The translations under genes were made by a program, and so were the position numbers. Positions 1-64,000 of a stretch of 64,000 nt of DNA are shown piece after piece. Positions within the stretch are counted from its first letter, which is position 1, and each line of letters opens with the position of its first letter. The notes beneath the pieces were generated by a model. The model was not told where the DNA came from. It worked only from the letters and a program-made list of their open reading frames with translations, and did no database searches. Source of the stretch: Candidatus Saccharimonadales bacterium (GTDB lineage Bacteria; Patescibacteriota; Saccharimonadia; Saccharimonadales; JBGSXW01); NCBI GenBank assembly GCA_041751215.1, contig JBGSXW010000002.1, forward strand, positions 67,123-131,122, read 5' to 3'.

Positions 1-78
1 TCCTAGGCTTCGGTATCCTAGACTTGAAATGTCTTCTTTCTTGGCTTGTCGTAAAATTCGCTTTTGAATTATGTGCAT
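1..78 (-). CDS. 5' end (26 codons) of a gene running off the window; N-terminus resembles an HTH-type regulator
   Basis: ATG at 78-76, open to position 1: MHIIQKRILRQAKKEDISSLGYRSLG. Truncated, so absent from the ORF track. Confidence 0.3.
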   Translation of the reverse strand, partial: MHIIQKRILRQAKKEDISSLGYRSLG

Positions 79-81
79 GCC

Positions 82-145
82 TCAAGAGTATAGGGGTCAA
101 AGCGCTTTGTCAAGAGGTTCAAGAGTGTTCAAGAAAAAGTCTTGA
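82..145. promoter_or_regulatory. phased TCAAGA(G) hexamer repeats, candidate operator/activator sites
   Basis: TCAAGA at 82-87, 110-115, 119-124, 129-134 (9-10 bp phasing of the last three). Inverted TCTTGA at 140-145 overlaps the -35. Confidence 0.35.
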
Positions 146-171
146 CACAACGTTTGTGTCGGCGCTATTAT
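142..171 (+). promoter_or_regulatory. sigma70-like promoter
   Basis: TTGACA 142-147, 18-nt spacer, TATTAT 166-171. Confidence 0.45.
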
Positions 172-212
172 AAATGAGCACAAGAGCAAAAATAACAAGC
201 AGGGAGGGAGAT

Positions 213-422
213 ATGCGACGACAAACCAAAAACCAATTCGTAGACTTGGTAATCAGTGAGGCTAAACCCTCAGCGATTAAAAAAGTTAGTCGAAATTATC
301 GTATATGTACCCTAACCCGCTCTAAAGGGCAACAGACCATCAATCTGCGAGTACCAGAGTCCGTCCAGGACCGAATACTCGACGCCTACAAGAGCGGAAA
401 GACTGTTCGTATCTTTGCCTAA
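213..422 (+). CDS. small basic hypothetical protein (69 aa)
   Basis: ORF 174..422. Start moved to ATG 213, which follows SD GGGAGGGAG (202-210) and lies downstream of the predicted -10. Confidence 0.5.
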   Translation: MRRQTKNQFVDLVISEAKPSAIKKVSRNYRICTLTRSKGQQTINLRVPESVQDRILDAYKSGKTVRIFA

Positions 423-523
423 ATAGTGCACCAGAGAGACGTCTGTGTGAGGTGCAGAATATGAAACCGTTGCGTGCCCGGTAGCTCACGCGCAGTGGCG
501 AAATATCGGCCCTCAGTAAGACG

Positions 524-562
524 AATAAACCCGTTAGCTTCACACCTGACGGGTTTATTTAT
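524..562 (+). terminator. rho-independent terminator
   Basis: AATAAACCCGT (524-534) pairs with ACGGGTTTATT (548-558), followed by a T-rich tract. Confidence 0.55.
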
Positions 563-575
563 TTGTTGGCGGTAA

Positions 576-848
576 CTACTGAATCCTAATGTAGAACCGA
601 GTAACTTCGGTTTTTAGAACCTGGTTAAGATTTTGTATAACGGCATGTTGTTGTAGCCTGAGCTCCGAAGCCAACACTGAGCTTCTGGTCACTACCTGTA
701 CCGCGCCTTTATCGCTAAACTTTTGCGCTTGGACTTTGCCTTCAAACAATCGATCTAATTCTTCTTGAACTAGCGCGAGTTCTTCGCGGACAGTATCGCC
801 GTCAAACGCAGCCGCTTTCTTTTTGAGCAAGTCACCTAGTGAATCCAT
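576..848 (-). CDS. DUF721/DciA-family protein
   Basis: 90 aa. N-terminal LGDLLKK and the core GAVQVVTRSSVLASELRLQQHAVIQNLN match the DUF721 pattern from memory. Confidence 0.5.
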   Translation of the reverse strand: MDSLGDLLKKKAAAFDGDTVREELALVQEELDRLFEGKVQAQKFSDKGAVQVVTRSSVLASELRLQQHAVIQNLNQVLKTEVTRFYIRIQ

Positions 849-863
849 ATCTTAACTTTAGCA
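793..863. repeat. copy A of a ~70-bp imperfect direct repeat (5' end plus upstream of the DUF721 gene)
   Basis: CAAACGCAGCCGCTTTCTTTTTGAGCAAGTCACCTAGTGAATCCATATCTTAACTTTAGCA aligns to 1733-1792 with about 4 mismatches and 2 small indels. Confidence 0.8.
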
Positions 864-994
864 CCCAGCTAACTACAAAGCTAAATTAGGTTCTTGATTT
901 GAGGCTGGCGCTTTGCTGGCTAGGCAGCGGCACATGAAGCTTTTTTGGCCGCTAGATTTACTAAAAAACCTAAACTTATGATAAAAATAGACTA

Positions 995-1720
995 ATGCTT
1001 CCTAAAAAATGCCCTGTCTGTAAGAAGAAAACACTTTCGTTTAATGAAAAGTATATTTTCTGCACTAACTGTACTGTCTACAAGAAGCCGCTAAGCATAT
1101 TTCAGAAGCCGTTAGCCTGGGCGAGCAAAAAACATTGGTGGTGGAGGCTACCGATACTTGGCTGGTTTATTGCCATGCTTATAGGGAACCTGCGGAATCA
1201 TTCCTTCTCTTTAAACCGCCTTAGTAATCCGTTTTCAGCGCTTGATTTTGGCTTGCATGAGCTTGGGCATGCGCTATTTTCACCCTTTGGAGAGTTTATG
1301 CATATCGCCGGCGGATCCATATTTCAGTGTCTCGTTCCTCTGCTAGCATTAGCTGGATTTTTGCAGAAGAAGTGGTACTTTGCTGCTTCGCTGTGTTTTT
1401 GCTGGCTTGGGCTAAATCTATTTGATGTCGCGACATATGCAGCCGACGCTCGTGCTCGGTTATTGCCGCTTTCTGTTGGCCCTGGAATATTAGGTATAAA
1501 TCCTGCCGATACAGATGCGGCCTATGATCGAGCTCACGACTGGTATCAACTGCTAAGTCGAATAGATCGCTTAGATTCGGACCTAGCGATTGCACAAGGG
1601 TTACGTGTTGCTGCCACGGTTGTATTTATAATCGGACTGACGCTTGCGAGTATCTTGCTTCTACAAATGATATTGAGCTCAGTAAAAAGACTATTTAAGG
1701 GCTCAAATAGCACTATTTAG
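995..1720 (+). CDS. polytopic membrane protein with N-terminal Zn-ribbon and HExxH motif (metalloprotease-like)
   Basis: 241 aa. CPVC..CTNC at the N-terminus, HELGH motif, several hydrophobic helices. Confidence 0.45.
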   Translation: MLPKKCPVCKKKTLSFNEKYIFCTNCTVYKKPLSIFQKPLAWASKKHWWWRLPILGWFIAMLIGNLRNHSFSLNRLSNPFSALDFGLHELGHALFSPFGEFMHIAGGSIFQCLVPLLALAGFLQKKWYFAASLCFCWLGLNLFDVATYAADARARLLPLSVGPGILGINPADTDAAYDRAHDWYQLLSRIDRLDSDLAIAQGLRVAATVVFIIGLTLASILLLQMILSSVKRLFKGSNSTI

Positions 1721-1792
1721 TATTCGCGCCACCAAACGCAGCCACTTTCTTTGAGCAAGTCGCCCAGTGAATCCATGTCTTAACTTTTAGCA
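1720..1792. repeat. copy B of the direct repeat; truncated 5' fragment of a DUF721-like gene
   Basis: Minus strand reads MDSLGDLLKESGCVWWREY-stop. It abuts the stop codon of the 995..1720 gene. Confidence 0.8.
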
Positions 1793-1955
1793 TCAATTAG
1801 TGCTCTTGCATCTGGGGGCCTCCAACATTCTTGCATACTCCGAAGAACACATAGATCATGTGATTGAAGTGACAGGGTTTGCTTATGGTCTGCTCGACTT
1901 CTTCGTAGGCGCAAGCCACAACTCAAACTTCTATAGACTTTGCTTGCCAGTATCT

Positions 1956-2348
1956 TTAACCTTGAGTTCTGGCAAAAGCTCGCTGACGTTTTAAGCGGCG
2001 CCGCTCACGTTCGGATAGTCCGCCCCAAATTCCGAATTTTTCTCCGTTTTGGAGGGCATATTCAAGACAATCAACTTTAACCACGCAGCCCAGACAGACC
2101 GCCTTAGCTTCTTTTGAACTTTCACCTCTTTCCGGGAAGAACAGCTCTGGGTCTACTCCTTGGCAGTGGGCAAGGTCCTGCCATGCTTTAACGCTGTCAT
2201 CTACAAGCGCCACACTCCTTACGCCGATTGCACCAACTGCTTGAGCGCTCTCGTTGTCTTGGGCTGTTTGCTGCTCAGTGGTGTCTTCTGCTAGCTCTAT
2301 AGCCTCAACGAGATCTGAGCTTAGGTCGGGGCTAGATGCTTCTGGCAC
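1956..2348 (-). CDS. whiB: WhiB-like (Wbl) Fe-S transcription factor with acidic N-terminal extension
   Basis: 130 aa. Four Cys in the C..CxxCxxxxxC arrangement (HCQG...CLGCVVKVDC) and a GIWGG turn followed by a basic tail. Confidence 0.8.
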   Translation of the reverse strand: MPEASSPDLSSDLVEAIELAEDTTEQQTAQDNESAQAVGAIGVRSVALVDDSVKAWQDLAHCQGVDPELFFPERGESSKEAKAVCLGCVVKVDCLEYALQNGEKFGIWGGLSERERRRLKRQRAFARTQG

Positions 2349-2567
2349 TTAAAGATACCCTCGCTCTGTGCGCGCGTCTGGTTCTTTGGTGGTTCGGCGC
2401 CAACTAAGGTTGCCTGACGGGTCTATCTCAATACCGCCGGGGTTAACCTTAAACTCCGGAATATCTACCGGTTGAGGCAAGTGCTGGGGAGGCACGCCAT
2501 CTAAGGGTATCGCTGTTTCAAATCCCCCTTCGGGGATAAATGTTGGTCCTTGCTCAGTCATTAACAA
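2349..2567 (-). CDS. hypothetical protein (72 aa), directly abutting the whiB-like start
   Basis: ORF track. The stop at 2349 abuts the whiB start at 2348, on the same strand. Confidence 0.4.
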   Translation of the reverse strand: MLMTEQGPTFIPEGGFETAIPLDGVPPQHLPQPVDIPEFKVNPGGIEIDPSGNLSWRRTTKEPDARTERGYL

Positions 2568-2695
2568 GATTTTGAACTCATTCTAGCTTGGGTGCAAGCA
2601 TGAGCGACTTTACTGTGGCCCACAAACAAGGGCCACTCCTTGCGACCGAACTTTCCGGCCAATGCCGGACACGGTTCGAATCCAAGTCTCAACAA

Positions 2696-2731
2696 TGCAA
2701 AAAGCCAGGCCAAATGACCTGACTCTTTGCA
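2696..2731 (-). terminator. stem-loop directly after the tRNA-Gln 3' end
   Basis: TGCAAAAAGCCAGG / CCTGACTCTTTGCA give 12 of 14 pairs with an 8-nt loop. The minus strand ends CUUUUUGCAUUGUUG. Confidence 0.45.
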
Positions 2732-2805
2732 TGGCTGGGGCGGCAGGATTCGAACCTACGATCCCGGGACCAAAACCCGGTGCCTTACCACTTGGCCACG
2801 CCCCA
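2732..2805 (-). tRNA. tRNA-Gln (UUG), CCA encoded
   Basis: Minus strand TGGGGCGTGGCCAAGTGGTAAGGCACCGGGTTTTGGTCCCGGGATCGTAGGTTCGAATCCTGCCGCCCCAGCCA. Cloverleaf folds by hand; anticodon loop is UUUUGGU. Confidence 0.9.
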
Positions 2806-2813
2806 TTGATAAC

Positions 2814-3053
2814 CTATTTTGTCAGATTACTGATTATTTCTCTACCCTTTCCTGATTTGAGAAACTTTTCACGCACAATCGCCTCGCTTCTAGTGTTGTA
2901 CGTTTCAGAATAAACTAACACCCATGGACCTCTGCCTTTAGTGTATCGGGAAAGCTCTTGGTTGTGAGCGTCAAGCCTCCGCTCCAAGTTAGAGGTTTGG
3001 CCCACGTATCTCTTTCCGGTAGATTGGCTTTGCAGTATATAAACGCAGAACAT
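2814..3053 (-). CDS. small GIY-YIG nuclease-domain protein (79 aa)
   Basis: MFCVYILQSQSTGKRYVGQTSNLERRLDAHN... Start moved to ATG 3053, preceded by GAGG. The ORF's N-terminal 13 codons read through a tRNA-like fragment. Confidence 0.75.
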   Translation of the reverse strand: MFCVYILQSQSTGKRYVGQTSNLERRLDAHNQELSRYTKGRGPWVLVYSETYNTRSEAIVREKFLKSGKGREIISNLTK

Positions 3054-3063
3054 ATTAGCCTCA

Positions 3064-3098
3064 CGGTGCCTTATCCGCCTAAGGCGGACCACGCCCCA
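3064..3098 (-). pseudogene. partial duplicate of the tRNA-Gln 5' portion with the D-arm replaced by a GC hairpin
   Basis: 3089-3098 equals 2796-2805 and 3064-3073 equals 2778-2787 (10/10 each). The central 8 nt are replaced by TCCGCCTAAGGCGGA. Confidence 0.6.
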
Positions 3099-3150
3099 AT
3101 ACGCGACTTAGTATACCTTTAACAGATGTCTTTGACTACCGCAGGTTTTG

Positions 3151-4338
3151 CTAAGCGGCTCTTTCCCACTCTTGGTATTGTCCCGGAGTATGAATGCCGG
3201 CACTTTTAATAAGTATGCTGCTTTGTTTTGTAACCTCACCGATTTCTTTGGCTTCCATGCCGTGTTCGTTGGCCAGGGCGATAAGCTTAGCTGGTTCCGG
3301 TGTCGCGCCGATCAATCCTTGACCGCCGTGCCAAGTGGCGTAAAGTTCGCGGTCGGTCATCTTTCTTGGCTCTTTGCCGTCCTCTTCGATTATGGCTTTT
3401 TCTTGCGCAAGTCGCTGAATATCCGGTAGTTCAAACGGCTCCGAAATTACTGCCCCAAGACCGCTTTCGTGCAGAGCTCGGCCTAGCTTTTCGGGAATGC
3501 CGCCGCCAGTTACGTGAGCTACTCCGTGGAGCGGAACCCTTTCTTGCCGTCTTTCGTCATAGCCTCCAGTAGCATCAACTAACATCTTAGAGTAAATCAC
3601 GGATGGAGTTAGGGCTAGCTCACCAATTCTTTGCCCAAGCTCATTGGTTTCCTCGTGCCACTCTTCGCCGTAGGCTCGTTTAAAGATTTTGCGAACCGCT
3701 GAAATACCGTTTGATCTAAAGCCGGGATCGGCTATTCCCACCAATGTGTCGCCTTGCTTGATTTTTTGCCCGGTGATTACGCGCTCCCTATGGATTGCTC
3801 CAGAAACAACAGCATTCCAGTTGAGATGGAACTCACCGTAGCCACCAACCCGGTCACCAAGCTCGGCAGTCTCGCCGGTAAAGACCGCGATTTGAGCGGC
3901 CGCAGCAGCTGCGATGGTGCCAAGTGCTAGGTCGCGGATGTAAGGCATGGTGCGCTCGTTAATGACATTGACGTCTAAGATTGCGGTAACCCAAGCCGGT
4001 TCTCCGCCGGCAGCAGCTAAATCATCGGCTGCCATGGCGTATAAATCAAAGGCCAGAGTGTTAAAAATCAATAAGCGCTCGGCGATTTCTGGTTTTGTGC
4101 CGATACCGTCAGCACTCTCGCTGCCTTTTACGGATTCGACGTCGCGGATTCTACCGAAGTCGATTATGCGCTGGCTAGCAAAGGTGTCGCCCAGCATCTC
4201 TGGCTCGCCAAACAGCTCCGCGCGGTTAGCGTGAGTATGCAAAGAAGCTTCGTAGGCGTACTTAGAGGCGTCGTTTCCTAGATCTAAATCAACTCCAAAT
4301 GAGCGGTACGCGGCGCTGCTATCGACTTGCTCACTCAT
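3151..4338 (-). CDS. PurM/AIR-synthase-related protein
   Basis: ADGIGTKPE (PurM-type DGxGTK) and VTGGG motifs. Start set to ATG 4338 after SD AGGAG; the track start at 4353 is TTG. Confidence 0.6.
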   Translation of the reverse strand: MSEQVDSSAAYRSFGVDLDLGNDASKYAYEASLHTHANRAELFGEPEMLGDTFASQRIIDFGRIRDVESVKGSESADGIGTKPEIAERLLIFNTLAFDLYAMAADDLAAAGGEPAWVTAILDVNVINERTMPYIRDLALGTIAAAAAAQIAVFTGETAELGDRVGGYGEFHLNWNAVVSGAIHRERVITGQKIKQGDTLVGIADPGFRSNGISAVRKIFKRAYGEEWHEETNELGQRIGELALTPSVIYSKMLVDATGGYDERRQERVPLHGVAHVTGGGIPEKLGRALHESGLGAVISEPFELPDIQRLAQEKAIIEEDGKEPRKMTDRELYATWHGGQGLIGATPEPAKLIALANEHGMEAKEIGEVTKQSSILIKSAGIHTPGQYQEWERAA

Positions 4339-4472
4339 GCAATCTCCTAACAAATTTGAACTAAGTATATCTGCCTGTTGCGCTCAAGCAAGCACAAGCG
4401 GCATTGGAATAACTCGGGTTTAGAGTCAACATTGCGCAGTTTGCTACTATAAGTGTATTAAGGAGGCTTGGT

Positions 4473-4595
4473 ATGAATATTTTTGCTCACCACGCGGTGA
4501 ACCATATTACAGATAACGGAGTGCTAATTGTGGTTGGCAGCCTGGCTTTAGCAGCGCTACTAGTCTTAGCAAAATGGAGGAAAAATGAAGGTTAA
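4473..4595 (+). CDS. 40-aa small membrane ORF overlapping the sodC start
   Basis: AGGAGG (4461-4466) lies 6 nt before the ATG. MNIFAHHAVNHITDNGVLIVVGSLALAALLVLAKWRKNEG has one TM helix. Too short for the ORF track. Confidence 0.4.
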   Translation: MNIFAHHAVNHITDNGVLIVVGSLALAALLVLAKWRKNEG

Positions 4596-5106
4596 CTTAG
4601 ATACCGATCAAAAAAAAGTTTCAGCTACTGCCGAGGCGCGAGTAGAAGGCCCGGACGTTAAAGGCCAGGCTACGTTTACCGAGTACGATGTTGATGGCTG
4701 GAAGTATGTTCATCTTCGACTAGAGGTTGCCGGCGACCCAATAGTTCTAGCACCGGGCAAGCACGCCGTGCATATTCACGAAAAGGGCGACTGCGAGTGT
4801 GAGGGCTTTAAGTGCGCCGGCGGCCACTTTGATCCAGGCCCCAATGGCAACAGCGATGCTGACGCCAACCACGGTTACCACGCCGGTGATCTGCCAAGCA
4901 TCACAATCGATGAGTCTGGGAAAGGTATCCTAGAAGCGATTACCACCCGCGTAACTTTATCTGATGGTCCAGTATCAATCTTGCAGCCCGAGGGAGGCAC
5001 ATCATTGATGGTTCATGCCAACCCCGATCCTCATACTCCGGGCGAGACCGGCTCAGGCCACAGCGGGGGCCCTCGTCTAGCCTGTGGGAAGATTGAGCGT
5101 GCTTAA
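4585..5106 (+). CDS. sodC: Cu/Zn superoxide dismutase
   Basis: HAVHIHEKGDC, GGHFDP, HAGDLP and RLACGKI motifs. SD GGAGG at 4576-4580. Confidence 0.85.
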   Translation: MKVNLDTDQKKVSATAEARVEGPDVKGQATFTEYDVDGWKYVHLRLEVAGDPIVLAPGKHAVHIHEKGDCECEGFKCAGGHFDPGPNGNSDADANHGYHAGDLPSITIDESGKGILEAITTRVTLSDGPVSILQPEGGTSLMVHANPDPHTPGETGSGHSGGPRLACGKIERA

Positions 5107-6458
5107 AGGCTGTTGACGAGCTCTTTAAATTTAGTGCCGAACTCCACATTATCTTTATAGGTTGGCCCACTAGATGGTCCGCTGTCGGGTTGAGCTTTGA
5201 TGGCTCCTCCCTGAGATAGCAAGATTACGTCTCCCGGCTGGGCGTATCGTCTGGCTTCGGCCACGATTTCTGGCAAGTTTAGGTCAACCATAGATATACT
5301 GGTGAATCCGCGCTCGGCCAGCTTGGTTTTAAACTCCTCGGCCAGCTGGCCAATCAATACGATGTGCTTAACGCTAGACTTTACGATAGCGTCCAGCATC
5401 GGATCAAATGACACGCCCTTACCGTTTCCACCTAGAATCAATACTGTCGGACGTGAGTAAACCTGAACAGCCGCAATAGTAGAGTCCTGGGCTGTGGCGT
5501 AGGCATCATTAACAAAAGTGACACCGTCTAGGTCACGCACGACTTCAAAGTGGTGAGGCAAGCCTTTAAACGACCCAACGGCTTGCTTAATTGCCTCGAT
5601 GTTGCCATCGATTATCGGCCAGACCACAGCAACCGCTGCGCAGACATTTTGCAGGTTGTAATGACCTGGCAGTGCTACTTCGTCTACTTTACATACCTGA
5701 GTTTGTTCAAAATACACGGCGCCGTTTAAAACGTAGGCACCGGTCTTAGTGCTCGGTTCGTCAGCTGCAGTTTTGCCAACACTGTACGGTACTTTCTTGG
5801 CTTGGCTAGGTTCTACTATCTTAAGAGCGTTTGTAGAGTCGGCATTATAAACGACTGTTCCTTCTGAATCTTGCGAGCGAAACAACTGAGCCTTTGCTTC
5901 AATATATTCATCGAGGTCGGCGTGCCAATTAAGGTGCTCGGCAGTAATTGATAAGCACACAGTGTGCTTAATGCTCTGTTTGAAATCGATTAATTGAAAG
6001 CTAGACAGCTCTAACACTACCCAGTGATCGCTTTGGATTTCAGATAAAAGCTCTAGCGGCGCCTTGCCAATGTTGCCTCCAACGTGCACGCGCTTGCCAT
6101 CGGCTTCGAGCATCTTAGCCGCTAAAGTAGCGGTTGTACCCTTGCCCTTGGTGCCGGTAATGCCGATGATGTTTTGGCTAGGGCAAGCAGCTACAAACTC
6201 GTTTAATGAGGTAGTTACTCTGCTCATCGCCTCGCTGTTGGCTTCGGCAATCAGACGCGGGTGCATGCCAGCGGTGCGAACAATCAAATCAAATTCATCA
6301 AGATTGTTTAAGTAGTTCTCACCGAGCTGGGTTTGATACGTGCTCGGAACCTCAGCGTTCTCGTTTTTGTCGCAAACTGTAACGATATCGCCCTTAGCCT
6401 GCCAATACTGCGCAGAAATTTTTCCTTCGATTCCGTAGCCTAAAACTGCAACTTTCAT
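5103..6458 (-). CDS. murD: UDP-N-acetylmuramoylalanine--D-glutamate ligase
   Basis: 451 aa Mur ligase. GITGTKGKGTT P-loop and N-terminal Rossmann VLGYGIEG, typical of MurD. Confidence 0.7.
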   Translation of the reverse strand: MKVAVLGYGIEGKISAQYWQAKGDIVTVCDKNENAEVPSTYQTQLGENYLNNLDEFDLIVRTAGMHPRLIAEANSEAMSRVTTSLNEFVAACPSQNIIGITGTKGKGTTATLAAKMLEADGKRVHVGGNIGKAPLELLSEIQSDHWVVLELSSFQLIDFKQSIKHTVCLSITAEHLNWHADLDEYIEAKAQLFRSQDSEGTVVYNADSTNALKIVEPSQAKKVPYSVGKTAADEPSTKTGAYVLNGAVYFEQTQVCKVDEVALPGHYNLQNVCAAVAVVWPIIDGNIEAIKQAVGSFKGLPHHFEVVRDLDGVTFVNDAYATAQDSTIAAVQVYSRPTVLILGGNGKGVSFDPMLDAIVKSSVKHIVLIGQLAEEFKTKLAERGFTSISMVDLNLPEIVAEARRYAQPGDVILLSQGGAIKAQPDSGPSSGPTYKDNVEFGTKFKELVNSL

Positions 6459-6462
6459 TCTG

Positions 6463-7521
6463 CTATCTTACACCAGCAACGGCGTGCTCAATAGCCCCTG
6501 AGCCGACAGCAAAAATTAACTGAGGATCAACTATGCGTGGTTCAACCTCGACTTGCTGAAGAAGTTCTGGGTCTTGGGTAGCCACTACCCTTCGCTGCCA
6601 GCGGTCGGTTCCGTCAAACTTGGGCAGTCGATCTTCGCTGTATCCCTCGCGCCCATGCAAGACTCGGCGGTTGTCGATTAGCAGTAGGTCTCCAGGTGTT
6701 GGCGGGATAACAACCTCTTGACTCTTCATTACCTCTGCAAGTTCAATCAGAGCCATAATTTCTCTGGCGTCGCATTCGCTGAGATCGAGCGTAGCTGTAT
6801 TTAGTCTAATCCAGGGGTGCTCCGTGTCGCCGTAAAATGGTGCCACAGCCCGCAGGTTATCGTTCGCCGAACCACCTTGGCCAGGATTGGTGCGGTTAAC
6901 CAAGAACGGTCGAGATAAAGTTTCTTGAGCAGCTGGGCTCAAAGTATAGAAGTCGGGCATGGATAGAGTTGTGCCGACATCATCCGGGTTGCGCAAAAAG
7001 TCTAAGGTTAAAAAGTCAGGACTAAATGGATCGTAAGAAGCGTCTTCGGTGTGCTTTTTGAGTGGTCTTAGGCTGGCGCTGATGCCATTAGCGTCGGCAT
7101 ATTCAGGTATGGCAATGACATTATTATGAATGTTGCGAGGTTGCTGGGAGGTGTAGCCATAGCCGTACCACTGGGCTACGCCGAGTAAAATTGCGCGGTG
7201 GCCATCGTGTTTAAGCCAAGGGTTCTGCTCGGGCGAAAGATAGCTTGTTGGTGTTGACCCAATCTCCGCATCGTCCGGTTCGGCAAGTCTGACAATTATT
7301 GCACCCCAGCTTCTGTGGGTAGAAAATTCTTCTAATACTTCATCTAAAACTGGCAAGTCTGGTCGTAGGTCGGCGCCAACTTTGGCGTGTAAATCAAAGG
7401 CTTCGGCTTCTGTTAGGCCGTCAATTTCATCGAAAATATCTTCGACAGCCCCCCTTATTGTTTGTATTTCATCAGTCGGCAACTCAAATCGCCGACCAAC
7501 GCTCCCCTCGCTTTGAGACAT
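6463..7521 (-). CDS. clavaminate-synthase-like / TauD-family Fe(II)/2-oxoglutarate oxygenase
   Basis: 352 aa. KHTEDAS (HxE facial-triad type) and LLIDNRRVLHGREGY motifs. Confidence 0.55.
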   Translation of the reverse strand: MSQSEGSVGRRFELPTDEIQTIRGAVEDIFDEIDGLTEAEAFDLHAKVGADLRPDLPVLDEVLEEFSTHRSWGAIIVRLAEPDDAEIGSTPTSYLSPEQNPWLKHDGHRAILLGVAQWYGYGYTSQQPRNIHNNVIAIPEYADANGISASLRPLKKHTEDASYDPFSPDFLTLDFLRNPDDVGTTLSMPDFYTLSPAAQETLSRPFLVNRTNPGQGGSANDNLRAVAPFYGDTEHPWIRLNTATLDLSECDAREIMALIELAEVMKSQEVVIPPTPGDLLLIDNRRVLHGREGYSEDRLPKFDGTDRWQRRVVATQDPELLQQVEVEPRIVDPQLIFAVGSGAIEHAVAGVR

Positions 7522-7584
7522 GTGGTTTTACCGTTACCACTATGATAGTAACAGCATTAGCGGATTTGGCAAATTCGCTTGTGG

Positions 7585-9045
7585 TTAGGGTTTTAGCAGC
7601 CTTGCAACCAGGCTTTGCGCCTGCTCCTGAGTAGTGATTTCCTTGTTAAAAAAGGCTTGATTTAAGCTGTCCAAAACTTGACCGAGTTGCTCGCCGGGCG
7701 GAACTTTAAACTTTTGCATGACCCACTGTCCGTCTATACCGAGCTCTGATTTAATCGTTGGCTTTGGTTTGCCGCCAAGCTCTTTTAAGTAGCCCTCATA
7801 AAGTGAATCTAGCTCACTAAAGCCTAGATCTTGTTGTGCTCCGTCTTCCCCGTTGTGAGACTGGCTCCAAGCAGCTCTGGCATCAGCTTTGTGTAGTTCT
7901 AGCAAATCCGGAAAGGCCGGATGACTCATATAGTGATGTTGATGTGCTGGAGTCATGTTGGGCAGATCATCGACCGACATATGATAGTGAATAAGCCAGG
8001 TTATGTCGGAAATAACTTTGTTAGAAAACTTGAGTTCTTTCAATCGCTTAGCGGCTAGTTCGGCTCCGATCTGAGCGTGGGAGTCAAAGCGAATCCGATC
8101 GCCTGTTTGTGACGTTGGGCGAGCAGTTACCGGCTTACCGATGTCGTGCATCAAAGTTGCCCAGACTAAGCGCCGAGATGACTGCTCTGGTAGATATGAA
8201 AGTGCTGTAACAGTATGCTCAAATACATCGGCAGAGCCATGATAATCGGCCGGTTGGTCGACATCAGTTCCGGCTGCAACTTCAGGTAGTATCTGGGCTA
8301 GGATGCCATAGCTAGCAAGATCTCTCAGGGCATTTGCACGAGCCGGTGCGGTAAGCATTTGCGTAAGTTCGTCGCTAATTCGATCGGTAGCAATTGTTGT
8401 CACTGCCCCGGTCTTAACGGCCGCTTTTATGCTGGTGTGGGTCTCTGGCTCCAGCTCAAAACCTAACTGATGAACAAAACGTAGTCCACGCAGTAGGCGC
8501 AGAGGGTCCTCCTGTATACGGGCTGCCGGATCGCCAATAAAACGCACTAGCTTATGTTCAAGATCGCGCAGACCGCCTACAAGGTCGATTAAAAAATCTG
8601 CTTCAAGATCAAGAGCCAGGGCATTGATTGTAAAATCGCGGCGCATGACGTCATCTTCTATGTTGGCAAACTCGACCTTTGTTAGTTTGCGGCCCAGGTG
8701 AGCTTCGATGTCGCGACGATAGGTTGCTATCTCTAAATGGCTTGCGACCAGCTCGCCTTGATACTCTACCTCTAAAACAACACGGGTCACTCCAAAAGCC
8801 TGGGCGGTGTCTTTATACTTACTGCCGGAAAATTCTTTGATACTTTGAATCTCTGAGGGCAAAGAGTTTGTTACTAAGTCGAAGTCCTTAGGTAGATGTC
8901 CAAGCAACAGATCACGCACTGCTCCACCAACTAAGTAGGCTTCATAGCCATGCGAGCGCAGAATCTCAGCAGCACGTTCGGCAGCAATAAAATGGGCTTC
9001 CCCGCTTGAGGATTGTTTAATAACCATAATTACATTGTCCATCAA
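7585..9045 (-). CDS. cca: CCA-adding tRNA nucleotidyltransferase with HD domain
   Basis: LVGGAVRDLLLG..DFDL nucleotidyltransferase motif and a C-terminal HDIGK HD domain. Confidence 0.75.
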   Translation of the reverse strand: MMDNVIMVIKQSSSGEAHFIAAERAAEILRSHGYEAYLVGGAVRDLLLGHLPKDFDLVTNSLPSEIQSIKEFSGSKYKDTAQAFGVTRVVLEVEYQGELVASHLEIATYRRDIEAHLGRKLTKVEFANIEDDVMRRDFTINALALDLEADFLIDLVGGLRDLEHKLVRFIGDPAARIQEDPLRLLRGLRFVHQLGFELEPETHTSIKAAVKTGAVTTIATDRISDELTQMLTAPARANALRDLASYGILAQILPEVAAGTDVDQPADYHGSADVFEHTVTALSYLPEQSSRRLVWATLMHDIGKPVTARPTSQTGDRIRFDSHAQIGAELAAKRLKELKFSNKVISDITWLIHYHMSVDDLPNMTPAHQHHYMSHPAFPDLLELHKADARAAWSQSHNGEDGAQQDLGFSELDSLYEGYLKELGGKPKPTIKSELGIDGQWVMQKFKVPPGEQLGQVLDSLNQAFFNKEITTQEQAQSLVARLLKP

Positions 9046-9087
9046 GGCTAGGGTCCTGACAAGCTCGGCAGGTGTTAAAATGTAGTA

Positions 9088-9858
9088 GTGAATAAATCAA
9101 AGAAACTAACCCTGGCTCTGGTACTTATCGTTTCCGTCGTAGCCGGCAGTTTGATGTTCGGTGTATTTGAGGAACCCGCTGCCGCGCCAGTTGCCGAGTA
9201 TAGCCTAGAGAGTATTACGCAAAACAATGACGTGTTGGGCTTAAAACAGCTAAATCCGCGTGAGTTCAAAAGCATTTTTGATTCGCTTGGCTTACCAAAT
9301 CTTACTCCAATCGTGCAGGCGCCTGTGATAACTGGTTTTGCTTCGGATGATCGCTTAATTAGAGAAACAGCAGAGGCTAGAGGTTACAAAATGTGGTCAG
9401 TTCCGTCTCTTGCTTTGGTTGGCGCTCAAAAGACAGAACTACAACCGCTGGCGGCCGCCAGCTGGAAGGCGCTTGAAGCAGCCGCAAAAGAAGACGGAAT
9501 CAACCTTAAAATTAACTATGGATATCGCTCAGTTGACGAGCAGCGACAACTTTTCTTGGCCTCGCTTGCCAGTGTTGGTGGTCGAAATGTGACAGCTATT
9601 AGTAAAGTTCTAGAACAAGTGGCTCCTCCTGGCTATTCTAAGCATCACACCGGATACACCCTTGATCTAGCGGATGCCGATTCACTAGGGTCGACCTTTG
9701 AGTACACTCCAGCTTATCGTTGGCTAGCTAAAGATAACTTTAATAACAGCAAGCGTTTTGGTTTTATTCCAAGCTACCCTAACGGAAAGCTGCTGCAAGG
9801 CCCTGAGCCCGAACCGTGGGAGTTTGTTTGGGTTGGCGAAGCGGTGCTAAGAAACTAG
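9088..9858 (+). CDS. membrane-anchored VanY-like D-alanyl-D-alanine carboxypeptidase (M15)
   Basis: N-terminal TM helix. YRSVDEQRQLF and PGYSKHHTGYTLDL motifs. Confidence 0.7.
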   Translation: MNKSKKLTLALVLIVSVVAGSLMFGVFEEPAAAPVAEYSLESITQNNDVLGLKQLNPREFKSIFDSLGLPNLTPIVQAPVITGFASDDRLIRETAEARGYKMWSVPSLALVGAQKTELQPLAAASWKALEAAAKEDGINLKINYGYRSVDEQRQLFLASLASVGGRNVTAISKVLEQVAPPGYSKHHTGYTLDLADADSLGSTFEYTPAYRWLAKDNFNNSKRFGFIPSYPNGKLLQGPEPEPWEFVWVGEAVLRN

Positions 9859-9909
9859 GACAAAACTTGCATCTTGTAGCCAGAGTAGCCATACTTAACA
9901 GTAATAAAC

Positions 9910-10980
9910 GTGAGCATCATGAAGAACAACAACGTCACAATTAATATCGACAACCGCACGGTAGTGAGGTTGATGATTGTAATAGTGGCGTTCTTTTTAG
10001 GCCTCGAATTTTTATCGGCCGTTCGACCCGCCTTAACTCTGATCTTTATATCGGCCTTTTTAGCAGTTGCTGTTAACCCGCCGGTCACTTATCTTACATC
10101 CCGAATTGCTGGCGGAAGCCGCATGGCTGCTACGGCCATCGCGTACCTAGTCGTGATGAGTTTTATTGGCTTGTTTTTGTACGTATTGGTACCGCCGCTA
10201 ATCAGTCAGTCTAGAACTTTTGTTGATAAGGTGCCCGAATACGTCGACACGATTCAAGAAGAAGACAATTTTGTTTCCGATATCGTTAACCGCTACGATC
10301 TTGGATCGGAGATTGATGAAATCGGTGGCAACCTGCAAGACCGACTGGGCGATGTTAGCGGCCCGGTTTTCTCGAGCATTGGGCGCGTATTAACAGCAAT
10401 TGTATCTATTGTGACCGTTCTTGTACTAACATTTCTAATGTTAACAGAGGGTCCAGGTTGGATTGACAGGTTCTGGCAGTTGCATCCAGCTCATAATCGC
10501 AAGCACCGTCAGCAGCTCGCCAAACGGATGTACCATGTAATAACTGGCTACGTAAACGGCCAACTAGTAATAGCGACTCTTTCGGCAATGTCTTCCCTGG
10601 TGGCCATGCTGATACTGGGAATTCCATTTGCTTTGCCGCTGGCCGGTTTGGTTGGGCTGTTTAGTCTGATACCGCTTGTTGGGGCCACACTTGGTGCTGG
10701 TGTTGTTGTGCTCGTCGGGCTGTTCCAGTCTTTAACAACAGCAATAATACTGGCTGTGTTCTTCTTGGTTTACCAACAGATCGAGAACAACGTCATTCAA
10801 CCAATAATCCAGTCTAAGGCGCTAGATGTCTCACCGCTTTTAGTTTTAGTTGCGGTGATCTTAGGAATTTCAGTCGGCGGTCTTTTAGGGGGCTTTATCG
10901 CAATCCCAGTTGCTGCTTGTGTTCGAATACTGATGCTAGATGCTTACGAGCGTCGCCAAAACTCCAAAGTGCTTAGTTAG
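9910..10980 (+). CDS. AI-2E (PerM/UPF0118) family transporter
   Basis: 356 aa polytopic protein with family-typical GYVNGQL and PLVGATLG segments. GTG at 9910; an alternative ATG is at 9919. Confidence 0.7.
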   Translation: MSIMKNNNVTINIDNRTVVRLMIVIVAFFLGLEFLSAVRPALTLIFISAFLAVAVNPPVTYLTSRIAGGSRMAATAIAYLVVMSFIGLFLYVLVPPLISQSRTFVDKVPEYVDTIQEEDNFVSDIVNRYDLGSEIDEIGGNLQDRLGDVSGPVFSSIGRVLTAIVSIVTVLVLTFLMLTEGPGWIDRFWQLHPAHNRKHRQQLAKRMYHVITGYVNGQLVIATLSAMSSLVAMLILGIPFALPLAGLVGLFSLIPLVGATLGAGVVVLVGLFQSLTTAIILAVFFLVYQQIENNVIQPIIQSKALDVSPLLVLVAVILGISVGGLLGGFIAIPVAACVRILMLDAYERRQNSKVLS

Positions 10981-12392
10981 CTAGATCTCGCCCATACTTG
11001 ACCGTTGTCGGTGTCCCTGACTTCTATGCCGCGGTCTTTAAGTTGCGCTCTTAGCGCATCAGACTTATCCCACTCATTTGATTTTCTGGCGGCTTCTCGC
11101 TGCACGATTAGTTGTTTCTCTTCGCTAGTTATGTCTGGTCGATTACTGATATTAATTCCTAACAACTCGTCTATAAAAGCTAGCGTGCCGTCGGTGTGCG
11201 TGCCTTCTACTCCCGGAACAGGATTCTTAAACATCCAGCTCACAAGTTGATTTAGACTGGCCAGGGCTTCCGGTGTATTGATGTCATTCGCCATGCTGTC
11301 GCTCATTTGTTGTCTGGTTTTCCTAAACAATTCATCAAGTTCATCTGACATAGACTCAGCGCTCGGTTGGTGGCGCAAATCAGACCAATCTCGAATACTG
11401 ACTAGTCTGTTTTGTGCTGCCTCTAAGGCCTCCCAGGTAAAATTAGCCTGACTTCGGTAGTGCGACTGTAACACCATTAGCCTAAAAGCCAGCGGGTCAA
11501 AATACTTAGCTTTAATGTCTTCTAATGTGTAGAAATTATCTAAACTCTTGCTCATTTTTTTGCCGTCAACCATAACATGCTCGTTGTGAAAGAATAATTG
11601 AGCCATGAGCGGATCTTCTTGTCCGGCAGTGCTCTGGGCAATTTCATTTTCGTGGTGAGGAAACTTTAGGTCTACGCCGCCGGTATGAATATCAAACGGC
11701 AAACCCAGGGCTGCCGTGCTCATGGCGGAACACTCGATATGCCAACCCGGCCGTCCAGCTAGTTGCTGGCCGTCAAGTTCAAAGTCCCAGCTTGGTTCGT
11801 CGGGCTTTTTAAGTTTCCACAAAGCAAAGTCGTGCACCGATTCTTTATCGTACTCATCGTTTTGAATCCTTGACTGGCTGGTATTTGAGCTGTCGATCGG
11901 CGTGAGTTGTCCGTAGGTCTTTCCGGAATCAGTATAAGCTTTGATAGAGAAATAAACGCCGTCGTCAGCAATGTAAGCAAAGCCATCGGCGTGAAGTTTT
12001 GCGATTAACTTTTGCATAGATTCGATAGATTCTGTGGCGCGAACAAACTTAATTCCGTCTACGTTGTTGCCAACGCTAATCATGTCGCGCTTAAAGACTT
12101 CTTCGTATTCTTTGGCGAGCTTATCAAGTGCTTCTGTTGGCTCGAGATCAGGATACTTTTCTTTGCTGCGAGCAATCATTTTGTCATCAATATCAGTGAT
12201 GTTCATGACATGCTCAACTTCGTATCCAGCGGACTTAAGCGCACGACAGAGGGTGTCGGCGTAAATAAAGCTGGCAAGGTTACCGATGTGTATATGGTCG
12301 TAAACTGTTGGTCCGCAACTATAAATTCGCACCTTGTTATCAAGTGGTGTGAATTCTGAAACTGATTTTGAAAGGGTGTTATATAGACGCAT
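10977..12392 (-). CDS. cysS: cysteinyl-tRNA synthetase
   Basis: MRLYNTLS..CGPTVYDHIHIGN (HIGH) and KMSKS motifs. Confidence 0.9.
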   Translation of the reverse strand: MRLYNTLSKSVSEFTPLDNKVRIYSCGPTVYDHIHIGNLASFIYADTLCRALKSAGYEVEHVMNITDIDDKMIARSKEKYPDLEPTEALDKLAKEYEEVFKRDMISVGNNVDGIKFVRATESIESMQKLIAKLHADGFAYIADDGVYFSIKAYTDSGKTYGQLTPIDSSNTSQSRIQNDEYDKESVHDFALWKLKKPDEPSWDFELDGQQLAGRPGWHIECSAMSTAALGLPFDIHTGGVDLKFPHHENEIAQSTAGQEDPLMAQLFFHNEHVMVDGKKMSKSLDNFYTLEDIKAKYFDPLAFRLMVLQSHYRSQANFTWEALEAAQNRLVSIRDWSDLRHQPSAESMSDELDELFRKTRQQMSDSMANDINTPEALASLNQLVSWMFKNPVPGVEGTHTDGTLAFIDELLGINISNRPDITSEEKQLIVQREAARKSNEWDKSDALRAQLKDRGIEVRDTDNGQVWARSS

Positions 12393-13389
12393 GCTGTTCG
12401 TTGCTTTTCAGAAGTTCTTTTACTTTATTATGACACTCCAACTTTACACTATCGAGATCTTTGCCCTTTACCTTAAAGCCAGCTGCGTATGGGTGACCGC
12501 CACCCCCAAACGATTCGGCTAGGTCTTTGGCAATTCCAAAACCATGATTGGCCCGGATTTTAGCAGTTATTCTGCCGTCAGGATAAGACTTAAAAGCAGC
12601 CGCAATCTTTACGCCTTCGGTCATTCGCATGTCTTCGAGGACTAGCATCGACGGATTGTATTGCTCGCTATACTTTTCGATCTCTTCCCAGGGGATGTCG
12701 ATGGTTGCCAGGCCGTCATCGTTAAAGTCGATGCGACTAAGTAGCTGGCCCTTGTACTTTGTTAGCTCGGCCGATCGTCGCATCAGTGCCCGGCGCTGCT
12801 CATCTAGAGACGTTAAACTAACGCCCATGTCCACTAGTTCGGCGACGATATGAATCGTTCTTGAAGTGGTGGCTTCAGTAACCAAACCAAGCGAGTCGTA
12901 CATGATCGAACTTGCTAGAAGTGATGCAGCCTCAACACTGATCGGCCAATCTAAAGACCTAGCGATTTCGTATATGGCCTCTCCGGTTGCAACGGCGCTG
13001 TCGTAAAGCAAAGGCAGGTTATCAAAACTTAGAGTGCTCTTAGTGGCGTGGTGATCGATAACAACTACTGGAACTTTCGTTAATATCGGCCGCGCCCCGG
13101 CGCCCATGGCCTTTTCGAGTAAAGATTCACTTGAAGTATCAACAATAATTACTAAATCTGGCTTGGCCGGTAAGGTGTTTGTCACTCTGTCCCAGCCCGG
13201 TAAATGTCGTAAGTGGCGAGGCATCTCGCTGGCGCAGTACATTGTCACCTTCTTGTCCTGCTCTTCGATTAGGTGCTCAAGTGCTAGCGAGCTCGCCAGG
13301 CTGTCGCCGTCTGGGTTTTCTGCCTGAATTACCAACACGTGCGAGCTGGATTTAAGCCAAGCCCCTAGCTGTTTAAGCGAGTCTTCCAT
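12379..13389 (-). CDS. DHH-family phosphoesterase (NrnA-like)
   Basis: DGDSLAS, VIIVDT, IDHH and GGGH motifs. Confidence 0.7.
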   Translation of the reverse strand: MEDSLKQLGAWLKSSSHVLVIQAENPDGDSLASSLALEHLIEEQDKKVTMYCASEMPRHLRHLPGWDRVTNTLPAKPDLVIIVDTSSESLLEKAMGAGARPILTKVPVVVIDHHATKSTLSFDNLPLLYDSAVATGEAIYEIARSLDWPISVEAASLLASSIMYDSLGLVTEATTSRTIHIVAELVDMGVSLTSLDEQRRALMRRSAELTKYKGQLLSRIDFNDDGLATIDIPWEEIEKYSEQYNPSMLVLEDMRMTEGVKIAAAFKSYPDGRITAKIRANHGFGIAKDLAESFGGGGHPYAAGFKVKGKDLDSVKLECHNKVKELLKSNEQHASI

Positions 13390-13997
13390 TAAAATACCTG
13401 GCGCCCTTCCAGGGCCCTAACTAGTGTGGTTTGGTCAGCGTACTCAAGTTCAAGATTAGCTGGCAGGCCGCGAGCCAGACGGGTAATTTTAAGCTTGCTA
13501 TCGCCAATCTTTTTTCGTAAGTAGTGAGCAGTAGTTTCACCCTCGACGCTAGAGTCGATGGCCAGAATAAGCTCGCTTACTTTGTCGTCTTTAATTCGCT
13601 TTACTAGTTCGTTAATTCTAAGATGCTCGGGGTTGATGCCATCGATCGGTGAGATCAAGCCGCCCAAGACATGATAGGTGCCTTTGTACTGACCGGTTTT
13701 TTCTAAAGCCACAACGTCTAGCGCATCTTCAACGACTGCAATCTGCGACTTATCACGTGAGCTGTCACTGTAGAGCTTGGAAATTTTTTCACCAGGCTCA
13801 ACAAAGAAAAACGTTTTTTCGCAGTAACTAACTCCTTCGTGAAGATCGTCCAGAGCCTTTGCCAGTTGCTTGCTGGAGTTATCTGGAGACTGCAGCAAAT
13901 GAGTCGCGTATCGTTCTGCCGTCCGAGGGCCAACGCCTGGCAAAACTCCGAGCTCCTCTATCAACTGAACTAAAGCCTTGGGCAGAATTGACGACAT
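13389..13997 (-). CDS. recR: recombination protein RecR (Cys4 zinc finger degenerate)
   Basis: LPGVGPRTAERYATHLL HhH motif and a Toprim region. Only one Cys where the C4 finger normally sits. Confidence 0.8.
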   Translation of the reverse strand: MSSILPKALVQLIEELGVLPGVGPRTAERYATHLLQSPDNSSKQLAKALDDLHEGVSYCEKTFFFVEPGEKISKLYSDSSRDKSQIAVVEDALDVVALEKTGQYKGTYHVLGGLISPIDGINPEHLRINELVKRIKDDKVSELILAIDSSVEGETTAHYLRKKIGDSKLKITRLARGLPANLELEYADQTTLVRALEGRQVF

Positions 13998-14012
13998 ATT
14001 AGTAGCTTGCTG

Positions 14013-14300
14013 CTAGAGTCCTAGGTTCCCGAGCTGCCCCATTACTGGTTTCATTTTTTCAGCTGCAACTTGCTGGCTTCGAACAATTGCATCTTTGACT
14101 GCAGTTTCAACCCAGTCTTCTAGCTCAGAAATGTTATCAAGATCGACTTTGTCTGGATCGATTTCGACCTTCTTGATTTTTTGCTCGCCGTTGATGCGAA
14201 CCACAACCGCGCCATCCCCGGCCTCGACTTCAATGTGCTCGTTGGCGAGTTCCTTTTGCAGTTTTTTCATTTTCATAACTAATTTGGCTTGGTTTAACAT
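14013..14300 (-). CDS. ybaB: YbaB/EbfC nucleoid-associated protein
   Basis: 95 aa. KMKKLQKELANEHIEVEAGDGAVVVRINGEQKI; lies in the dnaX..recR neighbourhood. Confidence 0.8.
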   Translation of the reverse strand: MLNQAKLVMKMKKLQKELANEHIEVEAGDGAVVVRINGEQKIKKVEIDPDKVDLDNISELEDWVETAVKDAIVRSQQVAAEKMKPVMGQLGNLGL

Positions 14301-14363
14301 TTAATAACCCCTTTTCTCTAGTGTTTTAAGAATCTATTCGAGTAGTCTTATTGTAGCAACTGC

Positions 14364-15866
14364 TTAAGGTGTAACCAAGTCGAAGCGGTAATATGACACC
14401 GGTCGCTTTTGGCTGCTGGTGGTAACTCTTTGCGGCGCAACGCCGAGGCTAAGCGCTAATTCAGATATTGTCAAAGATCCTGACTCCACAAAAACAACGT
14501 CTATTCCGTCTACGCCTTCCACCTCAGAAAACTCCGATGGTTCTTTTATGGTCACGTAAACATTGCTTGGGAGATTGCTCAGCGCAAACTCAACTCGGTC
14601 TTTATCCTTAGTAACAACTAAGATAGCTCGCTCGGCTTCCGGAAATGTCGCGACCGAGTCCTTGAGAGACTGCGCGTTTTCTGAAAAGACCTCCTTGGTT
14701 TCAGGCGCCCGCGCCCAGGCTACGAAATAGCGATGTGAGTGATAGTAAGCTGTTACCAATAGGACCGCTCCTAGCGGAAGAATCGCTACCGTCCGAGCAA
14801 TCGGATTCTTGGGGAATATTGCGTACCACTGCGTCAGCATAGTAATCACCCCGGTGGCGGCAAATATATAAACAAATGGAAGCAAGGCGATGAGCAGCAT
14901 GGGACTGCCACTCAGGCCGGTGCCAAGCAGTACGGCAAAAAATCCGATCATAAGTAACCGCGTTCGATGATGGTCATAATGTCGCTCGTAGTGATAAAGC
15001 CCAAGTGCGGTCATTGAGGCGGTAAAAATATCCAGCAAGGCTAGCGTGCCTAGGTGAAGTGCTGGAAATTCTTCCGATCTCCAAAATACGGCCCCAAAAG
15101 CACTTAGTGCGTTCAGCATTACATCGGCTAGAGACGGGATATATCCAGGAAGTCCTAGAATCTCTCGGGCAACACCGGTGTCATTAAATATTGCCCAGGC
15201 AACGGGTGCTAAAACAAGCAGCGAGATTAGCCCGGCTGCAGCTAGTTGATAGTTAGACAAGGCCTTAATGTGTCGCCAGATTAGTTTGTAGTGAGCTAAA
15301 ACTGCTACCCCCAAGAAGTAAATGACAAGAGGTGTATAGAGCGAAAGCGCCACCACGGCTCCCAGCAGAAGCAAGCTCTTTATGCTTTTGTTGTCTGCGT
15401 GATGAAACCATGCCGACACCAGCAGTACTGCCACAATCATGGTGGCAACAACAATTGCAGGCGTACCGAACCTAGCAAAGTTCAAGAACCAGCTCGAAGC
15501 AGCTACAAACAAAGTTCCGATGATCGCTATTCTTGGCTGGTGCCAGATATGAAACAGCTTAAACATACCAACGAGTAGCAAAATACCGAATATTACGCTT
15601 GGCAAGCGCACTGCCCAAGCTGTTGGGCCAAGGAGTGTGATGCTCAGGTATTGTAGAAGCTGGTAAGGAAAGTTAACTGGATTGCTAAGTATTCCGCCTA
15701 AATCCTGGCTTTGCAGAGCAGATCTAGCCTCCAAAGCATTTAGTCCGGGCGTAAGGTCGCCGAGCTTAACTAGCAATAGCAGCAAAGGCACCACGAGTAG
15801 CAAAGCATAGCTAATCTGGTAGCGATACTTATATATAGACAACTGCTCAACGAGCGTAGATTTCAT
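14364..15866 (-). CDS. polytopic membrane protein, ArnT/PMT-like GT-C glycosyltransferase (putative)
   Basis: 500 aa with about 12 hydrophobic helices followed by a soluble C-terminal domain. Family call is from overall architecture only. Confidence 0.4.
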   Translation of the reverse strand: MKSTLVEQLSIYKYRYQISYALLLVVPLLLLLVKLGDLTPGLNALEARSALQSQDLGGILSNPVNFPYQLLQYLSITLLGPTAWAVRLPSVIFGILLLVGMFKLFHIWHQPRIAIIGTLFVAASSWFLNFARFGTPAIVVATMIVAVLLVSAWFHHADNKSIKSLLLLGAVVALSLYTPLVIYFLGVAVLAHYKLIWRHIKALSNYQLAAAGLISLLVLAPVAWAIFNDTGVAREILGLPGYIPSLADVMLNALSAFGAVFWRSEEFPALHLGTLALLDIFTASMTALGLYHYERHYDHHRTRLLMIGFFAVLLGTGLSGSPMLLIALLPFVYIFAATGVITMLTQWYAIFPKNPIARTVAILPLGAVLLVTAYYHSHRYFVAWARAPETKEVFSENAQSLKDSVATFPEAERAILVVTKDKDRVEFALSNLPSNVYVTIKEPSEFSEVEGVDGIDVVFVESGSLTISELALSLGVAPQRVTTSSQKRPVSYYRFDLVTP

Positions 15867-15916
15867 AGCTAAAGTTTGTTTACACCAATTCGTTTATGCT
15901 TATGACTTTAATTGTA

Positions 15917-17284
15917 TCATTCGACGGGGCTATGTGCAGCCTCATGTGATTTATCAATCGACAAGAACTGCAGTCGTTCTGGGCTAAAGTACAGCTCGAC
16001 ATTGCCAATTGGGCCGTTTCGGTGCTTGCGAATGATTATGTCGGTAATATGTTGACGGTCCGTATCCGGATTATAGTAATCCTCGCGGTAAATAAACATA
16101 ACAACATCGGCATCTTGCTCGATTGATCCGGATTCGCGCAAGTCGGCTAGGTGTGGAATCTGCGGGCTTCGGCTTTCTACGGACCTTGATAGCTGAGATA
16201 GAGCAATCACCGGTACATTTAGTTCTCTGGCCAAGGCCTTAAGACCTCGAGATATCTCAGAAATCTCTTGAACACGGTTGTCGCCGCCCATTCGCGCAGA
16301 TGACGACATCAGCTGCAAGTAATCCACTAGGATCAGCCCAAGGGGCCTCTGGTGCTGCTGGCGACGTGCCTTGGTGCGCATTTCCATGATATTCATGCCA
16401 GGAGTGTCATCTATGTAGATTGGAGCTTCAGACAATGACCCCATGGCTTGACCAAGCTTTTCAAAATCAGTATCGGTCAAGTTACCAGTTCTGATGTTCC
16501 AGGCGTCAACCCCGGCTTCGGCCGCCAAAAGACGGTCCACTAGCTGCTCTTTACTCATTTCTAAGCTGAACACCAGTACAGATTGCTGTTCCTTGGTTGC
16601 AACGTGGTGGGCTAAGTTCATGGCGAGCGTTGACTTACCCATCGATGGGCGAGCAGCCAAAATAATCAGATCAGACTTTTGCAGTCCTGCCAGTAAGTTG
16701 TCCATGTCTTTAAATCCGGTTGATAGGCCGCGAATTTTGGATTTGTCTTTGTGCAAGTCATCTAAACGATCAAAGCTCTCAGACAGGATTTCCTCAATCG
16801 ACACAAGATCGTGCTTAACATGGCGCTGAGAAACGTTGAATAGTTTAGATTCAGCTTCTTCAAGCAGATTCTCAAGAGTGGCAGTTTCGTTAAAGCTCGA
16901 ACGAGTTATTTCTTCGGCGGCCTTAATAAGACGCCGACGAACCGCCTTGCTCGCCACAATATCAGCGTAATGTTCAGCATGGGCTGCTGTTGGCACTAAG
17001 TTTGTAAGCTCGGTAATGTAGCTAGAGCCACCCGACTCGTCTAGCAGTTCTAGTGACTTAAGCTGGTTAGACAGAGTTAGTACATCGATTGGTTGGCGCT
17101 TTTCATAAAGCTGCAGCACGGCTTTATAAATGTAGCCGTGTCGTGGGTCGTAAAAATCATTCTCGCTGACCTTGTCGGCGACTTTAACTAACGCATCGCC
17201 GTCTAGTAATATTGATCCTAGTAAGCTAGCCTCGGCGTCCAGATTGTGTGGAGGGATGCTAGCTCGCTTTACCTCATCGTTCAT
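15917..17284 (-). CDS. dnaB: replicative DNA helicase DnaB
   Basis: PPHNLDAEASLLGSILLD and a RecA-like ARPSMGKST Walker A. Confidence 0.9.
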   Translation of the reverse strand: MNDEVKRASIPPHNLDAEASLLGSILLDGDALVKVADKVSENDFYDPRHGYIYKAVLQLYEKRQPIDVLTLSNQLKSLELLDESGGSSYITELTNLVPTAAHAEHYADIVASKAVRRRLIKAAEEITRSSFNETATLENLLEEAESKLFNVSQRHVKHDLVSIEEILSESFDRLDDLHKDKSKIRGLSTGFKDMDNLLAGLQKSDLIILAARPSMGKSTLAMNLAHHVATKEQQSVLVFSLEMSKEQLVDRLLAAEAGVDAWNIRTGNLTDTDFEKLGQAMGSLSEAPIYIDDTPGMNIMEMRTKARRQQHQRPLGLILVDYLQLMSSSARMGGDNRVQEISEISRGLKALARELNVPVIALSQLSRSVESRSPQIPHLADLRESGSIEQDADVVMFIYREDYYNPDTDRQHITDIIIRKHRNGPIGNVELYFSPERLQFLSIDKSHEAAHSPVE

Positions 17285-18753
17285 AGTGAAACAACCTCTC
17301 CCCCACCAAATGTCTCCATTATTTTGTCTACGTTGCTACTTTCGTTGCTGTGCGTATAGGCAGGCGGTAAAACTTCTAGGCTCTTGTCTACTATCGTTTC
17401 AACGATGATGCTCTGACTAATCACCTGAGACGCGGCATCTGTAACGATCGAAAAGTTTTTGGAGGCTGTGACCCTAGCTTGATGAAACGGGAACTTGAAT
17501 CCAAGGCGAAGCGATGACTCAGAAACTGAGGGCTTGGCCATTCTCAGGGCGGCATAGAGGGTATTGTTTTGTTCTTTTACTAAGTTGATAATCTCTTGCC
17601 AGCTATTAGCATCTAAGTCGATGTAGCTTCCATCGGCTGGTGTGCTTGCCTTGGGTGCTGGTTCGGTGGGTTCTTCGTTGTTCGGAGCAGCCTGTTTTCT
17701 TTCTTTTGGCTCCTTAGCAGGGGCAGTTTGAGGTTCCGCGCGATCTGGCTGATCCGGACGGGAGACGTCTACCACCGGCTTGTCTGCTAGCTCTAGGTTT
17801 GCTCGGTAAAGCACCGTTTCGAGCTTGAGCTTCGGATCGTAGCTGCGTGAAACTTCACCAAGCTTGTCTATCAAATCTAAAACAACACTGGCTTGCGACT
17901 GATAGTCACCGGCAATAAACTCCTCACGAACCAGCCTGGCTAGCTGGGAGGCAATTATTGCCGGAACCACACCATGATCGTAGGCCTGCTCAAGTCGTCC
18001 GCTGATCGCAGAGGGCGTATCGGACAAAGCTTGCTTGAGTTCTCTAACAAGCTCGGCCGGAGCTTGACCGAGTAAAGTCCTGACGTCCTCTGCAGTTATC
18101 GTGCGGTCGCCCAGCGAGGAAACACGGTCAAGAATCCCGATGCTGTCACGGAAACTGCCGTTACCTTGCTCGGCAACTAAAAGTAAAGCTTCGCGCTCAA
18201 TACTGATCGATTCTTTTTTAGCGATATTGCCTAGGTGCTCAACAATTTGCTCGTTGCTGATTGGCTTAAAATTGTGCTGTTGAGTACGAGAAATTATTGT
18301 TGCAGGTAGCTTGTGAGCTTCTGTCGTCGCTAAGATAAATATTACATGTGAGGGTGGTTCCTCCAGTGTTTTCAAGAGTGCGTTAAAGGCCTCCTTGGTC
18401 AACATATGAACCTCGTCAATTATGTAGACCTTAAATTTAGCGCTGCTCGGCGCAGTATGAACTTTTTCGCGTAAGTCTCTGATTTCATCTATGCGACGAT
18501 TTGAAGCTGCGTCAATCTCGATAATATCTAAGTGGTTGGACTCAAAATCGTAAGGCAGGTCGTTAACTTCATGCGCCAGGATTCTGGCCACACTTGTCTT
18601 GCCTACGCCGTGAGGGCCAGTCAATAGATAGGCATGACTAATAGAGCCGCTTTTTAGCGAACTCTCTAGTGTCTTCGTAATATGATCTTGGCCGACAATT
18701 TCTGAAAACGAGCGGCCTCGATATTTACGGTATAGAGTTTTACTCTCTACCAC
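17281..18753 (-). CDS. dnaX: DNA polymerase III gamma/tau subunit
   Basis: YRKYRGRSFSEIVGQDH..HAYLLTGPHGVGKTS. Confidence 0.9.
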   Translation of the reverse strand: MVESKTLYRKYRGRSFSEIVGQDHITKTLESSLKSGSISHAYLLTGPHGVGKTSVARILAHEVNDLPYDFESNHLDIIEIDAASNRRIDEIRDLREKVHTAPSSAKFKVYIIDEVHMLTKEAFNALLKTLEEPPSHVIFILATTEAHKLPATIISRTQQHNFKPISNEQIVEHLGNIAKKESISIEREALLLVAEQGNGSFRDSIGILDRVSSLGDRTITAEDVRTLLGQAPAELVRELKQALSDTPSAISGRLEQAYDHGVVPAIIASQLARLVREEFIAGDYQSQASVVLDLIDKLGEVSRSYDPKLKLETVLYRANLELADKPVVDVSRPDQPDRAEPQTAPAKEPKERKQAAPNNEEPTEPAPKASTPADGSYIDLDANSWQEIINLVKEQNNTLYAALRMAKPSVSESSLRLGFKFPFHQARVTASKNFSIVTDAASQVISQSIIVETIVDKSLEVLPPAYTHSNESSNVDKIMETFGGGEVVSL

Positions 18754-18870
18754 CCGTTCCTCCCCGATTTAATATCAATCTAACGTCTAGTATACCGTAA
18801 CATCGGTAGTAATTTTACGGGTTGTGTATAGCTTGCGGATAGATTGTTTAGAAATCAGCTGAATCTAAGA

Positions 18871-19383
18871 CTAAAGCGCTGCTTCGATCGCAGCCCATTT
18901 AACGTCTTCATCTTCGTCTTCTGGGACAACCACGCTGATTTGATCACCAGCTTTGGCCTTAAAGTAAGTAACACTAGCTAGCAGAACTCTGTATCGCTTT
19001 TTCTCGACGTCAACGTAGTAGTGGCCTTCTTCTTGGATGAGCGTACCGATTACCTGCTTTCGTGGAACTGGGCCAATTTGCTTGTAAATAAAGCTGCCAT
19101 CATCGGCAATGGTGAGCTTAAGGATGTCACCTTGTACCAGCTTAGACTTGGAGGCGTAGTTTGCGGGCACAGGATAAGTCTTTCCATCTGGACCAACCAT
19201 ATTCTGGCCATCGAAAACGCCTTCTAGAACCTTGCCGGTAGCTTCATCGATAGTCGCGGCTGTAACTTCTGGCTCATCACCAACTAAACTTACTAATAAT
19301 TCTTTTGCGCAGGCTAAATTTGTCTCCGCATCTTGTATCAACGATCGCAGTCGTTTGATCTGCTTTTCCGGTAATTCTGACAT
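18871..19383 (-). CDS. hypothetical protein (170 aa)
   Basis: ORF track; same-strand context. No family recognised. Confidence 0.5.
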   Translation of the reverse strand: MSELPEKQIKRLRSLIQDAETNLACAKELLVSLVGDEPEVTAATIDEATGKVLEGVFDGQNMVGPDGKTYPVPANYASKSKLVQGDILKLTIADDGSFIYKQIGPVPRKQVIGTLIQEEGHYYVDVEKKRYRVLLASVTYFKAKAGDQISVVVPEDEDEDVKWAAIEAAL

Positions 19384-19508
19384 ATTAACGCACCTTGTTT
19401 GTTTACCATAACACTCAGATACAACGTATCAGGTTTTTTATCAGTAGTCAAAGGAGTTATCCCCAGGTGGTTGTTTGCCTTAACTTCAGCAATCCAAAGG
19501 GACAATAA

Positions 19509-19547
19509 TAAAAACCCCCACAATCTGTACGATTGCAGGGGTTTTTC
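19509..19547 (-). terminator. rho-independent (bidirectional-looking) terminator after rplL
   Basis: AAAAACCCCCACAATC / GATTGCAGGGGTTTTT stem with a 5-nt loop. Confidence 0.7.
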
Positions 19548-19560
19548 GAGAGTACAGCGG

Positions 19561-19968
19561 TTACTGTAGCTCTACTGTAGCGCCAGCTTCTTCAAGCTTT
19601 TTCTTAGCTTCTTCGGCTTCTTCTTTAGGTACGCTTTCTTTGACAGGCTTTGGAGCACCATCAACGATTGCTTTGCTTTCGCCTAGGCCAAGTCCGGTAA
19701 TTTCTTTAACGGCCTTGATGACGGCAACTTTTTGCGCGCCAGTGTCAGCTAGGATGACATCGAATTCGCTTTTTTCTTCAGCAGCATCGGCTTCACCACC
19801 GGCAGCTGGTGCAGCAGCAACAGCCATCGGAGCAGCAGCTGAAACACCAAAGTGGTCTTCCAGTACCTTTACAAGCTCGCTTAGTTCTAGTGCGCTTAGG
19901 TCGCTGATTTCCTTAACAAGCTTTTCAAACTTGGCTGGGATTTCAACTTTCTTTTCTTCTTCTGACAT
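19561..19968 (-). CDS. rplL: 50S ribosomal protein L7/L12
   Basis: Ala-rich hinge and the C-terminal domain [23 protein letters not shown]. Confidence 0.95.
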
Positions 19969-20000
19969 AGTAGTCTCCTTAAATTCTTAATTATGGGAAC

Positions 20001-20154
20001 CTGTTTCCTAAGCCCATTTCAGCCTAAAATCATCCTAGTTGGCTGCAAATAGGCTCAAAACTCGTCAACGTATCTTTTAGATATGCTTTCTCGTTTTACG
20101 CCCTTTTCACTCAACAAGATCTGATTTTACTTCTGAAAGCGACTTAGGAAACAG
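20001..20154 (-). ncRNA. candidate structured RNA / repeat element, copy S2, inserted in the rplJ-rplL spacer (unclassified)
   Basis: 12-nt perfect terminal pairing CUGUUUCCUAAG/CUUAGGAAACAG, reaching 15 bp with one G-U on the minus strand. Homologous to 39115-39273. Confidence 0.5.
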
Positions 20155-20159
20155 ATTCT

Positions 20160-20693
20160 TTATGACTCAAGTTGCTCTTGGCGAGCATTGAGTACGTTAA
20201 CCATTCCACGCAAGTTGCCTGAGAGCACACCGACGAATCCAGATAGTGGAGCAGCGATTGTGCCAACAAGTTGAGCCCGTAGCTGATCCTTGGTAGGAAG
20301 CTCGGCCAGCCTCTTGATTTCATCGGCACTTAGTACGGTGCCGTCGGCTGCGATGGCCCCCACTAGGACGAGGTTCGGGTGTTCCTTGGCGAAGTTTGCC
20401 AGCACTTGAGCTGGAGCTACTTCGTCCTCATTGCCAAAAGCGAACATAAGTTGGCCTTTGAGCAGCGAGGTGTCGGAATCCTTAAGCGCGTCAACCTTAC
20501 TCATGGCCTTCATGAGCAGTCGGTTCTTTGTAACCTTAAGGCTGGTGGCGTTTTCGCGAGCTACTGCGCGGAGTGACTGTAGTTCTTTGACGCTTAACCC
20601 AGTGTATTGGGCTAATACAGTCATTTTTGATGATTCTAGCTTTGCAACCAAATCATCAATAACTGCGGTCTTGTCGTCTCGGCTTAATGCCAT
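20160..20693 (-). CDS. rplJ: 50S ribosomal protein L10
   Basis: 177 aa, upstream of rplL, L10-like sequence. Confidence 0.9.
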   Translation of the reverse strand: MALSRDDKTAVIDDLVAKLESSKMTVLAQYTGLSVKELQSLRAVARENATSLKVTKNRLLMKAMSKVDALKDSDTSLLKGQLMFAFGNEDEVAPAQVLANFAKEHPNLVLVGAIAADGTVLSADEIKRLAELPTKDQLRAQLVGTIAAPLSGFVGVLSGNLRGMVNVLNARQEQLES

Positions 20694-20744
20694 ATGACTA
20701 GTCCTCCTTATTTTAAGTAGTATTGATCTGTTAAGGTGGCCAAT

Positions 20745-20773
20745 TAAAAAATCTTTGGCTTATTTACCAAAGA
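20745..20773 (-). terminator. rho-independent terminator upstream of rplJ
   Basis: TCTTTGG / CCAAAGA stem with an 8-nt loop; U6 tract on the minus strand. Confidence 0.55.
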
Positions 20774-20891
20774 CTTTAATAAAAACAAGTTGTTTTTACC
20801 TCGGTAGCGCTCTTAGTGAACCGGAGTCCAAGCTACTGTCTTTGGCGGATAACTTGTTAACGATAACAGATCGGTCATCAGATTGCAATGC

Positions 20892-21272
20892 CTATTCAGG
20901 CAGTTCTAGCTCGCGTACCGGCAACCTAGCGGGCCGGTTTCGAGATACGTTTCTTGCGCGGCTTAATCTATCGGCGTACATCTGGGCAAAGTCTGCGCCG
21001 AGTCGTTTTTTGGCGGCTGTGATTACGGCCCAAGCGAACACGTCCGCCTGTTCATGCGCAAAGCGAGGGGCTTTAGTGCTAGCATGCGCGTAAAGGTTAT
21101 CGACGTCATCAGCGCGAGTGTTTAGGGCCTCGATTGACTCGATGGCGCTATCATTAGGACACTGTTCTAGTAGATAACTAGCTAAGTCTTTGACCATCAG
21201 GACTCGTTCTTCACTGTCCAAGCCGCCCACCTCGGCCACCGAACCGTAAACTGCTTCTTGTTCTGCTCCCAT
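20892..21272 (-). CDS. hypothetical acidic protein (126 aa)
   Basis: ORF track. SD AAGGAG lies before the ATG at 21272. Confidence 0.5.
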   Translation of the reverse strand: MGAEQEAVYGSVAEVGGLDSEERVLMVKDLASYLLEQCPNDSAIESIEALNTRADDVDNLYAHASTKAPRFAHEQADVFAWAVITAAKKRLGADFAQMYADRLSRARNVSRNRPARLPVRELELPE

Positions 21273-21302
21273 GAATTATCTCCTTTTCAAATAAGTGCAA
21301 TT

Positions 21303-21322
21303 AAAAAAGCCCCTTTTGGGGC
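21303..21322 (-). terminator. rho-independent terminator (minus strand)
   Basis: GCCCC-TTTT-GGGGC; the A6 run at 21303-21308 gives U6 on the minus strand. Confidence 0.6.
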
Positions 21323-21750
21323 CGTTTCGGTTGCTCTATTTTATGGCAATTACCGACAAGACCCCGCAGCGGGCTTAATAATGTCGATAATTATGATGTT
21401 GCCTCGATTTGCCATCGAATCGAGAATACACCTGTAAATACTATGCGTCAACGGTGACAGTGCCTGTAACACTGGCAAGGCCATGTGCTGTCTATTGAAG
21501 CTTCGCATTGATCTATACGCTGCTTCTTGTATCTGTTGAGTCAAGAACTTACTTGACACCGAGTATGATTATTTGGTAAAAAAGATGACGTTATGACGAT
21601 GCAATCCAGCATGCCAATTACAAAAGAGCTCCGCCACCTACTAGTGGTCGCTCTTAACGTGGCATAAGGATTGAGGTTCGTTAGACAATAACAAGAAGAT
21701 AAATAGCCGGGCCTCAATCAACCAAGAGCGCTCGGTTTTTCTATGCCTCT

Positions 21751-21827
21751 CTATGAATCATCTCTCGAAGATGGTTCATAGTAGGGCGAAAGTCCTAAGT
21801 CCTCTGTCGCACCTCGGTGCAGCAGAG
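21751..21827 (+). other. three consecutive stem-loops, the middle one with a GAAA tetraloop
   Basis: H1 21751-21781 (12 bp with bulges), H2 21782-21797 (TAGGGC-GAAA-GTCCTA), H3 21802-21827 (CTCTG..GCACC-TC-GGTGC..CAGAG). Confidence 0.4.
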
Positions 21828-21834
21828 TGTTACC

Positions 21835-22276
21835 AGGTAGGAGCAGACCACGATGCTAGGGGGCAAGAGTGGCCAACAAGCTTGAGCAAGAGATCATCGC
21901 CATCATCAAACGCAACAAAGGAAGCCTCGAGTGCAATGGCGATCCGATCACGCGCCTGATGGGCGCCACCAGAGCCATGCGCGCACAGCGCAAGCTCTGG
22001 AGAGAGGCGCTCGACTCGCTCACAGTGGGGAAGCGCGTAAGGCGTAGCTATAGCAAGGAGAAGCGGGCAACCATTCTCTCGCTGCGCTAGCACAAGGCCT
22101 CTCAGGCAACCGTTCCGGAGATGGTCAACGTAATTAGGCGAGACCGTCTTTAGTGCCTGAGCTTCGGGTGGACTGAGGAGAAAGCGACGAGCTTACCCAG
22201 CATCGTCGTGCGGATGAACGGGCAATCCCCACTCATTCGCCTCCTCGGCCCCCACCCGTAAATTCTGCTCCTACCT
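21835..22276. mobile_element. GC-rich segment bounded by a 12-bp perfect inverted repeat (decayed mobile-element candidate)
   Basis: AGGTAGGAGCAG 21835-21846 pairs with CTGCTCCTACCT 22265-22276. Hand counts give about 53-70% GC per 60-nt line, versus about 38% in the adjacent spacer. Confidence 0.4.
21869..22153 (+). pseudogene. HTH-like ORF interrupted by an in-frame TAG
   Basis: GTG 21869 after GGGGG. ...RRSYSKEKRATILSLR-TAG(22088)-HKASQATVPEMVNVIRRDRL-TAG(22151) resembles a transposase/resolvase-type HTH. Confidence 0.4.
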
Positions 22277-22279
22277 AAA

Positions 22280-22762
22280 CTACTCCCCAGTTTCTGATCT
22301 TATTACTTCCGCAATTTCAGCTATAGCTCTTAGTAAATCGCTTTCTTGTCTTTCTCTGGTATAAACCCAGTCTAGTACTGGCTCAGCGCCTACAATAATG
22401 CCGTCAAGCTTCAGGCTGTTGTCGGCTGAAGCCGTTTCGCTTAAAACCAGAGATGGACTAAGCAGCGATTCCTCAAACAACTCTGTTTTGGGTCTTTTTA
22501 CGGAGTCAAGCCGAATTCGGGTGGCGGGTCCGCTGGTGGGAACCGTCCACCAGCCTCCATCCCAATCCCAACTACCGAGCTCAACATCGTCAGGAAGAAC
22601 AAATAAAACAACTGCAGTGTCTTTAGTATCTACTGCTGGTGCCAGAATCAGCTTATTTGTAGCGCTAAGAAGTCTTTCGCTAACGATCTGTTCGGTAGCT
22701 TCCGGCGGTGGGACTTTCGGTTCGCCGGCATACCAGGGTTTTTGATCGGCATCGATAGTCAT
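22280..22762 (-). CDS. hypothetical protein (160 aa)
   Basis: ORF track. Lies 5 nt downstream of the Tmk-ThyX gene on the same strand. Confidence 0.5.
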   Translation of the reverse strand: MTIDADQKPWYAGEPKVPPPEATEQIVSERLLSATNKLILAPAVDTKDTAVVLFVLPDDVELGSWDWDGGWWTVPTSGPATRIRLDSVKRPKTELFEESLLSPSLVLSETASADNSLKLDGIIVGAEPVLDWVYTRERQESDLLRAIAEIAEVIRSETGE

Positions 22763-22767
22763 CTTAG

Positions 22768-25110
22768 CTAATTATTGGCGTTAGATTTATCGAGCTGCTT
22801 AAGTTTGTACTGGGTGTACTTTTCAGCCGCAAGACGAGTTAGTTCGTCGTCTTCGCCTTTATTTACAAAGATCATAGAATCAGCAATCAGCGGATGAACT
22901 TCGGCTAAAACATCGTGCATTTCTTTAACTAGCTTTCGGTAACCAGGGTGACCCTGAGGTGAAGTCCTTAGTTCATGAAAATGAAAGGCTTCGCGGGCAT
23001 TGTAGGCTATCTTCCAGCGCATTTTGTGTCCCAGCAAAGTGGCATACTGCGCTTCTAGGTGATAGCCGGCCGACTGCAATTGGCTATAAAGCTCGTAGCT
23101 GATGTCAAAGCAGGATTCAAACAAATCAGATAACCCCGCGTCCTCTACCAGTTTAGGCACTTCGTATCCGTATCGAGGGCTTAGCTCCTGCCAGTTTAAG
23201 TCGTTAACCATTCGATGGCGCTGTAGATCGCGGAAGATGCCGTAGTCGCAAACTAACTCCCATGAGTAATGGGCTTGCTCTAGCGCTCTCCCGGGCTTGT
23301 GCCGACGGTTAAGTCGCTCGCCCATATAGGCCTTAAAAGCATTGAGTTTTTCGTCGTATGTCCAGCTATCAACTTCTTGTTCGATTTGCTCGAGGGGCAG
23401 GCTTGAGTGATCAAACAGCATCTGCGGCAACAGGTCGAGTTCATTCTTAGGGTAGTGGCTAATTAGTTTTACAGCCTTAGTTTCAGGACTAAGACTTTGC
23501 GGCAGCTTGCTGTCGGCGAGCTGTTTCATTGTCTTGTTGGTGTTGGCGCGGTAAGCCACCCAAGCCCCCCCGCGGCCTGGCTTATCGGCTCGCTCTAGAA
23601 ATACCGGAATAATCTTTCGAGCTTCTTTTAGCAGCTGGTCGCCGGTGTCGCGAGCTTCTTGCAGCTCGTCGCTTTGCAGATGCATTATTAAGCTCTCCAG
23701 CGCCTGGCCAGAGGCAAATATACCCACAGTCGCCTTGGTTGCTACCGGTAGGACGTTTCGGATGGCGTCACAAGCCTGAGCCCTTGTTGCGCCCTTCCAG
23801 GCTCCGTCGCGCTCAGCCTCTGGGGTATTTGAGTTGTTGCGAACGTAGTCTGTCAGCTTGCGCACCATGGTTGAGTAGGTGTCAAAAATTTTGTCCATTG
23901 ATTCTTCGTAGACTCGAGCCGTGTCGGCATCGAGGTTTTTAGGCGTGAAGTATTTATAGTTACCTCTAGAATCCTTTTGATCGAAGAATATATAGCGCGT
24001 GGACTGCTCTAGGTAAGCAGCCAGTCGGCCCCACTCGAGCTTTTTGGTCAAGATGTTAGAAGCGTTCTCGACTACGAGATGCAGTCCAACCAGTTGCTGA
24101 ACCGAGTCATCGCCGTAAGCCGTAATGACGCGTTTCAGCAAACCTTCGTCCTTACCTTCGCCCTCGGCGAACTCGTCTAGAAGAGTTACGCGCATGTCAT
24201 CGCCTCGGCGACTCAACCTTGCCATAGCAGCAGCTATAGTGGCTGCCGAGAACTTATCAGTAAAGGCATACACGTCGCCGTCTAGGTCGGTCACGGCGTC
24301 TTTTAGCAGCTCACGGCCATTTGCCGTCATCTTGAACCCGCCGTTGTCGGCTTTTTCTACGTATTTCTTTACGGGCTTGGAGTTATGTTTTTTTTTAGCA
24401 TCGCTTTGGTTGCTCGGTCCTTTTGATTTGCCTTTTGATCGTTTTGGTAGCATTGGCTCCAACCTTTCCCATATCATGTTGCTAACTTTTTGTCGGCTCA
24501 GCTCGTTAGTGTCTTTAACGCCGCTGATCTGAACGAATCCTTTTGGAAATAACTGACACAACTCTTCATATACTTGAATCGAGCGTTTAATGTGGCTGCT
24601 GTCTTCTTGATGAATGTCTTTTTTGTCGTCATCGCGTTGTTGGTACCGCTTTTGGGCAATCTCAAAGGGAACCGTTAGGACTATATTAAGATCGGGCCGC
24701 GGGATGCCGAGGGTTTCAAATTCCAGATTGTCGAGCCAAGTAAAGTAGCCAAGACGTTCCTGCGCATTCTTAAACTTGGTGCCTTGGTGTGCCATGTTTG
24801 ACCCGACGTATCGATCGGCCACCACAACCTTGCCCTCGGCTAGCGCCGTCCGAATGTCCTTGGCGGCGTGGTATCGGTCGAGAGCAAAAAACAAGGACCC
24901 GGTGTAAGGGCTAACATCATCTGCTTGCCCGTACTTTCCGTCTAAATATTGACGGATAAAAAAAGAGGAATCTTCTGAGTAGCGCGGAAAGTCGATGGTA
25001 TAGACTTCTCGACCCTCGGCCCGCAAGCGGTCAATTAACAGCTTAGTCTGCGTCTCTTTGCCAGAGCCGTCTGAGCCTTCGATGACAATGAATATTCCTC
25101 TATCGGACAT
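22768..25110 (-). CDS. fusion protein: N-terminal thymidylate kinase plus C-terminal (tandem) ThyX-like flavin-dependent thymidylate synthase
   Basis: N-terminus FIVIEGSDGSGKETQ..DRY (Tmk). C-terminal ~530 aa carries LQRHRMVNDLNWQELSPRY (ThyX RHR..S.RY-type) plus an upstream degenerate half. Confidence 0.7.
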   Translation of the reverse strand: MSDRGIFIVIEGSDGSGKETQTKLLIDRLRAEGREVYTIDFPRYSEDSSFFIRQYLDGKYGQADDVSPYTGSLFFALDRYHAAKDIRTALAEGKVVVADRYVGSNMAHQGTKFKNAQERLGYFTWLDNLEFETLGIPRPDLNIVLTVPFEIAQKRYQQRDDDKKDIHQEDSSHIKRSIQVYEELCQLFPKGFVQISGVKDTNELSRQKVSNMIWERLEPMLPKRSKGKSKGPSNQSDAKKKHNSKPVKKYVEKADNGGFKMTANGRELLKDAVTDLDGDVYAFTDKFSAATIAAAMARLSRRGDDMRVTLLDEFAEGEGKDEGLLKRVITAYGDDSVQQLVGLHLVVENASNILTKKLEWGRLAAYLEQSTRYIFFDQKDSRGNYKYFTPKNLDADTARVYEESMDKIFDTYSTMVRKLTDYVRNNSNTPEAERDGAWKGATRAQACDAIRNVLPVATKATVGIFASGQALESLIMHLQSDELQEARDTGDQLLKEARKIIPVFLERADKPGRGGAWVAYRANTNKTMKQLADSKLPQSLSPETKAVKLISHYPKNELDLLPQMLFDHSSLPLEQIEQEVDSWTYDEKLNAFKAYMGERLNRRHKPGRALEQAHYSWELVCDYGIFRDLQRHRMVNDLNWQELSPRYGYEVPKLVEDAGLSDLFESCFDISYELYSQLQSAGYHLEAQYATLLGHKMRWKIAYNAREAFHFHELRTSPQGHPGYRKLVKEMHDVLAEVHPLIADSMIFVNKGEDDELTRLAAEKYTQYKLKQLDKSNANN

Positions 25111-25116
25111 AGCTTC

Positions 25117-25809
25117 TTAAGTATCCTTGGGTGTTACGCGTTTGTCTTTGTAGGCTCTTGGCAGCATTTGCTCGGGCGTCCAGTCTCTGATGATGTCGCT
25201 TAGGCCTTGCTCGCCTTCTTGCTGGTACTTGCCGGTTAGAGAGGCGTATTCGTGCTCTACTGGACCGGTGTGATAAAAAACCAACTGAGCGATTCGCTCA
25301 CCCACCGGAAGGACTACTGCTTCGTGCTCGTTCATGTTGTAAATCTCTAGGGTCCAGCGATTGATATAGCCCGGATCGCCCCAGCCGGCGTCTAAACAAA
25401 CTGCTACGCCGTTTCGCCCCCACGTGGAGCGGGCTTGCATGGTGCTGGTCCCGGGTGCCTTGATGCCGATAAATTCATGGGTATGGCCAAGAATTCTTTG
25501 TCCTGGCTGCAAAACAATGATTGGGTGATCTGCCGGAATGCCCTTAAAAAGCTTGCGACCGTTTTCCTCGCACCATAGTCGGTGCGGTGTAGCGTGCCTC
25601 GGACCGTCGAAGTAACGATGCACATCCTCCTCGTCAAAAGGGTTATAGACGCCCTTGCCGGCGTTGTGCTCGGTAACGTAATACCAATGCCCTAGCGTTA
25701 CGTCTACGCTGCTGCCCCTAATGTGCGCCTCGGTGTAGGGATGAAAGATAATATGACCGTCTTTCACGGCCTCTTTAATCTGGATGTCGCTGTATACCCC
25801 TGTTTGCAT
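25117..25809 (-). CDS. dcd: dCTP deaminase family protein (dUTPase fold)
   Basis: SSVDVTLG, ARSTWGRNG and GWGDPGYINRWTLEIYN motifs. Confidence 0.7.
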   Translation of the reverse strand: MQTGVYSDIQIKEAVKDGHIIFHPYTEAHIRGSSVDVTLGHWYYVTEHNAGKGVYNPFDEEDVHRYFDGPRHATPHRLWCEENGRKLFKGIPADHPIIVLQPGQRILGHTHEFIGIKAPGTSTMQARSTWGRNGVAVCLDAGWGDPGYINRWTLEIYNMNEHEAVVLPVGERIAQLVFYHTGPVEHEYASLTGKYQQEGEQGLSDIIRDWTPEQMLPRAYKDKRVTPKDT

Positions 25810-25890
25810 TTTTCCTCACATATTTCTCTAATAGTTTACGCGACTAGGCTCACACCCAGCAAGCACAAGCGCAATGAATAATCCAAAGTC

Positions 25891-26661
25891 CTACTTGATC
25901 TGGGCGGAGAATTCGCTTGCCCGGTATTGCTTTGCCGTTTTATCTTTTTGAATGTCCGACCATAGCCGGTTTGTGCAAGCGAAAAGTTGCTCCAGGCTGC
26001 CATCGTTGATGACTGTAATATCTGGCACGATTTGGTTTCTCTCGCGCTCGGTTGGGTCGTCAAGGTCTGGTTCTGGTGCAGATGGTCGATTGATACTTAT
26101 AATTATTCCCCCAGCTTCTCTAACCTCCTGCTCGTCGGTTAAGAATCGCAAGCCGGATGCAATAAACAGCTGTCTGCCTTTTTTAGAGTCTTTGTGGCTA
26201 CGGTTAATAATTTCGCGGTACCAAATACCCGGAGACTTAATAGCTAGGTAGCCTCCGAGCCACTGCAACAAGGGGCGGTGCCAGTTCTTGTTTTCTGGTG
26301 TGATGATTTGACCGAATCGTTTTGGCTCTGCCTTTAATTTTGCAAAATACTCAAATATTTTTACAAACAAAGCATTATCGGCAGCAGCCGCGTCTCGTGT
26401 TGCAAGAATCTCTTCAAGTTTGATGTCTGTGTGCAAGTGTTCTTTAACAATCGGCACCAGCTCACTTAGCCAATCGTTGAGCGCATTAAAGTCTTGCTCG
26501 CCGTCTGGCAGCTGTTGCAGCTTAGTAAGCCATTGATTTGCAACTTCACTAACCAAGGTGGAAGATTCCATGCTGGTACTGCTAGGCTCAATGTCTTGCA
26601 GGAAATCAGTCAGCGATGTTTTGCCGTGGTGGATTCCACCAGTAACCCCAAGTAGTTTCAT
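25891..26661 (-). CDS. P-loop NTPase, nucleotide-kinase-like (putative)
   Basis: GVTGGIHHGKTS Walker A at the N-terminus; first gene of the dcd/tmk-thyX operon. Confidence 0.35.
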   Translation of the reverse strand: MKLLGVTGGIHHGKTSLTDFLQDIEPSSTSMESSTLVSEVANQWLTKLQQLPDGEQDFNALNDWLSELVPIVKEHLHTDIKLEEILATRDAAAADNALFVKIFEYFAKLKAEPKRFGQIITPENKNWHRPLLQWLGGYLAIKSPGIWYREIINRSHKDSKKGRQLFIASGLRFLTDEQEVREAGGIIISINRPSAPEPDLDDPTERERNQIVPDITVINDGSLEQLFACTNRLWSDIQKDKTAKQYRASEFSAQIK

Positions 26662-26685
26662 AGGCTAATACTATGAGATTAATCG

Positions 26686-27633
26686 TTAGAGAGCAACGCG
26701 GATACTAGGACCCATAGAGGTTGTTAAGGCGACAGACTCAATATAGGTGCCTTTAATGGAGCTAGGCTTTGCGGCCTTTACTGCTGCTACGACTGCCTCG
26801 GCGTTACTAAGTAATTTTTCGCCCCCGAAGCTTACTTTGCCGATGCGGCAATGCACGATGCCCTGCGAATCAACGCGCAGTTCTATGCGTCCAGCCTTGG
26901 CTTCTTTTACAGCTTTAGCAACGTCCTTTGTAACGGTTCCGCTCTTTGGGTTAGGCATAAGGCCCTTTGGTCCGAGCAGTTTGGCGTATCTACCAAGCTG
27001 AGCCATAACTTCAGGAGTTGCAATTAAAACGTCAAAATCTATCACTTCTTTCTTAAGCTGTTCTAAGAAATCAGCTTCACCAACGATATCGGCGCCAGCC
27101 TTGGTAGCTGCATCGTGCAAATCTGCACCTGCAAAGACGGCAACGCGCAAAGTTTTTCCGGTGCCTTCAGGCAGCACAACGGTTTCGCGAATGTTTTGAT
27201 CGGCTTGCTTGGGGTCAACTCCTAGGCGCATGTGAAGCTCAACAGCAGCATCGAATTTAACTGGGGAGGTCTTTGTTGCTAGCTCGCAGGCGCTTTTAAG
27301 GTCGTAAAGCTTATCGGCCTCTATTAGTTCGTTGACTTTACGGTAACCTTTGCTTCGGCGCTCTAATTTTGTGCGAGTTTTTGGAGCCGGTCCTTTTTTA
27401 GGCTGAGCGTCTGGGTCTTCTGACTTGCGAGCTTCCTTTGCCTTAACTTCTTCGACTTCTTTTACGGCTTTGGCGCTTCGCTTACCAGCCTTAGCGACCT
27501 TTTGTTCTGAAGTTTCTTCTGGAGCTTCTTCAGGAGTCTCGACTGGAGTTTCGACAGCTTCAGGTTTTTCTTCTGGAGTCTCAACTACTTTAGCTTCAAC
27601 TTCATCAGTCTTCTTAGTTTTCTTCTCTGCCAT
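26686..27633 (-). CDS. rplA: 50S ribosomal protein L1 with ~90-aa E/K/P-rich N-terminal extension
   Basis: The L1 core begins around [10 protein letters not shown]. Start set to ATG 27633 after AAGGAG. Confidence 0.9.
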
Positions 27634-27691
27634 GATTATCTCCTTCGTGGTGCAAGCCCCGCCGTTTGGCAGGTCCCACAAATTATATTGT

Positions 27692-28126
27692 TTACTCTAC
27701 TTCAACACCCATGCTTCGAGCAGTGCCAGCAACCATTCGCTTAGCTTGTTCGAGGTCAATGGTGTTTAGGTCTTCCATCTTTGCCTTTGCAATGTCCTCA
27801 AGCTGGGCCTGAGTTAGCTTGGCGACTTTTTCTTCATGTGGACGGCCAGAACCTTTCTGGATGCCGGCAGCTTTGCGAATTAAGTCGTCTGTCGGTTCGC
27901 CAACAATCCTAAAGTCCATGCTGCGGTCGTCGTAGACTGTGATGTGCGCAGTAATAATACCCTGCATGTCTTTAGTCTGATCGTTGAACGGACCAATAAA
28001 GTCCATCATGTTTACGCCGTACTGACCGAGGGTTGAACCAACTGGTGGCGCCGCGCTGGCTTTGCCGGCTGGAATCTTCATCTTAATACTGGCGTTTGCC
28101 TTCTTTGCTGCTTTCTTTATAGCCAT
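27692..28126 (-). CDS. rplK: 50S ribosomal protein L11
   Basis: IKMKIPAGKASAAPPVGSTLGQYGVN. Confidence 0.95.
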   Translation of the reverse strand: MAIKKAAKKANASIKMKIPAGKASAAPPVGSTLGQYGVNMMDFIGPFNDQTKDMQGIITAHITVYDDRSMDFRIVGEPTDDLIRKAAGIQKGSGRPHEEKVAKLTQAQLEDIAKAKMEDLNTIDLEQAKRMVAGTARSMGVEVE

Positions 28127-28136
28127 AGTGTTTCTC

Positions 28137-28682
28137 CTATACTCGCTTTACCTGTAGGCCGTCAAGCTCAACTGGGGTCTCGCGTCCAAACATGTTAACC
28201 AATACTTTAATCTTGCCTTTTTGCGGATCGATTTCGTTGATTGCTCCATCGAAGCCCTTAAATGGACCATCAACGATGCTAACAACTTCCCCAACTTGAT
28301 AATCAATCTTGTGCTTTGGCTCTTCAACGCCCATGCGACGCATAATCTTATCCATTTCGTCGTCGGCTACTGGGGTCGGTTCGCTGCCTGATCCAACAAA
28401 GCCAGTAACGCCAGGCGTGTTGCGGACAATGTACCAGGCATCTTCGCCCATTTTCATCTCGACTAACACGTAGCCCTGAAAAATTCGCTTTTCAACTACC
28501 TTGCGTTTGCCGTTTTTGATTTCGATCTGCTTTTCCTTCGGTACCAATACCTTGAAAATTTTGTCGTTCATATCAAGCGATTCTGCTCGTTGTCGAATAG
28601 ACTCGGCTACCTTTTCCTCGTAACCAGAATAGGTATGAATTGCATACCATTGCTTTGATGAATCATATCGATGGGTGCTCAT
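28137..28682 (-). CDS. nusG: transcription antitermination factor NusG
   Basis: WYAIHTYSGYEEKV NGN domain and a C-terminal KOW domain. Confidence 0.9.
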   Translation of the reverse strand: MSTHRYDSSKQWYAIHTYSGYEEKVAESIRQRAESLDMNDKIFKVLVPKEKQIEIKNGKRKVVEKRIFQGYVLVEMKMGEDAWYIVRNTPGVTGFVGSGSEPTPVADDEMDKIMRRMGVEEPKHKIDYQVGEVVSIVDGPFKGFDGAINEIDPQKGKIKVLVNMFGRETPVELDGLQVKRV

Positions 28683-28969
28683 TACAGGAAAATCCTTTCT
28701 GCAAGATTTTTAAATACAATGTCGGCTAGAGCAATTACTACTGCAAAGAAGGCGCTGAATATAAACACAGCTAGCGTTAGGCGTAGTGATTCCTTGCGTG
28801 TAGGCCAATTAACCTTGCGGAGTTCAGACCAGGCACCAGAGAAATACTTTGGCACAGGTAGCTTAAACTTCCTCGAGGAAGTTTTCTTGACTGACTTCTT
28901 AGCAACTTCGCGCTTTGAAGTTAGCTTCGAAGAAGCTTTACTGTCGTCCTTAGTTTGGCGCTTTGCCAT
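28682..28969 (-). CDS. secE: preprotein translocase subunit SecE
   Basis: C-terminus ELRKVNWPTRKESLRLTLAVFIFSAFFAVVIA. Start set to ATG 28969 after GGAG. Confidence 0.8.
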   Translation of the reverse strand: MAKRQTKDDSKASSKLTSKREVAKKSVKKTSSRKFKLPVPKYFSGAWSELRKVNWPTRKESLRLTLAVFIFSAFFAVVIALADIVFKNLAERIFL

Positions 28970-28985
28970 AAAAACTCCAATTTCA

Positions 28986-29012
28986 TTAAAAAGATCATTA
29001 GAAAGATCATTA
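28986..29012 (-). repeat. 12-nt phased tandem repeat (UAAUGAUCUUU-like, about 2.5 copies) in the secE leader
   Basis: AAGATCATTA at 28991-29000 and 29003-29012; a third CATTA at 28984-28988. Confidence 0.6.
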
Positions 29013-29054
29013 AAAAAGAGCCTCAAACTAGTAAGTTCTTGGCCACTTGAGTCA

Positions 29055-29083
29055 AGTCTAACAGGGTTCTTCTCAGGGGTCAA
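29055..29083 (-). promoter_or_regulatory. sigma70-like promoter for secE-nusG-rplKA
   Basis: Minus strand: TTGACC (29083-29078), 17 nt, TAGACT (29060-29055). Confidence 0.45.
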
Positions 29084-29122
29084 CTACTAAATGATTTTTA
29101 AGCGTTGTGGTACATTACACTT

Positions 29123-30592
29123 ATGCATGAGTTAACAAAGCTTACATTACTTTGGGCGGTTATCTCTCTCTTAGCTCCGCTTTTGGCCCTGTTAACTAAA
29201 AAGAAACTTCTATTGCAATTTACCGGCGGTATCGCGACTTTTTTCGGCATATTGGCCTTAACTTCCCTGTTTGCCTCTAATCAAACCATTTTTGGCATGG
29301 TTTATTTGCTAGTTGTTCTGTTTGGTATCTTCAATGCTCTGCGGCTTGTTTTGCTCCGACAACCTGCCGAATATTTAACAGCCCAAGCCCCGCGGGACGC
29401 AGTCGGCTTGCTGCTTCTTTTGGCATTGAGCGGATTGTTAATGACCTACGCTCAATCAAATTTACAGCTAGAGACGGTCTTTGGCGCCACGGCCGCTTGG
29501 TTTTTCCTCGGCTGCTCGCTGGCGTTGCTTGGTTCGGTGCTTAGGTCCCGTTGGCGTTTTTCGCCGCCGCCTGCCGCCAGCAATGGTGGGCAGTTGCCGA
29601 CTTTAACTTTAGCTATTCCGGCCAGAAACGAAACGAAGCAACTGGTAGACTCGCTTAACTCTGCCTTGAGTCAAGACTACGACAGGATCGAGATTATTGT
29701 TTTTGATGACTTCTCGCACGACAAGACCCCTGAGATACTCGCAGACTTTGCTCGCCGCGGCGTTAGGTTTGTTCGCGGAACCAAGCCTGCTAATGGTTGG
29801 CTGGGAAAGAACCTTGCATACAAAACGCTGTCGGAGCAAGCCAGTGGTGACTATATTTTGTTCTGCGGAGCGGATGTTAGGCTCGGTCGCTTAACGGCGC
29901 GTAATCTTGTTCGATATATGCAAAAGAACGAGGTTGAAATGGTTTCATTGATGCCGCTGCAAAAAAAGCCAATCAACACACTTCGTTATCAGTGGCAATT
30001 ATTGCTACCGCATGTACTTAGGCGCACACCCCCAGTTCTAGGGACAATATGGTGTATTAAGCGCGATGCACTTTCTGGCCTCGGCGGTATTGCTGGGCTT
30101 AAAGCTGCAGTTGTTCCCGAGCGGTACCTGGCAAGAAGTCTGGCGCCGAGCGGAAAATATCGTTTCTTCTTTGCTCACGGATCGTTTCACGCCGGCTCAG
30201 TTAAAAACTACCGGGCGCAGATAGATACTCAAATTCGCATGTACTACCCGCTCCTACGACGCTCGTTAACTCTCGCGGCTGTGGCATCGGCGTACATGAT
30301 CTTTGGGATAATTGTTCCAATTTTTACAGTTATCGGCTGGCTTTTTATGGACCTAAGTTTGAGCTGGCAAGCCTTAGCCCTGAGCGGTTTAGTTAGTCTC
30401 GTTGCTCTGATCTTAGCTACTTCTTCTTGTTTGGATCGCAAACTTTGGAAGTGGCAGGCCTTGCTGCCACTACTGATGCTGCGTGAAGCGGAGTTGCTGC
30501 TCAGATCTACACTGCAGTACGAGTTCTCAGAGGTTTGGTGGAAGGGTCGAAACGTCAGTCGAACTATCCTGGGCGGGCGCAGCCGGCATTGA
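29123..30592 (+). CDS. membrane-embedded family-2 glycosyltransferase
   Basis: LAIPARNE..DYDRIEIIVFDDFSHDKT GT2 motif flanked by TM helices. ATG 29123 preferred over TTG 29105. Confidence 0.7.
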   Translation: MHELTKLTLLWAVISLLAPLLALLTKKKLLLQFTGGIATFFGILALTSLFASNQTIFGMVYLLVVLFGIFNALRLVLLRQPAEYLTAQAPRDAVGLLLLLALSGLLMTYAQSNLQLETVFGATAAWFFLGCSLALLGSVLRSRWRFSPPPAASNGGQLPTLTLAIPARNETKQLVDSLNSALSQDYDRIEIIVFDDFSHDKTPEILADFARRGVRFVRGTKPANGWLGKNLAYKTLSEQASGDYILFCGADVRLGRLTARNLVRYMQKNEVEMVSLMPLQKKPINTLRYQWQLLLPHVLRRTPPVLGTIWCIKRDALSGLGGIAGLKAAVVPERYLARSLAPSGKYRFFFAHGSFHAGSVKNYRAQIDTQIRMYYPLLRRSLTLAAVASAYMIFGIIVPIFTVIGWLFMDLSLSWQALALSGLVSLVALILATSSCLDRKLWKWQALLPLLMLREAELLLRSTLQYEFSEVWWKGRNVSRTILGGRSRH

Positions 30593-32251
30593 GGTTGGCT
30601 GGCTAACTTGAGTCTGAGTCGCTGCTGAACCTTTTACGCTCGGAATAATGATTGAAAAAGTGGTTCCTTTGTTGAGTTCGCTTTCTACTTCCAGGGTCGC
30701 ACCTATTAGGTTTGCTAGCTTCTTGGTTACATAGAGTCCAAGTCCGGTGCCGCTAGTTTCCCGCGTTCGGTAGTCCTCAGAACGGAAGAACTTTTCGAAC
30801 ACGTGCTTAATGTCGGCTTTGGATATGCCGATGCCAGTATCGCTAACTGTAAACACAATGCCCTTCTCGTGGGGCTTGGCTGTGACCGTCACTGAACCCG
30901 AAGCTGTGTATTTAATCGAGTTGGTTACAAAGTTCTGCAAAATTTCTTGCACATAGAGTTTTGAGGAAACAAACCTAGGCGCATTTGAATCTGATTGAAC
31001 AATTAGCTCCAAGCCTTTATCGGTAGCCTCCTTAGTGTAGTTATCGGTCAGTGACTTAAGAATTTCGTTCGGGTCTAGTTCTTCGGGGCTCACCTCGAGC
31101 TTGCCGCGTTCGGCTCGGGACAAAGTGGACAGATCGTTAATCATGGCAGCTAAAAATACTACCTGGTCGTGAGCTTGCTGAAGAGTCTTGGCGACCTTCT
31201 CCATGTCCGCGCCCTTTTTGGTAAGTAGCTGTGCGTTTGAGATGTCACCTTCGGCAATTGCAATTGGTGTTCGCAACTCATGCGAGACAACCGAAATAAA
31301 CTCATCACGTTCTTCTTCTAGGGATTTTTCTTTGGTTATATCACGCAATAGAATTACGTAACCGTGAGCGCCTCCACTTTCGTAGCCAATGCGAACTGGC
31401 GAGATGCTCAAGTACAGCTTTATAACTTCGTTGTCGGTCAGGCTCAGAGATAGATCGCGGGACACGTAGTATGTGCGCGAGGCCTTTGCTAATTCAAAAA
31501 TATCCACCGGGTTTCCTTTTTTATCGATCAACTTCACGTAATTACCGAGAGGTTTTCCTTCAAGCGATAGGTTTATGTCTAGTAACTCTAAGGCAGCGCC
31601 GTTATAAAGCACCACAAACCCAGACCTGTCTGTTGTTATGACCGCATCGGCCATGCTGTTGATTAAAGCCTGGAGGCGTTCGCGCTCTAGTAGCACTAAC
31701 CGCGCGTGAGCAGGGTTGTCTTGTTGCTCTGCGCGGACAATGATCGTTGCAGTAACGAGCGTGACCAATACCAATAACCCAACTTGCAACGCCGGCTCGA
31801 TCAATAAGCTAAAGTCGCCATAGTTTTGAACTCGCCTAAATACTCCGGCTTCCACAGCCACAACTAGTAGGCCGCCAGTTAGCAAAGTTATGCGAGCATC
31901 TAAAGATCGAGCGGCAAGGAGCACGATTAAAAAATTCACCCCGTAATAAGGACTTGTTAGTGGGATGTAAAAAATCAACATCGCCATCCATGTAAACAGC
32001 GAAACACCGAGGACTAACAGCTGTCGTGATTTTGATGTCTTTAGCGACAGCATTATAACCAAAGCCACACCAAGTCCGATAGTAAGAAGGCTGGTTATGT
32101 TAGCAACTTGACTGGCCGGGGCGTGCAAAGCTAGAGCGCTCTGACAAATTACGGCGACCGCAACCAGAGTAAAAGTGTACTCTGTAAACAAGCGTTCCTG
32201 AACGCTCTGAAGGGTGCCTTGCTGCTTAGACTTTTTTGACATTACTTCCAT
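30527..32251 (-). CDS. sensor histidine kinase (multi-TM, PAS, HisKA, HATPase)
   Basis: VSHELRTPI H-box and GTGLGL G-box. No response regulator adjacent. Confidence 0.85.
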   Translation of the reverse strand: MEVMSKKSKQQGTLQSVQERLFTEYTFTLVAVAVICQSALALHAPASQVANITSLLTIGLGVALVIMLSLKTSKSRQLLVLGVSLFTWMAMLIFYIPLTSPYYGVNFLIVLLAARSLDARITLLTGGLLVVAVEAGVFRRVQNYGDFSLLIEPALQVGLLVLVTLVTATIIVRAEQQDNPAHARLVLLERERLQALINSMADAVITTDRSGFVVLYNGAALELLDINLSLEGKPLGNYVKLIDKKGNPVDIFELAKASRTYYVSRDLSLSLTDNEVIKLYLSISPVRIGYESGGAHGYVILLRDITKEKSLEEERDEFISVVSHELRTPIAIAEGDISNAQLLTKKGADMEKVAKTLQQAHDQVVFLAAMINDLSTLSRAERGKLEVSPEELDPNEILKSLTDNYTKEATDKGLELIVQSDSNAPRFVSSKLYVQEILQNFVTNSIKYTASGSVTVTAKPHEKGIVFTVSDTGIGISKADIKHVFEKFFRSEDYRTRETSGTGLGLYVTKKLANLIGATLEVESELNKGTTFSIIIPSVKGSAATQTQVSQPTSMPAAPAQDSSTDVSTLPPNL

Positions 32252-32280
32252 TATGCCACATAACGCTCATGGTTTGAGCA

Positions 32281-32955
32281 CTAGCTTGCTGCCAGGCCTG
32301 GCCGCATGCTTTGAAGTCGCTTGCGCAGGCTTTGGTAGTCTGGGCAACTGCGAGCCACCTCGTTCCAAAAATTGCGAGAGTGGTCCAGGAACTTTAGATG
32401 GCTTAGTTCATGAATAATAATGTAGTCGAGTAGCTCATCATCAAGCTGCGCACAGTAGATTGAAAAGTTTAAAGACCCTTGCTCGGTACAACTTCCCCAC
32501 CGCGAAGTCATATGCTTGACGCTAATAGACTTGTAGTTAACGTCGAGTTGTTTGGCGAGCTGATCTACTCGGGCAACAACTCGTTGCTTGCTCTCGATTC
32601 TTAGCGCCTTAACTGCTTGAGCTCTTGCTTCTTTGCTTAGATCTTTTCCTCCCTTGAGTCCAACATTAATCACTCCGTTCTTTGTGAATGAACGAGATAT
32701 GTCATGCCGAAGGGCTATGGTATGGTGGCGCCCAATTTTGGTACCCTCGACTGGATTAAAGCTATATTTGTCTCTGGTTTCAATTAACTTTGCGCGGTGA
32801 GTAAGACATAACGGCACAGCTGATCGATAGGGGGCAAAGAGGGGTATGCTAGCGGCAATGGTACCATCTGGCTTAACTCGCACAGTTATTCGCGTCTGGT
32901 GCCTGCGTTTTGTAACCGACACTGGTCCCAGCCCTTCAACTTGCAGTATCTTCAT
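32281..32955 (-). CDS. YgjP/DUF45-family metal-dependent hydrolase
   Basis: SRWGSC...IIHELSHLKFLDHSRNFW. Start set to ATG 32955, 1 nt after the upstream stop. Confidence 0.7.
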   Translation of the reverse strand: MKILQVEGLGPVSVTKRRHQTRITVRVKPDGTIAASIPLFAPYRSAVPLCLTHRAKLIETRDKYSFNPVEGTKIGRHHTIALRHDISRSFTKNGVINVGLKGGKDLSKEARAQAVKALRIESKQRVVARVDQLAKQLDVNYKSISVKHMTSRWGSCTEQGSLNFSIYCAQLDDELLDYIIIHELSHLKFLDHSRNFWNEVARSCPDYQSLRKRLQSMRPGLAAS

Positions 32956-32956
32956 G

Positions 32957-33544
32957 TTAACGAATGCTAATCTGGCGTCGCTTAAAGTCAACTCGCCCAC
33001 CAAGCTTTGCCTGTGGTGCTGCATCTTGGGCCGCTTTTTTGCCTGATGCACCCAACAGCCCAATGGCCATGAGTTTGCGCTCAATTACGGCAAGCTGAGA
33101 CTTAAATGGATGCTTACCACTTATAACTACCGAGTCTTCTTGGCTGGGCTTTTGCAGGTGCTTAGCTGCTGCAATAAAATCTGGTTTTGAAACAGCTTTA
33201 TTCTTAAGCAGTCGCTTCATTGCGGTGTCGGTATCTGTTTGAATCCAGACAACAATTGCATGGGCTTTGTGTTTTTGCGCAAGGTTTCGGAGTTTTCTGC
33301 GACGAGCCAGCCTAGAAGCGTCAATGTCGAGTATGACTGATCCTCCAGTTTTTAAGATCTCTTCAGTTATGTAGTCTGCCAGTTTATCTACATTTTCTGA
33401 GCCACCGAGCTCATTCGAGATGCGATCATCGTGAATGTGAGCCATGCCCAAGTGGCTTGATAGCGAAGCAGCAAATGTCGTCTTTCCGGCTCCAGGAAGT
33501 CCGATGACGATCATTAACGACGGCTGACTTACGCGCTTATCCAT
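32957..33544 (-). CDS. P-loop kinase-like ATP-binding protein (AAA_33-like)
   Basis: MIVIGLPGAGKTT Walker A. Start set to ATG 33544; the longer track ORF runs through tRNA-Trp. Confidence 0.55.
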   Translation of the reverse strand: MDKRVSQPSLMIVIGLPGAGKTTFAASLSSHLGMAHIHDDRISNELGGSENVDKLADYITEEILKTGGSVILDIDASRLARRRKLRNLAQKHKAHAIVVWIQTDTDTAMKRLLKNKAVSKPDFIAAAKHLQKPSQEDSVVISGKHPFKSQLAVIERKLMAIGLLGASGKKAAQDAAPQAKLGGRVDFKRRQISIR

Positions 33545-33678
33545 ACAACAATCTATACCAGAAAAACTCACTACATGAAAGAGAGGGCGCACCCTTTGCT
33601 CGACTGAGCCTTGAAAAAACCGTATGATATGTATAGTGTTTCTCAAGAAAGCGCACCTTGAATTTGGAAATTTTTGAT

Positions 33679-33754
33679 AGGAGTGTAGCTCAGTTGGTAG
33701 AGCACAGGTCTCCAAAACCTGGTGTCGGGGGTTCAAGTCCCTCCACTCCTGCCA
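33679..33754 (+). tRNA. tRNA-Trp (CCA), CCA end encoded
   Basis: AGGAGTGTAGCTCAGTTGGTAGAGCACAGGTCTCCAAAACCTGGTGTCGGGGGTTCAAGTCCCTCCACTCCTGCCA. Cloverleaf folds by hand. Confidence 0.9.
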
Positions 33755-33811
33755 AAAACGTCCAAATTTACGTACTAAAATGCGCCTAGTATAGTCTTTG
33801 CCTCAAAGTGC

Positions 33812-33840
33812 TTGTGCTCCTCTGTTAGATCCCCTATAAT
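33812..33840 (+). promoter_or_regulatory. sigma70-like promoter of the alpha-glucan operon
   Basis: TTGTGC 33812-33817, 17 nt, TATAAT 33835-33840. Confidence 0.5.
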
Positions 33841-33879
33841 TTACGCGAGATAAACGTAAGAATATTGCAGCGAGGTGGC

Positions 33880-35082
33880 GTGAAGGTATTGATGCTGGGC
33901 TGGGAGTTGCCCCCACACAACAGTGGCGGCTTAGGGGTGGCATGCTATCAGCTCTGCAAGTGGTTGGCTAGCGACAGCGTGGACATTGAATTTGTTATGC
34001 CATACCGACATGATCAGTCGGTAGAGTTTATGCGCATAACGAGCGCTACAAACTTGGAGCCAGGCAAAGACCTGCCATTTGTCGGAGCGTACGAAAGCAA
34101 TACCTACAAGCTAGCCAATCTTTCTGGCGCACCCCAACCCATACAGGACCTCTTTGGTCTAGAGACTTATTATCAAAAAGCCATTGAGCGGATAGTCCCT
34201 CTACGGCAGTTTGATGTTATCCACGCTCACGACTGGCTGACCTTTAGGGCGGGCCTTCGGGCTAAGGAGTTAACGGGTGCGCCGCTGATTGTCCACTTTC
34301 ATGCTACTGAATTTGACCGAGCTGGCGGTAACCCCGGCAACCCGTTAGTTCATGAAATCGAAGCCGAAACCTTGCAACTCGCTGATCGTGTGATTGCCGT
34401 TAGCAACCACACTAAACAGGTGTTGATTGAGGGCTATAACGTTCCCGAGTCGACTATAGAAGTGGTTCACAACGGACTCGACACTGAGTCGCTTCTTGAT
34501 CCTGTAGAAAACTCAACCCTTAAGTACATCGACCAGCTTAAGGCTGATGGCTACGGGGTTGTAGTTAACGTTGGTCGCTTAACTATGCACAAGGGACTTG
34601 CAAATCTTTTAGAAGCGGCTAAAAAAGTAATTGATAAGCAGCCAAAGACGGTGTTTCTGATCGGCGGTGACGGCGAACAGTATCAAGAGCTTGTAGAAAG
34701 GTCTGCGGATTTGGGCATTGCCTTCAATGTAATTTTTACCGGCTTCTTACGAGGATCTAGGTGGCGCGATGTCTTTGCGCAGGGTGATCTGTTTGTTTTG
34801 CCCTCTATTTCTGAACCATTTGGCTTGACGCCGCTCGAGGCGGCTTTTTATCGCATGCCCTCGGTCGTTTCTAAGCAAGCTGGAATTGCCGAGGTGTTTC
34901 GTAGCTGCTTAAAGGTTGATCATTGGGATGTAGATAAAATGGCCGATCAAATACTGTCAGTGCTTAATCACCAAGGCCTTCATGATGAGTTGGCAAATAA
35001 TGCTTTTGCTGAGCTGTCGTCGTTTAAGTGGCAAAAACCAGCCAGCAACATTAAACAAATTTACGACGGAGTTACGGCATGA
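33880..35082 (+). CDS. glycogen-synthase-like glycosyltransferase (GT4/GT5)
   Basis: (M)KVLMLGWELPPHNSGGLG and EPFGLTPLEA. GTG 33880 after GAGG preferred over TTG 33865. Confidence 0.7.
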   Translation: MKVLMLGWELPPHNSGGLGVACYQLCKWLASDSVDIEFVMPYRHDQSVEFMRITSATNLEPGKDLPFVGAYESNTYKLANLSGAPQPIQDLFGLETYYQKAIERIVPLRQFDVIHAHDWLTFRAGLRAKELTGAPLIVHFHATEFDRAGGNPGNPLVHEIEAETLQLADRVIAVSNHTKQVLIEGYNVPESTIEVVHNGLDTESLLDPVENSTLKYIDQLKADGYGVVVNVGRLTMHKGLANLLEAAKKVIDKQPKTVFLIGGDGEQYQELVERSADLGIAFNVIFTGFLRGSRWRDVFAQGDLFVLPSISEPFGLTPLEAAFYRMPSVVSKQAGIAEVFRSCLKVDHWDVDKMADQILSVLNHQGLHDELANNAFAELSSFKWQKPASNIKQIYDGVTA

Positions 35083-36287
35083 GTCGCAGCGTCTGCCTTT
35101 ACATGCACGTTCATCAGCCGTTTAGGGTTGGAGCGTATTCGATCTTCGACGTAGGCAACCGCCACGATTACTTTGACAGCCCTGATGACTCCCCTTTTAG
35201 TAACCGTTCATTGATTGATAAAGTTTCGGCCAAGTCGTACCTTCCCACGAACAAACTTCTCAAACAACTACTAGATCAACACGATGATTTTAAGCTCAGC
35301 CTTTCGATTACCGGCGTTGTGATCGAGCAGCTCGAGAAGTGGCGTCCAGACGTTCTCGATACATTTAAGGAGTTGGTGAACACAGGTAAGGTTGAGCTGC
35401 TGTCGGAAACCTACCACCACAGCCTGGCTTTCTTCTATCATCGGCAGGAGTTTGAGGCTCAAGTTGAAATGCATAGACAAAAAATTCGCGATGTTTTTGG
35501 AGTAGAGACTAAGGTTTTTAGAAACACTGAGCTTTCATACAACAATGAGCTCGCAGATTGGGCAAAGCAGGCGGGTTTTGAGGGTGTACTGCTCGAGGGT
35601 TGGGATCCAGTCTTGGAATGGCGCAGTCCAAACTATGTTTATGGTTCACCGGGCGACAACGGAATTCCGTTGCTACTTAAAAATTACCGTCTATCCGATG
35701 ACATTGCCTTTAGGTTTTCTGAACAGAGTTGGCACGGCTGGCCCTTAACGGCTGATAAATTTGTGGATTGGCTAGACGCCATACCAGATGACCAGCCACT
35801 AGTTAACTTGTTTGTAGATTATGAAACCTTCGGCGAGCATCAGTGGGAAGAAAGCGGCATATTTACCTTTCTCGAGAATATGCCAGAACTCTTTTTAGAA
35901 AAAAGTGGTAATAGTTTTAAGACTGTTTCTGAGGCCATTGCCATGATGGATCCTGTAGATGTTATCGACGTGCCTGATGTTTTAACCTGGGCCGACACAG
36001 AACGAGATCTCTCGGCATGGACTGGTAATTCGATGCAGCAAGAAGCTCTAAAATCACTTTACGATTTAGCTCCGCGCATCGAAGAGAAGTTTGATCTAGC
36101 AATTTGGGAAGATTGGCGAAAACTACAAACGTCGGACCATCTCTACTATATGTGCACCAAATGGTTTAACGACGGTGACATCCATGCCTACTTTAGTCCT
36201 TACGAGTCTCCCTATGAAGCGTTTATCTATTACATGAATGCGCTTCGGGATATTGATTATCGTTTGCGCTCGGAGGGTCAAAACTAA
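35079..36287 (+). CDS. GH57-family glycoside hydrolase (alpha-amylase / glucanotransferase type)
   Basis: LYMHVHQPFRV, DYETFGEH. Confidence 0.7.
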   Translation: MSRSVCLYMHVHQPFRVGAYSIFDVGNRHDYFDSPDDSPFSNRSLIDKVSAKSYLPTNKLLKQLLDQHDDFKLSLSITGVVIEQLEKWRPDVLDTFKELVNTGKVELLSETYHHSLAFFYHRQEFEAQVEMHRQKIRDVFGVETKVFRNTELSYNNELADWAKQAGFEGVLLEGWDPVLEWRSPNYVYGSPGDNGIPLLLKNYRLSDDIAFRFSEQSWHGWPLTADKFVDWLDAIPDDQPLVNLFVDYETFGEHQWEESGIFTFLENMPELFLEKSGNSFKTVSEAIAMMDPVDVIDVPDVLTWADTERDLSAWTGNSMQQEALKSLYDLAPRIEEKFDLAIWEDWRKLQTSDHLYYMCTKWFNDGDIHAYFSPYESPYEAFIYYMNALRDIDYRLRSEGQN

Positions 36288-38245
36288 TGTCGCGGCCAAT
36301 ATCACTCGCAAACGGCAGCATGCTAATCGGCCTAGATCGCTATGGCTTGGTCCATGACTTTTACTATCCGTATGTTGGCATGGAAAATCACGCCAATGCC
36401 CGAGGGATGCGTCACCGCATCGGCGTATACGTCGACGACCAATTTAGCTGGCTCGACGACGGCAGCTGGCAAGTAGATCTATCCCTTGAGGAAGAGGCAA
36501 TGATGGGGCGCGTCAGTGCGGTTAATGATCATCTGGAGCTAGCGTTAGAGTTTACAGACTTTGTTGACTTTAACTACAACGTCTTATGCCGCAACGTTCA
36601 TGTGCTTAACAAGTCAGATAGAAACCGAGAAGTTCGGCTCTTCTTTCATCAAGTTTTTAGAATCTCAGATTCAAACCGCGGCGACACGGCTCTTTACGTA
36701 CCTGAAGATCACTACATCTTGGATTACAAAGGTCGATGCAGCTTTTTGATCTACGCCGAAAAGGCTGATGGCACTCCTTTTGATCAGTACAGTATTGGAA
36801 TCCACGGTATTGAAGGCAAAGAAGGAACTTATCGTGACGCCGAGGACGGAGTGCTAGAAGGCCATCCAGTAGAGCATGGTTCGGTGGACTCTACCGTGCG
36901 CTTAACTTGCAATCTGTCTGCCCTATCTTCCGAAAGAGTTCACTACTGGGTTGCAGCCGCTGGAAGTCATGACGATGCGCTAAAAGTGCACCAACTGCTT
37001 GTAGGAGATGGCTTTACCGATCGGCAAGAAAAAACTCAGCAAGCCTGGTCGGAATGGTTAACAACTGCAAAAAACAACAATCTTAAATTTGAGAACAATA
37101 ACCTAAAGCAACGGTTTAACCAGTCCTTGTTCATCATCAAGTCTCACATCGACCGTCGCGGTTCGATTCTGGCTTCTGGCGATTCTACGATGCTTAACTA
37201 CGCCCGAGACAATTACAGCTACTGTTGGCCGCGCGATGCCGCATATGTGCTATGGCCACTAATCAGACTTGGGTACAGCGAGGAGCCACGGGCTTTCTTT
37301 GAGTTTGCCCGAGATGTGCTAACAGAGCGCGGCGCCCTAATGCATAAGTTTCAGCCAGACAGAGCAGTTGGCAGTACCTGGCACCCACTAGTCCACAAAG
37401 GAAAGCCGGAGCTTGCTATCCAAGAGGACGAAACCGGCATTGTGCTTTTCATGCTGCACCAGTACCTTCAATACTCAAAGGACGAGGACTTTGTTAGGCG
37501 AGTCTATAGCTCGTTGACCCAACCATCGGCTAACTTTTTAGAGAACTTCATTGATAAGTCAACCGGCCTGCCGCATGCCAGCTATGACTTATGGGAGGAG
37601 AAGTTCTTAACTAGCGCCTACACTACGGCTACTGTCTATGCTGGACTAATGGCGGCATCAAAAATGGCCGAGCAATTTGAGTATCCTGATGATTCTGTGC
37701 GTTGGCAAGCTGCCGCCGCCGAACTTAAACGAGCGGCGCAAAAGAAGTTCTTTAATGCCGACAAACAGTATTTTTATAAGGGCTTTTTGCTTGATGCCGA
37801 CGCAAGCAAAGAGCTCGAGTATGACTCTACCATCGACACTTCGAGCCTTTACGGAGCAGTCATGTTTGGACTTTATCCGTTGGACCACGAACATATTAGT
37901 GTGTCACTCAAAACCTTAGAAACCGAGCTGCTCAATTCTGCACCAGTTGGTGGTGTCCCACGCTATGAAAATGATCAATACTGTCGACCTGAGCATGATG
38001 ATCCACACAATGGAAATCCTTGGTTCGTGACAACTTTATGGTTGGCCCAAATTTATATAGAACTAAGACGTCTTGATGACGCTAAGAAATTAATTGACTG
38101 GACGCTCTCGCACACTTTGAGCACTGGCGTTCTCTCGGAGCAGATTAATCCAGAGACCGGCGATCCATTATCAGTCGCTCCGCTAATCTGGAGCAGCGCA
38201 GAGCTGGTAAGTACCATCATTGACATTGCCGAGGAGGAATCATGA
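36287..38245 (+). CDS. GH15-family glycoside hydrolase (glucoamylase/glucodextranase type)
   Basis: YSYCWPRDAAY and the (alpha/alpha)6-typical WEE...TSAYT segments. Confidence 0.7.
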   Translation: MSRPISLANGSMLIGLDRYGLVHDFYYPYVGMENHANARGMRHRIGVYVDDQFSWLDDGSWQVDLSLEEEAMMGRVSAVNDHLELALEFTDFVDFNYNVLCRNVHVLNKSDRNREVRLFFHQVFRISDSNRGDTALYVPEDHYILDYKGRCSFLIYAEKADGTPFDQYSIGIHGIEGKEGTYRDAEDGVLEGHPVEHGSVDSTVRLTCNLSALSSERVHYWVAAAGSHDDALKVHQLLVGDGFTDRQEKTQQAWSEWLTTAKNNNLKFENNNLKQRFNQSLFIIKSHIDRRGSILASGDSTMLNYARDNYSYCWPRDAAYVLWPLIRLGYSEEPRAFFEFARDVLTERGALMHKFQPDRAVGSTWHPLVHKGKPELAIQEDETGIVLFMLHQYLQYSKDEDFVRRVYSSLTQPSANFLENFIDKSTGLPHASYDLWEEKFLTSAYTTATVYAGLMAASKMAEQFEYPDDSVRWQAAAAELKRAAQKKFFNADKQYFYKGFLLDADASKELEYDSTIDTSSLYGAVMFGLYPLDHEHISVSLKTLETELLNSAPVGGVPRYENDQYCRPEHDDPHNGNPWFVTTLWLAQIYIELRRLDDAKKLIDWTLSHTLSTGVLSEQINPETGDPLSVAPLIWSSAELVSTIIDIAEEES

Positions 38246-38847
38246 AGAAACACCTAAAGAAAGCAGTACACGCAGTTAAAAAACCGAACTATGTTTTGCT
38301 CTTTTCGAAGCGCCACGATCTGGTTTTTTTTGGAGACGTCGGCGCTAAAGACGAGATCCAAACACCAAAAGGCTTCACTTATAGTGCCAAGGCTGTAGAC
38401 AGTTCATACGCCCACGGCAATCTTCAAGGATTTGAGCTAAGCGTCCTAATAAGACAAAGCAGTCGCGGTAGCGCCAAGACAACAGTGGTGCGCGTATACC
38501 TTACTAGATCAGAGCTGCCGCACTTTTTAAGTTTTAGTAACGAATTACCATTAGACTTTCAGAATGCTGCTTTATCTTCGGATAGCAATCTGCACGATTA
38601 TCAACTTGTTGGTCTCAATAACTCCAGAAGATTTATCGGCCAGCCCCAAGCAGTCGTGGATTTTAATCAAAGAGTTGCCGTGGCAGTGCCACAGATTATG
38701 AACCTACCACCACAGGTTAGTTTGGAAATTAAAGATAGCGATTTAATACTGGCAGACCATCGGCCACTGAGTAGCGTCAATCAGCTCGAAGAACTAGTTG
38801 GCAGTGCTTTAACATTGGCTTCAGCTCTAGAGGAAGTAAACGAGTAA
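38242..38847 (+). CDS. hypothetical protein (201 aa), last gene of the glucan operon
   Basis: ATGA overlap with the GH15 stop. No family recognised. Confidence 0.5.
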   Translation: MKKHLKKAVHAVKKPNYVLLFSKRHDLVFFGDVGAKDEIQTPKGFTYSAKAVDSSYAHGNLQGFELSVLIRQSSRGSAKTTVVRVYLTRSELPHFLSFSNELPLDFQNAALSSDSNLHDYQLVGLNNSRRFIGQPQAVVDFNQRVAVAVPQIMNLPPQVSLEIKDSDLILADHRPLSSVNQLEELVGSALTLASALEEVNE

Positions 38848-38849
38848 AA

Positions 38850-39038
38850 CTATTCGTTTCGACCTAAGTTCTTTTTGGTCTCAACGTATTTAGCATGCTT
38901 GCGAGCAACTGGGTCGTACTTCTTTAGTTCGAGCTTGTCTGGAGTATTTTGTGTGTTCTTTTTAGTTACGTACGTGCGATGACCGCTCAGTTCGCTGACT
39001 AAGCCGACAATCTTGCGCTTTGCACCCTTTTTGGCCAT
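38850..39038 (-). CDS. rpmG: 50S ribosomal protein L33 (Cys-free form)
   Basis: [48 protein letters not shown]. Confidence 0.85.
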
Positions 39039-39068
39039 CTTATTTCCTTAACTTTATCAATCTGATGT

Positions 39069-39096
39069 ATTTTATCATTAACAGTAGTAATTGCAA
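39069..39096 (-). promoter_or_regulatory. sigma70-like promoter for rpmG
   Basis: Minus strand: TTGCAA (39096-39091), 16 nt, TAAAAT (39074-39069). Confidence 0.45.
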
Positions 39097-39114
39097 CTGG
39101 AAATATGGGCAGTA

Positions 39115-39273
39115 GCCTGTTTGGCAATTCGCTTTTAGTTATAAAATCATGAGTTTTGTGCGAAAACGATGAAGAACGAGGAGGCATCCGCCAGTCGGCG
39201 GACGTTGACGAGTTCTGAATTGTTTGCAGCCAAAAAGAGTGGTTTTAGGATAAAATGGAATTATCAAACAGGC
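39115..39273 (+). ncRNA. candidate structured RNA / repeat element, copy S1 (unclassified)
   Basis: Closing helix GCCUGUUUG/CAAACAGGC. Collinear homology to 20154-20001 with compensatory changes in 3 helices. Confidence 0.5.
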
Positions 39274-39307
39274 TACATTAGTTTACAATGCTCTGGTACT
39301 GTTTTAT

Positions 39308-39382
39308 GCCTCGATAGCTCAGTGGTAGAGCGCATCCATGGTAAGGATGAGGTCGCGAGTTCAATCCTCGCTCGAGGCTCCA
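39308..39382 (+). tRNA. tRNA-Thr (GGU), CCA encoded
   Basis: GCCTCGATAGCTCAGTGGTAGAGCGCATCCATGGTAAGGATGAGGTCGCGAGTTCAATCCTCGCTCGAGGCTCCA. Confidence 0.9.
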
Positions 39383-39473
39383 TGCAGATTGACTGTCATC
39401 CTTGAATTGTTAACTCCGTACTTCGCTCCCGCCTTTCAGGCGATCGCTCGTCTCATCGCCAAGACTTTTGGCC

Positions 39474-39509
39474 ATGAGGTCGCGAGTTCAATCCTCGCTC
39501 GAGGCTCCA
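39474..39509 (+). repeat. perfect 36-bp duplicate of the tRNA-Thr(GGU) 3' end (att-like)
   Basis: 39474-39509 is identical to 39347-39382 (ATGAGGTCGCGAGTTCAATCCTCGCTCGAGGCTCCA). Confidence 0.9.
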
Positions 39510-39521
39510 GAAGTTCATAAT

Positions 39522-39551
39522 AAAATCACCGCCTCCACAGCGGTGATTTTT
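39522..39551 (+). terminator. rho-independent terminator
   Basis: ATCACCGC / GCGGTGAT 8-bp stem, 7-nt loop, T5. Confidence 0.7.
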
Positions 39552-39644
39552 GTGCAATTGCACACCTCCCTAAACTCAACCCGACCCTACTCCAGTCCTT
39601 TCAGATGATCTCGCATGACATCCGAAGTGGTGGACTCGTAGTTC

Positions 39645-39721
39645 TGGAGCCGGTGGAGGGATTCGAACCCACGACCCACGGTTTACAAAACCGTTGCTCT
39701 GGCCATCTGAGCTACACCGGC
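39645..39721 (-). tRNA. tRNA-Thr (UGU), CCA encoded
   Basis: Minus strand GCCGGTGTAGCTCAGATGGCCAGAGCAACGGTTTTGTAAACCGTGGGTCGTGGGTTCGAATCCCTCCACCGGCTCCA. One U-U in the T stem. Confidence 0.85.
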
Positions 39722-39868
39722 ATTAACCGTTGATCGCACTAGCATAATGCTAATGTCTTCCCTCCGCGCAGTTTACTGCGTTTAAACTGAAACGAACTTT
39801 GTTCAGTCACTACATGATAGCAGCGAACTTTCTCGAGAGCAACGGCTCATAAAAGCGCTTGTGTAAAA

Positions 39869-40522
39869 CTAGTAGATAACTCGGCGTGGACGCGTGATGG
39901 TCTTTGGTTTTGTCTTTGACTTCTCGGCTCGCTTAAGTTTTTGCTTAACCAGCTTGGCTTCATCGTTTTGACCAGTAAATTCGTAGGCCTGAGCAAGTAG
40001 TCTTAGAGTCTGCGCGCTGGGCTCGAGCTCTACGGCTTGAGTTAAAGATGCAATCATCTGAGGTCCGTTGCCAAGTTTTTCTTGAACTTTAGCGTATGCA
40101 ATGTGTCTAGCGGCTAGGTTGTCCTCGAGTTTCAGTGCGGCTTCAAATGCGGCTGCGGCTTTCTCGTAGTTTTCAGTCTCGTAGTAGATAAGCCCCAAGT
40201 TGTGCAGACTTGGCGCACTAGGCTGAATACTAGAGGCAATCTCAAAACACTCGATTGCGTCCTTGTATTCCTTTTGACGAGAATAAAGGATCCCCAGTCT
40301 GTTATAGGCTGGGGCGTTGCGCTTATCTAGACGCAAGATTGTCAGTAAAGCTTTTTCCGCCCGCAAATAATGCCGATCGCGCATTCCCGCTTGAGCAATT
40401 TCAGCCAATTTCTGTAGTCGTAAACTAAGTTTTTGCGACAATGGCGTCATACTTCGCTCGGCCTGATGAAGGCTGAGGAGTGCAATAATTCCAAATAGTC
40501 CGATGGCACCGCTTGCTAACAT
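39869..40522 (-). CDS. membrane-anchored TPR-repeat protein
   Basis: N-terminal TM helix followed by repeated A..Y...G.....A...F..AL TPR-like units. Confidence 0.6.
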   Translation of the reverse strand: MLASGAIGLFGIIALLSLHQAERSMTPLSQKLSLRLQKLAEIAQAGMRDRHYLRAEKALLTILRLDKRNAPAYNRLGILYSRQKEYKDAIECFEIASSIQPSAPSLHNLGLIYYETENYEKAAAAFEAALKLEDNLAARHIAYAKVQEKLGNGPQMIASLTQAVELEPSAQTLRLLAQAYEFTGQNDEAKLVKQKLKRAEKSKTKPKTITRPRRVIY

Positions 40523-40568
40523 TTAAGAAATTATACCACGCAACTACACAAAACTTAGATCTAGCCCC

Positions 40569-41420
40569 CTAGATCGCCATGCAGAGATTAGTAGCAGCTA
40601 GCTTTACGTTGGCATTGCGCACAAGAGCTTCACGTACCTTGTATGAGGCTTCTAGCTTTTCGAGCAGGCTGTTTAGCTGCTTGGTGTTGTTAGACCTGGC
40701 AGATAGCCGAACGGCGCTCCCTAGTACAATCGAAAGTGCCTCGACCAGCCCGATTAGCGCACGTCGGTCAGCTAGCTTTATTTCAGAACTTGTTAGCCGC
40801 TCGTGACTGGTTTGAGATAAAAACTGCTTTGCCAAAGATATATTATGCTTAAAATCGTCGTCTTCGGGCGCATCATTGCTAAGTAAGCTTTGGATTAGTT
40901 CAATTCGCCCACCGGTGGATATCAAAAGTCGCTCTAGCGAAGGGGTTTGATCCTTGCTAAAGTGTTCTCGCAGTAGATTAGCTGGCGGATCGAATATTTC
41001 GAGCCGACCTAGCCTCGAGCAGACGGTTTTAAGCAATAGATCTGGCTGGGTGGTGGCAACAATAAAGTATGTGTTTTGACCAGGTTCTTCAAAAGTCTTT
41101 AAAAGAGCATTCTGAGCCTCATTTGTCATTCGCTCGGCGCGGTTCATTACAATAAATCGCAGTTGATCTGGCTGGGCCCGATGTTTTAGGCGACCCAAGA
41201 GCAAGCGAGCTTCATCAACCGTGATGCTTTCTTTGTCTTCTGTGCTGGCATCAATAATCTCAACTTTGCTAAATCGACTCGTAATTTCAGACACCAAGTA
41301 CTCGGTGATGGTTTTAATCCCGCACCCAGGAGCTCCAGTAACGAGCAGGCTGAAAGGTCTCTGTAAAAAGCCTTCTAGCTCAGATTCAGTTAAAGGATGA
41401 AGCGGTATCGATGAATTCAT
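40569..41420 (-). CDS. holB: DNA polymerase III delta-prime-like clamp-loader subunit
   Basis: LLVTGAPGCGIKT, LLKTFEEP, VCSRL. Start set to ATG 41420. Confidence 0.65.
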   Translation of the reverse strand: MNSSIPLHPLTESELEGFLQRPFSLLVTGAPGCGIKTITEYLVSEITSRFSKVEIIDASTEDKESITVDEARLLLGRLKHRAQPDQLRFIVMNRAERMTNEAQNALLKTFEEPGQNTYFIVATTQPDLLLKTVCSRLGRLEIFDPPANLLREHFSKDQTPSLERLLISTGGRIELIQSLLSNDAPEDDDFKHNISLAKQFLSQTSHERLTSSEIKLADRRALIGLVEALSIVLGSAVRLSARSNNTKQLNSLLEKLEASYKVREALVRNANVKLAATNLCMAI

Positions 41421-41421
41421 A

Positions 41422-42279
41422 CTAAAGATATTCTTGCATGTCGCTAGGCACGTCTGCAACAAACTCTTGATCTTTTCCCGATGGCATTTTTAACGACAAT
41501 CTATGGGCATGCAGCAAAATTCGACCGTTTAGGTCAACTTCGGAGCCGTATAGAACGTCGCCAATAATCGGCGCTCCTAGGTTTGCTAAGTGAACTCGAA
41601 TTTGATGAGTGCGACCGGTTTCTGGCTGGCATTCTGCTAGGCTTGCGTCTTCGTTTCGTTTTAGCACCTTAACGTTTGTTACGGCGGGCTTGCCGTTAGC
41701 ACCAACTCTGAAGGTCTGGGGTTTTTTGGGGTTTCTCTCGATTGGCCATTCTAATCTATAGGCGCTGTTATCGAGTTCTGCGTTAACAACGGCGAGGTAT
41801 GTTTTGGTCGCTTTGCGATCAGCAAATTGCTTTTGCAAGTGAGTCATGGCAGATTGATTTTTAGCACAAACAATTAAACCCGAGGTCACTCTGTCTAGTC
41901 TATGAACTATCCCCGCTCGATTTGAGTCACTTCCTTTCCACCACTTTGCTATTAAGTCTGCAACGGTCTGCTCGTTGTTAAGAGCACCTTTGCTGTGTGT
42001 CAACATGCCAGACGGCTTGTTAAAAACAATTAAATCGTCATCTTCGTAGACAGTTGGAACATCGAATTCTTGATACTCTCGCTCTGGAAGCTTTACCGAA
42101 ACTACATCGGCATTGCTTAGCTGGGTTTTGTTGTCTGCTGGCTGGTCGTTTATAAGCACGTATCCGTCCGCAATCAGCTTCTGCCAGCGACTGCGACTAA
42201 TTGCGGGGTCATTTTTAGCCAGCCATTGATCTAGTCGCTGACCGCTATTGTCTTCTGAGATGGTATAGAGCTTTTCCAT
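41422..42279 (-). CDS. rluD: RluA/RluD-family pseudouridine synthase
   Basis: S4-like N-terminus and the HRLDRVTSGL catalytic motif. ATG 42279 preferred over TTG 42309. Confidence 0.8.
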   Translation of the reverse strand: MEKLYTISEDNSGQRLDQWLAKNDPAISRSRWQKLIADGYVLINDQPADNKTQLSNADVVSVKLPEREYQEFDVPTVYEDDDLIVFNKPSGMLTHSKGALNNEQTVADLIAKWWKGSDSNRAGIVHRLDRVTSGLIVCAKNQSAMTHLQKQFADRKATKTYLAVVNAELDNSAYRLEWPIERNPKKPQTFRVGANGKPAVTNVKVLKRNEDASLAECQPETGRTHQIRVHLANLGAPIIGDVLYGSEVDLNGRILLHAHRLSLKMPSGKDQEFVADVPSDMQEYL

Positions 42280-42289
42280 TACTTCTGCG

Positions 42290-43324
42290 CTAAAGTGGTC
42301 GAAGGCCAACAGCTTTTTGGACCTTGTTTAAGATTGCAGTGGCGGTTTTGTTCATTTGCGCCTCTGAACTGCCGAGTTTATCGTTAATTTTTGACTCATC
42401 AACGCCCTGCAGGTTTTCCTGAAACTTGGTGAGGAATTCTTTAACGGTGGTTGCCACGCGTTCTTTGAGCGGACCGTACTGTGTTTGTCCATCGAACTCT
42501 TGAACAATCTCATCGGTTGATTTTGATTCGAGCAATGCCAAAATTTGCATCAGGTTACTGATGCCGGGCTGGTTAGTTTCATCGTAAGCGATTTTGCTTA
42601 AACTGTCAGTAGTAGCGGACATGACTTTTTGAGCCGCCACAGCAGGATCGTCGGCTAAAAATATCACCCCTTTTCCAGATTCGTCAGACTTGCTCATCTT
42701 CTTGGTCGGTTCGACTAGATCTTTAATTCTGAGTCCTTGATCCTTGCCAAAGAAGGAATGCTGTTCTGCTACTGACTTAGGAACTACAAACAGATCTCCG
42801 AACTGATTGTTGAGTCGTTGCGCAATGTCGCGGGTGTATTCAATGTGCTGAGATTGATCGTCTCCTACTGGTACGTACTCGGCTCCGTAAAGCAAAATAT
42901 CGGCGGCCATTAGCACAGGGTAGTTGAACAGACCAACACTAATTCGGTCGTCGCCTAATTTTGCAACCTTATCCTTGTACTGAGTCATTCGGCTCATCTC
43001 GCCAACACCGGTAAAACAATCTAGGATCCATGTTAGCTCGCTATGAGCCGAGACATAGCTTTGTCGGTAGATGTGGACATCTGCGTGTTCAAGCGGCAAG
43101 CCAGCTGCGACAAATACCCTTAAATTGTGCATGATTTGCGACTGAAGCTGTTTGTGATCGATCGGCGTAGTAAAACTATGTAGATCAGGCACAAATAAGT
43201 TGACTTGATAATCTTCAGCCTTAGAGTTGGCCATATCCACTAATGGCAAAAGTGCGCCAAAGTAATTACCTAATTGCAGGTCGTTATTAGCTCTCAGGCC
43301 AGTAAGAATTACGGGTTTTGACAT
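42290..43324 (-). CDS. trpS: tryptophanyl-tRNA synthetase
   Basis: ILTGLRANNDLQLGNYFGA N-terminus and KKMSKSD. Confidence 0.85.
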   Translation of the reverse strand: MSKPVILTGLRANNDLQLGNYFGALLPLVDMANSKAEDYQVNLFVPDLHSFTTPIDHKQLQSQIMHNLRVFVAAGLPLEHADVHIYRQSYVSAHSELTWILDCFTGVGEMSRMTQYKDKVAKLGDDRISVGLFNYPVLMAADILLYGAEYVPVGDDQSQHIEYTRDIAQRLNNQFGDLFVVPKSVAEQHSFFGKDQGLRIKDLVEPTKKMSKSDESGKGVIFLADDPAVAAQKVMSATTDSLSKIAYDETNQPGISNLMQILALLESKSTDEIVQEFDGQTQYGPLKERVATTVKEFLTKFQENLQGVDESKINDKLGSSEAQMNKTATAILNKVQKAVGLRPL

Positions 43325-43343
43325 AAGTTAACTCCATTATAGC

Positions 43344-43562
43344 CTATTCTTCTTCAACCCGCCTGTATACCGCCTGACCCCAAGCGACCGATTGCACGAT
43401 AAATCCTCTCTCTGCCATTACGGCGATATCTTGCTCGTCAAAGGTGCCTGTTGCTTCCTCCGAAACCAGTTCAAGTTTTGACTCGGCTTGTAGCTGCGGC
43501 AATACATCTAGCCCCATTATATCGGGACACTTGCTGGTAGTTATTGGTTCTCGTTCTGACAT
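43344..43562 (-). CDS. hypothetical acidic protein (72 aa), first ORF of the trpS operon
   Basis: AAGGAG SD before the ATG at 43562. Confidence 0.5.
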   Translation of the reverse strand: MSEREPITTSKCPDIMGLDVLPQLQAESKLELVSEEATGTFDEQDIAVMAERGFIVQSVAWGQAVYRRVEEE

Positions 43563-43592
43563 GTTCTCTCCTTATGTATCTAAAATCGTATT

Positions 43593-43618
43593 AAAAAACC
43601 CGCTCTGGGCGGGTTTTT
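43593..43618 (-). terminator. rho-independent terminator (segments 3:4 of the candidate attenuator)
   Basis: Minus strand AAAAACCCGC-CCAGA-GCGGGUUUUUU. Confidence 0.75.
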
Positions 43619-43656
43619 AAGTTCATGCTGCTTATTTTAAATCAACAAAAATCCCG

Positions 43657-43713
43657 CTAAGGTCGTGTGCGGGCAAACCATGCGTAGTATTTGTTGGTTT
43701 CTCTTGAAATCAT
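43657..43713 (-). CDS. candidate 18-codon leader peptide
   Basis: AUG 43713, MISRETNKYYAWFARTRP, UAG 43659-43657. The stop overlaps hairpin segment 2. No SD, so possibly leaderless. Confidence 0.3.
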   Translation of the reverse strand: MISRETNKYYAWFARTRP

Positions 43714-43721
43714 ATTAGAAG

Positions 43722-43750
43722 ATAATAAGCCCAAGACTTGATCATGTCAA
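43722..43750 (-). promoter_or_regulatory. sigma70-like promoter immediately downstream of rpsI
   Basis: Minus strand: TTGACA (43750-43745), 17 nt, TATTAT (43727-43722). Confidence 0.5.
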
Positions 43751-43757
43751 CGCAATA

Positions 43758-44162
43758 TTAACGCTTGGTGTATTGTTCGGCTTTGCGGGCGCGCTTAAGG
43801 CCGTACTTCTTGCGTTCTTTTTCTCTAGGATCACGCTTGAGCAGCCCAGCTTTTTTAAGGGTTCCACGTGCGTCCTCGTTAAGACCTGACAGGGCCTTGC
43901 TGATCGCAAGCGTGCAGGCATCAACCTGTCCTCTTAGGCCACCGCCTTCAACTTTAAGGCTGATGTCGTATGCCTTAGTCTTTTCAAGCAATTGTAACGG
44001 TCGCTGCAATTCGTGTAGTAGTTTGCCGCTATCAGCTAGGTATTCGGCAGCTGGCTTTTCGTTTATGGTGATATTGCCTTTGCCGCTGCTGTAAAGTCGG
44101 GCGCGAGCAGTTGCAGCTTTTCTGCGACCTAGACCGTAGTGATACTGAGCTTTGGTGGCCAT
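43758..44162 (-). CDS. rpsI: 30S ribosomal protein S9
   Basis: C-terminus ...RKKYGLKRARKAEQYTKR; follows rplM. Confidence 0.95.
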   Translation of the reverse strand: MATKAQYHYGLGRRKAATARARLYSSGKGNITINEKPAAEYLADSGKLLHELQRPLQLLEKTKAYDISLKVEGGGLRGQVDACTLAISKALSGLNEDARGTLKKAGLLKRDPREKERKKYGLKRARKAEQYTKR

Positions 44163-44164
44163 AG

Positions 44165-44608
44165 TTATTTCTCCTGTCCGGTTAAGTCAATGACAATAGG
44201 CTGCTGGGCAATGTGAGGGTGGTTCTCGCCGGTGAACACCTTGAGACGCGCTTGTCGTCCGTCTTGGAGTTTGTTCTTAGGGAGCATGCCCTTTACGGCT
44301 GCCTCTAGAACGCTGTTGGAGTCTCGCAAGATTTTATCCGATAGTGTCTCATCTTTTAGGCTTCCTGGTCGTCCGCTGTGAGAGTAGTAGTGCTTTTGCT
44401 CGGCTTTGCGACCAGTAACGTTGACCTTGGAGCTGTTAATGATAATTACAAAGTCTCCACTATCGATATGTGGTGTGTAGTCTGGGCGGTGCTTTCCGAT
44501 TAGGTGGTTGGCGGCTGCAGTTGCGACACGTCCAAGCGGAGCCTGAGAAGCATCAATTACTACCCAGTCTCGCTTTACGTCACCTTGTTTTAAGCTAAAG
44601 GTTTTCAT
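44165..44608 (-). CDS. rplM: 50S ribosomal protein L13
   Basis: WVVIDASQAPLGRVAT... Confidence 0.95.
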   Translation of the reverse strand: MKTFSLKQGDVKRDWVVIDASQAPLGRVATAAANHLIGKHRPDYTPHIDSGDFVIIINSSKVNVTGRKAEQKHYYSHSGRPGSLKDETLSDKILRDSNSVLEAAVKGMLPKNKLQDGRQARLKVFTGENHPHIAQQPIVIDLTGQEK

Positions 44609-45081
44609 TTCTTTGCTCCAGTCTTAGGCTTGGCTGCCGGCTTTTTGGCCGCTGTCTTAGCAGGCGCCTTCTTGGCGGGGGCAGCCTTTGGCTTAGTGGT
44701 TTTAGGAGCAGCTACCGGTACGGATAAATCATCCACAAACTCTACTCGTGCTAGCTGAGCGTTGTCGCCACGTCTTAAGCTTGTTTTAACAATACGCAAA
44801 TGTCCGCTGGTTCGCTTGGTTTTAGGTACAATCTCATCTACGAGCTTATGGCCAGCAGCAACAGTATCAAGACCTGAAATTACTTTTCGTCGAGAGTGCA
44901 AGCCGCCCTTTTTAGCTTGAGTGATCAGTTTCTCTGCGTAAGGAACTACGACTTTAGCTTTTGGCAAAGTTGTTTCAATATGTCCTTCAACAACTAAAGA
45001 AGTTGCTAGGCCACGAACCAGCAAGCGTCGCTGATCGCGTTCTCGTCCTAGTTTCTTTCCTTCGTAGCCGTGCCGATGCAT
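44605..45081 (-). CDS. rplQ: 50S ribosomal protein L17 with Lys/Ala/Pro-rich C-terminal tail
   Basis: MHRHGYEGKKLGR...; tail AAPKTTKPKAAPAKKAPAKTAAKKPAAKPKTGAKK. Confidence 0.9.
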   Translation of the reverse strand: MHRHGYEGKKLGRERDQRRLLVRGLATSLVVEGHIETTLPKAKVVVPYAEKLITQAKKGGLHSRRKVISGLDTVAAGHKLVDEIVPKTKRTSGHLRIVKTSLRRGDNAQLARVEFVDDLSVPVAAPKTTKPKAAPAKKAPAKTAAKKPAAKPKTGAKK

Positions 45082-45084
45082 AGT

Positions 45085-46014
45085 TTAAAGCTCCAGCTCC
45101 ACCATCTTGTCTTTAACTTCGTCTAGAGCTTTTGCGCCGAATCCCTTTAGTTCGCGAAGTTCGGTGTCGCCTAATGTAACCAAGTCTTTGATGGTATTGA
45201 TATCGTTGTTAATTAGCGCGTTTGTTGTACGAGCAGATAAGTTGAGGTCTTCGATGGGGGTCATCAACTCAGGTGGTTCTTCCCCGTCTTCCTCTTCTTG
45301 TACGCCGAGCGGTGCAGCTGCCTGTACGCGAGTTTGGCCAGCTAGGGCTGTGTATTGATTGATCAAGATAGCTGAGGCTTCTTCAAACGCTTCTTTAGGA
45401 GAGATGCTGCCGTCGGTATCAACTGTCAGGCTAAGCTTATCAAGGTCGGTTATCTGTCCGACACGAGTGTCAGAAACTTTGTATCGAACTCGTTCTACAG
45501 GACTAAACAAAGCATCAACTGCAATCATGTCTGATGCTTGTCGCTTTGCACTTTCATCGACTGTGCGGTATCCACGTCCGGTCTCAACCACAATATCCAT
45601 AATGATTTCGGTCTTCGGATCATCGATGGTGGCAATCTGTTGATCGGCGTTAACTACTTCAACGTCGGCATTGGTAGTAATATCCTTGGCTGTAATTTTG
45701 CCTTTGCCCTTTTTAACTAAGCGAAGAGTTTGCGGCTCGTCACTGTAAACCTTGAAGTGAGTTCGCTTAAGATTAAGCATGATGTCTACAACATCTTCTT
45801 TAACACCAGGAATTGTTGTGAATTCGTGGGTTGCTCCCTCAATTCGGAAGCTAGTTACTGCGGCACCGCCGATGCTCGAAAGCAATACTCTTCGCAGAGA
45901 ATTACCAAGGGTCATCCCGTATCCAGTGTGCAATGGCTCGATCACAAATGTCGCGCTCGTTGCCGAGTGCTCATCAATGTTCGCGAGTTGTGGTGTGTGG
46001 ATGGCTTTTGTCAT
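45085..46014 (-). CDS. rpoA: DNA-directed RNA polymerase alpha subunit
   Basis: FVIEPLHTGYGMTLGNSLRRVLLSS and a C-terminal domain with LNLSARTTNAL. Confidence 0.95.
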   Translation of the reverse strand: MTKAIHTPQLANIDEHSATSATFVIEPLHTGYGMTLGNSLRRVLLSSIGGAAVTSFRIEGATHEFTTIPGVKEDVVDIMLNLKRTHFKVYSDEPQTLRLVKKGKGKITAKDITTNADVEVVNADQQIATIDDPKTEIIMDIVVETGRGYRTVDESAKRQASDMIAVDALFSPVERVRYKVSDTRVGQITDLDKLSLTVDTDGSISPKEAFEEASAILINQYTALAGQTRVQAAAPLGVQEEEDGEEPPELMTPIEDLNLSARTTNALINNDINTIKDLVTLGDTELRELKGFGAKALDEVKDKMVELEL

Positions 46015-46035
46015 TATAATTCTCCTTCTTTGATC

Positions 46036-46656
46036 TTAACGTGAGTAGTACTCGACGATTAGCTGTTCATTAATTTCTGGTTCAGCCTCTTCGCGACTTG
46101 GCTTACCGGTGATAGTTATCTCAAACTTTTTGCGATCTACTTTTAGCCAACTTGGCACTGGGTTATCTCCGGCAACTAAATCGTCGATGTGCTTGAAGTA
46201 GTCGTTCTGGATACTTTTGTCTCGCAGTTGGATCACGTCGCCTGGTTTCACTTGGATGGATGGAATATCTACTCGCTTACCATTTAGTAAAAAGTGTCCG
46301 TGGGTTGTTAGCTGTCTTGATGCGCGGCGGCTAGTAGCTAGGTTGGCGCGGTAAACTGCATTGTCTAAGCGCATCTCAAGCAGAACAAGCAGGTTTTCAC
46401 CGGTTTGACCAGGCTGTCTGGTTGCTGTTTTCATAAGGTTTCTAAACGGCTTTTCTAGTAAACCGTAGAGTCTACGAACCTTTTGCTTTTCGCGCAGCTG
46501 AATAGCGTACTGACTCTGCTTTGGTTGACGACGAGCTTGAGCGGCCTGCTGTCCTGGAGCGCTGGTGCGCTTCATCATGATTTTGTGAGCCTTTGGATGC
46601 AAGGCATAGCCTTCGCGTCGACTCTGTTTGGTGATTGGTGATAAATCTCTTGCCAT
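46036..46656 (-). CDS. rpsD: 30S ribosomal protein S4
   Basis: S4 domain LEMRLDNAVYR. Confidence 0.95.
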   Translation of the reverse strand: MARDLSPITKQSRREGYALHPKAHKIMMKRTSAPGQQAAQARRQPKQSQYAIQLREKQKVRRLYGLLEKPFRNLMKTATRQPGQTGENLLVLLEMRLDNAVYRANLATSRRASRQLTTHGHFLLNGKRVDIPSIQVKPGDVIQLRDKSIQNDYFKHIDDLVAGDNPVPSWLKVDRKKFEITITGKPSREEAEPEINEQLIVEYYSR

Positions 46657-46671
46657 AATAATTACCTAACC

Positions 46672-47076
46672 TTACGGTTTACGTGGTCCTCGTGGTCTTA
46701 CTCCTCCGTGTGGAACTGAAGTAACGTCTCTAATAGAATCAACTCCGATATCAACATTCTGCATAGCTCTAATAGCTGCGTCTCTGCCTAGCCCAATTCC
46801 TTTAACGTAAACATCGACTCGGCTAAGGTTGTGGTTCTGCTTAGCGGTGCTCAGGGCCTTTTCGCTAGCAATCTGAGCTGCGTAAGCTGTTCCCTTTTTA
46901 GATCCTCTAAATCCACAGGCACCGGCGCTAGATGCTATTAAAACAGCTCCTTGCTTGTCGGTTACTGTAATAATCGTGTTGTTGAACGTCGCCTGGATAT
47001 GAACCTGCCCTGAAGGAACGCTACGCTTAGCTTTCTTCTTGCGAGAGGATGTAACTGGTTTTGTTGCTTCTGCCAT
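46672..47076 (-). CDS. rpsK: 30S ribosomal protein S11
   Basis: VHIQATFNNTIITVTD. ATG 47076 preferred over TTG 47082. Confidence 0.95.
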   Translation of the reverse strand: MAEATKPVTSSRKKKAKRSVPSGQVHIQATFNNTIITVTDKQGAVLIASSAGACGFRGSKKGTAYAAQIASEKALSTAKQNHNLSRVDVYVKGIGLGRDAAIRAMQNVDIGVDSIRDVTSVPHGGVRPRGPRKP

Positions 47077-47088
47077 CTTCAATTACTC

Positions 47089-47475
47089 CTAGGTCTTAGT
47101 TGCTGCTTTAGGTTTGACACCACCGATTGCAACTCTGCGTCCTCGTCTGGTCCGGCCGTTGGTTTTAGTTCGCTGGCCTCTGGATGGTAATCCGGCTTTA
47201 TGGCGTGATCCTCGGTATGAGTTAATCTCTTTAAGTCGCTTAATGTTAGTGGAAACAACGCGTTGAAGTTCTCCTTCAACTGTGTAGCTACCACTAATTT
47301 CGTCGCGGATCTTGGTGAGCTCTTGCTCGGCTAGGTCCTTTGTTCTAACAGTCGGATCGATTTTACAAGCTGCCAAGATCTTGGCGCTACTTGTTGGGCC
47401 AATGCCGTAAACGTAAGTCAATGCGTGACCGATTTGTTTATCTGAGGGAATAGTAATACCAGCTATTCGCGCCAT
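47089..47475 (-). CDS. rpsM: 30S ribosomal protein S13
   Basis: MARIAGITIPSDKQ... Confidence 0.95.
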   Translation of the reverse strand: MARIAGITIPSDKQIGHALTYVYGIGPTSSAKILAACKIDPTVRTKDLAEQELTKIRDEISGSYTVEGELQRVVSTNIKRLKEINSYRGSRHKAGLPSRGQRTKTNGRTRRGRRVAIGGVKPKAATKT

Positions 47476-47477
47476 GA

Positions 47478-47594
47478 TTAACCTTGCCTCTGCTTATGTC
47501 GGGGCTTTTTCTTATTAATCACATAAAGCCGCCCCTTGCGGCGGACAATTTGATCGTCTGGACTAATTTTCTTTACGCTAGCGCGTACTTTCAC
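47478..47594 (-). CDS. rpmJ: 50S ribosomal protein L36 (Cys-free form), GTG start
   Basis: Hand translation [38 protein letters not shown] after GAGGAG. Too short for the ORF track. Confidence 0.85.
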
Positions 47595-47618
47595 GGTGTG
47601 CTCCTCGCTTAATTACCG

Positions 47619-47837
47619 TTAATGGCGATAGGTGATTCTGCCCTTCGTAAGATCGTACGGGGTCAACTCAACCGTAACGCTGTCACCAGGTACGATGCGG
47701 ATATAGTGCTTCCTCATCTTACCGGCAACGTGTGCTATGATCTGATGTCCGTTTTCGAGCTCGACCTTAAACCGGGCGCCTGGTAGCGTCTCGGCAATGG
47801 TACCTTTCAGCTCAATTACTTCTTTCAATCCAGCCAT
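47619..47837 (-). CDS. infA: translation initiation factor IF-1
   Basis: [41 protein letters not shown]. Confidence 0.95.
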
Positions 47838-47852
47838 GAGTCACGATCCAAA

Positions 47853-47881
47853 ATTATACCTGAACGACCACTGTATGTAAA
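47853..47881 (-). promoter_or_regulatory. consensus-like sigma70 promoter for infA-rpmJ-rpsM...
   Basis: Minus strand: TTTACA (47881-47876), 17 nt, TATAAT (47858-47853). Confidence 0.55.
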
Positions 47882-47910
47882 GGGTTTTTATAGATGTAGG
47901 CATCGTTAAG

Positions 47911-49326
47911 CTATTGATCGCCGTCATAAGTAACCATTAAAGCCCGGGATTCAACCTTGCGAAGCGTCTCAATTGCAACCGAAACAGTAATCAAAAGACC
48001 GGTTCCACCGATGGTGAGCTGACTGGAGATTGGCGTGCCAAATATGTTAATAACAACTGCGTCGATTAAGAACGGCATGATCGCAAGTAGCCCTAGTGAG
48101 ATCGCCCCAAATAGCGTTAGTCGGTTCACTACTTTTCGCAGGTAGTCCTCGGTTTGCTTGCCGGGTCTGATTCCAGCGATAAATCCGCCTTGTTTCTGTA
48201 GGTTCTCAGCAATTTCCTTAGCGTTAAAAATAATGCTGGTGTAGAAGTAGGTAAATAACACGACTAGCGCAAAGTACACTCCTGGGTATATGAAGCTTGA
48301 GATGTCGGTCGAGGATTTATCGGCAAGCCCGTTTGGATCAAACCAAAGCAATAAGTTCTGTCCAAGATCTGCCATCCACATTGTTGGAGAAGTACTGATT
48401 AGCTGGCCTATAAAGTAAGGAACTGATAGCAGCGCGACGGCAAAGATAATCGGGATAACACCGGCAGTTATGAGCTTAACGGGCAAAACAGTGTTGACTC
48501 CGCCATAGGCTCGGTTGCCGCGGACGCGTTTAGCATAGCTTAAAGTAATTGGTCTATGGGCTTCATTTAGCTTAACAACAAAGTATGTGGCGATAATTGC
48601 AACTAAGAGCAACGACAAGACAAACAGAGACCCAGAGCCGCTAATTGGAAGTGTAAACCAACCAAAGACACTTAGGCCTGCGCTACCTCCGGTAACCGTA
48701 CTAATGAGGGTGGAGATAATTGAAGGAAGTTGACTCACGATACCGGCAAAAATAAGTATAGAGATTCCGTTTCCGACCCCTTGTTCGCTCATTACTTCGC
48801 CTAGCCACATTAAGAGCATTGAACCCCCGGTTAGGGCCGAGATCATTAAGATCCACTGCCAGATATCAGCGCCCGCAGTTAGGTCGATTCCGCTAATCTG
48901 GCTGGCCTGCTGGCGGATAAGTAGGATGAATCCAACTGACTGAATGATGGCCAGAGGTAAGGTAAGAATTCTGGTGTACTGAGTAATCTTTCGACGACCG
49001 GCTTCACCCTCTTTGTTAAGGGTTTCTAGCCTTGGTACGGCGTGCGTTAATAGCTGCATGATAATTGAGGCATTAATGTACGGTCCGAGTCCTAGGAGTA
49101 CGATCGAGAAGTTAGACAACGCACCGCCAGATAACAGATCGAGAAAGCCTAGTAATTGCTGGCCTTCAAAAATACTATCGAGCAGCTGCCTTAGCTGGGT
49201 TGGCTCAGCGAGTGGCACAGGAATAAAGGACAGGGCACGGAAAATGATAACAATTAATAGAACCCATAAAATGCGCTTACGCATATCTGGGTTGCTAAAT
49301 GCCTTCCCTATTAGCCGCCAACTCAT
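47911..49326 (-). CDS. secY: preprotein translocase SecY
   Basis: 471 aa with 10 TM helices; lies after rplO. Confidence 0.95.
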   Translation of the reverse strand: MSWRLIGKAFSNPDMRKRILWVLLIVIIFRALSFIPVPLAEPTQLRQLLDSIFEGQQLLGFLDLLSGGALSNFSIVLLGLGPYINASIIMQLLTHAVPRLETLNKEGEAGRRKITQYTRILTLPLAIIQSVGFILLIRQQASQISGIDLTAGADIWQWILMISALTGGSMLLMWLGEVMSEQGVGNGISILIFAGIVSQLPSIISTLISTVTGGSAGLSVFGWFTLPISGSGSLFVLSLLLVAIIATYFVVKLNEAHRPITLSYAKRVRGNRAYGGVNTVLPVKLITAGVIPIIFAVALLSVPYFIGQLISTSPTMWMADLGQNLLLWFDPNGLADKSSTDISSFIYPGVYFALVVLFTYFYTSIIFNAKEIAENLQKQGGFIAGIRPGKQTEDYLRKVVNRLTLFGAISLGLLAIMPFLIDAVVINIFGTPISSQLTIGGTGLLITVSVAIETLRKVESRALMVTYDGDQ

Positions 49327-49367
49327 GGTTTTTAGTATACCCTCCAGTGTTTAAACAGACTAGGCTG

Positions 49368-49841
49368 TTATTTCGTGTCTTTTTTTGCTTTGCTAACTGG
49401 GCGATGTATTCCCACTAGCTTTACGCTTCCGCCCTTGGCTTCGATTGCAGCCTTTGCATTCTTGCTAATACCCTGAACTTCAAGATCGAGCTTCTTAGTA
49501 ACTTCGCCATTTAGGATTACTTTAACTCGGCCGTGAGTACTAGAAATCAGGCCACTTTCGAGTAGCTTAGGTGCATCGATTTTTCCGGACAGGTCATTGA
49601 GCTGAGAGGTGTAAATCGTAAAGGTAGTCGTGCGCTGCAGGGATTTAAATCCACGCTGCTTTGGCAGACGCTGCATCAATGGGTTCTGACCACCTTCAAA
49701 TCCCGGTCGGACTTTTCCGCCGGTACGTGAGCTTTGTCCTTTGGTTCCGCGACCAGCAGTTTTTCCGCCACCAGCAGAAATTCCACGACCAACTCGCTTA
49801 GTGCCGCGATTTGCTTTGACGTTTAGTTTGTTCGGCTTCAT
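49368..49841 (-). CDS. rplO: 50S ribosomal protein L15
   Basis: KRVGRGISAGGGKTAGRGTKGQ. Confidence 0.95.
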   Translation of the reverse strand: MKPNKLNVKANRGTKRVGRGISAGGGKTAGRGTKGQSSRTGGKVRPGFEGGQNPLMQRLPKQRGFKSLQRTTTFTIYTSQLNDLSGKIDAPKLLESGLISSTHGRVKVILNGEVTKKLDLEVQGISKNAKAAIEAKGGSVKLVGIHRPVSKAKKDTK

Positions 49842-50365
49842 TACTTTGCTTCCTTTTTGGTGCTAACTTTGTTCTTTGTAGTTACCCAGTCCTCAGACTT
49901 TGTAAGCTTTGTTAGAGCATCAATGGTAGCGTAGGCATTGTTAATCTTGTTTGAAGATCCAAGAGACTTAGATAGGACGTTGTGTAAGCCCGCAACTTCA
50001 ACGATTGTTCTAACAACTCCACCGGCTATTAGTCCAGTACCTTCGCTGGCAGGCTTTAACAGAACGTGTGCTCCGGACTGTTTTCCTTCACTGTCGTGCG
50101 GGATTGTTCCTTTAGATATCGGAATGTCGATCATGTCTTGCTTGGCAGCAGAAACAGCTTTAGTGATGGCTGTTTGCACATCGGCGCCCTTTGCCACACC
50201 AATTCCGACCCGCCCTTTAGTGTCGCCCACTACTAATAGTGCGCGGAATCTAAAGCGTCGGCCGCCTTTTACAACTCGTGATACGCGGTCGATGCTAACT
50301 ACTTCCTCTCGAAGTGAGGGTTCTGTGCTTTGTTCTGTAAAATCTTTTCTGTTCATATCGGCCAT
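49841..50365 (-). CDS. rpsE: 30S ribosomal protein S5
   Basis: VVSIDRVSRVVKGGRRFRFRALLVVGD. Abuts rplO directly, so there is no L30 gene. Confidence 0.95.
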   Translation of the reverse strand: MADMNRKDFTEQSTEPSLREEVVSIDRVSRVVKGGRRFRFRALLVVGDTKGRVGIGVAKGADVQTAITKAVSAAKQDMIDIPISKGTIPHDSEGKQSGAHVLLKPASEGTGLIAGGVVRTIVEVAGLHNVLSKSLGSSNKINNAYATIDALTKLTKSEDWVTTKNKVSTKKEAK

Positions 50366-50367
50366 AA

Positions 50368-50718
50368 TTAAAACTCCAATCCTTCAGCTCGAGCTTTGTC
50401 GGCAAAAACTTTAACGCGACCGTGATATTTGCGTTCGCCTCGGTCTAAGACGACCTTGCTTACCTTGGCGGCCTTGGCTGCTTTAGCAATTTCTGCGCCA
50501 GCAACTTCAGCCTGAGATGTTAGTGAAACTCCGGTCTTTGGAGCTACGGTTACGGCGCAAATGGTTTTGCTAAGCTCGTCATTGATTACCTGAGCCCAGA
50601 TGCGACGATTAGTTATCCGTACACAAAGTCGAGGGCGCTCGGCAGTGCCGGTGACGTTGCTGCGAACACGGTTGCTGCGTCTTGTAGCGTTTTGTCGCTT
50701 GTGGTCTAGTCTATTCAT
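50368..50718 (-). CDS. rplR: 50S ribosomal protein L18
   Basis: PRLCVRITNRRIWAQV...YHGRVKVFADKARAEGLEF. Confidence 0.95.
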   Translation of the reverse strand: MNRLDHKRQNATRRSNRVRSNVTGTAERPRLCVRITNRRIWAQVINDELSKTICAVTVAPKTGVSLTSQAEVAGAEIAKAAKAAKVSKVVLDRGERKYHGRVKVFADKARAEGLEF

Positions 50719-51263
50719 TAGTCACCGCCTCCAGTTGCAGTCTTACCAGCTTTTCGTACGATCTGCTCATCAATATACTTGATTCCCTTGCCCTTGTACG
50801 GCTCTGGTTTTCGCAAACTTCGGATCTCAGCTGCTACTTGTCCTACTTTTTGACGATCAATACCGCTAACATTTATCAAGTTACCGTCTACTGCAATCTC
50901 AATAGCCTCAGGGATTTGATAGTTAACCGGGTGCGAGAAGCCAAGAGCTAGTTTTAGCGTCTTGCCAGAAACATCAGCTTTGTAGCCGACGCCGTTGACC
51001 TCTAGTTGCTTTTTAAAGCCTTCGTGCACTCCAGTGACCATATTCTGAATGAGTGCTCGTTGTAGTCCATGTCTAGCTCGGGCTAGTTTGCTGTCGTCTG
51101 TGCGGTCAACCTGAACGACACCTTCATTAACTGCAACCTTAGTATAGGATTGCATCTGAGAGCTTAGAGTGCCCTTCGGACCCTCGACAGATATGTTCTT
51201 GCCAGACACGCTGACAGTGACACCTGCAGGGATTGTGATTGGTTGTTTACCTACGCGACTCAT
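50718..51263 (-). CDS. rplF: 50S ribosomal protein L6
   Basis: MSRVGKQPITIPAGVTV. Confidence 0.95.
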   Translation of the reverse strand: MSRVGKQPITIPAGVTVSVSGKNISVEGPKGTLSSQMQSYTKVAVNEGVVQVDRTDDSKLARARHGLQRALIQNMVTGVHEGFKKQLEVNGVGYKADVSGKTLKLALGFSHPVNYQIPEAIEIAVDGNLINVSGIDRQKVGQVAAEIRSLRKPEPYKGKGIKYIDEQIVRKAGKTATGGGD

Positions 51264-51265
51264 CT

Positions 51266-51664
51266 TTAATACACCTTACAGATTAATTCGCCGCCCAGTT
51301 TTTTCTTCTGAGCTTCGTTTCCGGTCATTACGCCTTTAGATGTTGAGACTAAAACTACGCCGCGACCGTTTTTTACTCGAGGGATATCGCCAACTTTGGC
51401 GTACATTCGTCGTCCTGGCTTAGAAACACGTTCAATATGCGTAATTTTTACAGGTTGATTCTGGTCGGCAATCTCGATCTGAATTACTTTGAACTTGCCG
51501 TCCTCTAAGACTTTGACGCCCTTTAGGAATCCGGCAGCTTGAAGTTGCTGGGCAACGACGTTTTTAAGCTTTGAATAAGGGACATCTACACTATTGCGAT
51601 TTACAGCAATAGCATTGCGGATGCGGGTCAACATGTCAGCGATGGGGTCGGTACTTGTAAGCAT
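51266..51664 (-). CDS. rpsH: 30S ribosomal protein S8
   Basis: DPIADMLTRIRNA. Confidence 0.95.
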   Translation of the reverse strand: MLTSTDPIADMLTRIRNAIAVNRNSVDVPYSKLKNVVAQQLQAAGFLKGVKVLEDGKFKVIQIEIADQNQPVKITHIERVSKPGRRMYAKVGDIPRVKNGRGVVLVSTSKGVMTGNEAQKKKLGGELICKVY

Positions 51665-51674
51665 CTTGTCTCCT

Positions 51675-51944
51675 TTACCAGCTCGACTTAGTTACGCCAG
51701 GAATTTCGCCCTTGGATGCGTGTTCGCGAAATGCGATTCTCGACAATCCAAAACGGCGCATGTATGAACGAGATCGACCGGTCTCGCTGCAACGATTCTT
51801 CCATCTGGTTGGGCTAGAGTTTCGAGGAAGTCGCGCCAGGCCATCTCTGTCGCCAGCTGCCTTTAACTCTTCGCGCTTATCGGCGTATTTAATGATCATT
51901 TCCTGTCGCTTTTTATCGCGAGCGATTACTGATTTGCGCGGCAT
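51675..51944 (-). CDS. rpsN: 30S ribosomal protein S14 (long, non-zinc form)
   Basis: [14 protein letters not shown]...[29 protein letters not shown]. Start set to ATG 51944. Confidence 0.9.
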
Positions 51945-51945
51945 C

Positions 51946-52530
51946 TTAACGTTCCTCCTGTTTTTCAAATGGCATGCCGAGTGCAAGCAATAAAGCCTTA
52001 CTGTTGTCTACATTCTGGCCGGTCGTAATGAAAGTTATTTCTAGACCATGCGGTGTGGTTACTTCATCAAATTCTAATTCCGGGAAGACAGACTGCTCTG
52101 TTAGGCCAATGCTGTAATTACCTGCTTTATCAAAAGACTTTACAGGAACACCATGAAAATCACGTAGACGAGGCATGACAATATTGATCAGTCGATCCAT
52201 AAATTCGTACATGCGATCGCCGCGTAAAGTTACTTTTAGACCAACTTTATTGCCTTCTCTTAGCTTAAAGCTGGCAATCGATTTTCGAGCAATAGTTACA
52301 ATTGGTTCCTGGCCAGAAATTTTGCGCAGCGTATTAGTCGCAACTTCAAACAGCTTCTTGTCGTCCTTGCCACGACCTAATCCGATGTTAATCACGATCT
52401 TTTCGAGCTTTGGGACCTGATGAGTGTTGCTAACGTCCAGATCTTTTAACAATGCCGGCACTACCTCTGACACGTAAAGCGTCTTAAGGCGTGGTGCGGT
52501 TGATTCAGATTTCTTCACTGCACTCGGCAT
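51946..52530 (-). CDS. rplE: 50S ribosomal protein L5
   Basis: Position in the spc order and an L5-like sequence. Confidence 0.95.
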
Positions 52531-52844
52531 TACTTGATCTCCTTATTACTGGCCTGCTTAAGCACCCGAACTTTGCCGGTTTTCTTGACCAGATAGCCGA
52601 CTCGACTAGTTGCACCCTTTTTAGTTGGGTGAACAAGACCAACGTTAGCTACACTTATCGGTCGGGGCTCTTTACTGACGCCGCCTTCACGCTTTGCAGC
52701 AGTTGGCTTGTTGTGCTTCGTTACTATATTTATACCATCAACAGTAACCTTATTCAACTTAGGGTTTACGGCTGTAACTTTGCCGGTTTTACCCTTGTCA
52801 GAACCACGCCTTACCATAACTGTGTCGCCGATACGAAGTTTCAT
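52530..52844 (-). CDS. rplX: 50S ribosomal protein L24
   Basis: KLRIGDTVMVRRGSDKGKTGKV KOW motif. Confidence 0.95.
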   Translation of the reverse strand: MKLRIGDTVMVRRGSDKGKTGKVTAVNPKLNKVTVDGINIVTKHNKPTAAKREGGVSKEPRPISVANVGLVHPTKKGATSRVGYLVKKTGKVRVLKQASNKEIK

Positions 52845-52845
52845 A

Positions 52846-53214
52846 CTAAAGAACCTCCGGTGCGAGCGAGATTATTTTGCCGTAGCCCTGTTCGCGAAGC
52901 TCTCGAGGAACAGGTCCAAAGACGCGAGTTGCTCTTGGCTGCTTGTCGTCACCAAGAATAACGGCTGCATTGTCATCAAACTTAATTGTAGAGCCATCTG
53001 GGCGCTTGATTGTCGATCGAGTGCGTACTACAACGGCTTTGACGACCTGCTTGCGCTTAACGGCACCAGTTGGAGAAGCAGACTTAACAGAAGCAGTAAT
53101 TACGTCGCCTACGCGAGCGTAGCGTCGTTTGCTTCCACCTAGGACTCTAATGCAAAGAATTTCTTTAGCACCACTGTTGTCGGCAACTAGTAATCGGCTT
53201 TCTTGCTGAATCAT
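52846..53214 (-). CDS. rplN: 50S ribosomal protein L14
   Basis: [18 protein letters not shown]. Confidence 0.95.
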
Positions 53215-53462
53215 TACTTGTTCTCCTTGCCAATGACTGACTTCAAAAGCCAGTGCTTACTTCGGCTAATTGGACGACTCTCTTCGATCTCAACCTTGTC
53301 TTCTAGCTGAGCCTCGTTCTTTGGGTCGTGCGCTCGGTATTTAGTGACTGTTGTGTATTGCTTGCGGTAAAGTGGATGCGTTTTGCGCTCAGTAACCTTA
53401 ACAGTAATAGTCTTGTCTTGGCTGTTTGCAACCACGATACCAGTAATTATTCGACGGCTCAT
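53214..53462 (-). CDS. rpsQ: 30S ribosomal protein S17
   Basis: [29 protein letters not shown]. Confidence 0.95.
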
Positions 53463-53674
53463 TGTGCTTGCTCCTTGGTGTCTTCTTCTAATGCTTTTTC
53501 TCGTAAAACGGTCATTGTTTGAGCTAATTCACGCTTCAAGACTTTAGTCTGTCGGTAGTTTTGCAGTTCACCGGCATGCCGCTTTTGCACAGAATCGTTA
53601 ATGTCTGCTTTAAGTGTGTCGATTCGTTTAATCAAGTCTTTGTCGGTCTTGGTTCGCATTTCTGTAACATTCAT
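53459..53674 (-). CDS. rpmC: 50S ribosomal protein L29
   Basis: Position between rplP and rpsQ; 71 aa, helical. Confidence 0.9.
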   Translation of the reverse strand: MNVTEMRTKTDKDLIKRIDTLKADINDSVQKRHAGELQNYRQTKVLKRELAQTMTVLREKALEEDTKEQAQ

Positions 53675-53676
53675 GA

Positions 53677-54090
53677 TTAGAGCTCCTGCTTTATGACAAA
53701 CTTAGTTTTAACAGGTAGCTTGTGGGCTGCTAGACGCATAGCTTCTTGGGCCTGTTCGGGTTCAACACCGTCCATCTCAAACAAAATAGTTCCGCTTTTG
53801 ACTTTAGCTGCAAAGAATTCAGGGTTACCTTTACCGCTACCCATCTTTACGTCCTGAGGCTTGCGAGTAATAGGAGTGTGAGGGAAAACTCTAATCCAAA
53901 TCTTACCGCCGCGCTTTACGTATCGAGTCATAGCCTGACGGGCTGCCTCAATTTGACGAGAAGATATTCTTCCTTGTTCGAGTGATTGCAGGGCGTACTT
54001 ACCAAAAGCCACGTAATCACCTTTGCTGGCCACGCCTTTAATGCGACCCTTGCGAACTTTTCGGTACTTGGTTTTCTTAGGCATCAACAT
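53677..54090 (-). CDS. rplP: 50S ribosomal protein L16
   Basis: [19 protein letters not shown]. Confidence 0.95.
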
Positions 54091-54098
54091 AATATGTC

Positions 54099-54731
54099 CT
54101 AGTCGACCCTTTCGCCCTTGTTAATCCAGACCTTAACGCCAATAGTACCAGCGCCAGTCTTTGCTACGGCTAATGCATAGTCGATGTCGGAACGGATGGT
54201 GTGTAGCGGTACGGATCCTTGAATTTCTTTTTCGTAACGAGCCATTTCAGAGCCGTTTAAGCGGCCTGACATCTCGATTCGAACTCCTTTAGCACCGGCA
54301 CGCATAGTTGCGCCAGCAGCAGATTTCATTGCTCGGCGTGAGGACATGCGTCGCTCGAGCTGGAATGCTATATTCTCGGCTACTAGCTTCGCGTACATCT
54401 CAGGCTTTTTGAGTTCTTCGATGTTAACTCTTACTGGAACGCCGAATATCTTTTCAATGTCGGCCTTAATCTCTTGAGCACCAGATCCGCCTCTACCGAT
54501 AACCACACCAGCTTTAGCTGTGTGAATTGTAACGGTTACTAGATTAGGTGATCGCTCAATGTTGACGGTATTAATAGCAGCTCGTGATCCATAACGGGTC
54601 TGGACTAGTCGTCGGACCTCAAGATCTTGGTTTAGATATCTGGTGTAGTCTCGTTTACCTACGAACCACTTTGATCGCCAGTCCTTGGTGACCTGAAGTC
54701 GCATGCTAATTGGATTTACTTTCTGTCCCAT
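54099..54731 (-). CDS. rpsC: 30S ribosomal protein S3
   Basis: [12 protein letters not shown]. Confidence 0.95.
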
Positions 54732-54732
54732 A

Positions 54733-55137
54733 CTACTTCTCCTCCTTGGTGTTCTCGGTCTTGGCTGTAGATTTCATCTTGGCTGCTTCTTGAACCGGCT
54801 CGCCGCTCAATACTACTCGGACGCTACTTATTCGATGGCGGTAAGGCTTGGCTCGTCCCTGAGCTCCGGGTCGGTATCGTTTCATCATGCCAGTACCATT
54901 AACTTCTAGTGTTTCGATAGTCAAAGTCTTGGGGTCAAGCTTGTGATTGTTCTTGGCATTAGCCTGAGCACTTAAGATGACTTTACTGATTGGTCTTGCG
55001 GCGCTTTTTGGAGTGTGTTCGAGTATGGTTACTGCGTCTTCAACTGTACGTCCGCGAACTAGAGACGCCACTAATCCGACCTTTCGTGAGGACATACGGA
55101 TTCCGTTGCTGGTTGCAGATACAGTTTTAGTACTCAT
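54733..55137 (-). CDS. rplV: 50S ribosomal protein L22
   Basis: Position between rpsS and rpsC; an L22-like core with a C-terminal tail. Confidence 0.9.
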   Translation of the reverse strand: MSTKTVSATSNGIRMSSRKVGLVASLVRGRTVEDAVTILEHTPKSAARPISKVILSAQANAKNNHKLDPKTLTIETLEVNGTGMMKRYRPGAQGRAKPYRHRISSVRVVLSGEPVQEAAKMKSTAKTENTKEEK

Positions 55138-55139
55138 GT

Positions 55140-55409
55140 TTATCCTTTAGCCAACTTTCCACCATGGCTGCGAAACTTCCTGGTAGGTGCAAATTCACCG
55201 AGCTTGTGGCCAACCATGTTTTCAGTTAAGAACACTGGTACGTGAACTCGGCCGTTATGAACAGCAATAGTCTTACCGACCATCTCTGGGGTAATGGTGC
55301 TGCTTCGTGACCAAGTTTTAATCACGGTTCGATCATTATTAGCCATGGCCGAAACCTTAGCGGCTAATTTTGGTTCTACAAATGGTCCTTTTTTCAGTGA
55401 ACGGCTCAT
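55140..55409 (-). CDS. rpsS: 30S ribosomal protein S19
   Basis: [15 protein letters not shown]. Confidence 0.95.
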
Positions 55410-55417
55410 ATTACTCC

Positions 55418-56251
55418 TTAACGCTTCGCCTTATGACGTGATCGTACAATCATTTTATTAGTTGATTTGCGGCGTCTTGTCTTGTATCCGAGAGTTGGTT
55501 GACCCCATGGAGTCTTTGGGTTTCGGCCAATACCGTGGGCACCACCGTCACCACCACCGTGCGGGTGATCAACAGCGTTCATTACCTTACCTCTGACCTG
55601 TGGTCGTCGTCCTAGGCGTCGATTTCGGCCGGCATTACCAAGCTTAACGTTTTGGTGTTGCTCGTTGCCAACTGCGCCAAGGTTTGCGTAGCAACTTAGG
55701 CTCACTAGACGAACTTCTCCGCTAGGTAACCTTACTTGGGCGTAGCCGTTCTCTTTTGCCAGTAGTTGAGCTTGAGCTCCGGCACTGCGCACCATTTGAC
55801 CGCCTCGGCCAGGATTAATCTCAATGTTATAGATTTGACTTCCAGGTGGAATTTTCTCTAGTGGCAGGCGGTTAGCGCGCTCAATTGGGGCTTTTTCGCC
55901 GCCGTGCAAAACTTGACCGACTTTCATGGTGCCTTCGGCAATTACGTAGTAGTACTTGCCGCTGTCGTCTTTAACGCGGGCAATGTTGGCAGAGCGATTT
56001 GGGTCATACTCGATTGCTTCAATCGTGGCCTTAAAGTCGGTTTGGTGCTTGAAGTCAACAAGTCGGTAGAAGCGCTTTACGCCGCCTCCACGGTGTCGAA
56101 CCGTGATGCGACCACTGTTGTTTCGTCCTGATCCGGTTTTTTTACTGCGTCGTAGTGACTTGATCGGCTTTTTAGCCGTTACTGCACTAAAGTCTCGGTT
56201 AGTCATTCCGCGTCGGCTAGGAGTTGTTGGTCGGTAAGTCTTGAGTGCCAT
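55418..56251 (-). CDS. rplB: 50S ribosomal protein L2
   Basis: [15 protein letters not shown]. Start set to ATG 56251 after GAGGAGG. Confidence 0.95.
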
Positions 56252-56252
56252 C

Positions 56253-56561
56253 TTATTTAACCTCCTCAAACATTGGGATTGTGTCGCCCTTTTTAAGAGT
56301 CACATAAGCCTTTTTGGTGTCGCTTCGTTGTCCAGCCTGCGGTTGTGCTCGGCGTCTTGCCGAGCGCTTTACTTTACCCTTAGAAATCAGCGTTCGAACA
56401 TCAACAACGGTTACTTTAAACTGCGATTCAACTGCAGCTTTAACATCATTTACGTTGGCCGACATAGGAACGTTAAATGTGTAGATGTCGCTGCTGCTTA
56501 GCGCATAAGTCTTTTCGCTGATGCGCGGTATAAGTGTGATTAGCTTACTCATCTTTTCCAC
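56253..56561 (-). CDS. rplW: 50S ribosomal protein L23
   Basis: Position between rplD and rplB; L23-like. Confidence 0.9.
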   Translation of the reverse strand: MEKMSKLITLIPRISEKTYALSSSDIYTFNVPMSANVNDVKAAVESQFKVTVVDVRTLISKGKVKRSARRRAQPQAGQRSDTKKAYVTLKKGDTIPMFEEVK

Positions 56562-57186
56562 CTAACCAAGCATCAACTGCCGCAACTGCGCCTGTGGTCA
56601 TGACTACTGAATCAGAGTTTAGCAAGTCATAAACGCTCAAGTACTTAGCAGAGACAAGCTTTACATTTTCTAGGTTGTTAAACGCTCGAGAGACTTCTTC
56701 GGTCTTGGTGTCAACAACCACAATAGCCTTGCGGGTAACGCCAAGCTTGCTGAGTAGAGATGCAGCTTCCTTAGTTTTAGCCTCTTTAAACGCTAATGAC
56801 TCAATGATTTTTAGGTCACCGTCTTTGGCAATAACAGAAAGAGCCTGAGCTACTGCTGTTCGCTTAGCCTTCTTAGAAAGTGGCTTCTTGTAGTTCTCGT
56901 TGCCCTGAGGTCCGAAGGTTATGCCGCCGCCGCGCCAAATTGGACTACGAATTGAACCAGCACGAGCTCGACCGGTTCCTTTTTGACGCCATGGTTTGCG
57001 TCCACCACCGCGCACCTTACCCTTGGTCAGAGTAACTGCTTGAGCGCTGCGAGCATTTGCTAAGTAGGCGTTGTAAGCATAGTTGAGCAAATCAAAGCTT
57101 GGGACTTCCTTGCTAAACACATCTTTGTTTAGCTTAGGTGCAGTAGCGCTCTTGGTGCCAGATTTGGTATAAGCAGTCACACTCAT
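56545..57186 (-). CDS. rplD: 50S ribosomal protein L4
   Basis: GGGRKPWRQKGTGRARAGSIRSPIWRGGG. Confidence 0.95.
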   Translation of the reverse strand: MSVTAYTKSGTKSATAPKLNKDVFSKEVPSFDLLNYAYNAYLANARSAQAVTLTKGKVRGGGRKPWRQKGTGRARAGSIRSPIWRGGGITFGPQGNENYKKPLSKKAKRTAVAQALSVIAKDGDLKIIESLAFKEAKTKEAASLLSKLGVTRKAIVVVDTKTEEVSRAFNNLENVKLVSAKYLSVYDLLNSDSVVMTTGAVAAVDAWLGGKDE

Positions 57187-57190
57187 GCTA

Positions 57191-57805
57191 CTAAGCCCCT
57201 TGAATCATTATTAGGCTGTCTCTTGGGCCAGGAACGGCACCGCGTACGGCAACAATGTTGCGATCAACATCGATAAGCTCAACGGTAACGTCTCGAAGGC
57301 TGATGCGGTCTCCGCCCATTTGACCGGCCATCTTCTTGCCTTTGAAGATCTTCTGAGGATACATTGAGCCAATAGAGCCAGGTCGGCGGTAGTTAGAAGA
57401 ACCATGAGTCTTAGGACCGGTGTTAAAGTTGTGCCGTTTAACGTTTCCGGCAAAACCCTTACCTTTGCTAGTCCCAGAGATCCGAACGCGGTCTCCGATC
57501 TCAAAATTAGCAACGCTCAAGATGTCGCCTGGATTTAGGTCGTCTGAGATTTCATCGGCTCGGAATTCTCGTAACACGGCTGGCGAAGCTTTTGAGTTCT
57601 TTACGTGGCCACTCAGAGGCTTCGTCAAACGTGTTCGGCTACCATAGCCCATTTGGACTGCCGCGTAACCATCACGCTCTGCGGTCTTAATGTCAATCAC
57701 CGGACACGGGCCCGCTTGAATTAAAGTAACAGGAATAGCGGCTCCGTCTTCGCGTAGCAGTTGAGACATTCCAACTTTCCGACCAATGAGCGCTTTCACC
57801 GTCAT
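57191..57805 (-). CDS. rplC: 50S ribosomal protein L3
   Basis: GTSKGKGFAGNVKRHNF. Confidence 0.95.
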   Translation of the reverse strand: MTVKALIGRKVGMSQLLREDGAAIPVTLIQAGPCPVIDIKTAERDGYAAVQMGYGSRTRLTKPLSGHVKNSKASPAVLREFRADEISDDLNPGDILSVANFEIGDRVRISGTSKGKGFAGNVKRHNFNTGPKTHGSSNYRRPGSIGSMYPQKIFKGKKMAGQMGGDRISLRDVTVELIDVDRNIVAVRGAVPGPRDSLIMIQGA

Positions 57806-57920
57806 AACTCCTGTTTAGTGACATAAAAAAAGACCGGCTCGTCTGTGGTATCCGCCTCAGGCGGACCTGCAGATCAACCAACCATTGCAAAAAGTAACGG
57901 CTAGAAATCTACTTCATATG

Positions 57921-57950
57921 ATTCTATCAGTTACACCCCTGATGTGTCAA
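57921..57950 (-). promoter_or_regulatory. sigma70-like promoter upstream of rplC, with a ~115-nt structured leader
   Basis: Minus strand: TTGACA (57950-57945), 18 nt, TAGAAT (57926-57921). The leader contains the GUCCGCC-UGA-GGCGGAU hairpin (57866-57850). Confidence 0.5.
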
Positions 57951-57967
57951 ACCCTATTACAGCTTAT

Positions 57968-58255
57968 TTAAATGACTAGCACAAACCCGGTTGGCGCAAA
58001 AAAACTAATCACTGCAGCGGCTAGCAACACGGCATATTCAATCTTGCGATCAATCTGAAAGTGATCATGCGATGCAAAGACAGCACCAACAACCAAGCCA
58101 ATGGGAAACGCAGCGCTATCTGACCCGGCAATACTGACAGAATCAAGCTGCAGCCAGAGGGAACCAACAATAAAGTAGAGGATCAGCTTAAGGACATATA
58201 CGCTGTCTGGCTCAGAGTTGGATCTAGACCGCTTGGTTTTTTTAGCCACACCCAC
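57968..58255 (-). CDS. small membrane protein (95 aa, ~3 TM) between rpsJ and rplC
   Basis: GTG start. Hydrophobic segments [52 protein letters not shown]. Confidence 0.55.
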
Positions 58256-58269
58256 CCCCGATATTGTTG

Positions 58270-58602
58270 TTACATCTTAATTTCAGCGTCACAACCAGCT
58301 GGTAGCGACAAGTTCATCAGAGAATCGATAGTCTTTGGTGTTGGCTCGCTGATATCAATAAGCCGTTTGTGCACTCGCATTTCAAACTGTTCTCGGCCTT
58401 TTTTGTAGACGTGAGGGCTTTTAATGACCGTATAGGTACTTTTGCGGGTTGGCAATGGAATAGGGCCAGAAATGTTAGCACCAGTTCTTAGCGCGGTGTC
58501 GATGATTTGCTTAGCCGACTGGTCAATAACCTTATGATCATAGGCCTTTAAACGAATCCTGATTCGTTGCTTGATTGGCGGAGTGGCTTTGTCGGCTACC
58601 AT
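58270..58602 (-). CDS. rpsJ: 30S ribosomal protein S10
   Basis: [20 protein letters not shown]. Confidence 0.95.
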
Positions 58603-58610
58603 TGGATTGC

Positions 58611-59795
58611 TTACTTGCTAATCTTTGTTACAACACCGGCACCAACAGTGCGGCCACCTTCGCGGATAGCGAAGCGCTGACCTTGGTCCATAGCAATTGG
58701 CTGAAGAAGTTTCACCTTGAAGGTGATGGTGTCGCCAGGCATGACCATTTCTTTGTCGGCTGGAAGTTCAACTTCACCGGTTACGTCAGTGGTACGGAAG
58801 TAGAACTGTGGCTTGTAGCCCTTGAAAAATGGTGTGTGACGACCACCTTCATCTTTGGTCAGAACGTAAACTTCAGCGTCAAATTCGGTGTGTGGAGTAA
58901 TTGAACCTGGCTTGGACAAAACTTGACCACGCTCGATGTCTTCGCGCTCAATGCCGCGGAGCAATACACCAACGTTGTCACCAGCTTGTCCTTGGTCTAG
59001 GTTCTTCTTGAACATCTCAACACCGGTTACAACACTCTTGCGAGTATCCTTAACGCCGACGATTTCGATTTCTTCGTTAACCTTTACAATACCTTGTTCA
59101 ATTCGGCCGGTAGCAACAGTGCCACGACCCTTGATGCTAAAGACGTCTTCAACGGCCATTAGGAATGGCTTGTCTAGGTCGCGCTTTGGCTCAGGAATGT
59201 TTTCATCAAGAGCTTTTACAAGTTCCATGATGTTGTCCATCTCTTTTTCGTCGCCTTCAAGCGCCTTAAGAGCTGAACCCTTGATGATAGGTACGTTGTC
59301 GCCATCAAATTCGTACTTGGTAAGCAGTTCGCGAACATCAAGCTCAACGAGCTCAACTAGTTCAGGATCTGCTTGGTCCATCTTGTTTAGGAAGACTACG
59401 ATAGCTGGAACGCCAACCTGACGAGCAAGCAGCACGTGCTCACGAGTCTGAGGCATTGGGCCATCAGCAGCTGAAACAACCAAAACAGCACCGTCAACCT
59501 GAGCGGCACCGGTAATCATGTTCTTGATGTAGTCTGCGTGTCCAGGCATGTCGATGTGAGCGTAGTGACGCTTATCGCTTTCATACTCCTGGTGAGAAAC
59601 GGCAATAGTGATTCCGCGCTCTTTTTCTTCTGGTGCGTTGTCGATCTGGTCGTAGTTAACGGCTTTGTTAACTTCACTTGGCAGCTTCTTTGCAAGTGTA
59701 GTAGTAATAGCTGCTGTTAAAGTTGTCTTACCGTGGTCAACGTGACCCATAGTACCGACGTTTACGTGTGGTTTGCTTCGATCAAAGTCTGCCAT
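58611..59795 (-). CDS. tuf: elongation factor Tu
   Basis: [15 protein letters not shown]. Confidence 0.97.
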
Positions 59796-59883
59796 GAATT
59801 CTCCTTCTTAGTTTATAGACTTAACTTCTATCGTTATCTAGTTTTTCGCATTCGAGCAATGCCCCCATAGCGAGTTACTGATG

Positions 59884-59912
59884 GATTATAGGGAAACTCT
59901 CGAGGTTTGTAA
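59884..59912 (-). promoter_or_regulatory. consensus-like sigma70 promoter for tuf
   Basis: Minus strand: TTTACA (59912-59907), 17 nt, TATAAT (59889-59884). Confidence 0.55.
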
Positions 59913-59920
59913 AGAGTTAA

Positions 59921-60352
59921 TCATGCTCTTTGACCGTCGTCGTTGATGGTTGCAAGGATCTGCGCAAATTCGTCGTCCATTCCCAGCACATCAAGGTCTG
60001 CTCTCATTCGCAAACCTTCTTCGATAGTTGCACACGATCCAGATGCAATTGCAGTTTCGACAAACTCATTAATCTCTGTCGCTTCCACCAGGAGTGAGCA
60101 CGCCAGATTTACGGCATCATCAATCTCGTCTTTAGGGACGCTTGGCTTGGAGTGATAATGTTCGCGCAGAGCAGCCATGAGATCCAGCCGGTTTGGCGCG
60201 TACTTCATGTTATCAACCGTCGTTAGTACGTCAGGCGGAAAGATATACCTTGCATTTAGCTTCTGAGCATACTCGGCCGCCAACCTTTTGGCTGCTTGAA
60301 CTTGCCAAAAACTGAGATCGCCACCCTTGCTTGAAGGATCGACGTCTGACAC
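59921..60352 (-). CDS. hypothetical acidic protein (143 aa) between fusA and tuf
   Basis: ORF track. GTG start 6 nt after the fusA stop. Confidence 0.45.
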   Translation of the reverse strand: MSDVDPSSKGGDLSFWQVQAAKRLAAEYAQKLNARYIFPPDVLTTVDNMKYAPNRLDLMAALREHYHSKPSVPKDEIDDAVNLACSLLVEATEINEFVETAIASGSCATIEEGLRMRADLDVLGMDDEFAQILATINDDGQRA

Positions 60353-60358
60353 TGCAGT

Positions 60359-62437
60359 CTACTTACTCTGTTTTGAGATGATGGTTTCGGCCACGTTTGG
60401 CGGTACATCAGCGTAGTGGTCAAGTTCCATGGTAGAACTGGCACGACCTTGAGTCATAGAACGCAAGTTGGTAGTGTATCCGAACATTTCTCCTAGTGGC
60501 ACAAAGGCATCAATGACCTTAGCGCCCATGCGATCGGTCATGGTTTCAACCTTGCCGCGCTTGGAGTTTAAGTCGCCGATGACGTCACCCATGAAGTCTT
60601 CAGGGGTTACAACTTCAACTTTCATGATTGGCTCAAGGAGCACTGGCTTGGCTTTCTTAACGCCGTCTTGTAGCGCCATGCTGGCTGCAACCTTAAAGGC
60701 AACTTCTGATGAGTCGACGTCGTGGTATGAACCGTCGTAGAGGGTAGCTTTAACGTCAACTACTGGGTATCCAGCAATAACTCCATTGTTGAGGGCTTCT
60801 TCAATACCGGCTTTAACCGGCGAGATGTATTCGCGAGGAACGACACCACCCTTGATGGAATCAACAAATTCAAAGCCTTTTCCGGCTTCTTGTGGCTCAA
60901 GTTTTAGCCATACATGGCCGTACTGACCGCGTCCACCTGATTGCTTGATGTACTTGCCTTCTGACTCTACAGAGTCTCGAATAGTTTCACGGTAAGCAAC
61001 TTGAGGCTGGCCAATATCGGCTTCTACCTTAAATTCGCGCTTCATTCTGTCAACGATAATCTCGAGGTGAAGCTCACCCATTCCAGAAATAATGGTTTGA
61101 CCGGTTTCGTGATCAACCTTAACTCTGAATGTAGGATCTTCCTCTGCTAGGCGCTGCAAAGCAGTCGACATCTTCTCTTGGTCGGCTTTAGTCTTTGGCT
61201 CAATAGCGATCGATACAGGAGGTTCAGGGAAGGTTATTGACTCAAGTATTACTGGATTTGCAGGATCGCAAAGGGTGTTACCGGTGGTAGTGTTCTTAAG
61301 ACCAACAATTGCGGCAATATCACCTGCAGCAACTTCTTCAACTTCTTCGCGGTGGTTGGCATGCATTCGAACAATACGGCCAACTCGCTCTTTTTCGCCA
61401 GTAGACGAGTTTAGGATGTAAGATCCTGATTTAAGCGTGCCGGCATACATTCTAAAGAATACGAGCTTACCTACAAAGGGATCAGTCGCAACCTTAAACG
61501 CAAGTGCAGCTACTGGATCTGAGGCATTTGGTGGGCGCTCAACGTCCTTTCCGGTCTTTGGATCGGTGCCTTTAGCGGCCGGAACGTCTAGTGGGCTAGG
61601 CAGATATGCATTAATAGCATCAAGAAGCATCTGTACACCCTTGTTCTTAAGGGCTGAGCCACAGAAGATTGGGTGAATCTTTACGTCGATTGTAGCCTGT
61701 CTGAGCGCTTTAACCAGCTCTTCCTTGCTAATGTCTTCGCCTTCCAGGAACTTCATAGTGAGTTCGTCATCGGTTTCGGCAATGCGCTCAACCATCTTGG
61801 CTCGCCACTCTTTGGCCTTTTCAGCCATGTCTTCAGGAATCTCTTGTTCCTCGAACTTCATGCCGTCATCGGTTGTGTAAACAAAAGCTTTCATCGTAAG
61901 CAGGTCAACGATACCGCTAAACCCGCCTTCCGAGCCAATTGGCAGCTGCATCGGTACGCCAAGCTTGGTTAGTCGGTTTTCAATACTATCTAGGTCGGCG
62001 TAGAAGTCAGCACCAGTTCGGTCTAGCTTGTTAATGAAGCAGATGCGAGGGACGTTGTACTTGTCGGCTTGGCGCCAAACAGTTTCTGTCTGTGACTCAA
62101 CTCCGGCCACGCCGTCAAATACAGTCACTCCGCCATCAAGAACGCGTAGACTTCGCTCAACTTCAACAGTAAAGTCTACGTGTCCTGGGGTGTCAATAAT
62201 GTTAATGCGATGATCGCGCCATACACAAGTTGTAGCAGCTGAGGTGATAGTAATACCACGCTCTTGCTCTTGTTCCATCCAGTCCATGGTAGCTTCACCT
62301 TCGTGAACTTCACCAATTTTGTGTGTAATACCGGTGTAGTAAAGAACTCGCTCGGTAGTTGTAGTCTTACCGGCATCAATATGCGCAATAATGCCAATGT
62401 TTCGGGTTTTATCTAGTTGGTAGTTCTTTGCTGACAT
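60359..62437 (-). CDS. fusA: elongation factor G
   Basis: [21 protein letters not shown]. Confidence 0.97.
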
Positions 62438-62456
62438 AATGATTCTTTACTTCCTG

Positions 62457-62750
62457 TTAATTAGTTTCTTCTATGGCAGCGAGTTCGTCGCTGTAAAGTT
62501 CCTGATAGATATCAAGTATTTCCTGGGGTACATCGGCTTCTTCGATGGCAACGGCTAGTCGAACGGCAGCATGTTTTGCGACCTCGTCGCCAAGTTCGAG
62601 TGCAAAGTCAAGATCTTGAGCGGCTTCACTTATTTTGCCGGACGCCATCCCAGTCTTATGAAAGAACTGATACAGTCTATCGGTGGCAGTGAGAAATCGG
62701 GGCGATTCAGCCGCGGCTTCCGTACTAGTAGCTTCTTCTTGCTCAACCAC
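62457..62750 (-). CDS. hypothetical acidic protein (97 aa) between rpsG and fusA
   Basis: ORF track. GTG start 11 nt after the rpsG stop. Confidence 0.45.
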   Translation of the reverse strand: MVEQEEATSTEAAAESPRFLTATDRLYQFFHKTGMASGKISEAAQDLDFALELGDEVAKHAAVRLAVAIEEADVPQEILDIYQELYSDELAAIEETN

Positions 62751-62761
62751 GCCCGTAACCC

Positions 62762-63250
62762 TTAGTACCTTGCAAAGTGAGCGAAGGCACGGTTGGCTTC
62801 GGCCATTCGATGCGTGTCTTCCTTCTTCTTTACTGCGCCACCGGTGCTGTTATAAGCGTCGAGTATTTCGGCTGCAAAAGCTTCGATTGAAGTTTTGCCC
62901 ATTCCACTGCGACGACTACGAGCTGCCTCGACAAACCACATCAAGGTTAGGTGAGTTTGACGCTGGCCACGTACTTCGAATGGAATTTGGTAGTTAGCAC
63001 CACCAACTCGGCGAGATCGAACTTCCATTTGCGGCGTGACGTTTTTAATAGCAGTCTCTAGCACATCGAGTGGGTTGTCGTTCTTTGCTCGTTTAGCGGC
63101 GAGTTCCATTGCACCGTAAATAGTCTTCTCGGCAATTTGCTTTTTGCCGGCAAGCATAGTTTTGTTAATCAACTTTTGCACTAGCACGCTGTTGTACTTG
63201 CGGTCCGGTTCAATAACTCGTTGTAGTGATTTAGTCTTTTTTCTTGGCAT
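62762..63250 (-). CDS. rpsG: 30S ribosomal protein S7
   Basis: MPRKKTKSLQRVIEPDRKYNS. Start set to ATG 63250. Confidence 0.95.
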   Translation of the reverse strand: MPRKKTKSLQRVIEPDRKYNSVLVQKLINKTMLAGKKQIAEKTIYGAMELAAKRAKNDNPLDVLETAIKNVTPQMEVRSRRVGGANYQIPFEVRGQRQTHLTLMWFVEAARSRRSGMGKTSIEAFAAEILDAYNSTGGAVKKKEDTHRMAEANRAFAHFARY

Positions 63251-63252
63251 AA

Positions 63253-63573
63253 TTAATCCTTTGTAGCTTCTGCGTAGCGCGATAAGGCAATGAAACAATT
63301 TATCTCTTTAGGGGCGCCTTTTGCGTGCATTTCTTTCATTATCTCTGGGCAGCGCTCAATCAAGTCCTCGTAAGTTGCGCCTTGTCCGGCATCAATGTAG
63401 GCCTGTGCGTAAGGACAGTCACCAGCAATAGCGTCACGGTAGGCTCTCATTTCATCATAAAGGCTTCGATCAAATGGAAGGTCGTCGTTCGCTTCTGGAC
63501 GGTCGGGTCGATTCTCACACAAGAATACAGGTGTTTCGGCGACTACTGGTGTGTCTGTGGCCTGCTCAGTCAT
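63253..63573 (-). CDS. hypothetical acidic Cys-containing protein (106 aa) between rpsL and rpsG
   Basis: Its ATG overlaps the rpsL stop (TAATG) and its stop lies 2 nt before the rpsG ATG. Four Cys, including two CP motifs. Confidence 0.55.
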   Translation of the reverse strand: MTEQATDTPVVAETPVFLCENRPDRPEANDDLPFDRSLYDEMRAYRDAIAGDCPYAQAYIDAGQGATYEDLIERCPEIMKEMHAKGAPKEINCFIALSRYAEATKD

Positions 63574-63989
63574 TACTTGCTTGTCGCCTTCTTAGCGCCG
63601 TACTTTGAGCGGCGCTGTTTACGTCCTTCGACACCCTGAAGATCAAGTGTGCCTCGAACAATGTGATATCTAACACCTGGAAGGTCTGGAACTCTTCCAC
63701 CGCGGATCAAGACAACTGCGTGCTCCTGGAGGTTGTGTCCTTCGCCGCCAATGTAGGCCCAGACTTCTTGGCCGTTGGTCAATCGAACTCGGGCAACCTT
63801 ACGAAGAGCCGAGTTTGGCTTCTTAGGAGTCTTGGTAGTAACTTTCACACAAACACCTCGTCTAAGAGGGTTGTTCTTCTCGTAGCTCTTGTTGTTTAAG
63901 GTGTTTTGAACCTTATGTAGAGCTGGAGATTTAGAACCTTTCTTAGAGGTTTTGCGTGGTTTTCTGACTAACTGATTAATGGTTGGCAT
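63573..63989 (-). CDS. rpsL: 30S ribosomal protein S12
   Basis: [13 protein letters not shown]...[16 protein letters not shown]. Confidence 0.97.
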
Positions 63990-64000
63990 ATCGAGGTACT

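Follow-up and report, generated by a model that had tools for sequence, protein, structure and literature searches.

The DNA analyzed here is a stretch of 64 kb (64,000 nt, referred to as the window) from a Saccharibacteria (TM7) genome, in which rpsI and the tryptophanyl-tRNA synthetase gene trpS follow one another on the minus strand with a promoter-like sequence, a short ORF and a hairpin between them. This arrangement raises the question whether trpS is controlled by an attenuator in which a ribosome translating the short ORF senses tryptophan supply, as the initial annotation proposed, or whether the hairpin serves some other end. The features concerned are as follows.

43760-43758, minus strand: stop codon TAA of rpsI, read from the sequence
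43745..43750, minus strand: -35 hexamer TTGACA of the leader promoter (sequence and promoter scan)
43722..43727, minus strand: -10 hexamer TATTAT, separated from the -35 hexamer by a 17-nt spacer (sequence and promoter scan)
43657..43713, minus strand: leader ORF of 18 codons plus stop codon TAG, MISRETNKYYAWFARTRP (ATG at 43713, TAG at 43659-43657)
43675..43689, minus strand: aromatic codons TAC TAC GCA TGG TTT (Tyr Tyr Ala Trp Phe), read from the sequence
43680-43678, minus strand: sole Trp codon TGG of the leader ORF, read from the sequence
43669..43673, minus strand: segment 1, CCCGC, paired with segment 2 in the minimum-energy fold
43647..43657, minus strand: segment 2, GCGGGAUUUUU, 5' strand of the antiterminator (GCGGG core at 43657-43653)
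43609..43618, minus strand: segment 3, AAAAACCCGC, shared by the antiterminator (as its 3' strand) and the terminator (as its 5' arm); CCCGC core at 43613-43609
43593..43603, minus strand: segment 4, GCGGG (43603-43599), with U6 (43598-43593), 3' arm and tail of the terminator, from the folds
43344..43562, minus strand: orf72, first gene past the terminator (Shine-Dalgarno AAGGAG at 43573-43568)
43336..43341, minus strand: TATAAT, an additional, independent -10 element of trpS, located 11 nt ahead of its ATG (43324)
42290..43324, minus strand: trpS, tryptophan--tRNA ligase (TIGR00233, 273 bits against a cut-off of 176.75)

The promoter, the leader ORF, the four segments and the U6 tract had been claimed at these positions of the minus strand, and every coordinate proved correct to the base. 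The first G of segment 2 is the final base of the leader stop codon TAG, and the encoded peptide has a C-terminal Pro. In the ORF list the 18-codon ORF is contained in a 25-aa ORF starting with TTG; the annotation of the rpsI-trpS spacer omits it.

In a promoter scan of 12 kb the leader promoter scored 11/12, a score with only two matches in that region, and the overall count of promoter-like sites there was not above shuffle expectation. The leader ATG lies 8 nt past the end of TATTAT, so that the transcript should start at the AUG or within about 3 nt of it, which would make the ORF leaderless. Leaderless initiation had been named as a requirement of the proposed mechanism, and the spacing it implies is conserved: a TAnnnT hexamer precedes the start of the leader ORF in 25 of 28 aligned elements from related loci, its end lying 4-12 nt (mode 7) away. 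The transcription start and translation of the ORF are inferred. A scan of the whole window for a -10 hexamer followed after 5-10 nt by a start codon returned 19 sites, five of which open ORFs of at least 60 codons; this does not exceed the ATG expectation, and the window gives no evidence that leaderless architecture is common. Architecture of this type is also present, for example, at 40522 and 49326 of the window.

The folding of the window RNA was analyzed. The 127-nt RNA folds at -29.2 kcal/mol (z = -2.83), beating 200 of 200 shuffles, and its minimum-energy structure holds the 1:2 hairpin and the terminator. The terminator, A5CCCGC-loop-GCGGGU6, reaches -13.5 kcal/mol and has the canonical form ascribed to it, a hairpin followed by U6. 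Comparison of the alternative pairings gave -12.9 kcal/mol for the antiterminator, so the two structures are similar in energy; the GC cores of the stems are short in the window (5 bp). When a ribosome was modelled on the Trp codon by masked folding, segment 2, which begins 23 nt past the UGG, paired with 43618-43609. The 43613-43593 hairpin was not listed by the terminator-scan tool, probably because its extended A/U stem uses up the T-run, and was found by a separate scan and by the folds. Neither the sequence nor the terminator scan revealed another terminator between rpsI and this hairpin in the window.

Homologues were searched with nhmmer and a covariance model in Saccharibacteria trpS loci having at least 400 nt of upstream sequence (n = 77). 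Elements were found in 29 of these loci, about a third, always upstream of trpS, and were absent from the other 48; trpS is conserved downstream of every copy, and the 64-kb window contains a single one. It is the conservation across more than 30 related loci, and not the window alone, that indicates more than chance. All counts derived from the alignment cover 28 elements. The hexamer TTGACA occupies the same position in loci L001, L003, L006, L007, L083, L090, L128 and L161, and a hairpin followed by a T-rich tail, with energies of -11 to -22 kcal/mol and a clean T-run in most cases, is present in 28/28 elements.

An in-frame Trp codon was found in all 28 aligned elements (in L124 with the start revised to 2120), at codon 10-12 and mostly within the motif [YF]-W-[FY]. 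An ATG located 18-39 nt upstream of the TGG shares its frame (frame 0) in 26 elements; two have it in frame +1, and no element has it in frame +2. The two elements lacking an in-frame ATG start at an in-frame GTG. This ATG-frame test was used instead of counts of open codons around the TGG, which did not discriminate between the three frames, all of them being often open. Depending on the locus, the conserved block GGCGGTTTGTTCTGTGCG is read as RGGLF... or, in another frame, as LAVCSV..., which indicates conservation at the RNA level, whereas for the Trp codon it is the codon itself that is conserved. Between 21 and 66 nt separate Trp from the stop. A tandem extra copy at L083:1727-1863 keeps the helices and has a leader ORF with no Trp or other aromatic codon.

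The closest relative, L161, shares 91% identity with the window in the leader ORF, 68% in orf72 and 66% in the promoter region. Its leader ORF keeps the same 18 residues with four changes, all of them synonymous, and it keeps both the terminator and the antiterminator with different bases. The window stop codon TAG is TGG in L161, so that its leader ORF runs through segment 2, like those of the rest of the family. The overlap of the leader stop with segment 2, a point of the original proposal, is therefore correct for the window and a local peculiarity.

Applied to an unfitted MAFFT alignment, RNAalifold picked the 2:3 helix. This helix is paired in 83.5% of cells, against 33-56% when the strands are slid, with 8 of 14 pairs changed on both sides; for the 3:4 helix the corresponding values are 89.9% against 39-58% and 7 of 11 pairs, in 22 cells, although the window terminator 3' arm is one column out of register in this alignment, so that the window row counts against 3:4. 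In each case 0/500 shuffles reached the observed score, a control that overstates significance because related sequences share ancestry. Segments 2 and 4 had been described as mutually exclusive partners of segment 3, and covariation of both helices bears this out. Relatives also conserve the leader ORF, with its Trp codon in frame, and both alternative helices; this is the comparison by which the initial annotation would have its proposal judged. The 1:2 hairpin is paired in 80% of cells against 21-54% slid, with three pairs changed on both sides, and its family support is modest. A relation between 1:2 strength and the absence of a separate rpsI terminator was considered and dropped, the pattern being inconsistent.

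The effect of ribosome position was modelled by mask folding, in which the RNA ended before segment 4, the footprint comprised the A site plus 13 nt, and coordinates were anchored in the alignment. With the ribosome on the Trp codon, the core of the terminator 5' arm paired with segment 2 in 28/28 elements; with the ribosome at the stop codon this pairing was formed in 0/28, within a model that simplifies a kinetic process to a fixed footprint and equilibrium folding. The outcome predicted beforehand for a stall at UGG and for arrival at the stop is thus reproduced by the model. Segment 2 starts 20-26 nt after UGG in 25 of the 28 elements; in L001, L003 and L083, where the Trp codon lies two codons further upstream, the distance is 26 nt. 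Unlike in the classical four-segment scheme, 21 of 28 relatives were predicted to form the antiterminator even when no ribosome is present, which points to the covering of segment 2 by a translating ribosome as the essential event. Of the four-segment logic originally put forward, the choice between 2:3 and 3:4 holds in the model, and segment 1 is, on the same modelling, accessory.

The element combines what characterizes attenuators of this class: a short ORF at the predicted 5' end, a cognate Trp codon, an intrinsic terminator, an antiterminator sharing a strand with it, and a suitable modelled geometry. It appears highly probable, from conservation and folding models together, that it is a ribosome-mediated (leader-peptide) transcription attenuator reporting how much charged tRNA-Trp is available, and possibly how much charged tRNA for Tyr and Phe as well. 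The strong promoter right after rpsI would generate a transcript beginning at or beside the AUG of the 18-codon leader ORF, and ribosomes would consequently start on it without a Shine-Dalgarno sequence. A ribosome held at the Tyr-Tyr-Ala-Trp-Phe codons would cover segment 1 and leave segment 2 free to pair with the terminator 5' arm as soon as this is made; no terminator would then form and RNA polymerase would continue into orf72 and trpS. With plentiful Trp-tRNA, the ribosome would reach the stop codon and cover segment 2, allowing the terminator hairpin with its U6 to form and the transcript to end at about 43593. Since there is a single Trp codon, sensitivity may be low.

Other explanations have to be weighed against this attenuator. 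The one that survives best, improbable as we judge it, is that the function lies in a trans-acting product, either the terminated RNA of about 120 nt or the 18-residue peptide, with control in cis being secondary. Precedents exist in rnTrpL and peTrpL of Sinorhizobium, for which trans functions of an attenuator-derived sRNA and of the leader peptide have been reported (PMC6614838, PMC7298713). The strength of the promoter would fit, as the terminated RNA would abound when Trp is plentiful, and the exclusively synonymous changes between window and L161 could reflect selection on the peptide. Family-wide, however, the peptide is not conserved beyond its aromatic core, its C-terminal part is read in two frames, and the element is always linked to trpS; a product acting in trans would moreover be compatible with attenuation and so is no true alternative to it.

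A second possibility, which we regard as very unlikely, is a sensor in which the nascent leader peptide detects free tryptophan in the ribosome tunnel and stalls at a fixed site, irrespective of tRNA-Trp charging. TnaC, the model for such sensors, has 24 residues with Trp at position 12, and a superficial resemblance is undeniable, as a single conserved Trp followed by Phe is found at codon 10-12, the peptide has about 24 residues in most relatives, and that of the window ends in Pro. But TnaC-type sensors have a fixed spacing from Trp to a C-terminal Pro and stop, and their termination is Rho-dependent. Neither feature was found in the element: the Trp-to-stop distance is variable, residues past the aromatic core are not conserved and are read in two frames, and termination would occur by an intrinsic hairpin and U-tract, not at a Rho site. 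Induction by excess Trp would also make little sense for trpS or for a DAHP synthase gene.

That the hairpin does no more than terminate the ribosomal-protein operon ending in rpsI, with hexamers and short ORF present by chance, is scarcely credible. Three loci with short rpsI-trpS spacers (L011, L014 and L031) do have just a terminator after rpsI, then TATAAT and trpS, and both the lack of another terminator ahead of the hairpin in the window and the unexceptional total of promoter-like sites would agree with such a reading. It is contradicted by conservation of the leader ORF, its Trp codon, segment 2 and the promoter in about 30 loci, and by covariation of segment 2 with the terminator 5' arm. 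Furthermore, in L001 and L003 a separate terminator follows rpsI ahead of the element's own promoter, and several loci have the element 1-2 kb away from rpsI, yet still upstream of trpS. The two roles are in fact compatible. As no terminator separates rpsI from the element in the window, the same hairpin should also end the infA...rpsI transcript of the ribosomal-protein genes, and probably does.

Control of the switch by a trans-acting factor (uncharged tRNA, as in a T-box, or an RNA-binding protein, as with TRAP), with the leader ORF irrelevant, has next to no probability: Firmicutes trpS is usually under a T-box (PMC1262725), and something must prevent the antiterminator that forms without a ribosome in most elements, but no T-box or other Rfam family was matched at threshold in the window and 20 relatives, the element spans just 120 nt or so and lacks a specifier-loop architecture, the window has only three scattered GAG/UAG triplets, and conservation of the ATG-TGG frame would be left without explanation. 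TRAP binds 9-11 spaced GAG/UAG repeats.

If the Trp-responsive attenuator operates as proposed, its effect depends on the genes behind it. The T-run is 30 nt from the orf72 ATG (43562), in agreement with the distance of about 30 nt originally noted. The conclusion drawn from it, that no room is left for another promoter and that trpS, rluD and holB must rely on readthrough, does not hold, given the TATAAT at 43341-43336; readthrough would not be their only source of transcription. A TAYAMT likewise occurs no more than 25 nt from the start of trpS in 79 of 85 related loci. Since trpS has its own -10 element, the attenuator would add to a basal level and would not be an on/off gate; most likely, it adds Trp-starvation-inducible transcription of orf72 and trpS.

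Exhaustive phmmer searches identified eight homologues of orf72, small proteins of 60-72 aa with the common motif GTFD...WGQ.VYR; two of the matches, P0003 and P0009, look like spurious repeat proteins. No Pfam match was obtained for orf72, tblastn against the first 80 related loci returned nothing, a word-indexed protein search returned only orf72 itself, and an exact-sequence contig look-up gave no record. In six relatives the gene directly after the element encodes a divergent AroF/G/H-like DAHP synthase, and in three it is trpS itself. Because Tyr/Phe, Trp and Phe/Tyr codons are adjacent, one leader could report all three aromatic aminoacyl-tRNAs, and the gap between attenuator and trpS might be a cargo slot for genes responding to a failing amino-acid supply from the host, a speculative extension that we hold to be improbable. 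If it were true, the slot would repeatedly capture different genes, such as small orphan proteins (orf72) or a divergent DAHP synthase, which would be switched on when an amino-acid-auxotrophic episymbiont stops receiving amino acids from its host and would be candidates for a role in starvation or in host interaction.

Genomes are very small in Saccharibacteria and other CPR bacteria, for which few regulators are known to have been described. These bacteria are not known to synthesize amino acids and depend on the host for them. If they do conserve an attenuator of the leader-peptide type, transcription and translation would be coupled in them, leaderless translation would be put to regulatory use, and the cell would monitor tRNA-Trp charging; the element would be a concrete, testable indicator of how well an episymbiont is supplied with nutrients. 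It would also mark small proteins of the orf72 type and the DAHP-synthase-like gene as starvation-induced, and the family could enter RNA family databases, leading to corrected annotation of rpsI-trpS spacers. Full-text literature searches retrieved no description of such a cis-regulatory RNA in Saccharibacteria or CPR bacteria.

The element was compared with known systems. At gathering thresholds, no Rfam family covers it in the window or in 20 relatives. At permissive E-values the window gave only sub-threshold leader and sRNA matches driven by the terminator, the best being Trp_leader RF00513 (27.8 bits, E = 0.0014, against a gathering score of 41), again mostly over the terminator. No T-box was matched at the gathering score in the window, at E up to 10 over 43300-43800, or in the 20 relatives.

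Like E. coli trpL (RF00513), the element encodes Trp in a short leader ORF, has an antiterminator and a terminator with one strand in common, and places an intrinsic terminator ahead of the structural genes. It differs in that its score is below the gathering score, with no RF00513 match in 20 relatives; in having one Trp codon instead of two; in its leaderless ORF, that of trpL being Shine-Dalgarno-led; in the dispensability of segment 1 in most relatives; and in controlling an aminoacyl-tRNA synthetase gene and not biosynthetic genes. Known Trp leaders have two or three Trp codons. The pheST leader of E. coli is Shine-Dalgarno-led and contains several Phe codons, in contrast to the single Trp within a Tyr-Trp-Phe cluster found here. 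It is nevertheless similar, as an aminoacyl-tRNA synthetase operon is attenuated through a leader rich in cognate aromatic codons, and it has been named as the analogue (PMC1262725).

The same type of gene is concerned in Streptomyces, in which Vecchione and Sello reportedly studied an attenuator upstream of trpS in 2010 (J Bacteriol 192:3565). Leader-peptide attenuators had been predicted for Streptomyces trpS2/trpRS1 by Seliverstov et al. 2005 (PMC1262725), and they share with our element a classical arrangement before a tryptophanyl-tRNA synthetase gene. Streptomyces belongs to another phylum, however, and its attenuated gene encodes an auxiliary antibiotic-resistant TrpRS, whereas here the gene is the sole trpS seen at the locus and is provided with a second promoter element. 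Leaderless polycysteine uORFs of mycobacteria, according to the report describing them (bioRxiv 10.1101/834739), are the first gene of their transcript, respond to amino-acid supply and control the downstream operon, and to that extent resemble the leaderless short ORF proposed here. They carry runs of Cys codons, and no obvious terminators were found in the Mycobacterium cys leaders by Seliverstov et al. (PMC1262725); by contrast, a canonical hairpin with a U-tract and a covarying antiterminator are present here. The mechanism has precedents in trpL and pheST of E. coli and in trpS of Streptomyces, and the searches yielded no description of it for Saccharibacteria.

TrpS of the window matches TIGR00233 (273 bits) and shares 56–75% identity with its counterparts in Candidatus Saccharibacteria genomes and in metagenome contigs. 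On the minus strand the genes run in the order secY, promoter, infA, rpmJ, rpsM, rpsK, rpsD, rpoA, rplQ, rplM, rpsI, element, orf72, trpS, rluD, holB, the element being a putative Trp leader-peptide attenuator with a short leader ORF (uORF) and four GC segments that can pair as a 1:2 hairpin, a 2:3 antiterminator or a 3:4 intrinsic terminator. As annotated, trpS shares 20 nt with rluD (42290-42309, minus strand), and the TTG start of holB (41462) creates a 41-nt overlap with rluD (41422-41462, minus strand); the true holB start may be an internal ATG. These overlaps are consistent with co-transcription and translational coupling. The features of the region are:

47881-47853, minus strand: near-consensus promoter TTTACA-17-TATAAT in the secY-infA gap, 15 nt 5' of the infA ATG (47837), likely the start of an infA...rpsI transcript running into the element
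43760-43758, minus strand: rpsI stop codon TAA, read from the sequence
43750-43745, minus strand: -35 hexamer TTGACA, with a 17-nt spacer to the -10
43727-43722, minus strand: -10 hexamer TATTAT, 8 nt 5' of the uORF ATG
43713 (ATG) to 43659-43657 (stop TAG), minus strand: uORF MISRETNKYYAWFARTRP
43680-43678, minus strand: sole Trp codon of the uORF
43673-43669, minus strand: segment 1
43657-43653, minus strand: segment 2
43613-43609, minus strand: segment 3
43603-43599, minus strand: segment 4, followed by T6 at 43598-43593
43344-43562, minus strand: orf72 (72 codons), its ATG (43562) preceded by AAGGAG and 30 nt past T6
43341-43336, minus strand: second -10, TATAAT, 11 nt 5' of the trpS ATG and overlapping the end of orf72

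Every position given for the element in the initial annotation proved exact on the minus strand. The leader promoter is one of two 11/12 promoter matches in the 12 kb scanned. The 127-nt leader RNA (-29.2 kcal/mol, z = -2.83) was more stable than 200 of 200 shuffles, and its minimum-energy fold contains the 1:2 hairpin and the terminator. Profile and covariance-model searches located the element once in the window. A second leader element, at 20737-20863 (minus strand), matches the ribosomal protein L10 leader RF00557 with 47.1 bits (gathering score 44) and ends in a hairpin and T-run at about 20751; the L10-type leader is a transcription attenuator in Bacillus (PMC4538822). At about 19475-19545, on both strands, lies a strong symmetric hairpin, AAAAACCCC(U/C)(G/A)CAAUC...GAUUG(U/C)(G/A)GGGGUUU, flanked by A- and T-runs, which looks like a bidirectional terminator (predicted energies -21 and -15 kcal/mol).

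The rpsI-trpS neighbourhood is common among related Saccharibacteria trpS loci (handles L001-L161). Some of these (L011, L014, L031) have a terminator alone after rpsI, followed by a TATAAT close to trpS, and in others the window element has a clear counterpart. An nhmmer profile built on eight copies recovered three further copies in genome loci and about 20 more across all 160 loci, and a covariance model added L128, L095, L140 and the second copy of L083. In total, the element occurs in 29 of the 77 trpS loci for which 400 nt or more of upstream sequence are present. Comparison of the spacers showed conservation of the uORF, the Trp codon and the alternative helices, indicating a real, conserved cis-regulatory element.

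A uORF of 18–31 codons with Trp at codon 10–12 is present in all 28 aligned elements (counting the L124 uORF from a start revised to 2120), usually in the context [Tyr/Phe]-Trp-[Phe/Tyr]-Thr. An ATG 18–39 nt 5' of TGG occupies frame 0 in 26 elements and frame +1 in two; none has one in frame +2, and the two elements lacking a frame-0 ATG start at an in-frame GTG. The uORF TGG is conserved as a codon. Upstream, 25 of the 28 elements have a TAnnnT hexamer whose end lies 4–12 nt (mode 7) 5' of the uORF start, frequently preceded by TTGACA at a distance of 16–18 nt. Because this -10 hexamer is so near the start, the uORF should be leaderless; the caveat raised initially, that lack of a Shine-Dalgarno sequence would require leaderless initiation, is answered by this conserved spacing. 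In L023 (2612-2620), L108 (2051-2072) and L095 (~745-766), the uORF starts about 5–20 nt past the rpsI stop with no recognisable promoter, which suggests that it is translated as part of the ribosomal-protein mRNA, perhaps through coupling. L083 contains tandem copies (1727-1863 and 2154-2294), each with a small ORF behind it. Segment 2 and the terminator are retained in the first, whose uORF MRMQRMNKQTCVSHISVAACSVHL has neither Trp nor any other aromatic codon. The L140 variant (1341-1458) has tandem WW in its uORF, MDQIKLQTWWNQSYRGDSLV.

The closest relative, the Logan contig L161, shares the gene order of the window, and its orf72 is 64% identical. The two uORFs are 91% identical (52/57 nt), higher than the 68% of the orf72 coding sequences and the 66% of the promoter regions. 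Four differences fall within the 18 uORF codons, all synonymous; the fifth changes TAG of the window to TGG, so that the L161 uORF MISRETNKYYAWFARTRPWRDYC continues through segment 2, like the rest of the family. L161 (2290-2500) thereby has a second uORF Trp at the position of the window stop. Its helix strands are UGGCGGG/CCCGCCA/GGCGGGU6, and those of the window GCGGGAUUUUU/AAAAACCCGC/GCGGGU6: the same two helices are stabilised differently.

RNAalifold, given a MAFFT alignment fitted to no structure, returned the 2:3 helix as its consensus. Over the 14 pairs of this helix, 83.5% of cells were paired, versus 33–56% with the partner slid by 1–3 columns, and both sides had changed in 8 pairs (17 cells). 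Relative to the consensus GUGGCGGU/ACCGCCAC, compensated variants include:

L124: GUGACGGC/GCCGUCAC
L120: GGUGGC/GCCGCC
L128: GGCGAU/GUCGCC
window: GCGGG/CCCGC

For the 3:4 terminator, 89.9% of cells were paired, versus 39–58% when slid, with both sides changed in 7 of 11 pairs (22 cells). The 1:2 helix was weaker (80% paired, three pairs changed on both sides). Shuffles reached the scores of 2:3 and 3:4 in 0 of 500 cases each and the value of 1:2 in 12–13 of 500; since the elements share descent, these counts are not probabilities, and helix pairing is more fairly judged against the slid controls. A hairpin (-11 to -22 kcal/mol) followed by a T-rich tail, in most cases a clean T-run, closes all 28 elements. 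The two mutually exclusive helices proposed for the window therefore both covary across relatives.

To model the decision, RNAs were folded only to the last base 5' of segment 4, because only that RNA exists at that time, and a ribosome with its A site on the Trp codon was taken to mask up to +13 nt. With the ribosome so placed, the six-base core of the terminator 5' arm was predicted to pair with segment 2 in 28/28 elements, versus 0/28 with the ribosome at the stop codon; without a ribosome, the prediction was 21/28. The folds thus reproduce the ribosome-position switch postulated initially. Segment 2 starts 20–26 nt past the first UGG base in 25 of 28 elements (23 nt in the window; 26 nt in L001, L003 and L083, as the Trp codon there is shifted two codons upstream), which makes the aromatic codons the last stall sites leaving segment 2 wholly free; in the model, a ribosome two or three codons beyond them starts to cover it. 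Stalling at the aromatic codons would leave segment 2 free and favour the antiterminator; progress of the ribosome to the stop codon would cover segment 2 and favour the terminator. The computed energies of antiterminator (-12.9 kcal/mol) and terminator (-13.5 kcal/mol) in the window are nearly equal, as would be expected for a kinetic switch. Conserved parts, covariation and spacing are direct results of computation; the transcription start, uORF translation, dependence on Trp and how strongly trpS responds are inferred.

A trans-acting RNA or peptide released from the element is unlikely as the explanation, and would be an addition to an attenuator rather than an alternative. Sensing of free Trp as by TnaC is less probable still: the Trp-to-stop distance varies, the terminator is intrinsic, and the C-terminal part of the uORF is read in two frames, the conserved nucleotide block GGCGGTTTGTTCTGTGCG 3' of the aromatic codons giving ...RGGLFC... 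at some loci and ...LAVCSVR... at others, so the block is conserved as RNA. There is very little room for a plain operon terminator beside a chance uORF, which is ruled out by conservation of the element, some copies of which coexist with a separate rpsI terminator. Control by a T-box or a protein is equally improbable, finding no support in Rfam and leaving the conserved uORF frame unexplained. Ribosome-mediated attenuation upstream of trpS is supported, with corrections.

The gene right after the terminator differs among loci, trpS being the constant. At most loci the terminator is followed directly by small Shine-Dalgarno-led ORFs (53–148 codons), and in three there is no gene between, trpS lying about 105 nt past the terminator. 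At six, the position is taken by a divergent gene for an AroF/G/H-like DAHP synthase; it matches PF00793, and its best NCBIfam matches are DAHP synthases, under the curated cut-offs:

L004, 1931-2980: DAHP synthase-like gene
L081, 1459-2442: DAHP synthase-like gene
L086, 1534-2475: DAHP synthase-like gene
L087, 1110-2039: DAHP synthase-like gene, split by a frameshift
L091, 1034-1999: DAHP synthase-like gene
L092, 118-1083: DAHP synthase-like gene

Saccharibacteria are thought to lack aromatic amino-acid synthesis, and a DAHP synthase is therefore unexpected. This link and the Tyr-Trp-Phe codons suggest, speculatively, that the leader might respond to the supply of Tyr and Phe too. In the window, orf72 is a real gene with no assigned function: it has no Pfam match and is not an orphan, eight small homologues of 60–72 aa (P0002, P0004-P0008, P0010 of the homologue search) sharing the C-terminal motif GTFD..DI..MA..G..V....WGQ.VYR. 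At other loci, small ORFs in its position are unrelated or weakly related.

No terminator was found in the orf72-trpS interval of the window, so readthrough transcripts reach trpS. The initial claim that trpS, rluD and holB depend on readthrough is contradicted by the trpS-proximal TATAAT; (G)GTATAAT lies 6–12 nt 5' of the trpS start in 79 of 85 related loci, element-less ones included. Most likely, the attenuator adds an inducible component to trpS expression. With TATAAT so close to its start, trpS mRNA is probably leaderless or near-leaderless. A GGAG at 43335-43332 (minus strand), 5' of trpS, is expected on longer readthrough transcripts only.

The host setting is that of an amino-acid-auxotrophic episymbiont. 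For trpS attenuation in Streptomyces, the experimental study is that of Vecchione and Sello (2010). Literature searches on Saccharibacteria with attenuation, leader peptide or leaderless translation returned nothing relevant; the mechanism is textbook, and what appears new, with no prior description found, is the element family and its setting (episymbiont, leaderless leader peptide, variable gene slot). Against Rfam Trp_leader, the element scored 27.8 bits, below the gathering score of 41, and so falls formally outside that family; it displays every sequence-testable feature of the leader-peptide attenuator class. Leaderless uORFs sensing amino acids are described for mycobacteria in a preprint (bioRxiv 10.1101/834739). 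The logic is the same as in E. coli trpL and pheST; the element departs from the classical scheme in its single Trp codon, its apparent leaderless initiation, an antiterminator that most relatives are predicted to fold by default, a main target gene with a second promoter, and a different host phylum.

Follow-up and report, generated by a model that had tools for sequence, protein, structure and literature searches.

The window analyzed here, a 64,000-nucleotide stretch of DNA, ends in the str operon, which lies on the minus strand and carries an additional open reading frame, ORF106, between rpsL and rpsG (Table 1). The window S12 protein is 76–85% identical to Saccharibacteria S12 proteins, and rpoC lies upstream of rpsL beyond the window edge, where its C-terminus is visible in a Logan assembly (L001). 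To our knowledge rpsL-rpsG-fusA-tuf is among the most conserved of bacterial gene orders, and the rpsL-rpsG gap normally encodes nothing. The initial annotation had stated that these two genes are directly adjacent in nearly all bacteria, and 41 non-Saccharibacteria loci bear this out; their spacers are no longer than 213 nt, the longest same-strand ORF within them is 37 aa, and none of these loci, other Patescibacteria included, has a comparable rpsL-rpsG ORF.

Table 1 Features of the str operon region at the end of the window
Feature	Position	Strand	Basis or remark
rpsL, ribosomal protein S12, 138 aa	63573..63989	-	ORF list; PF00164 on identical Logan contig
TAATG, S12 stop and ORF106 start sharing one base (termination-reinitiation junction)	63571..63575	-	read directly
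ORF106, acidic 106-aa protein, founder of a four-member orphan family	63253..63573	-	ORF list and homologs
Cys19 codon, in the acidic N-terminal tail, which is disordered and, apart from this residue, variable	63517..63519	-	invariant
Conserved core, residues 48-104	63262..63432	-	four-sequence alignment and AlphaFold secondary structure
Cys53 codon, N-terminus of a predicted helix; Pro next in two of four members	63415..63417	-	invariant
Cys75-Pro76 codons	63346..63351	-	invariant
Cys93 codon, last predicted helix	63295..63297	-	invariant
AAGGA Shine-Dalgarno for rpsG, within the last sense codons of ORF106	63257..63261	-	read directly
rpsG, ribosomal protein S7, 162 aa	62762..63250	-	ORF list and relatives
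ORF97, second junction ORF (rpsG-fusA)	62457..62750	-	pI 4.1, no Cys, no homolog found
fusA, EF-G, 692 aa	60359..62437	-	ORF list
ORF143, third junction ORF (fusA-tuf)	59921..60352	-	no homolog found
Promoter-like site directly before tuf	59885..59913	-	sigma-70 TTTACA-17-TATAAT, 11/12 match
tuf	58611..59795	-	ORF list
rpsJ	58270..58602	-	ORF list

ORF106 fills the junction as exactly as had first been noticed. The S12 stop codon (TAA, 63575-63573) and the ORF106 initiation codon (ATG, 63573-63571) overlap by one base, and the ORF106 stop codon (TAA, 63255-63253) is followed by "tt" and then by the S7 ATG (63250-63248) on the same strand. The ORF106 start has no well-placed Shine-Dalgarno sequence, the closest AAGG ending 14 nt upstream, which is too distant; a homolog that stands alone in another genome (P0007 in L083, discussed below) has a strong one of its own (AAGGGAGG at -14..-7). 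The coupled copies in the family appear to depend on reinitiation, and ribosomes terminating on S12 could restart on ORF106 by way of the TAATG. The last codons of ORF106 in turn supply the Shine-Dalgarno sequence for S7; it is formed by the codons AAG GAT (Lys-Asp), 6 nt ahead of the S7 ATG, and the purine-rich ends of two homologous ORFs are equivalent to it (GGAGAA in L082 and AAAGGA in L085). The amount of ORF106 protein would be tied to the amounts of S12 and S7. No promoter- or terminator-like site was found from rpsL through the end of ORF143, and the first good promoter match after rpsL is the one directly before tuf, which suggests that tuf and rpsJ can be transcribed separately from rpsL through fusA. 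The co-expression of ORF106 with S12 and S7 that had been proposed for it thus agrees both with the overlapping stop and start codons and with the failure to find an internal promoter or terminator.

Additional ORFs also lie in other junctions of this operon. ORF97 is preceded by a Shine-Dalgarno-like AAGGG that overlaps the S7 stop codon. Neither ORF97 nor ORF143 has a Pfam or NCBIfam match or a relative in any of the 87 loci. The rpsJ-rplC gap contains a hydrophobic 95-aa ORF (57968-58255, minus strand) that is 43% identical to an ORF at the same place in L002, and a strong promoter-like site (57950..57921) lies after it; in L085 this position is occupied by a Transgly_assoc (PF04226) protein instead.

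Several observations bear on whether ORF106 is a real gene. When its sequence was dinucleotide-shuffled 5000 times, the frame stayed open in only 8 cases. The contig is metagenome-derived and comes from a poorly sampled lineage, circumstances under which an assembly or annotation artefact might be suspected, but a separate Logan assembly (L001, from SRR28170463) is identical to the window over 1736 nt and homologs are present in four further assemblies from other samples, so that an artefact can be given practically no weight. Between ORF106 and its homologs, identity at codon positions 1, 2 and 3 is 0.49–0.58, 0.55–0.70 and 0.28–0.47, respectively; the codons of the invariant Cys and Pro residues differ synonymously, Cys19 for instance being encoded by TGT or TGC among the homologs and Pro76 by CCA, CCT, CCG and CCC across the four genes. 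Third positions are saturated while positions 1 and 2 are conserved, and selection therefore acts on the ORF106 protein. The initial annotation had made its reading depend on conservation in relatives, and such conservation is found at the protein level, in 18 invariant columns combined with the saturated third positions. In E. coli, S7 autoregulates through the rpsL-rpsG spacer, and this precedent would favor a regulatory RNA here, such as an S7 operator to which ORF106 would be incidental. However, the ORF106 segment folds no better than its shuffles (z = +0.96), Rfam gives no match at ORF106, and conservation follows codon positions 1 and 2 and not pairing, all of which make a regulatory RNA very improbable. 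We conclude with high confidence that ORF106 is a gene that is translated, selected and co-transcribed, and that its product is a small, helical, acidic protein.

Searching 1.84 billion representative proteins exhaustively with phmmer, with the ORF106 sequence alone as query, yielded three true homologs of 93–97 aa that are 34–40% identical to it: P0006 (E-value 1e-10; in L082), P0007 (3e-6; in L083 and L084) and P0008 (3e-6; in L085 and L086). All four members (ORF106 itself is P0001) are mutually 34–49% identical, and each scores 130–151 bits with the family profile. In a word-indexed homology search ORF106 found only itself, and the family profile there returned the same four proteins and no others. 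Among about 15 billion proteins the family is confined to four sequence clusters, each from a Saccharibacteria str operon, in agreement with the lineage specificity suggested in the initial annotation. No relatives were found in viral contigs, phage records or plasmids, or in scans of JGI metagenomes with back-translated family patterns; the sole metagenomic match to the HA[KQ]GAPxEIxC DNA pattern (L087) is a chance match to a high-GC antisense ORF. Two other proteins matched by phmmer, P0009 (DUF4379) and P0010 (DUF7282), are repeat proteins and are also chance matches. The family is unnamed and unannotated, and a full-text literature search found no mention of rpsL-rpsG ORFs in Saccharibacteria.

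The gene positions in relatives, a check that had been recommended at the outset, are uniform in one respect: all four family members lie in the str operon on the rpsL strand, three at the rpsL-rpsG junction and one upstream. The P0006 and P0008 genes have tight joins like those in the window, with TAAATG or TAATG at the upstream side and 5 or 2 nt between the ORF and the S7 ATG. The P0007 gene, in contrast to these, precedes rpsL by about 415 nt in the same orientation, in a genome where rpoC no longer stands upstream.

The closest relatives of the window S7 belong to Candidatus Saccharibacteria/Saccharimonadales, but none of the GTDB species representatives exceeds 70% identity, and S12, S7 and the three junction proteins are all singletons at 90% identity among 15 billion proteins; the window lineage is a poorly sampled TM7. 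Within Saccharibacteria the gene is patchily distributed. No ORF106 homolog was found within 4 kb of rpsG in any of 39 other Saccharibacteria loci (hmmsearch --max), and L002, the nearest available relative, has no junction ORFs at all. Given its absence from L002 and from most species, ORF106 is unlikely to be a core ribosome component. The window S7 is 61–65% identical to the S7 proteins of the other hosts, yet 66–70% identical to those of many genomes that do not have the gene, and the four hosts are scattered, and are not one another's closest relatives, on a neighbor-joining tree of S12 and S7 (itself a weak tree). Recent transfer of a cassette through the conserved flanks was considered, but the rpsL 3′ and rpsG 5′ ends are no more alike between two hosts than between a host and a non-host, and therefore nothing points to such an event. 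The simplest reading is an old gene with many losses, and we infer that ORF106 is non-essential to the phylum, retained patchily since early times, and replaced or lost in most lineages.

The acidic, four-cysteine character ascribed to the ORF106 protein from the outset is correct (pI 4.4; C19, C53, C75 and C93, with C53-P54 and C75-P76 22 residues apart). The four cysteines, one histidine (H83) and one methionine (M79) are invariant in all four members, and the conserved residues of the core are G51, C53, A56, E69, C75, P76, M79, H83, A84, G86, A87, P88, I91, C93, L97 and A103. A MHA(K/Q)GAP (HA-x-GAP) turn between the last two helices is common to all members. The protein has no signal peptide or membrane segment. 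In structure prediction, which had been put forward as a test, both AlphaFold runs, which were built on the four-sequence alignment, gave a disordered N-terminal third followed by four helices, but with pLDDT values of only 56.6 and 50.8. In these low-confidence models the helices span residues 36-52, 54-61, 68-85 and 88-104, and pLDDT is below 50 at residues 4-34. That C53 and C75 each directly precede a proline suggests that they mark helix N-termini; the low-confidence models place C53 between two helices and C75 inside helix 68-85. In the model C75, M79 and H83, at i, i+4 and i+8, fall on one helical face, with C93 in the partner helix and C19 in the tail, a layout such as would be expected of a single metal center or of a thiol switch joining tail and core.

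Comparisons with known proteins gave little. The ORF106 family matched nothing above noise in Pfam, NCBIfam, PHROGs or PADLOC, a Foldseek search of the PDB returned nothing, and Pfam, NCBIfam and PDB sequence searches revealed no homology to a known ribosomal protein. Weak matches to DUF2802 (E = 0.05), ZF-HD (0.11) and DpdF (0.023) were discarded as noise. A PDB profile search produced just two matches, both short of significance: one to a Rieske ferredoxin (E = 0.011) and one to a designed Rop variant (E = 0.008), the latter due only to a helix-turn-helix hairpin.

ORF106 is one example of a wider phenomenon, as is seen when the str junctions of 42 Saccharibacteria loci are compared. Nine loci besides the window (about a quarter of those sampled), among them the L082 and L085 hosts of ORF106 homologs, have a same-strand rpsL-rpsG ORF of 56–97 aa that starts -1 to +1 nt from the S12 stop and ends -8 to +5 nt from the S7 start. 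About 23 of the 42 loci have an rpsG-fusA ORF (55–164 aa, in most cases beginning no more than 8 nt from the S7 stop), and fusA-tuf ORFs are present in many Saccharibacteria loci. These junction ORFs are nearly all acidic and none has a Pfam match; almost none could be aligned with another by BLASTP, the largest cluster being the ORF106 family. A second small family (L005, L007 and L019), with a Cx7C...Cx4C pattern, numbers just four among 5.8 billion proteins. The recurrence of such ORFs with the same tight joins to S12 and S7 and with nearly unalignable sequences would be understandable if the extra rpsL-rpsG DNA were kept open only to hand ribosomes on from S12 to S7, the amino acids being irrelevant. 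For ORF106 such a relay role is nevertheless improbable, since its 18 invariant residues persist across hosts whose S7 proteins are only 61–65% identical to that of the window, its third codon positions are saturated, and S7 has a well-placed Shine-Dalgarno sequence of its own.

The junction ORFs also differ from their surroundings in cysteine content. The proteins of the window contain 0.48% cysteine, and S12 and S7 have zero or one and EF-Tu zero to two cysteines, whereas at least four cysteines are found in 5 of 10 rpsL-rpsG ORFs (0.01 expected by chance) and 12 of 24 rpsG-fusA ORFs (0.05 expected); at fusA-tuf the figure is 1 of 14 (0.09 expected). Half of the ORFs flanking rpsG have four or five cysteines, often as an N-terminal CxxC(P) or Cx7C together with a C-terminal cysteine pair. 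Junction ORFs, often with four to five cysteines, are a general trait of the Saccharibacteria. The presence of a cysteine-rich junction ORF does not correlate with the cysteine content of S12, S7, EF-G or EF-Tu; six of nine genomes have one such ORF per operon, which is suggestive but not significant. The cysteine-containing rpsL-rpsG ORFs of L038 and L004 were tried as divergent homologs of ORF106 and rejected (hhalign probabilities of 0.2% and 0.15%, respectively; nothing with hmmsearch --max). No homology to ORF106 could be demonstrated for the other junction ORFs, and any argument from the class is therefore one by analogy.

A few of the compared loci have unusual arrangements. L030 has a 303-nt rpsL-rpsG spacer (3697-4001) with stops in all frames, possibly the remnant of a junction ORF that has decayed or else a non-coding element. 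L023, labelled Candidatus Nomurabacteria, yet grouping with Saccharibacteria by S12 and S7, has a 2.6-kb insertion with several ORFs between rpsG and fusA (1071-3653). EF-G of L085, a JGI contig, is called as two overlapping ORFs of 181 and 512 aa (1544-3624), which reflects either an erroneous frameshift or a gene that is split.

What might the ORF106 protein do? Our tentative explanation, to which we would give slightly less than an even chance, is that it is a lineage-restricted, metal- or redox-active small protein that is made together with S12 and S7 and probably acts on S7 or on the translation apparatus. The four cysteines, three contributed by the helical core, including two at helix N-termini, and the fourth by the tail, would form one metal center (Zn or Fe-S) or a thiol redox switch, and the protein could serve as an acidic escort or titrator of a basic ribosomal protein or as a metal- or redox-dependent modulator of translation. 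The two parts of this proposal differ in strength. We have moderate confidence that the invariant Cys/His set, judged from its sequence conservation, is either a metal-binding site or a redox switch. Such a role had been suggested from the cysteines at the start, and it gains plausibility from the invariance of all four, and of His83 and Met79, in a proteome with so little cysteine; the genome does handle proteins of this type, as a WhiB-family protein and a Cu/Zn superoxide dismutase are encoded in the window. We are less confident that the target of ORF106 is S7, S12, the 30S subunit or EF-G, to which it is linked by gene position: no family member has left the str operon, and the cysteine-rich junction ORFs, packed to within a few nt of their neighboring genes, cluster at both flanks of rpsG and not at fusA-tuf, so that S7, the 30S subunit or EF-G is the likeliest target. 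By analogy the proposal might be extended to the whole class, with the rpsG flanks being a slot for fast-evolving, four-cysteine, acidic proteins that serve as metal- or redox-dependent escorts or regulators of S7, the 30S subunit or EF-G, most of them diverged beyond recognition and ORF106 the best conserved; we consider this extension rather unlikely.

The main rival to an action on translation is that ORF106 is a cargo gene, the junctions of the very highly expressed str operon being an expression platform and ORF106 a metal, redox or host-interaction protein whose target lies outside translation. The rapid turnover of the junction ORFs fits such a platform, since they are lineage-specific orphans that are nearly all mutually unalignable, the second junction family is equally small, the ORF106 family is patchily distributed, extra ORFs are found at the fusA-tuf and rpsJ-rplC junctions as well, and the L083 copy works from a stand-alone position outside the junction. 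That same copy, however, has stayed attached to the str operon despite the rearrangement of the L083 locus, the other three members are attached to it as well, and the cysteine-rich ORFs are concentrated on the two flanks of rpsG and are not found at every junction. Moreover, ORF106 has neither an export signal nor a membrane segment, its family has no relative on phage, plasmid or viral contigs, and it matches no defense system. Overall we regard the cargo explanation as possible but doubtful.

The window thus contains a conserved, selected protein in the normally empty rpsL-rpsG position, and Saccharibacteria have repeatedly kept tightly coupled, cysteine-rich, acidic orphan proteins on both sides of rpsG; this phylum-wide pattern at the junctions is more surprising than ORF106 itself. 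Saccharibacteria live as reduced episymbionts, and the unusual nature of their ribosomes is already known. If these proteins act on S7, the 30S subunit or EF-G, they would represent a lineage-specific layer of translation control with metal or redox state as its likely inputs. If they have no role in translation, they are still an example of a highly expressed operon in which fast-evolving genes come to land. In both cases the ORF106 family is short and clonable, which suits it to metal analysis and to pull-downs with ribosomes.

Elsewhere in the window, the WhiB-family protein (130 aa, 1956-2348, minus strand; PF02467, 87.9 bits) has a GIWGG turn. The WhiB family is characteristic of Actinobacteria, and these are known to host Saccharibacteria. 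The Cu/Zn superoxide dismutase gene (4585-5106, plus strand; PF00080, E = 2e-29) is carried by a reduced episymbiont. Upstream of the rplJ-rplL region there is an Rfam match to the L10 leader (20737-20863, minus strand; 47.1 bits, gathering score 44), and a 241-aa ORF (995-1720, plus strand) encodes an N-terminal CxxC...CxxC zinc-ribbon-like segment and hydrophobic stretches and has only weak Pfam matches.

By the defining features tested, ORF106 is outside the WhiB, FusB-type, zinc anti-sigma factor, DUF4379 and ribosomal protein families, although it resembles several of them in part. The WhiB-like proteins (PF02467), which bind a [4Fe-4S] cluster through four cysteines, are like ORF106 in being cytoplasmic, acidic and helical, about 100 aa long and provided with four conserved cysteines. 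They differ in their C-x(14-22)-C-x2-C-x5-C spacing (C-x33-C-x21-C-x17-C in ORF106) and in their G[VI]WGG turn and basic tail, both of which ORF106 lacks; none of the four family members matches the PF02467 profile at E<=10, and hhalign against the WhiB protein of the window gives a probability of about 0.1% (0.12%). Zinc anti-sigma factors of the RsrA type have an HxxxCxxC motif, and their Cys/His metal site is a thiol redox switch that acts on a partner protein. They are also helical, acidic and about 105 aa long with a Cys/His set, but the ORF106 family lacks HxxxCxxC, and even CxxC, in all its members and matches no Pfam model, and a sigma factor is not encoded nearby. A weak local likeness to the DUF4379 treble-clef repeats (PF14311), CPY...Y-x-DL-x-x-x-CPE-x-x-x-E-x-H, is seen with P0009 (E = 1.8e-4); membership was rejected, as this match bridges two repeats and is inflated by their four copies, hhalign gives 10.9%, and the PF14311 model misses ORF106.

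Small extra genes are known before rpsL in other bacteria, such as the L7Ae-like ybxF in Bacillus and tusBCD in E. coli. These are, like ORF106, non-canonical small genes co-transcribed with rpsL and rpsG, but they lie upstream of rpsL and belong to known families. With regard to mode of action, two comparisons may be of use. FusB-type proteins are four-cysteine zinc finger proteins that bind EF-G; they are about 213 aa long, have two domains and CxxC pairs, and are encoded outside the str operon, whereas ORF106 family members have 93–106 aa, a single domain and no Pfam match. Four cysteines and a helical part are common to both, and if ORF106 likewise acted on a str operon product, FusB would be a possible model for how it works. 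The eukaryotic dedicated ribosomal protein chaperones Yar1, Tsr2 and Acl4 are acidic proteins that capture a specific basic ribosomal protein as it is made, and we know of no bacterial chaperone of this type. Their likeness to ORF106 would be one of function and not of homology, that of an acidic protein co-translated with its potential basic clients, here S12 and S7.
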